A stretch of DNA of 49,323 nt. Source: Thermoplasmata archaeon. Lineage in GTDB: Archaea; Thermoplasmatota; Thermoplasmata; Lutacidiplasmatales; UBA184. The translations under genes were made by a program, and so were the position numbers. How positions within the stretch are numbered: the first letter of the stretch is position 1; every line of letters begins with the position of its first letter. Positions 1 to 49,323 of the stretch are shown here, one piece after another. The notes beneath the pieces were generated by a model that saw only the letters and a list, made by a program, of their open reading frames with translations, was not told the DNA's origin and made no database searches. The stretch lies in assembly GCA_021791335.1 (NCBI GenBank), contig JAJYWS010000023.1:1-49323 (forward strand). Direction: 5' to 3'.

Positions 1-575
1 TGGGCGAGGCCTCCGAGACCGGGGTTCGGGCGAAGATCTCCCCCTTCCGGAAGCCCCGATCGGATGGATTGCCTTCCTTTGCGAAGGCGAACGGGAACTA
101 CCTTAACGGGTACATCGCCGGAGTCGACGCCCAGACCGACGGCTACGATGAGGCCATCCTACTGGATACGAACGGCTACGTCGCGGAGGGTACCGGCGAA
201 AACGTCTTCCTGGTCCGGGACGGCGTAGTCTACACCCCTGGGCCGCCGTCGGAGATTCTCCTCGGTGTCACCCGGGACTCTGTGCTGCGCATTGCCAAGG
301 ATCTCGGACTGGAGTGCGTCGAGCGTTTGATTTCGGTCAACGAGCTGCTGACGGCTGATGAGGTGTTCTTCTCGGGGACCTACGCCGAGATCGCCCCCGT
401 GCGGGAGGTGGGACGTCATCAGATCGGGGACGGGAAGACCGGGCCCATCACTCGGGAGATCGCCGCCCGATACATGCGGGTCGTCCACGGAGAGGATCCC
501 AACTACGGGGAGTGGCTCACCCCCGTCCCGGCCGCCGGGAAGTTGGCCCCCCCGGTCGCCCGGACCCGACGGTAG
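1..575 (+). CDS. ilvE: Branched-chain amino acid aminotransferase (PLP fold IV), 5'-truncated by window edge
   Basis: Frame is open from position 3; motifs AKANGNY (PLP lysine), DEAILLD, EGTGENVF, LLGVTR, EVFFSGT. Confidence 0.9.
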   Translation, partial: GEASETGVRAKISPFRKPRSDGLPSFAKANGNYLNGYIAGVDAQTDGYDEAILLDTNGYVAEGTGENVFLVRDGVVYTPGPPSEILLGVTRDSVLRIAKDLGLECVERLISVNELLTADEVFFSGTYAEIAPVREVGRHQIGDGKTGPITREIAARYMRVVHGEDPNYGEWLTPVPAAGKLAPPVARTRR

Positions 576-577
576 TC

Positions 578-919
578 ATGCCGTTTCCCGAGTCGGTCCG
601 GCGTCTTCCCAAGGGTAACCTTGCCGGGATCGACATCTACATTCACGACAACGGGTCGAGCCAGGTGCTCTTTTTCGAGTTGCCTCCCGGCCGGCCGGAG
701 GTATCGGTCCCGACCCATACTCACGACGTGGAGTGGGGCGTGGTGGTCGAGGGCCGGATCGACATGACGATCGACGGCCGCACCGAAGCCCATCCCGCCG
801 GGACCACCCACTGGATTCCGGCCCAGGTTCCCCACAGCTTCCGCTTCCATCCGGGCACCTCGAGTATCCACTACTTCGTGGAGCGCCGGGTTCCCCTGCC
901 GGGCGAAGTTCGGGCCTGA
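578..919 (+). CDS. Cupin domain protein
   Basis: PTHTH...EWGVVVEG and WIPAQVPHS cupin motifs; ATG at 578 directly after the ilvE stop. Confidence 0.85.
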   Translation: MPFPESVRRLPKGNLAGIDIYIHDNGSSQVLFFELPPGRPEVSVPTHTHDVEWGVVVEGRIDMTIDGRTEAHPAGTTHWIPAQVPHSFRFHPGTSSIHYFVERRVPLPGEVRA

Positions 920-1007
920 TCGGTACGTACCCCTCCTCAAAAGCGGTCCGTGACCTCGGGGATCGGAGGCTCGGGTGTCCGGTTCGGTGCTCTTGTACAC
1001 ACCGGGG

Positions 1008-1967
1008 ATGCTTCCCTTTGCCCTCGTCGCGATCCCCATGGTCGTGGTGGAGGTCTATCTCCTGACCCAGCTGGTCCCGCGATCCGGCGCTCCGCCCACG
1101 TTGACCCGCATGCTCATCGCCGGGTCGGCCCTGATCGGTTCCGCGGGCCTCCTGATGGCCTGCCTGTACGTCATCCTCTCACCCAACTACAGCACCTACA
1201 CGGCCGTCTTCTGGGCCTTTAACTTCATGATGATGGCGCCGCTCGGCTTCTGGGTCATCGGGGTCATCCTCCTACGGGACCGCCCAATGAATCCCCGGAA
1301 CCCGTTCTGGCCCATCCTGATCGCCCTCCTGGCCACCACTGCCGAGATCCTGATGGGTGTCCTGTTCACGGTGGGGGCCTCAGATCTCTACGCCTTCCTT
1401 CCGGTGATGGCCGGCACCTTCACGACCATCTGGTTCCTCTGGTCGATGGTCGCCGCCATGGTGGCGATGCTGTTCTGGATCCCGCTGCGGCCCTCGGTTC
1501 GGCGGCCGCTCCTCGGGCTCACGCTCTCCGGGGTTGTGGCACCCTGGGTGGTGGTCGCTCCGCTGACCGGGGCCGTCCTGATGACCGGGGCGATGTTGGT
1601 GACCTTCGCCCTTCTGGCCTACCAAGCATGGTCGACGCCGCTGCCCAGCAGCGGCGGCTTGGGTCTGCCCGGGTGGATCGTGCTTTCGTTCCTGGCGACC
1701 TCCATCGCCGGCTACCTGGTGATCCTCGCGCCCGGGACCTCGGCCGCCCTCGGGTTCGGCGGGGTCATGGCCGCGGTCATGACCGGGGAGTTTGCCTTCA
1801 TTCTTTGGGAGGGCTACTCCCGTCTGGAGCCGCTCCCCGAGACCCACGGCCGGCCCAGCTGGGGGATGATCCCCGTGGCTCCCTACCCTCGGGGGGGCCC
1901 GGTCCTGCCCGACCCTTCCCCGGCCGAGCCGGTGGAGGCCTCAGCCCATCGATCCCTCGGCGACTGA
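1008..1967 (+). CDS. Multi-pass membrane protein, paralog of the N-terminal membrane domain of the 1987-4086 polyferredoxin
   Basis: About 9-10 hydrophobic segments; shares EILMG / WFxxxM / RPxxR segments with the neighbouring gene; start could be GTG 975. Confidence 0.75.
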   Translation: MLPFALVAIPMVVVEVYLLTQLVPRSGAPPTLTRMLIAGSALIGSAGLLMACLYVILSPNYSTYTAVFWAFNFMMMAPLGFWVIGVILLRDRPMNPRNPFWPILIALLATTAEILMGVLFTVGASDLYAFLPVMAGTFTTIWFLWSMVAAMVAMLFWIPLRPSVRRPLLGLTLSGVVAPWVVVAPLTGAVLMTGAMLVTFALLAYQAWSTPLPSSGGLGLPGWIVLSFLATSIAGYLVILAPGTSAALGFGGVMAAVMTGEFAFILWEGYSRLEPLPETHGRPSWGMIPVAPYPRGGPVLPDPSPAEPVEASAHRSLGD

Positions 1968-1986
1968 GCGAGCGGCGCGGGACGAC

Positions 1987-4086
1987 TCACTTGGCCAGCG
2001 GCGCCGAGCGATTGGGGGGCGCGGACCGTACCATCGGCAGCTGGGTGTCCCGGGGGGAGAGGGCCGGGAGGCGGGAAGCGGGGCGGCCGAACCGCGCCCG
2101 GATCCAGTGTCGCACGTCATGGATGTAGATGTTGTCGTACGGGCAGGACTCGATGCAGTCCCCCACACCGCAGCACTTGGAACTCCGGAACTCCCCCTGG
2201 GTTCGGAAATACCCGGGCATGTCGACGAGCCCGATCGGGCAGGCCCGAGCACAGTCCAGGGTGGTGCATGCCTTGCAGACCTCCCGGTCCTTGACCTTGA
2301 GCCGGAACAGGCCCAACCGGCGGTTCGAGACGGCTTGACCCACCATGCCCCAGTGGCACCAGCCGAGCGTGACGCAGTTGTAGGTCCCAACGAAGGGGAC
2401 CGTCACGAAGAGGAGATACCAGACCACCCCGAAGTTGAGGTTGTAGAGGAAGACCGTCGGGTCGGCCCCGGCAATCGCCACATGGAGTGAACCGATGGAG
2501 TCCAGGTACGAGAGTACGGTGACGCTCAGAACGGCCGTGAGGGCGACCGCGCCGGTGATCGAGAAGGCGGCCGAAAACCGGCTCCCCAGGTACTTGTGTC
2601 CGACCGGGGAACTCCGGTTGAACGACTTCATCCCGTCCATCAGCGTTCCTTGGTACATCAGCGGGGCCATCCCGCAGAGCACCGAACAGAGCGCCCTCCG
2701 TCCAAAGAGAAAGCAGAGGCCCGCGACCAGCAGGTAGGTCCCGAGCACGGCCAGGATCACCGAGGCGGCGAGGGCTCCCCCGCTCCCGATCCCCATCGTC
2801 CATCCCAGAAACGGGAGGGTGGCCAGGGCCGGGACGCCGGGAATCGTGGACCAGAATCCGGGGATGAGCACGGTGGTGGAAGCGAAGACCCCGACCAGGA
2901 TCCAGAGTCGGAGCCGCAGCTCCCGGTGGCGGGTCTCCCGGATCTTGAAGTAGACCAGAGCCCCCATCTCGATGCCCATCATCACGAGGAACCACGCCGA
3001 GGCCGTGACGGTGGCGAGCCACCAGAATGCGTTGGCGAAGAGGTGCGCTCCCACGGCGAGCGGGGGTCCCATCAGGGGCAGGGCCGGGACCGTGCTGAGC
3101 CAGGCCCCGCCGGTCACCTGGACATCGAGGAGGGCGCCCATGAACACCTCGGTGACAAAGACCGTTCCGAGGAGCCCGAAGGTCCATCGGGGGGATCTCG
3201 CCCACGCCCAGGATGGGCCGTCGGAAAACCGGTCCAGCCCGAGGAGCGCGTCGAAGAACAGTACCATCTCGAGGATGAGGACGAGGGCGAACAGGGGCAG
3301 CCAACCGTACGCCACCCAGAGGTAGAGCCCCGCCATCATGAACGCGTAGAGGCCCACCAGGAGGAGGGCATAGGTCGCGAACCCCCGGGGAAACTCCTCG
3401 TGACGGGCCACGAATTCGAGCAGGTAGATCACGAACGCGATCATGACCGCGCTGCCCCCGTACACGGCCACCGCCACCCAGGCCCCGGACGCCAGGGCCG
3501 GCGGGGACAAGACCATCAACAGGCCCTGGAGCAGCAGGACGATCCGGATCTCCGGCCGGATCCGCGCCCGGAGGAAGTGGGCACTCAGCAGCATCTCGCC
3601 GCCCATCGTGAAGATGAACCAGGGCGAGACGACCACCGACTCGAGGAACGGGACCGCCCCCTGGTTCAGGGGGATCGATAGGCCGGCGGCCAGGGAGAAG
3701 ACCCATCCCATCAGGAACTCATTGACCAGGACCAAGCCGATCGTTCCGACGACGTAGCCCGCCGGACGGAAGGGGGCGTCCGGAGGGGGAGTCCCGTGGG
3801 CGGCTCGGAGGCGGACCTCTCGGGTCAGGACGTAGATCAGGGGGAAGACGAACGCCGACATCAGAATGGCCGCGAACCAGAAGCCCTCGGCGAGCGAGAC
3901 CGAACTCGGGTTCAGGAAGTAGATGAGGGCGCCCGCGAACATCGCGGCCATCATGGCCAGGAGGAACAGGATCGCCCCCGCATACGACGCCGTCCGGGCC
4001 GAGGCCGCCCACCGGACCAGGACGGCTGTCGTGTAGGCCATGGCGGCAGCCAGGAGGCTCAGGACGACCGTTCCGGTGAGATCCAT
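1987..4086 (-). CDS. Membrane-bound 4Fe-4S binding protein (NapH/CcoG/FoxG-like polyferredoxin)
   Basis: Many TM segments; C-terminal CKACTTLDCARACP and CCGVGDCIESCP; membrane-proximal RRALCSVLC and NCVTLGWC motifs. Confidence 0.8.
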   Translation of the reverse strand: MDLTGTVVLSLLAAAMAYTTAVLVRWAASARTASYAGAILFLLAMMAAMFAGALIYFLNPSSVSLAEGFWFAAILMSAFVFPLIYVLTREVRLRAAHGTPPPDAPFRPAGYVVGTIGLVLVNEFLMGWVFSLAAGLSIPLNQGAVPFLESVVVSPWFIFTMGGEMLLSAHFLRARIRPEIRIVLLLQGLLMVLSPPALASGAWVAVAVYGGSAVMIAFVIYLLEFVARHEEFPRGFATYALLLVGLYAFMMAGLYLWVAYGWLPLFALVLILEMVLFFDALLGLDRFSDGPSWAWARSPRWTFGLLGTVFVTEVFMGALLDVQVTGGAWLSTVPALPLMGPPLAVGAHLFANAFWWLATVTASAWFLVMMGIEMGALVYFKIRETRHRELRLRLWILVGVFASTTVLIPGFWSTIPGVPALATLPFLGWTMGIGSGGALAASVILAVLGTYLLVAGLCFLFGRRALCSVLCGMAPLMYQGTLMDGMKSFNRSSPVGHKYLGSRFSAAFSITGAVALTAVLSVTVLSYLDSIGSLHVAIAGADPTVFLYNLNFGVVWYLLFVTVPFVGTYNCVTLGWCHWGMVGQAVSNRRLGLFRLKVKDREVCKACTTLDCARACPIGLVDMPGYFRTQGEFRSSKCCGVGDCIESCPYDNIYIHDVRHWIRARFGRPASRLPALSPRDTQLPMVRSAPPNRSAPLAK

Positions 4087-4116
4087 CGAGCTCCCGCCTC
4101 CGCCGGGCCCGTGGGC

Positions 4117-5391
4117 CTATTGAGTCGGGGCCGATCCGCTCGCCATCGCAGGGCTGGGGCTGGCCGGGGAGTGACGGGCCACGGTCCAGAGCAGCGGCCG
4201 GAGCGCCAAGTGGGGGCGCACGGCCAGCAGGATCGCATAGCCTCCCAGGAGCAGATACTCAAACCCCCAGCGGAGCGCCAGCCCGATGGATACACTCCCC
4301 CCGGAAGTGACGGCTCCCCAGCTCGCGGGGGCGCCCACCGCGCCGAGTAGGAGATTGACCCACCCATACCACCCCGAAGACGACAGAGGGGGAGGCAGTC
4401 CAAGGGCCAAGGTAAGGCCGCCCACGAGCAGGAGGCCGCGGAGCAGCCCCGGAACCCACCGGGAGCGGCCCTGCCACGCCACCCACCGAGAGACGGCCAA
4501 GGGAGCCAGAGCGGCCGCCCCGATCAGGGCGGGGACCAGGGCGTACTGGAACATCCAGCCCCCCAGCACCGCGGCCGACGCCCCGAATGGGGGAATATTG
4601 ATCCATTGGGCGACCATCGTCATAGCCATCAGGACCGCGGTGCCCAAGAGGGCGATCCGGAGGACACCCCCTAGGGCAAAACGAGGCGAAAGCGGGGGCA
4701 TGGCCGGCGCGGGCTGCGGGCTGGTCTCAGCTCCCCACAGGGCGCCGTAGACGGAGATCAACTGCTCCTGGGCAATCAGGGCGACCCACAACACCGCCAT
4801 CTGGAAGACCCCGAGATACCAGCTGTTCGCAAGCAGGTTGTACGAGGTGGTCCCGCTGGCATGGGCGATCAGGGTGATCCCGGCAGTGGCCGCCGCCGAG
4901 GTCGAACAACAGGCGCCGAGGGTGATGAACGCGATGATGGCCGGGGAGAGACCGGCCACCGATCCGAGCGCGGTGGCTCCCGCAGCCTCGCTCCGGCGGC
5001 TCCTCAATAGCCGGACGGTCAGGAGGACCGCCACCCCCATCCCGAGGCCGACGCCGGCGGAAACCACCACCATCGCGACGGTCGCAAAGAAGGGTAGTGT
5101 CACAACGCCCCATGGGGCGACCAACAGAAGGCCCGGATAATTCCACGGGGCCTGGCCCGTTCCGCTTCCCCACAGCACGAAGAGGCCGTACTGGGACCGG
5201 ACCGTCCCGAGCACGATCATGCCACCAAAGAACATCGCCACCAAGGCGTAGCCGATGGCGATGCTCGCCGCCAAGACCCACCCTCCGGGAACCCGCAGCA
5301 CCGCCCGACTGCGTTGAAGCAGGGCCACAGAAGCTGCCCGTGGGGCCAAGGAGGTTCCTCCCATAGGTGCACTACTGGCTCCGATGACCAC
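4117..5391 (-). CDS. Multi-pass membrane protein with vicinal Cys motif (GACCSTS)
   Basis: 424-aa hydrophobic ORF; AT-rich TATA-like element near 5402-5408; lies upstream of the polyferredoxin on the same strand. Confidence 0.7.
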   Translation of the reverse strand: MVIGASSAPMGGTSLAPRAASVALLQRSRAVLRVPGGWVLAASIAIGYALVAMFFGGMIVLGTVRSQYGLFVLWGSGTGQAPWNYPGLLLVAPWGVVTLPFFATVAMVVVSAGVGLGMGVAVLLTVRLLRSRRSEAAGATALGSVAGLSPAIIAFITLGACCSTSAAATAGITLIAHASGTTSYNLLANSWYLGVFQMAVLWVALIAQEQLISVYGALWGAETSPQPAPAMPPLSPRFALGGVLRIALLGTAVLMAMTMVAQWINIPPFGASAAVLGGWMFQYALVPALIGAAALAPLAVSRWVAWQGRSRWVPGLLRGLLLVGGLTLALGLPPPLSSSGWYGWVNLLLGAVGAPASWGAVTSGGSVSIGLALRWGFEYLLLGGYAILLAVRPHLALRPLLWTVARHSPASPSPAMASGSAPTQ

Positions 5392-5472
5392 GGCCCGACT
5401 CCTTATACACGGGACGTTCCTACTGAACGAACGCTCCGGGCCCCGACCGATTCCTCCGACCCTGCGGCAACG

Positions 5473-5844
5473 TCAGGCCCGCCAGACTAGGTCGATCTGG
5501 AGGCCGTCCGGCCCCCGAAGGCTCAGGGTACGGCCGGCCTCGTCCTCTCGTTCGTCCTGAATGACGGCCCGGCTCCTCATCACCCGGTTACGGAGACCCA
5601 GCCACTCATTGACACGGAGCGCAACCCGCTGAGCTCCAGGCTTGGGACTCCCCGGGGCCAGGCAGCGTAGACCCAGGGTCTGCTCCCCACACTGAACTAC
5701 GGCATAGGCCGGGGCGCTCGCAATCAGGGACATTCCCATCTGCTCCGTGAAGAACCGCACTGCCTTCGTCAGATCCCGGACCAGCAGATCGGCATGGTCG
5801 ATTCCCGTCAACCCGAAGTCGTGCGGAGGCCGCTTAGTGGCCAT
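5473..5844 (-). CDS. VOC / glyoxalase family protein
   Basis: GIDHADLLVRDLTKAVRFFTEQMG N-terminal motif and C-terminal GPDGLQIDL. Confidence 0.8.
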   Translation of the reverse strand: MATKRPPHDFGLTGIDHADLLVRDLTKAVRFFTEQMGMSLIASAPAYAVVQCGEQTLGLRCLAPGSPKPGAQRVALRVNEWLGLRNRVMRSRAVIQDEREDEAGRTLSLRGPDGLQIDLVWRA

Positions 5845-5907
5845 AGGCGCTCCCCCCCTCGGTACGACCGATTGGGGCTTCAGGCTCGGGATAGATCATC
5901 GGTTCCC

Positions 5908-6132
5908 TTACTTCACCCGAAGCAGGATGGTCCCGCAGGATCGGCACCGTTCCCCGGCCAAGTTGGCCGAAAAGGTGCCGGAGAACCCCGTCGGAACGAG
6001 CACCTCTAGGTCGGTCGGCCGCAGACGACGCTCGGCCGCCGAGTGAGACCAGAACAGGCCAGATCCGTTGGTAGTAGAGACGAAACCCTTCTCGACTGGT
6101 CCGTGACACTGGGCGCAGGTACTCGCACTCAT
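5908..6132 (-). CDS. Small Zn-ribbon protein (DUF6487-like)
   Basis: N-terminal CAQC..VEKGFV, central LFW and C-terminal RCRSCG pattern. Confidence 0.7.
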   Translation of the reverse strand: MSASTCAQCHGPVEKGFVSTTNGSGLFWSHSAAERRLRPTDLEVLVPTGFSGTFSANLAGERCRSCGTILLRVK

Positions 6133-6332
6133 GGAGCAATCCAGCGAGCGAAGTTCGCATATGTAATTTCGCCTCCCCTCTAACTGCGGCCGTTCGTCAC
6201 ATTGGGTCAGGCAGTCAGCGGGACCCGCCGAAGGACTTCGGTACGGCGAAGGGGTGGCAATGGGACCGGAAATCGGGCGCTCCGTCCGGTTCCACCGAAT
6301 GGACTATTAACCGGGCTCCCTTCAAGGCACCA

Positions 6333-7913
6333 GTGGCGCTCGTCAGCTCCACCAACCCAGCGGTTCGCCGTCAAGGCCGGTTCCCAAGGCGACCTAGCCG
6401 GAAGGTCATCCTACCAGCGGCAGCGCTCTCCATTCTCATAGTATTCGGACTGTTTGGGCCCGCAGTTCTGCATCTGCCGGGTGCCCCCTTTCCAGGGGCA
6501 ACGTCCAACGCAGCCTCCTCCTATGTTGTAACGTTTCGCGAAGCCGGCCTTGCCAACAGCACTACCTGGTCCGTCTCTATCAACAGCGTCGTTTTCACAA
6601 CAAATACATCCGTTATCAAGGCGAGCGCCCCTGTGGGCACACAAGACTACATCGTATCGGTACCTGCTAGCTATTCCGGCCCAAGGTACGGGAACTTTAC
6701 GGTGGTAAATGCGCCGATCAACGTCACCCTGGACTACCACTACAATTGCCCGGTTCTGATTCGTGAAACCGGCCTTCCTTCGGGGGCTCTCTGGTGGGCA
6801 AATGTAACGAATGGCTCAGGCTACCGGTCCTACTTTTCTCGGGGGCCCACCGTCAACTGGACCGGGTTTCCCGGGACCTACCAGTATTCTGTGGGAACGT
6901 CGAGCACGGGATATGGGCCCGCCAATCTGTCTAACCAATTTGTGCTGGGGCCATCGGGTTATCGAGGGAACGTTTCGTTTCGGCAGGCCGTCTACCGCAT
7001 GAATTTCACCGCCGTGGGACTGGCGACCGGATCGGCCTGGGTCTTGAACCTGACCGACCCGAACGGAACGGTGGTGCGGAACACGATCACCGTCCCCACT
7101 CTGAGCGTATTCGGGCCGGGAGGGACCTACCTGTTCGCGGCCAGCGCAGTGGGTTACACGGTAACGCCCGGTTTCGGGGCGGTGATCGCAGGGCCCCAGA
7201 ACACCAGCCAGGCCTTCCTCTTCCGACCGGCGCGCGCCTCGGTCGCGTTCGCCGAATCCGGCCTCCCAATGGGAAACCGCTGGTGGGTCAACCTGACCGC
7301 GGCCAACGAAAGCCGCCTCTCCGGGACCTCGACGGGCAGCTGGGTCAACTTCTCGCTGCCGGCCGGGACCTTTTCATTCACGGTCGGGGCGGGGGGATTC
7401 TCCCCCACGCCGGCCTCGGGGTCGTTCACCCTGACGGCTCTGGGTTATGGACGGGCGATCGTCTTTGTCTCCACGACGCCCGGGCGACTGGAGCTTCAGG
7501 TCCTCCCCCGCCAGGCGGACCTTACCATCGGGGGACAACGCGTCAACCTCTCGGCCAACGGCACCGTTGCCCTTCCCCTCGCCCCGGGCGTCTATCCGAT
7601 CGTGGCGCTGGCGACCGGTTTCGCGCCGTACTTCACGAATGTTTCGATCCGCTCCGGGGCCACCCAAAACCTGACCATCGGAATGACCGCATTGCCGGCG
7701 GCGCCGGCCTCAACTCCCTTCAACTATATCGGGCCCCTGGGGATCATCCTGATCGGTGTGCTCCTCGCCACCGCCGTGGCTCTGTCGGTGGCGCTGGTCA
7801 TGGCCTGGCGACGTCGGCCCCCGTCCACCCCGGCCGAGGATCCACCCGAGATGGACGTCGACGAAGACCTCTCGGAAACCTGGCTGACCGAGACGGACGA
7901 TCTGCCTCCGTAA
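6333..7913 (+). CDS. Membrane-anchored surface glycoprotein with thermopsin C-terminal-like beta-sandwich repeats and a PEGA-like domain
   Basis: N-terminal hydrophobic signal; four repeats of the type F/I-x-E-x-G-L-x-x-G-x-x-W-x-V-N; many NxT/S sequons; C-terminal TM helix and acidic tail; TATTAA near 6306. Confidence 0.8.
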   Translation: MALVSSTNPAVRRQGRFPRRPSRKVILPAAALSILIVFGLFGPAVLHLPGAPFPGATSNAASSYVVTFREAGLANSTTWSVSINSVVFTTNTSVIKASAPVGTQDYIVSVPASYSGPRYGNFTVVNAPINVTLDYHYNCPVLIRETGLPSGALWWANVTNGSGYRSYFSRGPTVNWTGFPGTYQYSVGTSSTGYGPANLSNQFVLGPSGYRGNVSFRQAVYRMNFTAVGLATGSAWVLNLTDPNGTVVRNTITVPTLSVFGPGGTYLFAASAVGYTVTPGFGAVIAGPQNTSQAFLFRPARASVAFAESGLPMGNRWWVNLTAANESRLSGTSTGSWVNFSLPAGTFSFTVGAGGFSPTPASGSFTLTALGYGRAIVFVSTTPGRLELQVLPRQADLTIGGQRVNLSANGTVALPLAPGVYPIVALATGFAPYFTNVSIRSGATQNLTIGMTALPAAPASTPFNYIGPLGIILIGVLLATAVALSVALVMAWRRRPPSTPAEDPPEMDVDEDLSETWLTETDDLPP

Positions 7914-7923
7914 GGAGCGCGGA

Positions 7924-8991
7924 CTAACGACGGGTGCGGCGGATCCGCACCTCGTCGCCCGACCAGTCGAACCGGAGCCGGGGACGCGGCTGCCAGACGC
8001 GGCGTCGGTCCCAGAGCGCTCCCGCAAGCAACGGGAGACCGATGGACGCGTCGAGATGGGCCATGGCCCGAGTGGCGGTGGGGGAGATCTTGCCCCACGA
8101 CTGGGCCTCGTCCAGCGTGCTACCGGAAAGTCCGCCCCAGTGCGGGACATCGGTGGTCAGCTGGAGGGCGTAGTAGTGGCCCTCGCCCTCCCGGCCGAAC
8201 GCGTAGTTGGCCATGACGATCCCGTCGTTGATCCAGTTCTTGGGTGTGCCCCCACCGATGTAGACCACGGCCGTGCGGGGCGACTGCCCCAGGATCTGAA
8301 CCAGCTCGTAGTTGTCCCGGATCGAGTCGAGGATGAACCGGTCGGCGCGGCGACGGTTCTTCTGGTAGTAGAGGGTAAGGCCGATGCCGATCGAACTGTC
8401 GATGAGCGCGGGAGAGAAAATGGGGATCCCCCGCCGTGCGGCGGTCGAAAGGATCGACTCCGGGCTCGAGTACTTCCGCCCGAGGAACTCGAAGAACTCC
8501 CGGGAGGAGGCCGGGCGCTGCGGAAACTCCTCGGTGGCCGCTCCGATCGCCCGATCGGTCTCCTCGAACTTGAGCTCATCGACATAGGTGTCGTAGATCC
8601 GGTCGAGGTAGAGGCTCCGCAGCTGGACATCGTCGGCCCGGGGGTTGCCCTTCCAATGCTGGCCCCCGACGGTCTGGTACAGATCCTGGTACATGATCGC
8701 GCCGGTGGACACGACCACATCGACCAGACCCCAGTCGATGAGGTCCCGCAGGACCTTGCGCAGTCCGGCGGCGATCAGCGGACCGGCGAGACCCAGGAGG
8801 ATCGTCGGCCGTTTCCGATCGGTGAGCGCGTTCTCCCAGACCTCAAGGGCGCGGCCGAGGTTTCGGGCCTGGATCGAGCTGTCCCGGAACTGGTGGAGCA
8901 GATCCCCGACGCTGCCGGCCCGGGTGACGTCCACGGGTCGGACCGGTTCGCGCAGGAATTTCGATCTTCGCACGGCAACCTTGGGCGACAC
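7924..8991 (-). CDS. dys: Deoxyhypusine synthase (family)
   Basis: VSTGA, DRIYDTY, SPALIDSSIG, IGGGTPKNW, GGLSGSTLDEAQSWGK motifs. Confidence 0.9.
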   Translation of the reverse strand: MSPKVAVRRSKFLREPVRPVDVTRAGSVGDLLHQFRDSSIQARNLGRALEVWENALTDRKRPTILLGLAGPLIAAGLRKVLRDLIDWGLVDVVVSTGAIMYQDLYQTVGGQHWKGNPRADDVQLRSLYLDRIYDTYVDELKFEETDRAIGAATEEFPQRPASSREFFEFLGRKYSSPESILSTAARRGIPIFSPALIDSSIGIGLTLYYQKNRRRADRFILDSIRDNYELVQILGQSPRTAVVYIGGGTPKNWINDGIVMANYAFGREGEGHYYALQLTTDVPHWGGLSGSTLDEAQSWGKISPTATRAMAHLDASIGLPLLAGALWDRRRVWQPRPRLRFDWSGDEVRIRRTRR

Positions 8992-9073
8992 GCCCGACCA
9001 TCCGATCCGACCTATTAACGGCTCGCGCCGGACCCTGGGGCGGGGAGTGACCGGCCCCCCCTTGGGGCGATCT

Positions 9074-9682
9074 TCAGCCGATCGACCCGGCCAGTCCCGA
9101 TACCCCGGCGTAAACGATGGTCCCGGCCCCCACGATGAGGAGGATGATCACGAGGGCACGGTCGAGCGTGCGTCGGGGGATTCGCGCACCGATCCGGGAA
9201 CCGACAAAGCAGGCCAATGCCGCGACCAGAACGAGCGCGGTCGCGCCCGCTCCGAAGACCACCGCCACCCCGAAGTTGGCGACCAGGATGACCTGAAGGA
9301 TCATCGTGGTGTCGCCCAGCTCGAGGAGGAAAATCAGGAGGAACGCTCCCGTCATCGTGGAATGGCTGGTGGGGGCGGGCTCGGGACCCTCGACCCGATC
9401 CAGATGAAGCCAGAGGTACACGGCGTAGGCGATGAGGATCGCCCCGCCCCCGGCGCGGACCTCCTCCAGGTGGTCGGCGCCGAGGAACCCCAGCAGGAGG
9501 GCTCCGATGAATACCGCGATCGCCGAGACCAGCACGAACGCCAGGCTGGCGCCGATCCAGGAGCGCCACGGGTCGTGACGGGCGCTGTAGGCGATCAGGC
9601 TCAGGTTGCTCCGATCGACCAGCTCGAATCCGCCGATCAATCCGAGGACGGTGGCGACTCCGATGAGCTCGGCGAACCCCAA
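9074..9682 (-). CDS. TMEM165/GDT1 (UPF0016) family Ca2+/Mn2+ transporter
   Basis: Two repeats ELVDRS and ELGDTT of the ExGD(K/R)(T/S) motif; 6 TM segments. Confidence 0.8.
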   Translation of the reverse strand: MGFAELIGVATVLGLIGGFELVDRSNLSLIAYSARHDPWRSWIGASLAFVLVSAIAVFIGALLLGFLGADHLEEVRAGGGAILIAYAVYLWLHLDRVEGPEPAPTSHSTMTGAFLLIFLLELGDTTMILQVILVANFGVAVVFGAGATALVLVAALACFVGSRIGARIPRRTLDRALVIILLIVGAGTIVYAGVSGLAGSIG

Positions 9683-9690
9683 GGTTCGTC

Positions 9691-10164
9691 CTAGGGCAGC
9701 TGGGGGAGGAAGTTGGTCACCAGTTCGTCGCAGTACCGGCAGCGCAGCCGGATCGGCCGCTGATGGATGACCTCAAAGGAGCTTTCGACCGGTTCGGCTT
9801 GATTGGTGATGCATTCGAGGTTGGGGCACCGGAGGATCCCGTCGATTCGGTCCGGGAGGGAGACCGGGTGCTTCTCCCGAACGGTATACTCGCGAATGAT
9901 CGATATGGTGGCCGACGGGGCCAGCAGCGCGATGGCGTTCGCGGCACGGTCCGAGATCTCGACGTTCTCGACCTTGAGGATGTCCTTCCACTCCTGCTTC
10001 GCCGATCGGACATGCAGGGCAATGCTGACCGTGGAGTCGCGGCCCAGCCGGCCCCCCCCGACGATCCGGAGCACCTCCAGGGCCAGTCCTTCCGGAATGT
10101 GGTCGATCACCGTTCCGTTGCGGATCGGGGTGATCTTGAGTTCGCGCGCCGGGCCGGATTCCAT
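9691..10164 (-). CDS. pyrI: Aspartate carbamoyltransferase regulatory subunit
   Basis: IRNGTVIDHI, KDILKVEN, CPNLECIT, RCRYC; ATG overlaps the pyrB TGA. Confidence 0.95.
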   Translation of the reverse strand: MESGPARELKITPIRNGTVIDHIPEGLALEVLRIVGGGRLGRDSTVSIALHVRSAKQEWKDILKVENVEISDRAANAIALLAPSATISIIREYTVREKHPVSLPDRIDGILRCPNLECITNQAEPVESSFEVIHQRPIRLRCRYCDELVTNFLPQLP

Positions 10165-11093
10165 CAGCCACCCTCCCCCAGGATCGCCTGGAGCAAGGCC
10201 ATCCGTACCGGAACCCCGAGGAACGCCTGTCGGAAGTAGAGGGCATGCGGGGTGCGGTCGACCTCGGGGGCGATCTCCCCCAAGCGGGGTAGCGGGTGCA
10301 GGACCCGAAGGCCGGGACCGACGGCATCGAGCGTGGTCCGGTCGATCCGGTAGGAGCCCGCCACCTTCCGGTACTCGGTTTCGTCCGGAAACCGTTCCCG
10401 CTGGATCCGGGTCACATACAGGATGTCCGCCCCGGCCAGGGCCCGAGACAACTCCGGCTCCTCCTGGACCCGTGCCCCCAGGGCCCGCAGCCGGTGACGG
10501 GCACTCTCCGGAAGACGGAGGCTCGGAGGCGAGGTGAGGACGATCTCGTTCCCGAAGAGGGCGAGCGCCCAGATCAGTGAGTGGACTGCCCGACCGTACT
10601 TGAGATCCCCGAGGACCACGATCCGAAGTCCGCTCAGAGTGCCGTGGGCTTCGCGGATGGCCGCGAGATCGGTCAACGTCTGGGTCGGGTGCTGGTGGGA
10701 TCCATCCCCGGCATTGATGACCGGCCGGTCGGAGAGATCCGCGGCCAGCCGGGCGGCTCCGCTGTTGGGGTGTCGGAGAACCAAGGCGTCCGAATAGGAA
10801 CTGATCATGCGGATGGTGTCCGAGAGCGTCTCCCCCTTGCGGATCGATGTGGCGGCCGGGTCGGCGATCGTGACACACCGACCCCCGAGCCTCTGGACCG
10901 CGGCCTCGAACGAAAGTCGGGTCCGGGTGGACGGCTCCAGGAAGGCCATGGCGACCAGTTTGCCCTCCAGGGTCCGTGGCGCGGCGGTCCCCTCCGCCGC
11001 GGGGATAAGGCTCCGAGCGGAGTCCAGCAACTCCTCAATGACGGGCCGATCCAGGTCTTCGATGGCGACCAGGTCGCGCCCCGCCAGCCGCAT
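10164..11093 (-). CDS. pyrB: Aspartate carbamoyltransferase catalytic subunit
   Basis: FLEPSTRTRLSFE, INAGDG, HPTQTL, GDLKYGR, LHPLPR. Confidence 0.97.
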   Translation of the reverse strand: MRLAGRDLVAIEDLDRPVIEELLDSARSLIPAAEGTAAPRTLEGKLVAMAFLEPSTRTRLSFEAAVQRLGGRCVTIADPAATSIRKGETLSDTIRMISSYSDALVLRHPNSGAARLAADLSDRPVINAGDGSHQHPTQTLTDLAAIREAHGTLSGLRIVVLGDLKYGRAVHSLIWALALFGNEIVLTSPPSLRLPESARHRLRALGARVQEEPELSRALAGADILYVTRIQRERFPDETEYRKVAGSYRIDRTTLDAVGPGLRVLHPLPRLGEIAPEVDRTPHALYFRQAFLGVPVRMALLQAILGEGG

Positions 11094-11218
11094 CCTACGC
11101 TACGAGGAGTGGCGGGGCATAACGGTTGCGAACCCGTGGGGCACCCCTCGACTCGGGCGGCTCATCGTCGGATCTCCCTCCCGGTGCCCTGGGGGCACCG
11201 GCGCGCCTGCGCCGGTGC

Positions 11219-11528
11219 GGTCCGGTCGCCGTAGTAAGCCCCTTTCGGTTTCAGGCAGCATTCGACTCCGCGCTCTTCTCGGCGGTCAGGGAACCGCTTC
11301 CACCCGCCTTCTCGGGCTTGCTCCCGGGGAGTCGGCCGTTTCACCATATCCTTGAGGAGCCTCCGATCCGGGATCTTCATCGTTCCTCACGGCTGTGTCG
11401 TTTCTGCTCCGTTGCTCGGACTCTCGCCCGTCGGGCTCCCGCCCGACCCCGTGGTTCCTGGAGAGGGGACTTTCCTCAGCGTCGGCCCCGTGGGACCTCC
11501 ACCGTCAGCTGCCCTCGGCCTCCGGACC
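11219..11528 (-). ncRNA. rnpB: Archaeal RNase P RNA
   Basis: Minus strand carries GAGGAAAGTCCCCT (CR-I), GCAGAAAC, TGAAACGGCC, GAGCAAG and 3' AACCGAAAGGGGCTTACT; P1 GGTCCGG/CCGGACC and P2 GGCAGC/GCTGCC can pair. Confidence 0.95.
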
Positions 11529-11609
11529 AAGGGCGAAGATGCGCGGCGCCCTAAAGGCTTCCCCCCTGGACGGCGGAAAGGGGATAGGGGCGGGGGGCGT
11601 GGGCGGAGC

Positions 11610-12314
11610 GTGCCCGCGCTTCCCGGAACCCCCTCGCCCGCTCGCCCTTCTTCGGAGTTCTCCCTCATCCCGTGCCTCCTTCTTCTCAACGGGCAGGTCA
11701 TGGTCCCCGGGGAGCAGGGTCCGACCGTGGCCCGGACGGCCGAGGGCGAGCCCATCGACCCGTTCGATCTGGTCGATCGACTGCCCCCCAAGTCCCCGCT
11801 CTATGTGGTCGACCTCAATGGGGTCGAACGAGGCGACCCCCAGGTGGAGTATCTTCAGGAGCTGGCGCGGGACCTCGAGCTGTGGGTCGACGCCGGGGTA
11901 CGAACCGCGGATCAGTCGATCGACATCTTTGTCGCGGGGGCGACCCGCGTCGTGCTATCGAGCGTCCAGCTCCACGGTCCCGAAGAACTCGAGCGCGCCT
12001 GGAAGCTGTCCCCTTCGATCCTGTTTGAGGTGGAGTGGAGCGACCAGGGACTCAGCCCGGTCCACCCCGACTGGGGGTCCCGAGGCATTCCGGACCTGGT
12101 GACCCGGGTTCGGGAGGTCGCCCCGATCGATGTGATTCTCAGCCCGCGGAACACGGCCATCGACTGGGGTCTCGTACGTGAGCTCAGTTCGGGCGGCACC
12201 GTCTATCTGGACGGGGTGTTCGAACGCACCGACGCCGAGCGCCTCAAAGCGGCCGGGGGGCAGGTCGGGATCTACCACTGGACGGAGGAGGAGATGCGGG
12301 CGAACTCTGCGTAG
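11610..12314 (+). CDS. HisA/HisF-like TIM-barrel protein, divergent
   Basis: LIPCLLLLNGQV, LYVVDLNG, LWVDAGVRT, AGATRVVL; GTG 11610 chosen because the upstream part of the ORF overlaps rnpB. Confidence 0.7.
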   Translation: MPALPGTPSPARPSSEFSLIPCLLLLNGQVMVPGEQGPTVARTAEGEPIDPFDLVDRLPPKSPLYVVDLNGVERGDPQVEYLQELARDLELWVDAGVRTADQSIDIFVAGATRVVLSSVQLHGPEELERAWKLSPSILFEVEWSDQGLSPVHPDWGSRGIPDLVTRVREVAPIDVILSPRNTAIDWGLVRELSSGGTVYLDGVFERTDAERLKAAGGQVGIYHWTEEEMRANSA

Positions 12315-12334
12315 GCGGAGGGCCCGGTCGAAGC

Positions 12335-12401
12335 CGGCGTACGATGATGAAACCTAGAACCAGCTGACACATGATGAATGATGGGCGAGCTGAGTACGCC
12401 G
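12335..12401 (+). ncRNA. C/D box methylation guide sRNA
   Basis: Box C ATGATGA 12344-12350, D' CTGA 12364-12367, C' ATGATGA 12371-12377, D CTGA 12390-12393; 13- and 12-nt guides; perfect 8-bp terminal stem CGGCGTAC/GTACGCCG. Confidence 0.93.
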
Positions 12402-12549
12402 AGCACGGCCGCGCTTGCGGGGCGGGGGCCCGGGGGCCCTTCGGGGGCGAATCTTGAAGTAGGAGGGAACCGATGTCGGGGACGAGGCCGGCCGGAACGG
12501 GTTCGAGCCCCGATCCGCAAGGCGGTCATCCAAGGAGAGGAGTCCCACC

Positions 12550-13128
12550 ATGGCCCGAAGTCCCCAGCAGTATACCGAGAGCTACGTCCAGCAGACCGTC
12601 CACTCTGTTCAGGCGCCCTATCTGGCGGAAGGCATCGCGACCTTGGTCGAGGTGTTTTCGAAGGCCCGGGCGGCCGGAAAGACGCTCTACTTCTTCGGGA
12701 ACGGCGGGAGCGCCTCCACCAGCAGCCACATGGCCAATGACCTGGCCAAGCTCACGATTGTCGGAAACAACCGCCGATTCCGCTGTGTGTCCCTTTCGGA
12801 CCCGATCCCCACGATGCTGGCCTGGGCGAACGACCTGAGCTACGCCGAGATCTTTGCGGAGCAGATCAAGAACCTGGGCACCCCGGGGGATGTGGCTCTC
12901 GGCATCTCCGGCAGCGGCAACTCCCCGAACGTGCTGCGGGGACTGGAGGAAGCTCGCAAGCTCGGCATGGTGACGGTCGGGCTGATTGGGACGGGCGGCG
13001 GCAAGATGAAGGCCCTGTGCGACCACTCGGTGGTGGTCCCCTCGAACGACATGCAGCATATCGAAGACGCCCACCTGGTCGTCTGCCACCTTCTCTGCGC
13101 GTACTTCCGGGACGAGCGCCCGGTCTGA
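12550..13128 (+). CDS. gmhA: SIS-domain phosphoheptose isomerase-like protein
   Basis: FGNGGSAS, ANDLSY, ISGSGNSPN, IEDAH; GAGGAG RBS. Confidence 0.85.
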   Translation: MARSPQQYTESYVQQTVHSVQAPYLAEGIATLVEVFSKARAAGKTLYFFGNGGSASTSSHMANDLAKLTIVGNNRRFRCVSLSDPIPTMLAWANDLSYAEIFAEQIKNLGTPGDVALGISGSGNSPNVLRGLEEARKLGMVTVGLIGTGGGKMKALCDHSVVVPSNDMQHIEDAHLVVCHLLCAYFRDERPV

Positions 13129-13141
13129 CCGGCCGGCGCCG

Positions 13142-13741
13142 GTGGAGTCCCGGACGGTCACCGATGACCGTCGTGGATCTGGCAACCCGCCGCTCCGGCT
13201 TCAGGGTGGCTGGGAGGTCGACCGGACCTCCCCGGGGGGGCGTTGGGTGCTGCTGAACCGTGGGGAGACGATGCTGGCGCAGCAGCCGGGCTACCTGCTC
13301 GACGCACCCGGCACGCAGTACGGGACCTTCTATTTGACCGACCGTCGTGTCCTGTTTGAGATCCAAGGTCGGGGGGTCGTTTCGGCTTCCGAGGTTCGGA
13401 TCGCCTTCCTGATCCCCCTGCCGCTCCTGAGAAACGTGGCCGTAGGGCGGCCCCGCCTCGGAAGCCCGGTCCTTCACCTGGAGGGACCCTATGGCCAGTG
13501 GAAACTCCGGCTCCAGGACCCTGACGCCCTCTCCTTGGCGATCATCGCCGCCCGGGAGAAACTCCCCGATCTCCCCCCACCGCCCCCTCCGGGTCCTGCG
13601 CTCCCGCGGCCGGAGGCCCCAGGAGTCCCTCCGCCCCCGCCTTCACCCGCGGCCCCGGCCGTCGTCTTCCGCTGCCGATATTGCGGCGGGCTGAGCCCAC
13701 CCTCCGAGACCAAGTGCCGCTCCTGCGGAGCGCCGATCTAA
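13142..13741 (+). CDS. Hypothetical protein: PH/GRAM-like domain, Pro-rich linker, C-terminal Zn ribbon
   Basis: GTFYLTDRRVLFE; poly-Pro tract; CRYCG...KCRSCGA. Confidence 0.65.
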   Translation: MESRTVTDDRRGSGNPPLRLQGGWEVDRTSPGGRWVLLNRGETMLAQQPGYLLDAPGTQYGTFYLTDRRVLFEIQGRGVVSASEVRIAFLIPLPLLRNVAVGRPRLGSPVLHLEGPYGQWKLRLQDPDALSLAIIAAREKLPDLPPPPPPGPALPRPEAPGVPPPPPSPAAPAVVFRCRYCGGLSPPSETKCRSCGAPI

Positions 13742-13804
13742 GCGCCCCCCGCGTCGGACCCGGAGCCCCAAACCTTTAGGCGAGGCAGGGCTGGCTTCCT
13801 TCGG

Positions 13805-15721
13805 ATGCCGGATCCGGTGCGCATTGCCCTGACCCTTCCGGACGGACAACAGTTCGAGGTGCCGCCCGGGACCTCCGCGTCAGAGGTCCTTCGCCTCTGG
13901 AACCCGACCCTCTCCGGCTCGGTGTTGGCGGCGATCTACCAGGACCGGCCGATCGATCTCGCTACCCCGCTCGACCGGTCGGGGAGCCTTCGACCGCTGA
14001 CCTTCGAGGATCGTGCCGGCCGGGACATCCTCCAGCACTCGTCGGCCCACCTCGTCGCCAAAGCCCTTCTGGAGACCGTGCCTTCCGCCCTACCCACCCA
14101 CGGCCCCCCTACCGACGAGGGGTTCTTTTACGACTTCGATGTCCGTCCGCTGACGGCCGATGATCTGGAGGCCATCCGGACACGAATCCAGGAGGCCATC
14201 CACCTGAAGGAGCCGTTCGTCCGTCGGGAACTGCCGATCGACGAAGCCCGGCGGCTGTTCGCGGCCAATCCCCACAAGCTCCGCTACCTTGCCGATACGC
14301 CGGACCCCGTCGTTTCGGTCTATTCCACCGGTTCGTTCGTCGACCTGTGCCGGGGGCCCCACGTTCCCGACACGAGCTGGCTCGCTGGGCTCCACCTTCT
14401 GGGCGTGTCGGCCGTCCACGACGGCGGCCGGGAGGATGGCCCGATGCTCCAGAGGATCCGAGGCGTCGGCTTTCCGACCGTGGCCCTGCGCGACCAGTAC
14501 CTCCGGCAGCGTCAGGAGGCGGAGGCCCGGGACCATCGGGGACTCGCCCAGCGTCTGGAGCTCGCGTTGTTCCTCGAGGAGGTGCCCGGCTTCCCCATCT
14601 GGCTGCCCCGGGGGATGGTCGTGGTCCGGGAGTTGGAGCGGTACGTGACCGAGCATCTCGCGGCGGCCGGCTATTCCGAGGTCCGGACGCCCCTCATGTT
14701 CCCCCAATCGGTCTTCGAGACGAGCGGCCACTGGGAGCATTACCGGGAGAACATCTTCCTCTCCACGGTCGACGACCGGGTCTTCGGCTGGAAGCCGATG
14801 AACTGCCCGGGGTCGATGCTGATCTTCCGTTCTCGGAGCCGAAGCTACCGGGAGCTGCCGCTGCGCTGGGCCGAGTTCGCGCCCCTGCACCGGCGTGAGG
14901 CCAGCGGTACCCTGCATGGGCTCACCCGGGTCCGCGAGTTCGTCCAGGACGACGCCCATCTGTTCGTGACCGAAGACCAGATCGAGCCGGAGATCCGGAC
15001 CCTCCTCGAGTGGGTGCGCAGTGCGTTCACCACCTTCCGTTTCGAGTGGAGCTACGAGCTCTCGACCCGCCCTCCGGGAGCCCTGGGCGACGTCGCCCAG
15101 TGGACGGCCGCCGAAAATACGCTTCGGCGGCTCCTTGAGGAGGCCAATGTGCCGTACCGGATCTCGCCCGGCGAAGGCGCGTTCTACGGACCCAAGATCG
15201 ACATCCACCTCAAGGACAGCCTCGGCCGCCCCTGGCAGACCGGTACGATCCAGTTGGACTACCAGACCCCGAAGCGGTTCGGGCTGGAATACCAAGGGGC
15301 CGACGGACAGATGCATACCCCGGTGGTCATCCACCGGACGATCCTGGGGTCGTGGGAACGGTTCATCGGCGTCCTGCTGGAACACACCAGCGGCCGACTG
15401 CCCCCCTGGCTCTCCCCGGTCCAGGTCCGGGTCCTGCCCATCGCCGAGGCGCATTCGGCGGCCGCCCAGGCATTCCTGGAGGGGCTCCGGCAGCGGGGGA
15501 TCCGGGTCGACCGCTCGGAGAGCACCGAGAGTCTGCCCAAGCGGATCCGGTCGGCCGAGATCGAACGGATCCCGTACATCGCGGTCTTCGGGGACCGCGA
15601 AGCGCAGGACGCTACGGTGGCCCTTCGGATCCGGGGGACCAAGGGTTCCCTCGTCGTGCCGGTCGCCGAAGGGATCGCGCGCATCGAGGGCGCCATCCGA
15701 AGCCGCTCCTTCGATCCCTGA
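13805..15721 (+). CDS. thrS: Threonine--tRNA ligase (bacterial type with TGS and editing domains)
   Basis: HSSAH, DLCRGPH, RDHR, KPMNCP, GLTRVREFVQDDAH, GAFYGPKID, IHRTILGSWERF. Confidence 0.97.
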   Translation: MPDPVRIALTLPDGQQFEVPPGTSASEVLRLWNPTLSGSVLAAIYQDRPIDLATPLDRSGSLRPLTFEDRAGRDILQHSSAHLVAKALLETVPSALPTHGPPTDEGFFYDFDVRPLTADDLEAIRTRIQEAIHLKEPFVRRELPIDEARRLFAANPHKLRYLADTPDPVVSVYSTGSFVDLCRGPHVPDTSWLAGLHLLGVSAVHDGGREDGPMLQRIRGVGFPTVALRDQYLRQRQEAEARDHRGLAQRLELALFLEEVPGFPIWLPRGMVVVRELERYVTEHLAAAGYSEVRTPLMFPQSVFETSGHWEHYRENIFLSTVDDRVFGWKPMNCPGSMLIFRSRSRSYRELPLRWAEFAPLHRREASGTLHGLTRVREFVQDDAHLFVTEDQIEPEIRTLLEWVRSAFTTFRFEWSYELSTRPPGALGDVAQWTAAENTLRRLLEEANVPYRISPGEGAFYGPKIDIHLKDSLGRPWQTGTIQLDYQTPKRFGLEYQGADGQMHTPVVIHRTILGSWERFIGVLLEHTSGRLPPWLSPVQVRVLPIAEAHSAAAQAFLEGLRQRGIRVDRSESTESLPKRIRSAEIERIPYIAVFGDREAQDATVALRIRGTKGSLVVPVAEGIARIEGAIRSRSFDP

Positions 15722-15822
15722 CGGGTGGCGATCGGCGGCCGCGCCGAAGGGAGCCGCCGAGGGCGCGGGGTAAGACTTAATAGGGTATCGGGTTGCCGCG
15801 TCCCACCATTTCGGGGGATACC

Positions 15823-17937
15823 GTGGGGATTTCGACGACTCAACTGGAGCTCTTGATTTTTTTGGCCGCGGCCCTGGCCCTGGTCTACGCCGCGCTGCAG
15901 ACGGTCCTCGTACTCCGGCAGGACGACGGCGACGAGAAGATGCGGGGCATCGCGCAGGCGATCCGGGAGGGGGCGGTGGCCTTCCTCCGCCGCGAGTATA
16001 CCGTCGTCTTTGCCGTCGCTGCCGTTCTGGCGGTCGTGATCGCGCTGGCCTTCGGGATCACGGGGGTCGGCACCCCCTACGCGGTGGGCTTCGTCTTCGG
16101 GGCCGCCGGGAGCGCCCTGGCGGGCGCGGTCGGCATGCTGGTCAGCGTCCGGGCGAACGTCCGGACGGCCGCCAAGGCCCGGGGCGGCGACCTGGCCGGA
16201 ACGATGCGGTTTGCCTTCCAAGGCGGGACCGTCACCGGCCTCAGCGTGGCCGGCCTCGCCCTTCTCGAGCTCATCGGATTCTACGTGCTGTTCCAAGGCA
16301 ATGTGCTGAACATGATCGGCCTCCTGTTCGGCGCCTCGCTCATGAGCCTTTTCGCCCGGGTGGGCGGGGGCATCTACACCAAGGGCGCGGATGTCGGAAC
16401 CGATCTCATCGGCAAGGTGGAAACCGGGATCCCGGAGGACGACCCCCGCAACCCCGGCGTGATTGCCGACAATGTGGGCGACAATGTCGGGGACTGCGCG
16501 GGCATGGCCGCCGACCTGTTCGAGACCTACGTGGTCACCGCCGTCAGCGCGATGCTGCTGGCCTACCTCATCTCGAGCGTTACCACGCTGTTCCCGAACG
16601 CGATCCTCTTCCCGCTCGTCATCTGCGGCTGGGCGATCGTCGCGACCCTGATCGGGATCGTGTTCGTTCGGATGCGGCCGGGCGGTTCCATCATGGGCGC
16701 CCTGTACCAGGGGCTCGCCGCCACCACGATCGTCGGCGTCGTGGGACTGTATGTGTTGAACTACTATCTGATGAACGGCAATTCGGGCATCTTCATCGCC
16801 GCGGTCGTCGGGCTTGTGGTGATGGTTCTGATCGTGCTCGCGACCGACTACTACACGAACGCGAGATTCTCGCCCACCCGGCACATCGCCGAGTCGGCCC
16901 AGGCGGGTGCGGGAACCACGGTGATCGCGGGGCTCGGCGTCGGGCTCGAAGCCTCCTGGATCAAGGGGCTCTCGATCGTCGGGGGCGTGCTCATCGCCTA
17001 CACCGCGGTCGGCTGGAACGGCTGGACGACCGCTCCGGACCCCTCCCTCGGACTCTACGGCATCGGCATCGCGGCGGCGAGCATGCTCGCGGTCACGGGC
17101 ATGATCATCTCCATCGATGCCTTCGGGCCGATTACCGACAACGCCGGCGGGATCGCCGAGATGGCGGGACTCCCCAAGGAGGCCCGGGACGTCACCGACC
17201 CGCTCGATGCGGTGGGCAACACGACCAAGGCGGTCACGAAGGGCTACGCGGTCGGATCCGCGGTGCTGGCGGCATTGGCCCTGTTCGCCGCCTACACCTT
17301 CGCGGCCGCTCGGGCCTGGAAGGGGACCGGCCTCCTCAACTGGAACCTCTTCACCAGCCAACTCACGCTCAACCAGCCGCTGGTCGTCGCCGGGTTGATC
17401 GTCGGGGCGCTCCTGCCGTTCTTCTTCACCTCCTTCCTCATGAACGCGGTCGGCGTCGCAGCTCAGGCGATCGTTTTCGAGGTGCGCCGCCAGTTCAAGG
17501 AGATCGGAGGGATTCTGGAGGGCACCGGCAAGCCGGACTACGGCCGCTGCGTCGACATCGTCACCCTGACCGCGATCCAGCAGCTCGCGGTTCCCGCCCT
17601 GATCGCGGTGGCCACGCCGCTCGCGGTCGGGTTCCTCCTCGGACCGGTCGCTCTGGCCGCACTCTTGCTCGGCGTCATCCTCTCCGGCTTCCCCCTGGCC
17701 ATCCTGATGACCACGGGCGGCGCCGCTTGGGACAACGGCAAAAAGTACATCGAGCTGGGTCACTTCGGCGGCAAGCACTCGGAGGCCCACAAGGCGGCCG
17801 TGGTGGGCGACACCGTTGGGGACGCGACCAAGGACACTGCGGGGCCGGCGATCAACCCTCTCATCAAGGTCGTGAACACGATCTCGATCCTGTTCATCGC
17901 CCTGATCGTCGCGCACTCCCTGATTCCCATCCCCTGA
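15823..17937 (+). CDS. hppA: Membrane-bound H+-translocating pyrophosphatase, K+-independent signature
   Basis: GGGIYTKGADVG, PEDDPRNP, DNVGDNVGD, DAVGNTTKA (Lys form), GGAWDN, GDTVGD; start GTG 15823 or TTG 15793. Confidence 0.95.
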   Translation: MGISTTQLELLIFLAAALALVYAALQTVLVLRQDDGDEKMRGIAQAIREGAVAFLRREYTVVFAVAAVLAVVIALAFGITGVGTPYAVGFVFGAAGSALAGAVGMLVSVRANVRTAAKARGGDLAGTMRFAFQGGTVTGLSVAGLALLELIGFYVLFQGNVLNMIGLLFGASLMSLFARVGGGIYTKGADVGTDLIGKVETGIPEDDPRNPGVIADNVGDNVGDCAGMAADLFETYVVTAVSAMLLAYLISSVTTLFPNAILFPLVICGWAIVATLIGIVFVRMRPGGSIMGALYQGLAATTIVGVVGLYVLNYYLMNGNSGIFIAAVVGLVVMVLIVLATDYYTNARFSPTRHIAESAQAGAGTTVIAGLGVGLEASWIKGLSIVGGVLIAYTAVGWNGWTTAPDPSLGLYGIGIAAASMLAVTGMIISIDAFGPITDNAGGIAEMAGLPKEARDVTDPLDAVGNTTKAVTKGYAVGSAVLAALALFAAYTFAAARAWKGTGLLNWNLFTSQLTLNQPLVVAGLIVGALLPFFFTSFLMNAVGVAAQAIVFEVRRQFKEIGGILEGTGKPDYGRCVDIVTLTAIQQLAVPALIAVATPLAVGFLLGPVALAALLLGVILSGFPLAILMTTGGAAWDNGKKYIELGHFGGKHSEAHKAAVVGDTVGDATKDTAGPAINPLIKVVNTISILFIALIVAHSLIPIP

Positions 17938-18002
17938 GGTGAGGATCGACCGCAATCTATTTGGGGCCCGGGATCCCTGTCTTCACCGGGAGGGGATAGT
18001 CG

Positions 18003-18044
18003 ATGTGCGACACCTGCGGTTGCAAGTCCAAGAAGAAGCCGTAA
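18003..18044 (+). CDS. Putative 13-aa Cys-rich micropeptide MCDTCGCKSKKKP
   Basis: ATG TGC GAC ACC TGC GGT TGC AAG TCC AAG AAG AAG CCG TAA; GGAGG 9 nt upstream; TATA-like AATCTATTT at ~17954-17962; codon usage typical of the genome. Confidence 0.55.
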   Translation: MCDTCGCKSKKKP

Positions 18045-18179
18045 GACGGGATCACCGTGCTTCTCCGAACGTAACCCCTTTGGTACCCCCTTCTGGGTCC
18101 AACCCCTTCGGGTGAGGCTGCCCGACTCCACCATGGGCTAGCTCGACACCCCTAAATGCGATTGCCGCATGGCCGGCGC

Positions 18180-18389
18180 ATGCCACCCAACTGTCCGGTC
18201 TGTGGCCACGAAGTGGCCGCGGAGGAGCTCCATGAACACCTCCTCACACGCCACAAGAACTCAGTCACACCCGAAATCGAGGAGATGCGGGCGAGGACCG
18301 CCGGCCAACTGAACTGTCCGATCTGCCACCAGAAAATCGGTACCGCCGAAGAGGTGAGTCAGCACATCCAGCAGCGCCACCGCCTGTAG
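18180..18389 (+). CDS. Small protein with two C2H2 zinc fingers
   Basis: CPVC-x-HLLTRH and CPIC-x-HIQQRH. Confidence 0.75.
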   Translation: MPPNCPVCGHEVAAEELHEHLLTRHKNSVTPEIEEMRARTAGQLNCPICHQKIGTAEEVSQHIQQRHRL

Positions 18390-18399
18390 CGGACGCGCT

Positions 18400-18759
18400 T
18401 CAGGCGTAGTGGCTCAGGCTGGACCGCTCCCGGCGGCTGGGGTCCGAGCTTCCCTGGGACTCTTCCCGGCGCCGTTCCCGCTCGCACTCCTCCTCGGTGA
18501 CCCAGTCAAATTGGATCTCCTCGGGGTGGTCGTGGGCCACGTAGGCGCCCGCCTCGAAGGCGCTCGCCAGGAGCTCCTCGAAGTTCTCCGCTTCGCTCCC
18601 CTCCAGTCGGCCGGCGAGCCGCCAGAACCAGTCCGGGGCTTTCCCCGCCGACTGCAGGTACTCCGTGATCAGGTCGTGGACGCTCGCGCGTCGGTCGCTC
18701 AGGTGAACGTGGAGGTGCTTCGAGGGATCGGGGGCTTCCGGAGATGCAGGCGGTGCCAT
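18400..18759 (-). CDS. Hypothetical acidic protein
   Basis: Protein-like 119-aa frame from ATG 18759; TTAAG element upstream on the minus strand. Confidence 0.6.
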   Translation of the reverse strand: MAPPASPEAPDPSKHLHVHLSDRRASVHDLITEYLQSAGKAPDWFWRLAGRLEGSEAENFEELLASAFEAGAYVAHDHPEEIQFDWVTEEECERERRREESQGSSDPSRRERSSLSHYA

Positions 18760-18845
18760 CGAGCCATGAAGGCGTCCTCCGCACTTAACGGTTCGGCCGA
18801 ACCGGGGCCGATAGCTTTTGAGCCGGGGGGATGTAGGGGAATCCG

Positions 18846-19265
18846 ATGTACCGGCCGACCGCCTCTCCCCCCTCGCCGAGCGTTCCGCCTCCTCCCCCGC
18901 CCCCCTCCGACCCATCATCGACCGACAGCATGGGCGCCAGCACGTCGAGTCCCCGATACGTCTACCTGGTCACCCGGCTTCGGACCCGAAAGATCACGAT
19001 GGAGGAAGCGACCGAACTTTTCGGTCTCATGAACGCCCTGGTTCGGGACGCCCAGGCCCGCGCGGCGCCGGCGGTTTCGAGCACTCCCACGGTTCCTGCT
19101 CTTCCGGGCTCCCAACCCCCCCCGGCCGCGCCGTCCCTCTGGAACGATGACAATCTCGGGTTCGCCCTGCTCTTCTTGGGCGCCGGCGCCGGCCTGTTGG
19201 CCGCGGGCGCGAAGAAGATCCGGGCCGACCAGGGTCCCGGCCGCGATTCCCCGCCGTCGCCCTAA
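18846..19265 (+). CDS. Hypothetical protein with C-terminal TM helix, upstream of mre11
   Basis: Helical core RYVYLVTRLRTRKITMEEATELF plus a hydrophobic segment; alternative start 18930. Confidence 0.65.
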   Translation: MYRPTASPPSPSVPPPPPPPSDPSSTDSMGASTSSPRYVYLVTRLRTRKITMEEATELFGLMNALVRDAQARAAPAVSSTPTVPALPGSQPPPAAPSLWNDDNLGFALLFLGAGAGLLAAGAKKIRADQGPGRDSPPSP

Positions 19266-19273
19266 GGTCCGTG

Positions 19274-20548
19274 ATGGCCCGGGACCGATTCCGATTTGCC
19301 CATCTGGCCGACGCCCATATCGGCGCCTGGGCCCGAGAACCGGAGGTACGCGCCGAACTCCGGGCCACGGTCCTGCGGGCGCTCGAGACGGTGGAGGAGC
19401 GGGAGTGCGACTTCCTGCTGATCTCGGGGGACCTCTTTCACGTCCCAGTCCCGGATCCGGGCGAAGCGGAGCCGCTGGCCCGGGCCTTGAAACGGCTCAC
19501 CGACTCCGGACGGCGGATCTACGCCATCTACGGTTCCCATGACTATGTGGCCCACCGCATTAGCTGGCTGGATGTCCTCGCGGCGTCCGGGGTCTTCATC
19601 AAGGTGGCCCCGGAAGAGGTCCGGGCCGAAGGGCAACGCTGGACGCTGCCCTACGTGACCGACCCACCGACCGGCGTGCGGATTGCCGGGGTCAGCGGGC
19701 GGTCCCACGGCTACGACCGGAGCCACTTCTTGGACATGGACGCGACCGAGTTTCTCTCCGGCGACGCGTTCCGGATCTTCCAGTTTCATGCGGCCATCGA
19801 CGATTACCTGCCGGAGGGGCTGCGGGAGCACCTCCACGGGATCCGGGCCGCCGACCTTCCGGCGGGGTGCGACTACTATGCGGGGGGCCACGTCCACCAG
19901 ACCTACCAAGGGGAGGGTCCCGGAGGAGGACTCCTCATCAATCCCGGGGCGGTCTTCGGGACCAGCCGGACCGATATCGAGGCCATCGTGCACCACCGGA
20001 CGGTGGCCGGACTGTCGCTCGTGGAGGTGGACGGCCGGAAGATCCGCCAGGAGATGGTCTCGGTGGTCCGGGCCGACCGGCTCCACATCATCGACGTGGA
20101 GGCCGACCGGCGGACCGCCGCCGAGGTGGCGCGGGAGGTCTCCGAAGGGATCGCGAGGGCCCAGGACCCGACCGGACTCTACTTTCCCCGGATCCGCGGG
20201 AAGCTGGACGAGTCGGACCTAATGTCGGCCGGCCTCCCGGCCCTGGTCCGGGAGCTGGGGGCAGGGCCGGGGGCGGTCGTCCTCGACCTCTCCGAGATGG
20301 ACGCCCCCGCCAACGGGCCCAGCCTGCCCACCAGCGAGACCGAACTGGAGCGCAGCGTCTTCGGTCGGCTGCTGGCCGAACATCCTCCGGACGGCACCGA
20401 GTTGTCGACCCCGGAGGCGCTCGAGACATTGCGTCAGCTCCTTCGGGAGCTCGGGCTTCCGCCGTCGGAAGGCGAAAGCCGTCGGGACTACGAGGGGGCC
20501 CGGATCCGGGAGGCGATCCGCCTCCTCCGGCTGCCGGCCGAGGAGTGA
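19274..20548 (+). CDS. mre11: DNA double-strand break repair nuclease Mre11
   Basis: FAHLADAHIG, ISGDLFH, GSHD, FHAAI, YYAGGHVH, NPG phosphoesterase motifs. Confidence 0.92.
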   Translation: MARDRFRFAHLADAHIGAWAREPEVRAELRATVLRALETVEERECDFLLISGDLFHVPVPDPGEAEPLARALKRLTDSGRRIYAIYGSHDYVAHRISWLDVLAASGVFIKVAPEEVRAEGQRWTLPYVTDPPTGVRIAGVSGRSHGYDRSHFLDMDATEFLSGDAFRIFQFHAAIDDYLPEGLREHLHGIRAADLPAGCDYYAGGHVHQTYQGEGPGGGLLINPGAVFGTSRTDIEAIVHHRTVAGLSLVEVDGRKIRQEMVSVVRADRLHIIDVEADRRTAAEVAREVSEGIARAQDPTGLYFPRIRGKLDESDLMSAGLPALVRELGAGPGAVVLDLSEMDAPANGPSLPTSETELERSVFGRLLAEHPPDGTELSTPEALETLRQLLRELGLPPSEGESRRDYEGARIREAIRLLRLPAEE

Positions 20549-20551
20549 TCG

Positions 20552-23137
20552 TTGGAGATCCGTCGCCTCAAGGTCCGCAACATCCGCAGCTACGCGGCGG
20601 CCGAACTGACCTTCCCGAGCGGCACCACCTTCCTCTCGGGCGATGTGGGGGCCGGCAAGACCTCCCTGCTCCAGGCCATCGAGATGGCCCTCTTCGGCTT
20701 TGCGGAGGTCGAAGCCGAGCACCTCGTGCGCCACCACGCCGCCCAGGCCGAGGTGGCCCTCTCCTTTGAGGGGGAGGGCCACACCTACGAGATCGTCCGC
20801 CGGTTCCGGCGCGTGGTCCGCCGGGGCCGGACGATCTTCGAGCTCGAACGGAGCAGCTTTGCGGTCGACGGAGCGACCGCGCAGTACTCCCAGACCGAAC
20901 TTCGCCAGCGGGTCATCGAGCTGCTGGGGTTTCCGGACAACCCCAATCCCCGGGTCCCCTCCAACCTGTGGAGATGGGCGGTGTACGTCCCCCAGGAACG
21001 GATGCGGGAGGTGCTGGGTCAAACGCCCGAAGATCGGCGGGAAACGATCCGTCGGGCCCTCGGCCTGGACCGGTACCGGACCGCGGCCGACAACACCCAG
21101 CTGCTCGCCACCGAGCTGCGCCGGCGCTCGGCCGACCTGACCCGGAGCGCCGATGCGATGGGAACGCCGGATCGGCGGATCCAGGAGCTCGACGTGGAGA
21201 TCCCCGCCCTGACCCGGGCCGGGGCCCAGCACTCAGAGCGGCTCCGGGTGGAGGAACTTCGCGTCCGGGAGCTTTCGGAGGCCGTACGGCTCGGTCAGGA
21301 GGCCCTGAGCCGGTTTGCCGCCGACCGGCGGGAGCAGGCCCAGACCAAGCAGGGCATCGAGCAGACCCGACGTGAGCTCTCCGACATCGAGGAGCAACTG
21401 AGGGAGGGCGCCGCACGACGGGTCGCCTTTGTCGCCCAACTATCGGACGCCCAGCGGCGATCGGAGGCCCGCCAATCCAAGGAAGAGGAACTGCAGCGAC
21501 TCGAGCATGAGCTCAGTGCCGCCCGACAACGTCAGGAGGCCCTCCAGCTCTCGCTGCGCGAACTCGCCTCGCTCCGATCCCAGGCGAAGGAGTTGGCGGG
21601 GCAGCTTAACCGAACCGAGCGGCTCCTCAACGCGGAGCGTTCGCGGCTCGACCAAGGAAGGCGTCAGTTGGCCCGCTATGACGGGCCGGACGCGGTCGCC
21701 GAGCCTGCCGGGCCCGAACCGATGCCCCTCGAAGCGATCGAGCACCGGCTCGCGGCGGCGCGGGCGATCGAGATCGAGTGCCGGGAGGGGGAGGTTCAAG
21801 CCCGTCAGACCCTTCAGGAACTGGATACGCTCCTGAGCGCGGGGACCTGCCCCCGCTGCGGCCAGCCGGTCCGGCCCGAGGAGTTTGCGGAGCACCGGGC
21901 CTCCGCGGACCAAGAACTCCACCGGCGAGCCACCGCCACCCGGGTTGCGCAGGAGGAGGTGGCCCGGCTGGAATCGGCCCGGGGCGCCCGGACGGTCTAC
22001 GAGCAGGACCGGGAGCGGTACCGGGCCTTCCGCACCCAGCGGGAGGCGGCCGCCCAGGCGGTCCGGGAGTCCGCCGACCGGGTGGAGGAGCTGGAGCGGG
22101 AGTACGACCCGGTGAAGGCTCGGACGGCCGAAGTCCAGCTTCGACTCCAGGAGCTGGCCCCCGCGGAACCGGAGGACGCGGAGGTCCGCCGGGCGCTGGA
22201 TCAGATCGAGGGCCGAAGAGGAACGGTGCGGACGGCACTCGACCGGGCGCAACGCGCCGAACAGGAGGTCACCCGCCTTGCCGGCGCCCTCGAGGGGCTG
22301 GACGGTCAGGTCCGGATCTGGAGCGAAACCGCCGCCGCCCGACAGGCCGCCCTCGAGGAGGCGGAGCGGCGTCTCACCCGCTTGGAGTCCGCCCTGGCCG
22401 AGGAGCCGGCGGTCCGGCAGGCGCTGGAGTCGATGACCCGGGACCTCGATCTGACCCGGGACCGGACCGTTCAACTCCGTGAGGAGCTTGCACGGACCGA
22501 CACTCAACTCACGCAGGCGAAAGCCGAACGGGACGCCGCTGTCGCGACCGCCCGCCGTCAGCAGGAGTACCGTACGATCGCCGGCCGGCGTCGTCTGAGC
22601 GCCGAGTGGGTCGGCGGCCCCTTGCGCGACGCCCTCCTGGAGATGGAGGCGACCTTGCTCCGGCAGAGTGAGCTCGAGTTCCAGCACCACTTCGGGCGGT
22701 ACTTTTCTGCCCTCGTTGAGGACCCGGCCATCGTCGCGCGGATCGACCCGGGATTCACCCCGCACGTGCTCCTCAACGGGGTGTGGACCCCTCCGGAGGC
22801 GCTCAGCGGAGGCGAGCGGACCTCCCTGGCGCTCGCGTTCCGGCTCGCCCTGGGGGCGGTGGTCCGTTCACTCCGGACCCTCCGGTTGGGTTGTCTCATC
22901 CTGGATGAACCCACCGACGGATTTTCGGAGGCGCAGGTCCAGCGGATGACCGATCTCCTGGACCGGCTGGAGATCCCCCAGATCCTGCTGGTGAGCCACG
23001 AGGAGGGCCTCGCCCGGACCGCCCGCAAGGTCTTCTACATCCGCAAGCGGCAAGGCGTCTCCCACGTGGAGACGGCGCGCGAAGGCGCCGGTGCGGAGAC
23101 CCCGCTCCCCGGCGTTCAAACCCCGGGCGTCGAGTGA
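20552..23137 (+). CDS. rad50: DNA double-strand break repair ATPase Rad50
   Basis: NIRSY, Walker A GDVGAGKT, Q-loop VPQE, coiled coil with CPRC zinc hook, LSGGE, LILDEPT, VSH. Confidence 0.93.
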   Translation: MEIRRLKVRNIRSYAAAELTFPSGTTFLSGDVGAGKTSLLQAIEMALFGFAEVEAEHLVRHHAAQAEVALSFEGEGHTYEIVRRFRRVVRRGRTIFELERSSFAVDGATAQYSQTELRQRVIELLGFPDNPNPRVPSNLWRWAVYVPQERMREVLGQTPEDRRETIRRALGLDRYRTAADNTQLLATELRRRSADLTRSADAMGTPDRRIQELDVEIPALTRAGAQHSERLRVEELRVRELSEAVRLGQEALSRFAADRREQAQTKQGIEQTRRELSDIEEQLREGAARRVAFVAQLSDAQRRSEARQSKEEELQRLEHELSAARQRQEALQLSLRELASLRSQAKELAGQLNRTERLLNAERSRLDQGRRQLARYDGPDAVAEPAGPEPMPLEAIEHRLAAARAIEIECREGEVQARQTLQELDTLLSAGTCPRCGQPVRPEEFAEHRASADQELHRRATATRVAQEEVARLESARGARTVYEQDRERYRAFRTQREAAAQAVRESADRVEELEREYDPVKARTAEVQLRLQELAPAEPEDAEVRRALDQIEGRRGTVRTALDRAQRAEQEVTRLAGALEGLDGQVRIWSETAAARQAALEEAERRLTRLESALAEEPAVRQALESMTRDLDLTRDRTVQLREELARTDTQLTQAKAERDAAVATARRQQEYRTIAGRRRLSAEWVGGPLRDALLEMEATLLRQSELEFQHHFGRYFSALVEDPAIVARIDPGFTPHVLLNGVWTPPEALSGGERTSLALAFRLALGAVVRSLRTLRLGCLILDEPTDGFSEAQVQRMTDLLDRLEIPQILLVSHEEGLARTARKVFYIRKRQGVSHVETAREGAGAETPLPGVQTPGVE

Positions 23138-23168
23138 CGGCCGGGGGGCCGGCCCAGCCCGATCCGGG

Positions 23169-24599
23169 TCAGCGCGGAGGACCGCGGCGCTGGCCGGTCA
23201 ACAAGGGGGTCGCCACCTCCTGATGGAAGCGGTCGGCCGCCCGCTCGAGACGGTCCACCACCCGGTCGGAGAGCTTTTGGCGGCTCCGCCGCAGGGCGGC
23301 ATCGAGACGGAACCGGGCCTGCTCCCAACGATACAGGTACTCCGGATACGCCGCCTCATAGAGGAGCGTCGTTCCCCCCCTCCGCGGGGCGGCCCGCCGG
23401 TGGAGGAGGCGGTCCTTCACCCGCTCGTGGAACGCGGTCCCGGGCACCGGGACGGCGATCGAGACCGAGTACTCTTCGGGGCTGAATCGCCGGAAGAGCC
23501 GGATCGTCGCCTCGATGTCCTCGAGGGTCTCGCCCGGATAGCCGAGCATCAGGAACCAGTACTGACGGATCCCCTCCCGGCGGAGGACCGAGGCCGCACT
23601 CTCGATCTGGGTGAGCCGGGTGCCGCGGTTCATGAGGTCCAACATCCGCTGGCTGCCCGACTCGACTCCGACGTAGACCCGGGAGAGCCCGGCCTCCCGC
23701 ATCCGGGCGAGCAGGTCCGGCTTCAGGAGGTCGACCCGGGCCAGGCATTCGAAGCGGAGGCCGGGAAGCTCCCGGATGAGTCCGTCGAGCAGCCGCTCCA
23801 GCCAGCGCCGATCGATGCCGAACACATCGTCACAGAACCGTACATAGTTCACCCCGTAGCGGTCCCGGAGATCGCGGATCTCCGCGAGGACCCGCTCGGG
23901 AGACTGCTGGCGGAAGGTCGTCCCGAAGGTGGGTTTGGAACACCACGAGCAGTGAAACGGGCATCCCCGGGAGGTGAGCACCGCGGTCCGGCGCTCTCCG
24001 GTCCGGCGCTCCCAGTCGGACAGGTACGCCTCCATGTCGATGAGGTCCCAAGCGGGGAAGGGGAGGGCGTCGAGATCCTTGAGGAACGGCCGGGGCGGGC
24101 CCCGGACCACCCGGCCCTCCCGGAGCACCGAGATCCCCGGGACTCCCGATGGATCGGCGCCCTCGGAGAGCCTCCGGACCACGTCCACGAGCACCTCCTC
24201 GCCTTCGCCCTGGACGACGGCGTCGAAGCCCCCTCGAAGGTAGTGCTCCGGTCGACTCGCGGCATCGGGTCCCCCGGCCAGCAGAAAGGCGCCCGAGTTC
24301 CGGGCCCGCTCGGCGATCTCGAGCGAACGGGCCGCGGTGAGCGTCTTGGTGTGGATCCCGATGACCCCCGGGCGGAACGACCGCAGGGCCGTGTCGATCG
24401 CGGCAAGACTCCGGGAAAACGTGAGGTCGACGACCGCCACCTCGATCCCCTTCGCCCGGGCGAACCCCGCCAGTTGGAGAATGCCCAAGGAAGGGTACCG
24501 TTCCACCTCCTTGCGATCCATCGGATCGTCCTGGGCCCGGTACGGGTCGACGAGGAGGACCCGGGGCAGCGTCGGCCGGGAAGAAGCGGAGCCGGTCAC
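23169..24599 (-). CDS. Cobalamin-binding radical SAM protein (class B-like)
   Basis: YPSLGIL, AGGPDA, GEGE, TSRGCPFHCSWC, GVESGS, LGYPGET; GTG start overlaps the ferredoxin stop. Confidence 0.9.
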   Translation of the reverse strand: MTGSASSRPTLPRVLLVDPYRAQDDPMDRKEVERYPSLGILQLAGFARAKGIEVAVVDLTFSRSLAAIDTALRSFRPGVIGIHTKTLTAARSLEIAERARNSGAFLLAGGPDAASRPEHYLRGGFDAVVQGEGEEVLVDVVRRLSEGADPSGVPGISVLREGRVVRGPPRPFLKDLDALPFPAWDLIDMEAYLSDWERRTGERRTAVLTSRGCPFHCSWCSKPTFGTTFRQQSPERVLAEIRDLRDRYGVNYVRFCDDVFGIDRRWLERLLDGLIRELPGLRFECLARVDLLKPDLLARMREAGLSRVYVGVESGSQRMLDLMNRGTRLTQIESAASVLRREGIRQYWFLMLGYPGETLEDIEATIRLFRRFSPEEYSVSIAVPVPGTAFHERVKDRLLHRRAAPRRGGTTLLYEAAYPEYLYRWEQARFRLDAALRRSRQKLSDRVVDRLERAADRFHQEVATPLLTGQRRGPPR

Positions 24600-24799
24600 G
24601 GGTGTCTCGAGCGAAGGCGGCTGTTCGGTCGGGCGCCCGAAATCGCCCCGACCGGACAGAACGGTACGCACCATCCGCACTCCGTACAGTGCGGCAGCAC
24701 CTCCAGCTTCTGGGGGGTCAGTTCCAAGGCGTTCGGTGGACAGACCCCGGTGCACAGACCGCAGAGTACGCAACTGGTTTCGTCAATCGTGACGACCAC
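24596..24799 (-). CDS. 2x[4Fe-4S] ferredoxin
   Basis: CVLCGLCTGVCP and CTECGWCVPFCP. Confidence 0.9.
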   Translation of the reverse strand: MVVTIDETSCVLCGLCTGVCPPNALELTPQKLEVLPHCTECGWCVPFCPVGAISGARPNSRLRSRHP

Positions 24800-24817
24800 G
24801 GTTTCCCCCGGCCCCGG

Positions 24818-25216
24818 CTACCGGGCGGGCCCGGCCGGTGGGTGGGTCTGAGCCAGGGCTTTCCCCAATGCGGAAAAGCCGGTGAGGGCGCACTTGATCC
24901 GGACGGGAGAGAGCGAGATGCCCAAGAGGGCCACGACCTCCTCCTGGGTCAGGTGCTGGACCTCGGAGAGCGGACGGCCCCGGATCCGTTCGGTCAGCAT
25001 CGAGGCCGACGCCATGCTGATGGCACAACCATCACCGGTGAACCGGACCTCCTCGACCGCCTCTCCGGACGTGCTCAGCTTGAGTTGAACGGTGATGTGG
25101 TCCCCGCAGAGCGGGTTGGATTCCTCCCCGACGGCGCTCGGCGAGTCGAGCGGCCCAAAGTTGCGCGGAGAGCGGTAATGCTGCAGAATCCGCTCCTGGT
25201 ACATGTCATACGCCAT
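24818..25216 (-). CDS. sufU: SufU/IscU-type Fe-S scaffold or sulfur-transfer protein
   Basis: HYRSPRN, NPLCGD, GCAISMAS, RIKCA. Confidence 0.9.
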   Translation of the reverse strand: MAYDMYQERILQHYRSPRNFGPLDSPSAVGEESNPLCGDHITVQLKLSTSGEAVEEVRFTGDGCAISMASASMLTERIRGRPLSEVQHLTQEEVVALLGISLSPVRIKCALTGFSALGKALAQTHPPAGPAR

Positions 25217-25321
25217 CGATTCGTCCCCGCTCCAAGGACGTACTCGGCCACGGTATAAAGCCCGCGCGACCTCGCGGGCCGAGACCGACGCTCGACGGAG
25301 CCACGGTTCGGTCGGAACACC

Positions 25322-25347
25322 TTATAAATACACCGGGGTGTGTAAAT
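25322..25347 (+). promoter_or_regulatory. Putative SufR operator overlapping the sufD TATA box
   Basis: TTATAAATACACCGGGGTGTGTAAAT; aligns with sites upstream of sufB and sufC/sufR. Confidence 0.6.
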
Positions 25348-25350
25348 GCC

Positions 25351-26709
25351 ATGGCGCTCGCATCCGCCGAGGCATCGCCGACCCCCAGTTCTGATCACGT
25401 GGCCCGCATGTCGGAGCTGCTGGGGGATGCTCCGGAGCGCCGCTCGGAACGGCTCCGGGATCTTCGGCTTGCCGAGGAGTTGCCGATCGAACCCAATCCG
25501 CTCTACCGCAAGTACGGCTACTTTGCCGGCGTCGACCTGGCCCATTTGGATCTCGCCCGAGTCGGAAGTCCGGTCGCGGTTCCCTCCCCCCTTCCCGGAG
25601 CCATCCAACTGGTCCACGACATCTCCGGCCTCCGGGTCCACCTCCCCCCGGAATTGGAGCGGCTGGGCGTCCAACTGGCCTCCCCGATTCCTTCGTCGGC
25701 CGGCCGGACCCCCGCCGAAGATCGGCTCTCGGCGCTCGCCCAGGCCCTCGTCAACCGCAGCTACCGGCTGACCCTCCCGGACGGGCTCCCGACCCCGGTG
25801 CGGGTCCAGGAGATCTCCGTCCTCTCCGAGCCGGATCAGTCGCTGAGCATCGACCGAGAGATCCGGGTGGGCGCCGAGAGCCAGGTCCTCTTCACCGAGG
25901 AGATCTTCAGCCGTCCGGCGGGCGCCCACCAGAGGTTCTTGGGGTCGGCGACCCGGTGGGACCTGGGACTCGATGCGAAGGCCGTGCATCTGACCGTCCA
26001 TGCGCCCGACTCGTCGGTCGTCTCGGTCTATCGCCGGGACGCCGTCGCCGGTGAACGGGCCCGGCTCGCCTGGATCTACGCCGGCCTGGGGGGATTCCGC
26101 ACCAAGATCCGCAACCGGACGCGGCTCCAAGGCACCGGCGCCGCCGTGGACGACCTCCAGACGTTCTTTGGCGCCGGCCAGCAGTCCTACGACAGCGCGA
26201 TCGACATGACGCATCAGGGGACCGACACCCACGGCCGCTCGATCACCCGGGGCGTTTTCCGGGATGAGGCCCGGGGCATGAGCCGGGGGTTGGTCCGGAT
26301 CGAAGCCGAAGCCCGCAAGACGGTGAGCTTCATCTCGGAGCACGCGATGCTCCTGTCGAAGGGCGCGCGCTCCGACACGATCCCGATCCTGGAGATCCTC
26401 TGCCGAGACGTGAAGGCGACCCACTCCACCTCCGTGGCGCCGGTCGACCCCGAACGGGTCTTCTACCTGGAGTCCCGGGGCCACCCGACCTCCAGCGCGA
26501 TCCGGATGATCGGGGAGGGATTCCTGGCGTATGTCCTGGAGCACGCCCCGATCGCTTCCCTGCGCGACCTGCTCTACCCGACCCTCTCGCGCCGCTGGGA
26601 CGGCGAGAGCATTGCGTGGGGCCCCCGAGAGTTCCCGACGCTCCCGGAACTGTCGGTGGTCGGGACCGAAACCGACCCGGAGTGGCGGTTCGACGCCAAA
26701 CTGAGATAG
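25351..26709 (+). CDS. sufD: Fe-S cluster assembly protein SufD
   Basis: Beta-helix repeats; MLLSKGARSDTIPILEI...DVKATHS; FYLESRG. Confidence 0.9.
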   Translation: MALASAEASPTPSSDHVARMSELLGDAPERRSERLRDLRLAEELPIEPNPLYRKYGYFAGVDLAHLDLARVGSPVAVPSPLPGAIQLVHDISGLRVHLPPELERLGVQLASPIPSSAGRTPAEDRLSALAQALVNRSYRLTLPDGLPTPVRVQEISVLSEPDQSLSIDREIRVGAESQVLFTEEIFSRPAGAHQRFLGSATRWDLGLDAKAVHLTVHAPDSSVVSVYRRDAVAGERARLAWIYAGLGGFRTKIRNRTRLQGTGAAVDDLQTFFGAGQQSYDSAIDMTHQGTDTHGRSITRGVFRDEARGMSRGLVRIEAEARKTVSFISEHAMLLSKGARSDTIPILEILCRDVKATHSTSVAPVDPERVFYLESRGHPTSSAIRMIGEGFLAYVLEHAPIASLRDLLYPTLSRRWDGESIAWGPREFPTLPELSVVGTETDPEWRFDAKLR

Positions 26710-26768
26710 TCGGCCGTCGATCCGACGACGCTTCAAGACCGACCCGGCCCGGGAGTGGGCCGGTCCGT

Positions 26769-28181
26769 CTATCCGACGGCGCCGATCATCTCGAGTTGAA
26801 TCAGCCGGTTGAGTTCCAGGGCGTAATCGACCGGGAGCTCCTTCGCGAACTCGGCCAGGAACCCCATCAGGATGAGGTGGATCGCATCGGACTCATTAAG
26901 CCCCCGGCTCATGAGGTAGAAGATCTGCTCCTCCCCGATCTTCCCGACCACGGCTTCGTGGGTGATCGTGGCGTCTTCCTCGTGGATCTCGTTGTAGGGG
27001 TAGGTGTCCGATCGGCTGCTGTCGTCCGGCAGCAGGGCATCGCACCGGACGGCCGCCTTCACGCCGGTCGCCCCCTTGGCGACGTGGAGAAGTCCGCGGT
27101 AGCTGGTCTGACCTCCCCGGATGGCGATCGACTTGGAGATGATCTTGCTCGAGGTGTCCGGCGCCGAATGCACCGCCTTGGCGCCCGAGTCGATGATCTG
27201 GCCGGCCGAGGCGAAGGCCACCGAGAGGATGTCGGCCCGGGCCCCGCGTCCCTTGAGGTAGACGCTGGGGTACTTCATCGTCACCTTGGAGCCCATGTTG
27301 CCGTCGACCCACTCGACGAGGGCGTTCTCGTAGGCGGCGGCCCGCTTGGTGACCAGGTTGTAGACGTTCTTCGACCAGTTCTGGACGGTCGTGTAGCGGA
27401 TCTTGGCGTACGGCTCGGCCACGACCTCCACTACCGCCGCATGGAGCGAGTCGGTGGAGTAGATGGGCGCGGTGCAGCCCTCGATGTAGTGGACCTTCGC
27501 CCCCTTGTCGGCGATGATCAGCGTCCGCTCGAACTGGCCGACGTTCTTGGCGTTGATCCGGAAGTAGGCCTGGAGCGGGATCCCGGCGTCGACCCCGGGC
27601 GGGATGTAGACGAAGCTGCCGCCCGACCAGACGGCGCTGTTGAGCGCCGCGAACTTGTTGTCATTGTACGGGATGGTCTTGCCGAAGTACTTCCGCAGCA
27701 GATCGGGGTGCTCCCGAACCGCCGTGTCGGTGTCGCAGAAGAGAATCCCCTTCTGGGTGAGATCTTCCCGGATCTTGTGGTAGACGGTCCCGCTGTCGTA
27801 CTGCGCACCGACGCCGCCGAAGTAGTCGCGCTCGGCCTTCGGAATCCCGAGGCGGTCGAAGGTGTTCTTGATGTCGGCGGGAAGGTCCTCCCAGCTCTGC
27901 TTCGGCCGGTCCTCGCCCATCGGGTCGGCGAAGTAGGTGAATGCATCGAAATCAATCTCCTCCAGGCTCGGGCCCCAGTCGGGCATCGGCCGGTCGACGA
28001 AGTGCTTGTAGGCCCGAAGCCGGTACTCCCGCATCCACTCCGGTTCCTTCTTGAGATCGGAGATCTTCTCGACGACCTCGACGCTGAGCCCCTTCGGAAT
28101 CCGGACCCGGTAGGTCTCGGGATTCTTGAAATCGTAGCGGGTATAGTCCAGCGGGGTAATCGCCGGTGCCGTCTGTGCCAT
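26769..28181 (-). CDS. sufB: Fe-S cluster assembly protein SufB
   Basis: GVGAQYDS, ALNSAVWSGG, GQFERTLI, EGCTAP, VQNWS, CDALL, THEA, FYLMSRG. Confidence 0.97.
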   Translation of the reverse strand: MAQTAPAITPLDYTRYDFKNPETYRVRIPKGLSVEVVEKISDLKKEPEWMREYRLRAYKHFVDRPMPDWGPSLEEIDFDAFTYFADPMGEDRPKQSWEDLPADIKNTFDRLGIPKAERDYFGGVGAQYDSGTVYHKIREDLTQKGILFCDTDTAVREHPDLLRKYFGKTIPYNDNKFAALNSAVWSGGSFVYIPPGVDAGIPLQAYFRINAKNVGQFERTLIIADKGAKVHYIEGCTAPIYSTDSLHAAVVEVVAEPYAKIRYTTVQNWSKNVYNLVTKRAAAYENALVEWVDGNMGSKVTMKYPSVYLKGRGARADILSVAFASAGQIIDSGAKAVHSAPDTSSKIISKSIAIRGGQTSYRGLLHVAKGATGVKAAVRCDALLPDDSSRSDTYPYNEIHEEDATITHEAVVGKIGEEQIFYLMSRGLNESDAIHLILMGFLAEFAKELPVDYALELNRLIQLEMIGAVG

Positions 28182-28196
28182 GGAGCGCCTCAGGTG

Positions 28197-28222
28197 ATTC
28201 CACCACACCGGTGTATTTAAAT
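28197..28222 (-). promoter_or_regulatory. Putative SufR operator overlapping the sufB TATA box
   Basis: Minus strand reads ATTTAAATACACCGGTGTGGTGGAAT. Confidence 0.6.
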
Positions 28223-28275
28223 CAACGGTCTCTTGGCACGCGACAGTTCCTGGGCCGGCGGATAAGGCCCCGACG

Positions 28276-29505
28276 CTACCGGGCGAACAGCGTGCGGATC
28301 CGGACGAGGGCGTCGACCAGGGCGTGGATTTCGTCGGGGGTGTTGTAGACGTAGGGGCTCGCCCGGGCCAGGGCCGGCACCTTCAGCCGTTCCATGAGGG
28401 GTTGGGCGCAGTGGTGGCCGGCCCGGACCGCGATCGCATCGGCATCCAGCAGGCTCGCGATATCGTGGGGATGGACCCCCTCGAGCGCGAAGGAAAGGAG
28501 TCCGAGGCGGCCGTCGCTTTCTTCCGGGCCGAAGATCCGGATCGAGGCTCCGAGCCGGTCGGCCAACTCCTGCCGCGCCTGCCGGTAGAGGGCCCGTTCG
28601 TGGTCGGCGATCGACTCCCAGCCGAGCCGTTCCAGGTAACTCAGGGCCGCGTCCAACCCCACCGCCCCGGCGACGTTGGGGGTGCCCGCCTCGAACCGGG
28701 CGGGCGGGTCCGCGAAGCGGACCGACTGCTGGTGGACCTCCCGGATCATTTCGCCCCCGCCCATGTAGGGCGGGAGGGTGCGGAGGAGCTCGGCACGGCC
28801 CCAGAGGACCCCGATGCCCATCGGGCCGAGCATCTTATGCCCCGAGAAGGCGACGAAATCGGCTCCGAGGGTCGTGACGTCGATCGGCTGGTGGGGGGCC
28901 GACTGGGCTGCGTCCACGACCACCCAGGCGCCCCGATCGTGGGCCATCTCGGCGATCTCCCGGATCGGGTTGACCGTGCCCAGCACGTTCGACGCCTGAG
29001 TGACCGCCACGACCCGGGTCGACCGGTCGAGGAGGCGATCCCAGTCGGCCGAGCAAAGCCGGCCGTCCTCGTTGATGTCCACGAACTGGAGGTCGATCCC
29101 CCGGGTCTCCCGCAGCCGCTGCCACGGGACGATGTTGGAATGATGCTCCATCACCGTCGTGAGGACCCGATCCCCGCGGTGGAGCCGCGACTCCCCGAGG
29201 GTCGCCGCGACCAGATTGAGGGCTTCAGTCGCCCCCCGTACGAAGACGATCTCCTCGGCGGTGCCGGCGCCGAGGAAGCGGGCGACGTGCTCCCGGGCCG
29301 CCTCGTACCGCGCGTCGGCCTCCTGGCTCAGGGCATAGACGCCCCGCCGCACATTGGCGTTCTCGTGGGTGTAGAAGTGGGCCTCGGCCTCGATGACGGA
29401 CCGGGGCTTCTGGGAGGTCGCCGCCGAGTCGAGGTAGACGAGCGGCTTCCCGTGAAAGGTGCGATCGAGGACCGGGAAGTCGGGCCGGATCCGCGCGAGG
29501 TCCAT
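28276..29505 (-). CDS. sufS: Cysteine desulfurase SufS
   Basis: YLDSAATSQKP, EHHSN, FSGHKMLGP, RFEAGTP, RAGHHCA (group II). Confidence 0.96.
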   Translation of the reverse strand: MDLARIRPDFPVLDRTFHGKPLVYLDSAATSQKPRSVIEAEAHFYTHENANVRRGVYALSQEADARYEAAREHVARFLGAGTAEEIVFVRGATEALNLVAATLGESRLHRGDRVLTTVMEHHSNIVPWQRLRETRGIDLQFVDINEDGRLCSADWDRLLDRSTRVVAVTQASNVLGTVNPIREIAEMAHDRGAWVVVDAAQSAPHQPIDVTTLGADFVAFSGHKMLGPMGIGVLWGRAELLRTLPPYMGGGEMIREVHQQSVRFADPPARFEAGTPNVAGAVGLDAALSYLERLGWESIADHERALYRQARQELADRLGASIRIFGPEESDGRLGLLSFALEGVHPHDIASLLDADAIAVRAGHHCAQPLMERLKVPALARASPYVYNTPDEIHALVDALVRIRTLFAR

Positions 29506-29527
29506 GGACCACCCTCGGCGGATCGGA

Positions 29528-30304
29528 TCAGCTCGGACTCACGAGGCCGACCCGAACCCAGTCGTAGCCCTTCGCCTCAAGTTCCTCGGCGAGGCTCCGG
29601 CCGCCCGAGAGGGCGATGACCCCGTCGACCATGACATGGATCTGGTCCGGTCGGATGTACTTGAGGATCCGCTGGTAGTGGGTGATGACGAGCGTGCCGG
29701 TCTGGGGGTTATGGAGCTTGGCGACCGTCTCCCCGACCGCCCGGACCGCATCAATGTCCAGCCCGGAATCGGGCTCGTCGAGGATGGCGAAGTGGGGCTG
29801 GAGAATGCCCATCTGCAGGACCTCGTTGCGCTTCTTTTCCCCGCCCGAGAAGCCTTCGTTGAGGGACCGCTTGAGGAGGGCCGGTTCCATCCCGAGCATC
29901 TCCAAGGTTTGCTTGAGCTGACCGTCGAACGCCGCCATGTCGGCGGTCTCCGCCGTGTGCCGTTGCATGTACGACGTCCAGAGGAACTTGGACAGCGAAA
30001 GCCCCGAGACTTCCTGGGGGTACTGGAAACCCAGGAAAAGGCCGGCCTTGGAACGTTGATCGACCGGTAGGGTCAGGAGATCGGTCCCGTCCAGCCGGGC
30101 CTCCCCGGCCGTGACCTTGTACTTCGGGTGCCCCATGAGAGCGTAGGCGAGCGTGCTCTTCCCCGACCCGTTCGGGCCCATCAGAGCGGTCAACTCGCCG
30201 CTTTTCAACGTCAGCGTGACCCCCTTCAGGATCTCCTTCCCGGCGACCTCCACATGGAGGTCCTTCACCACAAGGGAATGCGCCGGCGTCGCTGCTGCGG
30301 TCAT
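29528..30304 (-). CDS. sufC: Fe-S cluster assembly ATPase SufC
   Basis: MGPNGSGKST, FQYP, NEGFSGGEKKRNE, LDEPDSGLDID, ITHYQR. Confidence 0.97.
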   Translation of the reverse strand: MTAAATPAHSLVVKDLHVEVAGKEILKGVTLTLKSGELTALMGPNGSGKSTLAYALMGHPKYKVTAGEARLDGTDLLTLPVDQRSKAGLFLGFQYPQEVSGLSLSKFLWTSYMQRHTAETADMAAFDGQLKQTLEMLGMEPALLKRSLNEGFSGGEKKRNEVLQMGILQPHFAILDEPDSGLDIDAVRAVGETVAKLHNPQTGTLVITHYQRILKYIRPDQIHVMVDGVIALSGGRSLAEELEAKGYDWVRVGLVSPS

Positions 30305-30331
30305 TGGCGAGTGTGCAAAGTCGCCCGGTTT

Positions 30332-30357
30332 ATTTAAGCATGGCGTTGTGTTTAAAT
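30332..30357. promoter_or_regulatory. Pseudo-palindromic putative SufR operator in the divergent sufC/sufR promoter
   Basis: ATTTAAGCA-N8-TGTTTAAAT with 8/9 inverted-repeat arms; an overlapping half-site CCGGTTTATTTA at 30325-30336. Confidence 0.65.
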
Positions 30358-30414
30358 TATATACCTCCGGCGGCTCTATTGAGGCGAGGGTAGACGGGCG
30401 TACCGAATTCGTCC

Positions 30415-31053
30415 ATGCCGACCGATCTGCTGGAAGGCACCCGGGGCCGGATCCTCGAAGAAGTGGCCCGGTCCCCTCGGACGGCCCACGACCTGGCCAC
30501 GAGCCTCGGCATCCAGGAGAGCGCGGCCCGGGGCCACCTCGAGCGGCTGGAGGAGCGCGGTCTGGTCTTGGCCTCCTTTTCCCGGGAGGGCGTGGGTCGT
30601 CCCCGGAAGCGCTACTCCCTGACCCCTCAGGGCCAGGAGATGTTCCCCAAGCGCTACGAACTTCTCCTCGACGCGGTGGTTGATGAGCTCCTGGAGCGGG
30701 AAGGGAACGAGTTCGTCGGGCGGCTCTTCAGCGGCGCAGCGCACCGGATGGCCCGGCAGGTCGTCCAGCAGGTGGGCACCTCCCCGGCGCCGGAGGAGCG
30801 CGCGCTTCGCCTCGTCGATGCCCTCAACGGGCTCGGCTTCCGGTGCACCCTCGACCGGGACCCCGAAGGGAACCTGCGGATTGTCCGGACCAACTGCGTC
30901 TTCCGCCATACCGCCCTCACCCACAGCCACCTCCTCTGCGACATCTTCGATCGCCAGTTGACCCGGGCCCTGCTCGGCGAGCTCGACGTCGACCTGCAGG
31001 ACTCCATCGGCCGGGGAGGCGTCCGATGTACGCATCTCATCCGGCTCGCCTGA
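30415..31053 (+). CDS. sufR: SufR-like winged-helix transcriptional regulator with C-terminal Cys ligands
   Basis: HTH with GRPRKRYSLT and FPKRY; C-terminal NCVF...LCD...RCTH; divergent from sufC. Confidence 0.8.
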   Translation: MPTDLLEGTRGRILEEVARSPRTAHDLATSLGIQESAARGHLERLEERGLVLASFSREGVGRPRKRYSLTPQGQEMFPKRYELLLDAVVDELLEREGNEFVGRLFSGAAHRMARQVVQQVGTSPAPEERALRLVDALNGLGFRCTLDRDPEGNLRIVRTNCVFRHTALTHSHLLCDIFDRQLTRALLGELDVDLQDSIGRGGVRCTHLIRLA

Positions 31054-31973
31054 AGGCGGGCGGATCGTCGTCGGAGGCCGGGTGCAGCCCCCGTTCGACG
31101 GCGATCGATGCCTACGTCGCCCGGATCGGCGGAACTCCGCTGCTGAAGCTGGCCCGGCTTGCCCGCGGCCTCACCGGTATCGAACTCTGGGCCAAAGGCG
31201 AGTTCTTGAACCCGTCCGGCTCGGTCAAGGACCGGGCCGCCTGGGCGATGGTCCGGGACGGCCTTTCCCGGGGAGAGCTGGGCAGCGGCCGTACGCTCCT
31301 GGACGCTTCGAGCGGCAACACGGCGATCGCCTACGCCCACCTGGGCGCCCGCCTGGGTTTCCCGGTGGAGCTCTGCCTGCCGAAGACCGTCCCGGCCGAG
31401 CGGCTCGACCGGCTCTACAGTCTCGGTGCCCGGGTCGTTTTGACCGACCCCCTCGAAGGCACCGACGGGGCCCAGGCCGAAGCCGAACGGAGGGCGCGGG
31501 AGTCACCGGCGGACTACTACTATCCCGACCAGTACCGGAACCCCTGGAATCCTCGGGCCCACTACGAGACGACCGGGCCGGAGATCTGGGCGCAGACGAG
31601 CGGCCGGGTGACCCACTGGATCGCCGGGGTCGGGACCGGCGGGACCCTGACGGGCACGGGAACGTACCTTCGGGAGCGTTCCCCGGGTGTCGCGATCGTG
31701 GGGGTGGAACCGGACCGCCCCCTGCACGGGATCGAAGGCCTGAAGCACCTGCCGACGGCCCGGGTGCCGTCGGTCTACGATGCCTCGCTCGTCACCCGGA
31801 CGGTCCGGGTATCCACTGAAGAGGCGATCGAGATGCAGGGCCGGTTGGCCCGGGACGAGGGACTGTTGGTCGGACGGTCGTCCGGGGCCGCGGTGGCCGG
31901 GGCCCTACAGCTGGCCCGGTCCCTCGCCCACGGCGTTGTGGTGACGGTGCTGGCCGATCGGGGGGACCGATGA
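31026..31973 (+). CDS. cysM: PLP-dependent cysteine synthase (CysM-like)
   Basis: GGTPL, NPSGSVKDR, ASSGNT, GVGTGGT, IEGLK, GRSSGA; ATG 31026 with GGAGG upstream. Confidence 0.85.
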   Translation: MYASHPARLKAGGSSSEAGCSPRSTAIDAYVARIGGTPLLKLARLARGLTGIELWAKGEFLNPSGSVKDRAAWAMVRDGLSRGELGSGRTLLDASSGNTAIAYAHLGARLGFPVELCLPKTVPAERLDRLYSLGARVVLTDPLEGTDGAQAEAERRARESPADYYYPDQYRNPWNPRAHYETTGPEIWAQTSGRVTHWIAGVGTGGTLTGTGTYLRERSPGVAIVGVEPDRPLHGIEGLKHLPTARVPSVYDASLVTRTVRVSTEEAIEMQGRLARDEGLLVGRSSGAAVAGALQLARSLAHGVVVTVLADRGDR

Positions 31974-32461
31974 CCGATCCCCCCTGGTCCCTCGCCGCAT
32001 CGGCCCTCGCCGTGATCGAGGCCCACGGGCGGACGTCGTACCCCGAGGAGTGCTGCGGCTTCCTCGTGGCGCCGGCCGCGGAGGTTTCCCGCGGTGTCCG
32101 GCGGATTCGCGAGGCGATCCCCACCCCCAACCGGGCCACCGCCGACCGGCACCGGAGGTACGTGATCGATCCGCTCGAACTCGCTCGGGTCGAGCGGGCG
32201 ATCGCCCCATCCGCCCTTCTTGTGGGGATCTACCACTCCCATCCCGACCACCCGGCGGTCCCGTCGGAGTTCGACCGGGAGCGGGCGTGGCCCTGGTACA
32301 CCTACCTGGTCCTTTCGGTCCCGCAGACGGGGGCGCCCACGTTCGGAGCCTTCGAATGGGATCCTACGACCCATCAATTTCATCCGCGCCGGCTCCGGAT
32401 CGAGGGAGGGGCTCCCTCGGACCCCCCCGGGGGCCGGGAGGATGGAGAGGACAACCGATGA
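31970..32461 (+). CDS. JAMM/MPN+ metallopeptidase (Mec-like, M67)
   Basis: YPEECCG and IYHSHPDHPAVPSEFD (E...HxH-x7-S-x2-D). Confidence 0.9.
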   Translation: MTDPPWSLAASALAVIEAHGRTSYPEECCGFLVAPAAEVSRGVRRIREAIPTPNRATADRHRRYVIDPLELARVERAIAPSALLVGIYHSHPDHPAVPSEFDRERAWPWYTYLVLSVPQTGAPTFGAFEWDPTTHQFHPRRLRIEGGAPSDPPGGREDGEDNR

Positions 32462-33903
32462 TGGCAACCGGGACGGTACGGGTGGAGATCCCCACCCCCT
32501 TGAGAGGGTGGGTCGACGGACAGGCCGCGATCGAGGTCGAGGGGAGCACGGTCGGGACCGTGCTCGAGGCCGTGGCGGCCCGGTATCCGGCGCTGCGGCC
32601 GCATCTCTTCGGGCCGACCGGAGCGCTCCGGGGATTCGTCTCCATCTACCTGAACCAGGAGGACATCCGCTACCGGGAGCGGGAGGCGACCCCGGTCCGA
32701 CCGGGGGACGTGATCTCGATTGTCCCGGCGATCGCCGGCGGCGCGGGCGAACCCGCCACGGTCGGCTTGTCTCGGGAGGAGATGCAGCGCTACAGTCGGC
32801 ACCTCCTGCTGCCGGAGGTAGGGCTCCGGGGCCAGCGCAAGCTCAAGGAGGCCCGGGTCCTCCTGGTCGGGGCCGGGGGCCTCGGCTCCCCGACCGCCAC
32901 CTACCTCGCGGCGGCCGGCGTCGGACGCATCGGGCTCGTCGAGTTCGACACCGTCGATCTCTCCAACCTCCAACGGCAGATCCTCTACACGACCGAGGAT
33001 CTCGGACGGCCCAAGCTCGAGGTGGCCGCCGAACGGCTGCGGGCGCTCAATCCCGAGGTCACGGTCGAACCCCACCCGGGGCCGCTCACGAGCGCCAACG
33101 CTCTCGACCTCCTGAAGGGCTACGACGTGGTGGTGGACGGCACCGACAACTTCCCGACCCGCTACCTCGTGAATGACGCGGCGGTCCTCACCGGAATCCC
33201 GAATGTCTACGGGTCGATCTACCGATTCGAGGGCCAGGTGACGGTCTTCGGCGGCCGCGCCGGACCCTGCTACCGGTGCCTGTATCCGGAACCGCCCCCG
33301 CCGAACCTGGTTCCGTCCTGTGCCGAGGCGGGGGTTCTGGGGGTCCTCCCGGGCGTCGTCGGGCTCCTCCAGGCGATCGAGACGCTGAAGCTCCTGTTGG
33401 GGGTCGGCGAGCCGCTCATCGGCCGGCTCCTGCTCTTCGACGCCCTCGCCCTGCGGTTCCGGGAACTTCAGGTCCGGGCCAGCCCCGACTGCGATCTCTG
33501 CGGCCCGAAGGCGACCCAGCGGGGACTCATCGACTACCCGGAGTTCTGCGGGGTGTCCGCCCCGGGGGCCCCCAATGCGTCGGAGATCCCGTCGATCCTC
33601 CCCGCAGAGCTCGTCGGGCGGCTCCGCGACCGCGACCCGCCGTTGCTGCTGGATGTCCGGGAACCGGAGGAGTGGGCGATCGCCCGGATCGAGGGGGCCC
33701 GGTTGATCCCGCTCGGCGAGCTCGCCGAACGGGTCGATGAGCTCACCGGGGCCCGGGAGATCGTCGTCTACTGCAAGATGGGGGGCCGGTCGGCCCGGGC
33801 GGTCGCCCAACTGACCGAACTGGGCTTCCGTGGGGTCCGGCACCTCGACGGCGGAATCGACCGCTGGAGCCGGGACGTCGATCCGTCGATGCCCCGCTAC
33901 TGA
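32458..33903 (+). CDS. moeB: Fusion of ubiquitin-like sulfur carrier (MoaD/CysO/SAMP), MoeB/E1 adenylyltransferase and rhodanese (MoeZ-like)
   Basis: Beta-grasp domain ending PAIAGG at 32742; RYSRH, GAGGLG, SNLQRQ, DNFPTRY, CYRC, PSCAEAG, CDLC; rhodanese LDVRE...YCKMGGRS. Confidence 0.92.
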   Translation: MMATGTVRVEIPTPLRGWVDGQAAIEVEGSTVGTVLEAVAARYPALRPHLFGPTGALRGFVSIYLNQEDIRYREREATPVRPGDVISIVPAIAGGAGEPATVGLSREEMQRYSRHLLLPEVGLRGQRKLKEARVLLVGAGGLGSPTATYLAAAGVGRIGLVEFDTVDLSNLQRQILYTTEDLGRPKLEVAAERLRALNPEVTVEPHPGPLTSANALDLLKGYDVVVDGTDNFPTRYLVNDAAVLTGIPNVYGSIYRFEGQVTVFGGRAGPCYRCLYPEPPPPNLVPSCAEAGVLGVLPGVVGLLQAIETLKLLLGVGEPLIGRLLLFDALALRFRELQVRASPDCDLCGPKATQRGLIDYPEFCGVSAPGAPNASEIPSILPAELVGRLRDRDPPLLLDVREPEEWAIARIEGARLIPLGELAERVDELTGAREIVVYCKMGGRSARAVAQLTELGFRGVRHLDGGIDRWSRDVDPSMPRY

Positions 33904-34451
33904 CCCGGCCCGTGGGGGACGTAGATCCCCTCGGCCGGGTTCGCGCCGTGGGATCGCGCGCGCCGGGACAGCTCCCGGATGAACTCCTCGGGGGCGATCG
34001 GGGAGATGAAGATCGGAACCCCGTCCCCGTAGATCAACATCCCGTGGACATCGGAGTACACCGCATCGAACGCCCCGATGAAGGGGCTCCACATGCGGCC
34101 CCGGTAGCCCCAGGACCCCGTGAAGCCGACCGGGGAGAGATCCCGCAGCGTCGCCCGGTCGATCCGGTAGATCGATCCGAGCGGGATCCTCCGCGTCCCG
34201 ACGAGCCGGCGCGCGCGGAGCGACTCCGCGTCGAGCAGGTAGGAGGTCGAGGCGTACCGGAGCAGGAGGAAGAGCATGATCCCGACGAGCAGGTAGGGGG
34301 CCCAGGTGTAGTGGGTGAGCGCGCTCGACGGGGCGACGGCCAGCACCAGCAGGATGAGCACGATGTACACCCCCACGATGGGAAGGCTCAGCCGCCCGTG
34401 GACTCGGTACCGTCCCTCGGCATCGATCTGCGGCGGCGGGGGGTCCGGCAC
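33897..34451 (-). CDS. Membrane protein with bacterial PH-like domain
   Basis: Two TM helices followed by a beta-rich domain; GTG 34451 follows the ABCE1 stop. Confidence 0.65.
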   Translation of the reverse strand: MPDPPPPQIDAEGRYRVHGRLSLPIVGVYIVLILLVLAVAPSSALTHYTWAPYLLVGIMLFLLLRYASTSYLLDAESLRARRLVGTRRIPLGSIYRIDRATLRDLSPVGFTGSWGYRGRMWSPFIGAFDAVYSDVHGMLIYGDGVPIFISPIAPEEFIRELSRRARSHGANPAEGIYVPHGPGQ

Positions 34452-34458
34452 GGGCCCC

Positions 34459-36222
34459 CTAGGCCGCGGGCTCGTAGTAATACTCTCCGATGGCCCGCTG
34501 CTCCCGGTCCAGGACCGACCCCTCCTGGTTGATGCGGGGCCGACGGGTATCGGCATCCCGTCGGAAGGTGATCCCGATCTCCCGCAGGAGCGCGTTCATG
34601 CCGGTCCGCATGGGGAACGGTCCGCGCCCCACGCCCGCGTTCGGGGTATCGGCCGGGTGGAGGAAGACCATCAAGCGATCGCAGGCGAGGTCGAGGAAGT
34701 AGACGTCGTGGTCCACCACGAGGGCGGTCACCGCCTGCCGCTCCACCTGCCGTCGGATCAGCCGGGCCATCGACATCCGCTCGTCGGCGTCGAGGTATGC
34801 CGACGGTTCGTCGAGGAGGTAGACCGACGCCCGCCGCGCGAGCGCAAGGGCGACCGCGCTCCGTTGGAGTTCGCCCCCCGAGAGCGCGGCCAGATCCACA
34901 TCGAGGATCTCCTCGAGGTGCAGCCCGGGCACCAGGTCCCGCTCGAAGAGCGCGAGATCGAAGCCCGGATCGGTCCCCAATCCGGCCGCCCGTTCCCGAA
35001 GGTTGGTCCCCTTGGGCGCCTTGAGGTACTGCGGCTTATAGCTCACCGCGACCCCGGCCGGAGGCGTCCCCTCGGTCGGGGGCTCGGCGCCGGCGAGCAT
35101 GCGTACGAAGGTCGTCTTGCCGGTGCCGTTGGGCCCCACGATGCCGACCGTCTCCCCGCGGCCCAGGGTGCCCGGGTCGGTGGCGACCCGGAACTGGGGA
35201 TAGACCCGGAGCAGCGCCGGAAACTCGAAGGCGACGGTGCCGGCGGTCGGCGGTTTCGGGGGGTGGGCCACGAACCGGACGGGTTCGCTGCGGAACCGGA
35301 CGTTCTCGTCCTTGAGGTACCCGCCGAGGTAGGTGTTGACCGCCGAGCGCATCGGTAGCGGGTGGCTGACCACCCCGAAGGCCGAGGCCGTGCCGTAGAT
35401 GAGGTGGGCCTGGTCGGCCAGATAGTCGAGGAGCGCGAGGTCGTGTTCGATCACGAGCACGCCCGCCCGCTCCCCCAGCCGGCGGAGGTGGCGGGCGACC
35501 TCCAGGCGCCGGACGATGTCGAGGTAGCTCGACGGTTCGTCGATCAGGTAGAAATCCCCCGGGGTGGCGAGGGCCCGGGCGATCGCGGTCAGCTGGAGTT
35601 CGCCGCCCGACAGTTCGGAGAGACGACGCCCGGCCAGCGGCGTGAGGCCGACGTCGGCGAGGACGGTGTCCGAACCGACATACTCCCCGACGGTGCCGGC
35701 CACCTGTCCGATGGGCTCGACATACTGGGGCTTCACCACCGCCCGGAGCCGCCCGTCCGCGATCCGCTTGAGGTGGGCCCAGATCGCCGTGCCCCGGTAG
35801 TGGTCGAGGATCTCGGGCCACTCGGGAGGGGCATCGTACCGGCCCAGATTGGGCCGCTCGGCGCCCGCGAGGATCTTGAGGGCCGTCGACTTTCCCGTCC
35901 CGTTGGGACCCAACAGGCCCGTGATCCCGCGGGTCGGCGGGAGCGGTAGGCGGTAGAGCCGGAATCCATTGTAGCCGAAGCGGTGGACGATCTCCGACTC
36001 CGAGGCCTCGGGCGTGTTGAGGATCTTGATCGCGTCGAACGGGCATTTGTGGACGCAGATCCCGCACCCGATGCAGAGCGTCTCCGAGATGACCGGTTTC
36101 CCCAGCGGTCCCTCGACGATGCACTCCTGGCCCATCCGCACCGGGGGGCAGTACTCCCGGCACTCCCACTGGCACTCCTTGGGGTGGCAGCGATCCGAGA
36201 GCAGGATGGCAATCCGCGCCAT
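34459..36222 (-). CDS. rli: Ribosome recycling ATPase ABCE1/RLI
   Basis: N-terminal CHPKEC..ECREYCP and CIGCGICVHKCP; two ABC domains (GPNGTGKS/T, LSGGELQ, DEPS). Confidence 0.96.
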   Translation of the reverse strand: MARIAILLSDRCHPKECQWECREYCPPVRMGQECIVEGPLGKPVISETLCIGCGICVHKCPFDAIKILNTPEASESEIVHRFGYNGFRLYRLPLPPTRGITGLLGPNGTGKSTALKILAGAERPNLGRYDAPPEWPEILDHYRGTAIWAHLKRIADGRLRAVVKPQYVEPIGQVAGTVGEYVGSDTVLADVGLTPLAGRRLSELSGGELQLTAIARALATPGDFYLIDEPSSYLDIVRRLEVARHLRRLGERAGVLVIEHDLALLDYLADQAHLIYGTASAFGVVSHPLPMRSAVNTYLGGYLKDENVRFRSEPVRFVAHPPKPPTAGTVAFEFPALLRVYPQFRVATDPGTLGRGETVGIVGPNGTGKTTFVRMLAGAEPPTEGTPPAGVAVSYKPQYLKAPKGTNLRERAAGLGTDPGFDLALFERDLVPGLHLEEILDVDLAALSGGELQRSAVALALARRASVYLLDEPSAYLDADERMSMARLIRRQVERQAVTALVVDHDVYFLDLACDRLMVFLHPADTPNAGVGRGPFPMRTGMNALLREIGITFRRDADTRRPRINQEGSVLDREQRAIGEYYYEPAA

Positions 36223-36930
36223 CTACGTCGTCTCCCCCTCCCGGACGTCCGATTCGACCCGCCCGTCCCGGAGGGTCAGGTGCCGACGGGCCCGCCGGGC
36301 CACTTCGGGGTTGTGGGTGACGACGATGAGCGTGGTCTGTCGCTCCCGATGCAGGGCTTCCAGGAGGTCCAGAACCTTACCCGCGTTGTCGCTGTCGAGC
36401 TCGCCGGTGGGCTCATCCGCGAGCAGCAGGGCGGGCGAATTGACGAGGGCCCGGGCGATCGCCACCCGCTGCTCCTCCCCCCCGGACAGCTGGCTGGGAT
36501 AGAACCCGGCCCGGGCGCTCAGCCCGACGCTCTCGAGCAACTCGACCGCCCGAGCGCGGCGTTCGGCCCGGCCCCGAAGGAGGGGGCGGAGCGGCAACTC
36601 CACATTCTCCCGTACGGTCAAGGTCGGCAGGAGGTAGAATCGCTGGAAGACGAACCCGATCGACCGGAGCCGGAACCGGGCCCGCTCGCGCTCCGAGCCG
36701 TCGGCCACGTTGACGCCGTCCCAGCGGACCTCGCCCTCGGTCGGCGTGTCGATCAGGCCGAGGAGGTTCAGAAGCGTCGTCTTGCCGCAGCCGCTGGGGC
36801 CTTCGATGCTCACATACTGACCGGGCCGGAACCGGAGGTTGATCCCTCGGAGGGCCCGGACCCCGGCGGGTCCCGCGCCCCCGTAGACCTTGGTCACCCC
36901 GGCCAGCTCGATCACGGCCCCCGACGTCAT
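36223..36930 (-). CDS. ABC transporter ATP-binding protein (LolD/MacB-like)
   Basis: GPSGCGKT, IGFVFQ, LSGGEEQR, LADEPTGELDS, VTHN. Confidence 0.92.
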   Translation of the reverse strand: MTSGAVIELAGVTKVYGGAGPAGVRALRGINLRFRPGQYVSIEGPSGCGKTTLLNLLGLIDTPTEGEVRWDGVNVADGSERERARFRLRSIGFVFQRFYLLPTLTVRENVELPLRPLLRGRAERRARAVELLESVGLSARAGFYPSQLSGGEEQRVAIARALVNSPALLLADEPTGELDSDNAGKVLDLLEALHRERQTTLIVVTHNPEVARRARRHLTLRDGRVESDVREGETT

Positions 36931-38180
36931 CGCAGCGCCTCCGGGAGTGGGAGCCTAAGGGCCCGGCGGACGGCGAACGCGCTCGCCACCCCGGCCAGCG
37001 CGAGCGCGCCCACGCCGAGCGCGATCAACTGCACCGGCGAAAACACCGCGAGCCGGCTCGCGGCCTGGACCGGTGCCGATCCCACCCGGGCGAGGACGGT
37101 GACGGTCCCGATCCCGCTCGCGACCCCCAGTAGGGCCCCCGCCCCGCCGAGGAGCACGGCCCGGGCCACGATCGTCGCGGCGATGGAACGGGACGGGAGC
37201 CCGAGGGCCCGGCGGATCCCGATCTCCCGTCGCTCCGCCTCCACCCGCCGCACCAGGACCAGCGTCAGGAACACGAAGCCGATCGCCAACCCGACCGACG
37301 AGAGGACGAGGTAGAAGCCGTTCAGGATCGACGCCGCCCCCTCGAGCTGGCTCGCTTCCTGGCTGAGCGTGCTGACCCCGTAGTACGGGAGGAGGGCGTG
37401 GAGGGCGGCCACGACACGGGCGATCTGGGTCGGGGAGGTCGAGGCGGTGCCGGTCAGGCCGACATGGATCGAGTCGGCCGCATCCAAGAGACCTCCGGGG
37501 CCCGGTCCGGTGCGGGCCAACCCGGTCAGGACCTGGAGGTTGGAGAGCGGGAGGTAGATGCCGTAGTTCCCGCTCGTCGAGAACAGCGAGGCAACGACGT
37601 TGAAGGTCCCGGTGACCGTATAGGTGACCGCCCCGGAGCCGTTCGCGGCCGGGGCCAGGGTCACGGAATCGCCGACCGTGAGGTGATCGGCCTGGGCCAG
37701 GGTGGTGTTGACGAGGACATCGGGCGACACCGGTCCCGCGTAGCTTCCGTTCTGGTAGTGGATCATGTCGGTGGGGTCCCCGAGATTGGGCGGCGCGGAA
37801 AAGACCTGCGACGCGGTCGATCCCAACGTCGCGTAGTAGGCCGAGGGGATGATCCCTTCCGCCAGCAACGGGACCCACCGGCCACCGGGACCGCGCAGGT
37901 CGAGCGGTCGGGTCAGCGTCGGCGAGACCGCGCCGACGCTCGGAATCGCCGCAATCTGGCCGACCCGCTGATGGGCCAGGTCGATCCCGGCCGTCCCGGG
38001 TCCCGAGACCACGATCTGGTAGCCCGACGCCTGGAGGCGGGCGATCTCGTGCGACGAAACCCCCCCGCCGACCGACAGCAGGACCACCGGGAGGGTGATC
38101 GCCGCCGCCATCGCCACCACCGCCAGGATGCCGGGCAGGGCTCCGGGCTTCCGACCCCCTCGCCGCTCCCGTTCGCTCAT
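36927..38180 (-). CDS. ABC transporter permease (FtsX/MacB family)
   Basis: TM1, large extracellular domain, ERREIGIRRALG, C-terminal EALR. Confidence 0.87.
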   Translation of the reverse strand: MSERERRGGRKPGALPGILAVVAMAAAITLPVVLLSVGGGVSSHEIARLQASGYQIVVSGPGTAGIDLAHQRVGQIAAIPSVGAVSPTLTRPLDLRGPGGRWVPLLAEGIIPSAYYATLGSTASQVFSAPPNLGDPTDMIHYQNGSYAGPVSPDVLVNTTLAQADHLTVGDSVTLAPAANGSGAVTYTVTGTFNVVASLFSTSGNYGIYLPLSNLQVLTGLARTGPGPGGLLDAADSIHVGLTGTASTSPTQIARVVAALHALLPYYGVSTLSQEASQLEGAASILNGFYLVLSSVGLAIGFVFLTLVLVRRVEAERREIGIRRALGLPSRSIAATIVARAVLLGGAGALLGVASGIGTVTVLARVGSAPVQAASRLAVFSPVQLIALGVGALALAGVASAFAVRRALRLPLPEALR

Positions 38181-39484
38181 GGGGTTCGGAGCTCCTCACT
38201 CACCGGGATCCAGGAGGCGCGGAGGATGGGCGCGATCGATCCGACGAGGCCGAGGGCGAAGACGACCCCGAGCCCGGTGGCCGCCACGGACGGATCGAAC
38301 CGGATGAAGGCAAACCCGCTCGGGAGCCCGGTGAGGAACCCGGTGAGGAACCGGTTCAGGCCGAGCCCCATGAGATAGGCCAGTGGAAGCCCGACCGCGA
38401 GCCCGAAGACGGCCAGGAGAAGGGACTCCTCCACCACATAACCCGCGACCGTCGCCCGGGGGTAGCCGATCGCCCGCAGGATCGCGATCTCCTTGCGTCG
38501 ATCGTCCACGCTCATCAGAAGAACGGTGGTCGTGAAGAGCGTCGCGACCACGAGCCCGGTCGCGCCGACCAGCTCCCCGAAGACACTGTAGAGGTTGATC
38601 TCGCTCTGGATTGCCCCGAGAATATCCGATAGGGTGAAGAACCCGATCCCTGGAAACCGCCCCTGGAGAAACGACTGGGTGGCCGCGGCGTTGGCGCCGG
38701 GAACGAGGTGGATCAGGATCAGGGAGGCATAGTCGGCCCCGGCCGAGGCCGAGCCGGTCAGGCTCTGCAGCTCCGACAGGTAGAACATCGCCAGGGCGGC
38801 GGTCGGGATCAGGTAGTACGGCTCCGTGATGCCGACGACCCGGAACGCGGTGGCATTGGCGTACCAGCCCTCGACCTCGGCGGGGCCGGCGACCGACCGG
38901 GGGCTCGCCCAGAGGAGACTTCCCACCGTGACCCCCAGTTGGGTCGCGAGCCCCTGGTCGATCACGATCTCATGGGTGAACAGGCCGTCGTAGCTCCCGT
39001 TGGCATAGTGCGGGTCCCCGGGGTACGTGAAGCCCGTCCCGTTGACCAGGAGGGGGGTGGTAATGCCGGCGTTGTCGCTCGGGATCCAGCCGATGCTCGT
39101 GCCCGAACTGGGGCCCCACCCGGCGGGGATGAACTGACCCCCCGACGACTGGTTGGCCCGGTCCCAGAGGGAGCTGTTGCCGAAGAGGAGGCTCGCCAGG
39201 AGCCAGGGACTCGCCGATTCGACCGAGGCGTCCGCGCGGGGAATCTCCTGGGCGAGCGGGTGGGCGGAGGCGATGGGGGGGAACTGGGTGCTGGGGGGGG
39301 CCGCCCCCGGGCTGACGCCGATGAGGTCGACGCCGCTTTGGGTGGCCAGGTAGCCGGCGCTGGAGCTGATACCGGCCCCGACCGCCAGGAGGACCACGAC
39401 CAGGGCGACCGCGAGCCCGATCCCCAGGGCGGTCACCAACGAACGGCCCGGCCGTCGTCGCACGGCGTCCCAGGCGAACCGCAT
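38177..39484 (-). CDS. ABC transporter permease (FtsX/MacB family)
   Basis: RRRPGRSLVTALGI, DDRRKEIAILRAIGY, EELR. Confidence 0.9.
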   Translation of the reverse strand: MRFAWDAVRRRPGRSLVTALGIGLAVALVVVLLAVGAGISSSAGYLATQSGVDLIGVSPGAAPPSTQFPPIASAHPLAQEIPRADASVESASPWLLASLLFGNSSLWDRANQSSGGQFIPAGWGPSSGTSIGWIPSDNAGITTPLLVNGTGFTYPGDPHYANGSYDGLFTHEIVIDQGLATQLGVTVGSLLWASPRSVAGPAEVEGWYANATAFRVVGITEPYYLIPTAALAMFYLSELQSLTGSASAGADYASLILIHLVPGANAAATQSFLQGRFPGIGFFTLSDILGAIQSEINLYSVFGELVGATGLVVATLFTTTVLLMSVDDRRKEIAILRAIGYPRATVAGYVVEESLLLAVFGLAVGLPLAYLMGLGLNRFLTGFLTGLPSGFAFIRFDPSVAATGLGVVFALGLVGSIAPILRASWIPVSEELRTP

Positions 39485-39499
39485 CGGGGCCCTCCGTCC

Positions 39500-40411
39500 T
39501 CAGGCCGGCCCGCCGCGCCGGAGCTCGCCGAGGGTCGTGCGATGGGCGGCCACCACATTGTACTTGTGGATCGACTCCTCGCTCACGGTCTCGGCCCGGA
39601 TCCCGACCGCATCCGGCAACTCGGCAAACCGGTCCGGAAGGCCGGTGAGGAGGCTGCGGAGGACATCCTCGACGAACTTGGGGTTGCGGTGGGCTCGGAC
39701 CACGACCGCGGCCTCGTCCTCCCGCTTGAGGATATCGAAGGTTTCGGCCGACTGAGCCCCCTCGATCGCGGCCAACATACGGTCGACCTCGGTGGTGCAG
39801 CCGGCCGGCATCTCGAACCAGAGCCGGGTGCGGTTGCGCTGGTTGTGGGTGATCATCGGGAGGTCCTCCAGGCTCGGGTCGGCCAACCTCGGATACTCCC
39901 GGAGCAGCAGCGCCCGGCAGCTCTCCATGGCGCACGGGCAGGCGGTCATCCCGACCGCCTCGGCGCCCACCGAGTGGGTGGTCGTGACCGCGCCGCCCGG
40001 CCCGCGGACCCCCTGGGCACCGGCCAGCAGGGTATACGCCTCCAGGCTGGACCGTTCGGGCGTCGGGCCCTTGCGCAGGAAGTACTCCGCCCGGGCCCCG
40101 ACCGACGAGCGCTGGGCGGTGGGATGCCGCGTCAGGAGGTCCCGGGCGATGTCGGCACACGCGGCCTCGAGGCTCGTCGCCGGCCGCTGCGCGGTCCGGT
40201 CGACGATCTCCGCCAAAAGTTCCGAGTTTCTCGAGAGATCGGAGCCCTTTCGGTCCGCGGGGAGGTCGACCGCGAGGTCGAACTCCACGGTCAGCACGAC
40301 CGCCCGGTCGGGCCGGTCGACATGAAGGGGCTTGCGCACACCGGCGAGCCCGACCGAGTGGAGCCCGATGCGGGCCGAGTCGACCGGGGCCATGGCGTGG
40401 ACGTCCTTCAT
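39500..40411 (-). CDS. mptA: GTP cyclohydrolase FolE2/MptA family
   Basis: VDLPADRKG, GMTACPCA, THNQR, LKREDE, NPKFVED, ESIH. Confidence 0.9.
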   Translation of the reverse strand: MKDVHAMAPVDSARIGLHSVGLAGVRKPLHVDRPDRAVVLTVEFDLAVDLPADRKGSDLSRNSELLAEIVDRTAQRPATSLEAACADIARDLLTRHPTAQRSSVGARAEYFLRKGPTPERSSLEAYTLLAGAQGVRGPGGAVTTTHSVGAEAVGMTACPCAMESCRALLLREYPRLADPSLEDLPMITHNQRNRTRLWFEMPAGCTTEVDRMLAAIEGAQSAETFDILKREDEAAVVVRAHRNPKFVEDVLRSLLTGLPDRFAELPDAVGIRAETVSEESIHKYNVVAAHRTTLGELRRGGPA

Positions 40412-40505
40412 GCGCCGGACACGAGCGGCCCCCCTTAAACGGGTTGCCCGGCCCCTCCCGGGCGCCGGAGAGGAGTCTTATACGATTTACGGGAATACCG
40501 GGGCG

Positions 40506-40868
40506 ATGACCGAAGCCTCCGCTCCGTCCGCCGGATCCCCCCCCTCGATCCCCGCCGCCGGCCCCGCCGATGAGCGGGAGCGGGCGATCACCGAGAACCT
40601 GAAGAAGATCTACGACCCCGAGATCCCGATGAACATCGTCGACCTCGGACTGATCTACGGGTTTGAGTGGAAGGGGGATGATGTCACCCTCCACATGACC
40701 CTCACGGCCCCGGGCTGCCCGGTCGCGGGCATCCTCGCGGAGGAAGTCAAGGCGGCGATGGAGAAGGTCCCCAACGTCCGCTCGGCCACGGTCGACCTGG
40801 TCTGGGAACCTCCCTGGACCCCCGACCGGATGAGCGAGTTCGCGAAGCGTCAGTTCGGCTACATGTGA
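40506..40868 (+). CDS. sufT: DUF59/SufT metal-sulfur cluster maturation factor
   Basis: DPEIPMNIVDLGLIY, MTLTAPGCP, VWEPPWTPDRMS. Confidence 0.9.
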   Translation: MTEASAPSAGSPPSIPAAGPADERERAITENLKKIYDPEIPMNIVDLGLIYGFEWKGDDVTLHMTLTAPGCPVAGILAEEVKAAMEKVPNVRSATVDLVWEPPWTPDRMSEFAKRQFGYM

Positions 40869-40915
40869 CCGGCACCGGGACGGGAAGCGTTTAAGCTACG
40901 GGCCGATGGCCGGCC

Positions 40916-41590
40916 GTGCCGACGGTCGACGCCTACACGCGCGAACTCCAGGAGGAGCGAAGGGCCCGAGACGAGTTCATGGGCCGGGATCGGGAGTCGC
41001 CGTTCGTTTCGGCGGGCGTGCCGTTCCATCCCCTCCGCTACTTCCCCATCTCGAAGCGATACGTGGTCGAGGCCCGGCTGGTGCGCAACGACCGGCCGGT
41101 GGAGGCCTACCTGCGGACCAATCGGGATGGGCAGTCGGTGGTCCGGTATCTCGGCGACCTCCGCTTCACCCTCCGGGCCCAACCGCTGTCGTTGCGGCTC
41201 TTTCATGCCGGGGAGGGCGTCGGAACCTCGGTCTTTGTCCCGTTTCGGGACGGCACCAGCGGGCGGCAGTCCTACGGCCCCGGCCGCTACCTGACCCTGG
41301 AGCTCACCGAGGACGACCGGTACCGTCTCGACTTCAACCGGGCCTTCAACCCCTACTGCGCGTACACCGACGCCTACGAGTGCGGCTTCCCCCCGGCGGA
41401 GAACGATCTTCCGATTCCGATTCCCGCGGGCGAGATGGTTTGGGATCCGGACCGGAACCCTCGGGGTCCCTCCACGGCAGTGCTGGAGCGGACCCGGGAG
41501 GAGCTCCGCCGCCGGGCCGGGGGCCAAGGGGGCCCGAAGCCGAGCCCCGCGATCGCTACATCCCGTGGAACACGCCCAACACGCCGTTGA
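40916..41590 (+). CDS. DUF1684 family protein
   Basis: FVPFRDGTSG, YGPGRYL, LDFNRAFNPYCAY, CGFPPAENDL, AGE. Confidence 0.9.
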   Translation: MPTVDAYTRELQEERRARDEFMGRDRESPFVSAGVPFHPLRYFPISKRYVVEARLVRNDRPVEAYLRTNRDGQSVVRYLGDLRFTLRAQPLSLRLFHAGEGVGTSVFVPFRDGTSGRQSYGPGRYLTLELTEDDRYRLDFNRAFNPYCAYTDAYECGFPPAENDLPIPIPAGEMVWDPDRNPRGPSTAVLERTREELRRRAGGQGGPKPSPAIATSRGTRPTRR

Positions 41591-42191
41591 GGACGAACTG
41601 GACCCCGACGGCCGCGAGCAGGAGGCCGAGGACCCGGGTGACCGCCATGATCCCCACCTTGCCGATGTAGCGGAGGATGCGCTCACCGTAGCGGAAGACG
41701 AAGTAGCAGACCACGGTCGTCACGGCGATCGCGATGAGGGTGCCGAGGAGCGCGTACGGATCGACCGACTGGGTGCCGGCGTAGATCATCACGGTCGAGA
41801 TCGCTCCGGGGCCGGCGAGGAGCGGGATGCCGAGGGGCACGATCGAGATTTCGTCGCGCCGCTGGATCGCTTCGGCGCGGTCGGCCGGGGAGAGCTTGGT
41901 CCGGGCGATCTCGCCGTGGAGCATGTCGTAGGCGACGAGGAAGAGGAGGATCCCGCCCGCGACCTCGAACGAGTAGAGGGTGAACCCGAACGCGGCGAAG
42001 AGGTAGCGACCCACGAGCGCGAAGACGCCGAGGACCACTCCGAGGACGACCACGGCCTGGTGCATGATGATTCGGCGGTCGGCCGGGTCGAAGCCCTCGG
42101 TCAAGGCCAGGTAGAAGGGCAGGGTCCCGATCGGATCGACGATCGCAAAGACGCTCGCGATCACGGCCACGTAGAAGCCGGGCGTCACCAT
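41556..42191 (-). CDS. MarC family membrane protein
   Basis: IVDPIG, AGGILL, VPLGIPLLAGPGAI, TRVLGLLLAA. Confidence 0.92.
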   Translation of the reverse strand: MVTPGFYVAVIASVFAIVDPIGTLPFYLALTEGFDPADRRIIMHQAVVVLGVVLGVFALVGRYLFAAFGFTLYSFEVAGGILLFLVAYDMLHGEIARTKLSPADRAEAIQRRDEISIVPLGIPLLAGPGAISTVMIYAGTQSVDPYALLGTLIAIAVTTVVCYFVFRYGERILRYIGKVGIMAVTRVLGLLLAAVGVQFVLNGVLGVFHGM

Positions 42192-42245
42192 GGTCGCTCC
42201 GTGGCGGGGAGTCCGGCCGGAGCAGATGAAGCCTTGGGGAGCCCG

Positions 42246-43025
42246 CTACCGGACCGCCATCACGATCCGGTCGTCCCAGAGCTGCCAGACCACCTCCGCC
42301 TCCCGGAAGCCGGCCGACCGGAGGGACCGGAGCCAGCCGGGCAGGTGATCGTTGGCAACATCATGGTGCTCCCGCGGGTAGCGGCGCCGGCGCAGCGCGA
42401 TCTCCGAGGCGAGCCGGGGATCCCGGGCGGCCGCCGCCCACCAGCCGTTCCAGGTCGCCCCCGGCCGCCGCTGGAGTTCCCGCCGTTGGTAGCGATGGCG
42501 GATCTCCCGGACGACCCCGCCGATCCGGGCCGCCTCGGGAGCGAACGGGATGTGATCGCCGTTCAGGAACAGGCCCCCGGGCCGGATCCGGCCGGCGAGA
42601 TCGCGGTGGAGCCGGTGCAGGGCCGGGCGTCGCAGCCAGTGCAGCGCCGTGGTCGAAACGGCCGCATCGAAGCGGCCCCGGGGCAAGGCCTGGGTCCAGG
42701 TCGGGGCGCGGAGGTCGAGGTCCACCCAGCGGATCCGTGAGCCCGCCCCACGGAGCGACTCCCGGGCGATCCGAAGCAGGACCGGGTCGTGATCCACCGC
42801 GACGATCCGGGCGGAGGGCATCCGGCGGGCGATCCGTTCGGCCAGCGAGCCGAGCCCGGTTCCCAAGTCCAGAATCCGGGCGTTTCGTGGGAGCGCCTCG
42901 GCCAGGATATCACAGATGGTGGCGAACCGCACCTCCCGCTCGGGAACGTACCGCTCCTGCATCCGATCCCAGGTGGTCCGGTAGCGGTCCCACGTCGGTG
43001 GCGGACGGGAGCGTGCGGTCGGCAT
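42246..43025 (-). CDS. Class I SAM-dependent methyltransferase
   Basis: ILDLGTGLGS, VDHDP, FDAAVSTTALHW, RPGGLFLNGD. Confidence 0.88.
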   Translation of the reverse strand: MPTARSRPPPTWDRYRTTWDRMQERYVPEREVRFATICDILAEALPRNARILDLGTGLGSLAERIARRMPSARIVAVDHDPVLLRIARESLRGAGSRIRWVDLDLRAPTWTQALPRGRFDAAVSTTALHWLRRPALHRLHRDLAGRIRPGGLFLNGDHIPFAPEAARIGGVVREIRHRYQRRELQRRPGATWNGWWAAAARDPRLASEIALRRRRYPREHHDVANDHLPGWLRSLRSAGFREAEVVWQLWDDRIVMAVR

Positions 43026-43125
43026 GACCGGACTTAGCCCCGGGCCGCCTTGTCCTTTGCCCTCCCCGAGGCGGGCTCGGGTCACCGGCGTATCAGGTTA
43101 AATTCCCCGTCGACTGACCGCCCCC

Positions 43126-43563
43126 ATGGCAGCGAAGCGCACCGCTCACGCGGTTTGGGAGAACGACCTCTTGCACGGACACGGCTCGGTCGGGGGACAG
43201 ACCGGCGCCTTCCGGGATCTGGCGACCAGCTGGTCGGCTCGGACCGAGGCCCCGGCGGGGAAGACGAGCCCCGAGGAGCTGTTGGCCGCGGCCCATGCGT
43301 CCTGCCTTTCGATGGCGCTCAGCGCGATCCTCGGGCGGATGGAGAAGACCCCCCAGCGGCTTTCGGTCGAGGCGACCGCCACGATCGACAAGATCGGCGA
43401 CGGCTGGAAGGTCACGACCATGGAGCTGACCGTGAAGGGCAAGGTCCCCGGGGCCACCCCCGACGAGTTCCGGTCGGCCGTGGAACGGGCCGCCCAAGGC
43501 TGTCCCATCTCGGGCGCGCTCAAGGGCAACGTCGCGGTCTCGGTGACGGCCCACCTCGAGTAG
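43126..43563 (+). CDS. osmC: OsmC family peroxiredoxin
   Basis: SPEELLAAAHASC...CPISGAL. Confidence 0.92.
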   Translation: MAAKRTAHAVWENDLLHGHGSVGGQTGAFRDLATSWSARTEAPAGKTSPEELLAAAHASCLSMALSAILGRMEKTPQRLSVEATATIDKIGDGWKVTTMELTVKGKVPGATPDEFRSAVERAAQGCPISGALKGNVAVSVTAHLE

Positions 43564-43572
43564 GCCGACCGG

Positions 43573-44283
43573 TCACTCGAGGTCGAGATCGGCAAAGACA
43601 AACCCGTCCCGGGCCACGACCGGTCCGGGGCGGACCCGGATCGGGTGGGCGAAGAACGGGGCGCGAGTGACGCAGGTGTGAAACTCGCCGTTCTCCCCGC
43701 AGGGATCCGCCCCGTCGGGAAGGTCGGCGAGCAGGCTCCGGTCGAACCGGCGGCCCGCGAGGCTCGCGGGAATCTTGCGAGGGTCGACGCACACGAGCGT
43801 CGCCTCCAGACCGCCGTCGATCATCTCCAGGGCCAGTTCGCGGGTCGGGCGGCCCCAGATCGGGAAGATCGGAGAGAGACCGCTCGCCCGCATCTTCTCC
43901 TCCCGGTACGCCCGGATATCCTCGAGGAAGAGGTCCCCAAACGCCACATGGGTCACCGACTCGCTCCGTAGCTGCCGGGTGACCCCGGCCATCCGGGCCT
44001 CATAGACCGGATTGGGGCAGGGAAAGGGGATGCGGACCTTGTAGAGCGGAAGTCCCACGGCCGCCGCCTGGGCGTCGAGGATCGACTCCCGGACCCCGTG
44101 CATCGACACCCTCGAAAAGGTCTCGGTGATCGTCGTGAGCAGTCCGACCACGTCCACCGCACCGGCCCGGAGGAGCTCGCCCAGCGCGAAGGCCGAATCC
44201 TTCCCGCTGCTCCAGGACACCACCACTCTCGGCCGGTCGGTGCCGCCGGTCGGCGCCGGGGTCGAACTCCCCCCCAAGGTCAT
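43573..44283 (-). CDS. PP-loop ATPase, diphthine-ammonia ligase (Dph6)-like family
   Basis: SWSSGKDS, SMHGVR, FGDLFLED, DPCGENGEFHT. Confidence 0.85.
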   Translation of the reverse strand: MTLGGSSTPAPTGGTDRPRVVVSWSSGKDSAFALGELLRAGAVDVVGLLTTITETFSRVSMHGVRESILDAQAAAVGLPLYKVRIPFPCPNPVYEARMAGVTRQLRSESVTHVAFGDLFLEDIRAYREEKMRASGLSPIFPIWGRPTRELALEMIDGGLEATLVCVDPRKIPASLAGRRFDRSLLADLPDGADPCGENGEFHTCVTRAPFFAHPIRVRPGPVVARDGFVFADLDLE

Positions 44284-46010
44284 GGAGCTCCTCCGGCAAA
44301 CTCCCCCAGGCTGCGCTGGACTCTTTTCCGGGACGGCCCCGGGGCGGCCTCGGGAGGAGCGAGGTCCGGGGGGGTTCGGGCGCCGGGCGCCTCCCCCCGG
44401 GGGGTGTCGGGCTCAGGCGAATCCGCCCGACGGGAGAGGAGGCCGGGTTCGGGTTCGGTCTCCGGTTCGAAAAGCTTCGCGATCTCCTCCGACTCGGGTG
44501 ACTGCCGCATCAGGTAGCCGACCTCCGGCGCCGTAAGGCCGAGGAACCGGATCGGGAGGGGTCTTAGCGGAATCCCGGAGGCATCGAACAGCGAGTCCAT
44601 CAGGAGAAGAAAGTCATCCCGGGCCTTGCGCCGGGAGACGTGGCAGTGGGCCCCGATCTTCGCGGCGATCGAATCCCGGCTCGCCCGGGCCGCCCGGCTG
44701 CGGCCCATCTCGCCCAGGTACTGGGGAAAGCGCAGCGGGGCCGGCGGAGGGACCGGAGCGTCATGGAGGGCCGTTCCCACCCCTCCCGTGAGAATCTCGG
44801 AGGCGTAGCTCCAGAGACCGTAGGTTCGGTAACGTCGGGCCCGCTGAAGGCACCGCTCGCCCTCCAACAGCATCTCGAATGCGGCCAGGCCATGCCGCGG
44901 ATCGGGGGCTTCCCGGGGGAGGTTCTCTTCGACCCACGGCACGAGGTCGTCCGGGGCGGAGTCGGTGCGTTCCCGGACCTCGACCGCCCGGTAAAATCGC
45001 GCCGAACTGAGCGACTCCCTCAGGAGCGCTTCCATGTCGCCGGCCCGGTCCCGGTGGCCCACGAGCGGGGAGGCCCCGACCGCCAGGGGGGGTGAGCGGG
45101 CCATCGCCTCCAGGTCGTTGATGCCGGCCCGGAGATCGCCTTGGGCCCGATCGACCAGGGCGTCCAGGGTCTCGGGAGGGACGGCGATCCCTTCGCTTCG
45201 GGCGATCCGTCCGAGGGTCGCCCGCATCTCCCCGGGCAGGAGGGGACCGAAGGCAATCCGGGCCAGCGATCGGCGGACGGTGGGGGAGGAGCGCAGGAGA
45301 TCCTGATCGTTGTTCACGGTGAGAATCACCGGCTGGAGGGTTTCCCGCACCAACCGGAGGATCGCCCCCAGACCTCCTCGATCCGTGAGGTCCCGTGGCC
45401 GGGCGCGGGAGCCGAACTCCCGCAGGTCGGCTTGGGCGGCCGGATGGCGGGTCCAGGCGGCAGCCCCCGCCGACAGGGGCACCGCCTCCCAACGCGGAAA
45501 CGGGCGCGGGGCGCCCGGTTCGCCGAGTCCCCAGGCCCGGTTCAGCTCCCCGATGGATCCGTATCGGCCCCGGAGAAACTCCCGGAGGGAGAGGGGAGGC
45601 GGGCTCCGGGCCCGTTCCTCCCCGGCCCGGCCGGTCAGGCAGTCGGCTTCGTCCAGGAGAATCAGCACCCGGTGCCGTTGGGCGTCGACCGGTCCCGCCG
45701 TCAACGGATGGGTCCGGGACGCCCGGCCCGCGACCTCGTCGATCGCCGATTCGTTCCGGGCGTCCGAGGCGTTCATCTCGACCACGTCCCAGCCGAACTG
45801 GTGCGCCAGCGCCAAGGCACTCGAGGTCTTCCCGACCCCCGGGGGGCCGGAGAGCAGGGCGGCCCGGACGGCCGGAGGGCTCCGGGATCGGGCCCAGCTT
45901 TCGCCGAAGGCGATGAGTTGGGCGCGGGCCCGGGGGTTGCCCACCAGGTCGCTCAGCCGGCCCGGCCGGGTGCGCTCCGCCAGGGGGAGGTTGGGACGAG
46001 ACGACGCCAT
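44280..46010 (-). CDS. rfcL: Replication factor C large subunit with internal insertion
   Basis: ERTRP, GPPGVGKT, EMNASDAR, LLDEAD, DRGG, GDLRAGINDL, WVEEN, YGLWSYA. Confidence 0.9.
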   Translation of the reverse strand: MASSRPNLPLAERTRPGRLSDLVGNPRARAQLIAFGESWARSRSPPAVRAALLSGPPGVGKTSSALALAHQFGWDVVEMNASDARNESAIDEVAGRASRTHPLTAGPVDAQRHRVLILLDEADCLTGRAGEERARSPPPLSLREFLRGRYGSIGELNRAWGLGEPGAPRPFPRWEAVPLSAGAAAWTRHPAAQADLREFGSRARPRDLTDRGGLGAILRLVRETLQPVILTVNNDQDLLRSSPTVRRSLARIAFGPLLPGEMRATLGRIARSEGIAVPPETLDALVDRAQGDLRAGINDLEAMARSPPLAVGASPLVGHRDRAGDMEALLRESLSSARFYRAVEVRERTDSAPDDLVPWVEENLPREAPDPRHGLAAFEMLLEGERCLQRARRYRTYGLWSYASEILTGGVGTALHDAPVPPPAPLRFPQYLGEMGRSRAARASRDSIAAKIGAHCHVSRRKARDDFLLLMDSLFDASGIPLRPLPIRFLGLTAPEVGYLMRQSPESEEIAKLFEPETEPEPGLLSRRADSPEPDTPRGEAPGARTPPDLAPPEAAPGPSRKRVQRSLGEFAGGAP

Positions 46011-46112
46011 TCGTCGGGCCAGGGAGTGAGCGCACTTAAGCGCGGAGCGGACCATCCGGTCACGGGGCCCCGCCGGTCCTCCCGGGCCGGCGATCGGCGC
46101 AATCGAAGGAGT

Positions 46113-46997
46113 ATGGACCGACGTACGCTGCCCGTCATGGACCTCGAGGTTTCGAGGTTGGGGCTCGATCTCACCGGTCCGCTTCCCCCGTACGGGGAAT
46201 CGGTCCTCCACCGGGCGCTCCACGACGAAGTCACCCTGTTCCGGATCCCCCTCGGGGATGCGGGCCGTGGGGCTCGACATGGATTGCGGAGGGTCGGGCT
46301 CGGCTCGGAGGTCTCCCTTGTCCTCGTCGGGGTGCTGCCGCCCGGCTCGGCCGCGGAGGCGGCCCGCCTCCTCGACCGGGCCCGCCAGGAGCTCTCGATC
46401 CCTCACCGACTTCTCCTCGAGGTTCGTGAGCCCGATCTGACGCTGGTGCGTTCGACCCTTCTCGCGGAGGAGGCGTCCGTCGCCCCAGCCCACCGCACCG
46501 GGATCGGAGTCGGGATCGACCCGCCTCTCACCGGGGGGGCGGGTGAAAATCGGGCCGACTTTGTCTCGGTGCCCCACTCGCTCTGGGGACCGGGGATCCG
46601 CCTTTCGCCGGATTCCGGTTTCAGGGTGGGCATCCTAGCGCGGGACCCTTGGGGGGGCCCCGCGGGCCTCGTGGACCCCCTGGAGTACAGCCCGAACCCA
46701 ACTCGACCTCCCCTGCCCGTGCCGGTCTCCCGCCTCCGTAAGGAAGCCGAACGGTGGATCGGCTGGTCGGATCTGGTGCGGCTGGAAGGACGGCCCCTGC
46801 CCGAGGTCGCCGTTCGTTATGCGCTCGATACCCCGGGAGTTTCGGCGGCTCTGCTCCCGCTTCCTACCCCGGAGCTTTGGTTGGCCGCTCGAAATGCCAC
46901 GACCAACGGCCCCCTCTCCGCTAGGGCGCGGGAGTGGATCCTCCGCCAGGGCCCGGCACCCGACCCCCGATTCTCACCGGAGGGGGCGCAACCGTAA
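46113..46997 (+). CDS. Degenerate aldo/keto reductase-fold protein
   Basis: N-terminal MDRRTL...LEVSRLGL and C-terminal AVRYALDTPGVSAALL...PLS resemble AKR; GGAG RBS; catalytic motifs not recognisable. Confidence 0.6.
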   Translation: MDRRTLPVMDLEVSRLGLDLTGPLPPYGESVLHRALHDEVTLFRIPLGDAGRGARHGLRRVGLGSEVSLVLVGVLPPGSAAEAARLLDRARQELSIPHRLLLEVREPDLTLVRSTLLAEEASVAPAHRTGIGVGIDPPLTGGAGENRADFVSVPHSLWGPGIRLSPDSGFRVGILARDPWGGPAGLVDPLEYSPNPTRPPLPVPVSRLRKEAERWIGWSDLVRLEGRPLPEVAVRYALDTPGVSAALLPLPTPELWLAARNATTNGPLSARAREWILRQGPAPDPRFSPEGAQP

Positions 46998-47022
46998 TCC
47001 CGCCCGGGCCACTGTCCGATCG

Positions 47023-47505
47023 ATGCTCGCCGTCGGAGATGCCGCCCCCGACTTCACCCTGCCGGCCCCGGACGGCAGTTCGATCACGCTCTCCCAGTAT
47101 CGGGGGAAGTACGTCGTGCTCTACTTCTACCCGAAGGCCAACTCCCTCGGCTGTACGATCGAAACCCGAGAGTTCCAGCGGACCCTGCCCGAGTTCGCTT
47201 CCAAGAACATGGTGGTCCTAGGGATCAGCGTCGATCCGGTCGGCGAACAGCAGCGGTTCGCCCAGCGCTGCGCCCTCGATTTCCCCCTCCTCGCGGACGA
47301 TCGGAAGGAGGTGGCCCGCCGGTATGGCGTCCTCGGCTTCCTCGGGTTCTCCCGTAGGGTCACGTTCGTCCTCGATCCCCGCGGCACGGTCGTCGCGGTC
47401 ATCGAGACGCCCCGTCCCAAAGAGCACATTCGACGCGCCCTGGAGATCGCTCGCGCCTCGCCCAACCCCCCGGAGGCGCCGGCGGCCGGCCCGATGCCGC
47501 GGTGA
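47023..47505 (+). CDS. bcp: Peroxiredoxin, BCP/PrxQ type
   Basis: GDAAPDF, VVLYFYPKANSLGCTIE, GISVD, RVTFVLD. Confidence 0.9.
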   Translation: MLAVGDAAPDFTLPAPDGSSITLSQYRGKYVVLYFYPKANSLGCTIETREFQRTLPEFASKNMVVLGISVDPVGEQQRFAQRCALDFPLLADDRKEVARRYGVLGFLGFSRRVTFVLDPRGTVVAVIETPRPKEHIRRALEIARASPNPPEAPAAGPMPR

Positions 47506-47709
47506 ACCCATCTCCCGACGCCTCGGCCCCGACGCTGCCCTCCGGGCGCCCCGGTACGGCAGGATCGATCGAGACCCCGGGTGGCCGTCACCCCCTATCG
47601 GGTGAGCCAGATCCTCGCGAGCGGCAGGCCGGATCGATCCCGGGGTGAGCGCCCGGGCGCGGACGGCCGGCAACCCTCTAATGCCCTGGAGACATGGGCC
47701 TCATGACCC

Positions 47710-48921
47710 ATGAAGATTCAGAGCGTTGAGGCCATCGAGGTCGCGGCCCCGGCAGACGAACTTTCCTCCCCTTGGAGTTCGACGGTTGTGCTCGTCAAGG
47801 TCACCACCTCGTCGGGGGCAGTCGGCTGGGGCGAGTCGCCGACCACCCTGATGACCCACCCCGTCCGGAGCAGCGTGCCGGAGGTGGCGCGCTTTTACGA
47901 GGGTCGGGAGCTCCACGACCACGGCACGGGCCGGCGGGAATTCGAGCGGTACTCCTTCTACCGGTACCATTCGATGGAGGCGACCAGCGCGCTGAGCGGG
48001 GTCGACATCGCCTGCCACGATCTGATCGGCCGGGAACTCGGCACCCCGATCAGTACCCTGCTCGGTGGCCGGCTCCGGGAGCGCGTCCGGGCCTACTCCA
48101 ACGGTTGGTATTCGGACTGCATCCGCCCCGAGGAGTTTGCATCGAAGGCCCGGGCGATGGTCCGTGCCGGGTTCACCGCGCTCAAGTTCGATCCGTTTGG
48201 CGACCAGTATCGGGAGATCTCCCCCCAGGGACTCCGGGCGGCCTCGGAGCGGGTGGCCGCCGTGCGTCGGGCGGTCGGACCCGACGTCGACCTGCTCATC
48301 GAGTACCACGGCCGGTTTTTGCCGTCGGCCGCCCTCCGTGCAGGCCGGGAGTTGGACCAGTACTCCCCGCGCTTCATGGAGGAACCCATGATCCCCGAGT
48401 ACAACGATGCCCTGGCCGAGTTCCGCCAGCAGGTCCGGACCCCGGTCGCGCTGGGGGAGCGGCTCCTGACCGCCGCCGAATTTGCGAGCTATCTTAGACG
48501 GGGTCTCGTGGACATCCTTCAGCCGGACATCACCAACTCCGGCGGGTTCAGCTACGGCCGGGAGATCGCCGGCGTCGCGGCGGCCTTCGGCGCCCCGGTG
48601 GCCTACCACAACGCCTTCGGCCCGGTCCAGACCGCCGCAACGCTCCAGATGGACGCTACGCTGCCGACCTTTTTCCTCCAGGAGAGCTTCGAAGCCAGTT
48701 GGCCCGAGTGGAAGCGGTCGCTGGTCCGCGGGTACCGGATCGAGAAGGGTCACTTCGAGATCCCGGACGGACCGGGGCTGGGGGTTGAGGTCGACGAACG
48801 GCAGGTCGAACGGTATCGGTCCGACCAGATGGATCCCATCGGTCCCGAACCCCCCTGGGTCATTGCCGGAACCTGGGTACCTCGCTCCGTGGGGCGACCG
48901 AAACGCGGCCGGCGGAGCTGA
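47710..48921 (+). CDS. gad: Enolase-superfamily sugar-acid dehydratase, archaeal gluconate/galactonate dehydratase-like
   Basis: YSNGWY, LKFDPFG, IEYHGRF, FMEEP, GERL, QPD, YHNAFGP and C-terminal [10 protein letters not shown], as recalled for crenarchaeal/Thermoplasmatales GAD. Confidence 0.78.
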
Positions 48922-48967
48922 CCCTGCCGGGAGCAGCGACTCAACCGGGCGGGCAGATCCCGATCGT

Positions 48968-49323
48968 ATGACGCAGGTTCCTCCCTCGCAGTGGCGCAAG
49001 CTGACCCGGGCCGAGGCCGCAGTGATCGAACACCGGGGGACCGAACGCCCCTTCACGGGCGAGTACGAATCGTTTCGGGGTGTCGGCACCTACCATTGCC
49101 GTCGCTGCGACACTCCCCTCTATCGCTCCACCGACAAGTTCGACGCGGGATGCGGCTGGCCCAGCTTTGACGACGAGATTCCCGGCGCCGTCGTCCAGCT
49201 GCCGGACCCGGATGGGGCCCGGACCGAGATCCGATGTGCCGGCTGCGGAGGGCATCTGGGACACGTCTTCCAGGGTGAGCGGTTTACTCCCAAGAACACC
49301 CGCCACTGCGTCAACTCCATTTC
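48968..49323 (+). CDS. msrB: Peptide methionine sulfoxide reductase B, 3'-truncated by window edge (not in ORF track)
   Basis: [50 protein letters not shown] with catalytic Cys encoded by TGC. Confidence 0.95.

What the first reader, a model, noticed from the sequence alone, without database searches (positions are those of the whole stretch)
17954..18044. 13-aa micropeptide MCDTCGCKSKKKP carrying the HypB-type CxxCGC metal-binding motif
Seen: TATA-like AATCTATTT, GGAGG Shine-Dalgarno at 9-nt spacing, ATG, three Cys, a Lys-rich tail and TAA; it is too short for the ORF track. Known: E. coli HypB begins MCTTCGC, an N-terminal high-affinity Ni/Zn site that uses the free amine. Inference: a stand-alone minimal metal-chelating or sensing peptide (or a leader peptide or HypB remnant), next to a small C2H2 zinc-finger gene. 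It would be among the smallest archaeal proteins.
Basis: partly seen in the sequence, partly recalled or inferred. Interest (0 to 1): 0.75.

Follow-up and report, generated by a model that had tools for sequence, protein, structure and literature searches.

The report
Conserved 13-codon cysteine-rich metal-peptide gene
A 13-amino-acid gene whose first seven residues match the nickel-binding tip of the bacterial protein HypB is conserved, with its own promoter, across a family of archaea from mine waters, so it is probably one of the smallest free-standing metal-binding proteins known.

Summary
Window 18003-18044 (+) reads ATG..TAA = MCDTCGCKSKKKP, with GGAGG 9 nt upstream and an A/T box at 17954-17962.

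It is far more than chance. When 501 nt around it were compared with relatives, only the micro-ORF matched. Verified 13-17-codon versions occur in 39 of 101 genomes of the genus, in 4 genera of the family, and in 83 of 84 metagenome matches. Variation is at wobble positions only. Starts are ATG, GTG or TTG, and all three stop codons are used. The A/T box sits near -40 and the Shine-Dalgarno near -10. Flanks are unalignable. Two bacterial copies have a sigma-70 promoter and an intrinsic terminator.

The heptad MCDTCGC is also the N-terminus of at least 105 bacterial HypB genes. There it forms the published picomolar Ni(II) site (N-terminal amine plus Cys2, Cys5, Cys7).

It is not a hypB remnant, and no hydrogenase, HypA, HypD, NicO, LarC or CODH genes were detected in this genome. 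The C2H2 zinc-finger neighbour is incidental. The usual upstream neighbour is the H+-pyrophosphatase gene.

Best reading: an autonomous gene for a metal-chelating peptide. Translation and metal binding are inferred, not shown.

The parts
17954..17962 (+). A/T-rich TATA-like box (AATCTATTT), at -49..-41 from the start codon
   Evidence: Read directly. In 56 unique micro-ORF contexts the A/T fraction rises to 0.46-0.93 at -45..-36 (0.93 at -39), against about 0.3 background. In this window the box lies about 4 nt further upstream than the consensus position. Its function as a promoter is inferred; no transcription start data exist.
17989..17993 (+). Shine-Dalgarno-like GGAGG, 9 nt before the ATG
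   Evidence: Read directly. There is a G-rich peak (0.43-0.75 G) at -13..-7 across 56 contexts.
18003..18044 (+). Micro-ORF of 13 codons plus TAA: MCDTCGCKSKKKP
   Evidence: - Sequence read.
- It is the only part of a 501-nt query that matches congeners.
- Verified in 39 of 101 genomes of the genus.
- In the 41 thirteen-codon ORFs, mean pairwise identity is 86% in the ORF and 29-32% in the flanks.
- Variation in the head is at third codon positions only. Starts in the 56 contexts are ATG 48, GTG 7, TTG 1, and stops are TAG 33, TAA 12, TGA 11.
- In 84 metagenome matches to a pattern that holds no start codon, 83 have ATG or GTG directly upstream.
15793..17937 (+). Membrane H+-pyrophosphatase gene, the usual upstream neighbour on the same strand (context, not shown to be a functional partner)
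   Evidence: PF03030 scores 791.8 bits. A PPase gene lies upstream on the same strand in 34 of 48 genome contexts and in 63 of 84 metagenome loci. In the genome contexts the gap is 48-235 nt, with one case of 631 nt.
18156..18389 (+). 77-aa C2H2 zinc-finger gene, an incidental downstream neighbour
   Evidence: zf-Di19 scores 31.1 bits, above the 27.5 cut-off. It is found next to the micro-ORF only here, in G052 (57% identity) and in 2 of 84 metagenome loci.

Best explanation
This is an autonomous, translated micro-gene. Transcription starts from its own TATA-type promoter about 40 nt upstream, and translation starts at a Shine-Dalgarno-led ATG (GTG or TTG in some relatives). The product is MCDTCGCKSKKKP.

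Inferred steps: methionine aminopeptidase removes Met1, because Cys is a small second residue. The free alpha-amine of Cys2 and the thiolates of Cys2, Cys5 and Cys7 then chelate one soft or borderline metal ion, as in the high-affinity N-terminal Ni(II) site of E. coli HypB. The variable Lys-rich tail supplies solubility and charge balance.

The genome shows no hydrogenase-maturation or other nickel-enzyme genes, and the organism lives in mine drainage and tailings. The likeliest role is therefore a cytoplasmic metal buffer or mini-chaperone (Ni, Zn, Cu, Cd, Co), not a part of hydrogenase assembly.

Shown here: gene-like conservation, promoter and SD signals, and identity of the heptad with HypB heads. 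Inferred: translation, Met removal, metal binding and physiological role.
For: 1. Island of conservation. Only the 41-47 nt at window 18001-18049 match in 6 of 24 congeners at 88-95% identity. A seventh congener, G007, matches 17986-18026 at 85%. The flanks do not match.

2. Coding signature.
- There are 56 unique contexts and 28 distinct peptides of 13-20 aa.
- Length differences are always whole codons.
- In the head, codon positions 1 and 2 vary by 0.02 or less, apart from the start codon, while position 3 varies by 0.05-0.54.
- Starts are ATG 48, GTG 7, TTG 1. Stops are TAG 33, TAA 12, TGA 11.
- The tail, which the search patterns did not constrain, is 84% identical, against 29-32% for the flanks.
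- Codons 3-4 were left free, and 31 of 38 matches read Asp-Thr.
- A metagenome pattern without a start codon found 84 loci. In 83 of them ATG (78) or GTG (5) lies directly upstream and the ORF is 12-17 aa.

3. Expression signals. There is an A/T peak at -45..-36 and a G peak at -13..-7. Two bacterial loci (MltA and TatD neighbours) carry TTGCCG-17-TACAAT or TAGAAT with an upstream TG, GGAGG, a 17-aa MCDTCGCK[D/G]KKKPKPKK ORF, and an intrinsic terminator whose stem differs between the two loci.

4. Distribution.
- 39 of 101 genomes of the genus.
- 25 of 60 family genomes in 4 genera, and 0 of 341 genomes in 34 other families of the class.
- Some genomes hold two copies (G056, G066, G178, G467).

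5. Link to metal binding.
- MCDTCGC heads 105 of 120 loci that carry a HypB P-loop in the same ORF. All 4 sampled hit TIGR00073 at 223-251 bits, cut-off 121.2.
- The CxxCGC site binds Ni(II) with picomolar affinity through the N-terminal amine and Cys2, Cys5 and Cys7, and short peptide maquettes of the motif bind Ni and Zn (PMC12284835 and PMC7055735, passages read).
- One metagenome protein has a signal-peptide-like N-terminus ending AQA directly before CDTCGCK, so cleavage there would again leave the motif at a free N-terminus. It also has a weak YHS match (14.6 bits, below the cut-off).

6. Habitat. Near-identical DNA (1-4 differences over the 621-701 nt covered) was laid from 4 runs of 4 studies labelled mine drainage, mine tailings or 'metagenome'.
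Against: - There are no RNA, ribosome-profiling or peptide data. No RNA run holds the locus.
- Metal binding is inferred from seven residues shared with HypB. Homology and convergence cannot be told apart at that length.
- G000 (93% complete) shows no HypA, HypD, NicO, LarC or CODH. Its only NiFe-hydrogenase-family hit is the N-terminal 70 positions of a NuoD-like ORF. A nickel client is therefore missing.
- No metal transporter or metal regulator recurs beside the gene. The recurring neighbours are the H+-PPase, HxlR and HTH_10 regulators, Kelch and PQQ propellers, and Endo_dU.
- About 60% of the genus genomes sampled lack it under the two patterns used. Three high-quality genomes have nothing at the PPase locus.
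- The last Pro codon is CCG in 35 of 36 cases and never CCC, although three large genes of the window use CCC 39 times and CCG 55 times. This hints at an additional constraint at the nucleotide level or at termination.
Confidence: 0.5

Rival explanations
1. It is a thiol or redox peptide rather than a metal buffer. The gene-encoded tri-thiol would act as a sacrificial or iron-binding redox partner, like a rubredoxin or a low-molecular-weight thiol, in oxidative or electrophile stress.
For: In 4 loci an HxlR-family regulator gene lies immediately upstream on the same strand (L028, L030, L179, L254). That members of this family include thiol-based stress sensors is recalled, not tested here. In other families of the class the same MC[D/E]TCGC head opens a 50-aa, 12-Cys protein. 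That protein sits between a flavodiiron protein gene and desulfoferrodoxin, rubrerythrin or ferritin genes in 5 of 5 loci.
Against: The peptide has only three Cys and no fourth ligand. The exact Asp-Thr and Gly spacers are the ones used in HypB nickel sites. Most copies (34 of 48 and 63 of 84) are not next to any redox gene.
Confidence: 0.15
2. It is a cis-acting regulatory ORF, where the act of translating it matters. It would work as a cysteine-sensing attenuator or as a Lys-Lys-Lys-Pro-stop arrest peptide controlling a neighbouring gene.
For: Polycysteine short ORFs act as cysteine-responsive attenuators in mycobacteria (bioRxiv 10.1101/834739, abstract read). Most copies end in Pro-stop, and the Pro codon is almost always CCG. 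That C-terminal Pro-stop slows termination is recalled, not tested here.
Against: No downstream gene on the same strand is conserved. The usual downstream gene is convergent (orf172), and the bacterial copies end in their own terminator. Asp3, Thr4 and Gly6 are conserved as amino acids with free wobble positions, not just the Cys codons. Tails ending KKKK, KKKE, KEK or KKGE also exist.
Confidence: 0.1
3. It is an accessory peptide of the membrane H+-pyrophosphatase. Examples would be a regulator that binds the pump, or a Lys-rich tail that binds pyrophosphate or membrane.
For: The hppA gene lies directly upstream on the same strand in 34 of 48 genome contexts and 63 of 84 metagenome loci. This holds even where the downstream genes differ.
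Against: The whole neighbourhood (PPase, orf172, orf139, Mre11-like) is syntenic in this family, so adjacency may simply be inherited. Canonical copies occur in at least 10 other contexts, including bacteria, each with its own promoter. PPase-bearing relatives without the ORF exist. The peptide has no hydrophobic segment.
Confidence: 0.1
4. It is a decayed hypB stump, a chance ORF, or a non-coding conserved element.
For: The head equals a HypB N-terminus. The ORF is too short for any gene finder.
Against: - tblastn with four HypB proteins finds only the 7-8-residue head in window 16500-20500 (E 0.21). One further low-scoring alignment runs past the stop (E 0.002).
- The same queries find nothing at E 0.01 or below in the 48 genome loci and 84 metagenome loci.
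- The stop is kept at codon 13-20 in genomes of about 60-73% G+C.
- Start codons interchange among ATG, GTG and TTG, and variation is at wobble positions only.
- The reversed-pattern control gives 0 matches in 401 genomes.
- The only strong cobW-family hit in 101 genus genomes is UreG-like.
Confidence: 0.03

Closest known systems
N-terminal high-affinity metal site of GTPase-type HypB (CxxCGC motif; E. coli HypB residues 2-7)
   Same: The motif sits in the same place, directly after the initiator Met. The heptad MCDTCGC is identical to that of at least 105 bacterial HypB ORFs. In HypB this site binds Ni(II) in a square-planar complex through the N-terminal amine and three thiolates. Seven-residue-scale peptide maquettes retain Ni and Zn binding (PMC12284835 and PMC7055735, passages read).
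   Different: There is no linker and no G-domain. The ORF stops after 13 codons and no G-domain remnant is present. No hyp genes or hydrogenase were detected in the genome. A Lys-rich tail replaces the HypB extension. The gene has its own promoter.
Metallothioneins and other small Cys-rich metal buffers
   Same: It is small, 23% Cys, has no aromatic or His residues, and comes from organisms of metal-rich habitats.
   Different: The shortest metallothioneins I recall are about 25 residues and form multi-metal thiolate clusters. This peptide has three Cys and would bind one ion per peptide, using the N-terminal amine. No sequence relation was tested or is expected.
Archaeal cysteine-motif small proteins (C(P)XCG zinc-finger micro-proteins of Haloferax; CxxC-x17-CxxC proteins of Methanosarcina)
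   Same: They are archaeal, very small, and carry a CxxCG-type motif with predicted metal binding (PMC11241148, listing and abstract; PMC12704099, passages).
   Different: Those proteins have two CxxC pairs (four Cys) that fold into a zinc ribbon, and the set described is of proteins under 70 aa (PMC11241148 abstract). This peptide has 13 aa, three Cys and no second motif.
Polycysteine leader ORFs of mycobacteria (cysteine-responsive attenuators)
   Same: They are very short, unannotated, Cys-rich ORFs (bioRxiv 10.1101/834739, abstract).
   Different: Those are leaderless, have Cys tracts, and sit upstream of cysteine-metabolism operons whose ribosome-binding site they control. Here an SD-led ORF has spaced Cys with conserved spacer residues and no conserved downstream gene.

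Membership tests
HypB (TIGR00073; G3E P-loop GTPase) | GTPase G-domain with P-loop and CH...C metal site | tested here: not met
   The ORF ends after 13 codons. tblastn with 4 HypB proteins finds no G-domain remnant in window 16500-20500, in the 48 genome loci or in the 84 metagenome loci.
HypB (TIGR00073; G3E P-loop GTPase) | CxxCGC motif directly after Met1 (subgroups 2 and 3 of HypB) | tested here: met
   MCDTCGC is at residues 1-7. The same heptad heads 105 of 120 loci that have a HypB P-loop in the same ORF. All 4 sampled score as hypB. The HypB subgroups are described in PMC13202556 (passage).
HypB (TIGR00073; G3E P-loop GTPase) | Occurs with hyp genes and a [NiFe]-hydrogenase | tested here: not met
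   G000 (93% complete) has no HypA match and no HypD match. PF00374 matches only positions 1-70, at 32.7 bits, in a 408-aa NuoD-like frame. PF02492 reaches only 25 bits.
Metallothionein-like metal buffer | Low mass, high Cys content, no aromatic residues | tested here: met
   The peptide has 3 Cys in 13 residues and no Phe, Tyr, Trp or His. The same holds for all 28 peptide variants.
Metallothionein-like metal buffer | Binds metal ions through thiolates, and is induced by or protective against metals | not testable with these tools
   This needs titration of a synthetic peptide and expression data. No RNA run is listed for the locus.
Cysteine-responsive leader ORF (attenuator) | Lies upstream of, and on the same transcript as, a regulated operon, and only the Cys codons matter | tested here: not met
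   The downstream gene is convergent or variable. The bacterial copies are followed by a terminator. Asp3, Thr4 and Gly6 are conserved with free wobble positions.
C(P)XCG zinc-finger micro-proteins | At least two C(P)XCG or CxxC pairs giving four Cys ligands | tested here: not met
   The peptide has one CxxCG and three Cys in all.
RiPP or cofactor precursor peptide | Leader plus core peptide, with modifying enzymes encoded alongside | tested here: not met
   No recurring enzyme gene lies beside the ORF in the contexts scanned with Pfam. A 13-aa product leaves no room for a leader.

The most novel reading that the evidence does not exclude
A ribosomally made, 12-residue metallopeptide (CDTCGC plus a Lys tail) is a free-standing cellular metal ligand. 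That would make it the smallest gene-encoded metalloprotein. It would be used by acid-habitat Thermoplasmata-type archaea and some bacteria as a cytoplasmic Ni, Zn or Cu buffer or hand-off chaperone. It would be the same module that HypB, a 50-aa archaeal oxidative-stress protein and a protein with a signal-peptide-like N-terminus and a weak YHS match carry at their mature N-termini.
Probability: 0.4. Interest if true: 0.85.

Novelty: new variant of a known kind. Interest (0 to 1): 0.74.

Why it matters
Gene finders cannot see a 13-codon gene, so this family is absent from protein databases even though it is conserved in dozens of species.

If the peptide binds metal as the HypB head does, several things follow:
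- It shows that a seven-residue chelating site can be a complete gene product.
- It gives bioinorganic chemists a natural minimal Ni/Zn site to study with a cheap synthetic peptide.
- It adds a new kind of player to metal homeostasis in metal-rich, acidic habitats.
- It provides a clean test case of how small a functional, independently transcribed gene can be in archaea and bacteria.

Tried and rejected
- Rfam. Nothing reached gathering score at the locus; the window's only hit is archaeal RNase P at 11223-11524. The permissive scan of 17800-18300 gave only a DUF3085 RNA match at E 3.1. No riboswitch was found in the bacterial or other loci L262, L265, L220 and L283, only a tRNA in L283.
- No tRNA genes were found in the window.
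- The sigma-70 promoter and terminator scan of the window found none, as expected for an archaeon.
- RNA evidence: no RNA holder is listed among the 24 runs.
- Reads laid from 4 DNA runs. The strain-level contigs differ from the window at only 1-4 places over the 621-701 nt covered, none of them inside the ORF. That is too few to test selection. Contigs of other community members match only the PPase end and the micro-ORF.
The look-up of the 50-aa, 51-aa and 77-aa proteins could not be made because the shared database is switched off.
- Structure and complex prediction were not attempted, because the peptide is under the 30-residue minimum.
- Earlier findings of this scan held nothing relevant.
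- HypB-remnant reading: rejected.
- Zinc-finger partner: rejected.
- Leader-peptide and RiPP readings: rejected for lack of a conserved downstream or enzyme gene.
- Nickel genes sought in G000 without a convincing match: PF02492, PF00374, PF01155, PF01924, PF03824, PF01969, PF03063.
- Literature. 'MCDTCGC' occurs in 0 papers. 'CXXCGC' occurs in 7 papers: 5 are about HypB or nickel chaperones, 1 cites the motif only in passing (PMC5744191, passage read), and 1 was seen only in the listing and not read (PMC11027154). The searches on archaeal small Cys-rich proteins and on metallothionein with Thermoplasmata found no description of such a gene.

Full report
**What is in the window**

One search shows ATG at 18003, followed by TGC GAC ACC TGC GGT TGC AAG TCC AAG AAG AAG CCG and TAA ending at 18044. 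This reads MCDTCGCKSKKKP. GGAGG lies at 17989-17993, 9 nt before the ATG. AATCTATTT lies at 17954-17962.

The gene upstream (15793-17937, +) is a membrane H+-pyrophosphatase (PF03030, 791.8 bits). The gene downstream (18156-18389, +) is a 77-aa C2H2 finger (zf-Di19, 31.1 bits). The window is archaeal: it holds an archaeal RNase P RNA at 11223-11524.

**Is it more than chance?**

A 501-nt query (17900-18400) was compared by BLAST with 41 relatives. It matched 7 of 24 congeners. In six of them the match covered only the micro-ORF (query 102-150, 88-95% identity). The seventh, G007, matched query 87-127 at 85%. The flanks did not match.

The MCxxCGC-coding pattern gave 38 matches in 34 of 101 genomes of the genus, against 9 for the reversed control. 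Codons 3-4 were left free in that pattern, yet 31 of 38 matches read Asp-Thr. Of the 29 loci fetched, 25 were ORFs of 13-17 codons with a Lys-rich tail.

The closest relative, G052 (PPase 97% identical), carries the ORF with a GTG start. A GTG/TTG-start pattern then found 8 more genomes, and all 8 hold micro-ORFs. Two unfetched matches were checked and also proved to be micro-ORFs. That gives 39 of 101 genomes of the genus.

In a sample of 401 genomes of the class, the stricter pattern hit 30 genomes and the control hit 0. Micro-ORFs were found in 25 of 60 genomes of the family, spread over 4 genera. None were found in 341 genomes of 34 other families. G019, G087 and G109 are flagged unpublished. 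G019 contributes one positive locus and the other two are negatives. No claim depends on them.

**Coding signature**

Across 56 unique contexts there are 28 distinct peptides of 13-20 aa:
- Starts are ATG 48, GTG 7, TTG 1.
- Stops are TAG 33, TAA 12, TGA 11.
- Among the 41 thirteen-codon ORFs, mean pairwise identity is 86% in the ORF and 84% in the tail that no pattern constrained. It is 29-32% in the 42 nt on either side.
- In the head, only third codon positions vary: Thr ACC 23, ACG 16; Gly GGC 19, GGG 16, GGT 6; Cys7 TGC 28, TGT 13.

The patterns fixed positions 1-2 of the Cys and Gly codons, so those positions are not independent evidence. The independent evidence is the BLAST island, the free codons 3-4, the tail, the stop position and the start codon. 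A metagenome scan used a pattern that holds no start codon (CDTCGCKxKKK). It returned 84 loci, and 83 of them have ATG (78) or GTG (5) directly upstream and ORFs of 12-17 aa.

**Expression signals**

Anchored on the start codon, the A/T fraction rises from about 0.3 to 0.46-0.93 at -45..-36 (0.93 at -39). The G fraction rises to 0.43-0.75 at -13..-7. This is the layout of an archaeal TATA box plus a short SD-bearing leader. In this window the box lies about 4 nt further upstream than the consensus.

Two metagenome loci with bacterial neighbours (MltA, TatD) show a complete bacterial transcription unit. It consists of TTGCCG-17-TACAAT or TAGAAT with an upstream TG, GGAGG, a 17-aa MCDTCGCK[D/G]KKKPKPKK ORF, and an intrinsic terminator whose stem sequence differs between the two loci. 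No RNA data exist for the window, so transcription and translation remain inferred.

**What the peptide resembles**

A scan of one genome per prokaryote species for the MCDTCGC-coding pattern stopped at its 120-locus limit. The results were:
- 105 loci carry a HypB-type P-loop in the same ORF.
- 4 more are His-rich N-termini cut by the end of the locus.
- 7 are archaeal micro-ORFs.
- 4 are other ORFs.

All 4 sampled long ORFs score as hypB (TIGR00073, 223-251 bits, cut-off 121.2). In E. coli HypB the CxxCGC motif binds Ni(II) with picomolar or sub-picomolar affinity in a square-planar site. The ligands are the N-terminal amine and Cys2, Cys5 and Cys7. Short peptide maquettes of the motif bind Ni and Zn (PMC12284835 and PMC7055735, passages). 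PMC13202556 (passage) lists the HypB N-terminal classes.

The same head also opens other small proteins:
- A 50-aa, 12-Cys protein lies between flavodiiron and desulfoferrodoxin, rubrerythrin or ferritin genes in 5 of 5 loci of other families.
- A 51-aa protein (MCLTCGC...) lies next to MerB in one of two loci.
- In one metagenome protein, a signal-peptide-like N-terminus ends AQA directly before CDTCGCK. Cleavage there would again leave the Cys at a free N-terminus. This protein also has a weak YHS match (14.6 bits, below the cut-off).

**What it is not**

It is not a hypB remnant. Four HypB queries find only the 7-8-residue head in window 16500-20500, and nothing at E 0.01 or below in 48 + 84 micro-ORF loci.

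It is not tied to hydrogenase. G000 (93% complete) has no HypA or HypD match, and only a NuoD-like partial PF00374 match. The only strong cobW-family hit in 101 genus genomes is UreG-like. NicO, LarC and CODH/HCP were also not found.

It is not a partner of the zinc-finger gene.

It is not a classic leader peptide. The usual downstream gene is convergent, the contexts vary, and the bacterial copies end in a terminator.

**Context**

The hppA gene lies upstream on the same strand in 34 of 48 genome contexts and in 63 of 84 metagenome loci. The whole neighbourhood is syntenic in this family, however. Canonical copies also sit behind HxlR regulators (4 loci), HTH_10 regulators (3), Kelch proteins (3), PQQ propellers (3), Endo_dU (2), PAN and DUF488. 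One copy lies before a small multidrug-export gene in a low-G+C archaeon. Some genomes have two copies.

Near-identical DNA occurs in runs labelled mine drainage, mine tailings, sediment and soil. Four such runs from four studies were laid, and their contigs carry the stretch with 1-4 differences over the 621-701 nt covered.

**Verdict**

The finding is real and unusual. It is a conserved, independently expressed 13-codon gene whose product is, residue for residue, the HypB high-affinity metal site plus a Lys tail, in organisms with no detectable hydrogenase machinery.

The most likely mechanism is metal chelation by the amine of Cys2 and three thiolates after Met removal, serving metal buffering or hand-off in metal-rich habitats (confidence about 0.5). 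Redox, cis-regulatory and PPase-accessory roles remain open.

One oddity is unexplained. The terminal Pro codon is CCG in 35 of 36 cases and never CCC.

No description of such a stand-alone gene was found in the library searches made. Supplements were not consulted.

Noticed in passing
L167:1501-1650 (+), and L168, L169, L170, L188: A 50-aa protein with 12 Cys starts MC[D/E]TCGC and ends ...PYCCGxPMKR[VI][KR]. It has no Pfam match. In 5 of 5 loci of two other families of the class it lies directly after a flavodiiron protein gene (ODP plus flavodoxin) and before desulfoferrodoxin, rubrerythrin or ferritin genes. It looks like an undescribed rubredoxin-like partner in an oxygen-detoxification operon.
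   Followed up: partly
L018:477-629 (+) and L032:1501-1653 (+): A 51-aa protein family in the same genus begins MCLTCGCKMPNDRHKPGD and has no Pfam match. In L018 an alkylmercury lyase (MerB) gene follows about 200 nt downstream. In L032 it does not.
   Followed up: partly
L221:372-836 (-): A metagenome protein has a signal-peptide-like N-terminus ending AQA directly before CDTCGCKDKKK, followed by a Lys/Asp-rich linker and a weak YHS-domain match (14.6 bits, below the cut-off). Cleavage at AQA would expose the motif at a mature N-terminus, possibly outside the cell.
   Followed up: partly
L262:1135-1320 (-) and L265:1138-1320 (-): Bacterial-type copies of the micro-gene (17 aa, tail KKKPKPKK) lie between MltA and TatD genes. 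Each has a sigma-70-like promoter and an intrinsic terminator, giving a monocistronic unit of roughly 170 nt.
   Followed up: yes
window 18039-18041 and the same codon in relatives: The last sense codon (Pro13) is CCG in 35 cases, CCT in 1 and CCC in 0 among the 41 thirteen-codon ORFs. Other synonymous sites are well mixed, and three large genes of the window use CCC 39 times and CCG 55 times. This may be a constraint at the nucleotide level or at termination.
   Followed up: partly
window 18400-18918 (-) and 18846-19265 (+): Two conserved ORFs without a convincing Pfam match lie convergent and downstream of the micro-ORF, followed by an Mre11-like phosphoesterase gene (19271-20548). The block is syntenic in 22-24 of 48 genome contexts and 50-64 of 84 metagenome loci.
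   Followed up: no
window 11223-11524 (-): Archaeal RNase P RNA, 180.4 bits, full length.
   Followed up: no
window 17998-18050, runs X9 and X11: In mine-drainage and 'metagenome' runs, contigs of other community members, some with far higher word depth, match only the micro-ORF and then diverge on both sides. The gene is therefore shared by several co-occurring organisms in different contexts.
   Followed up: partly
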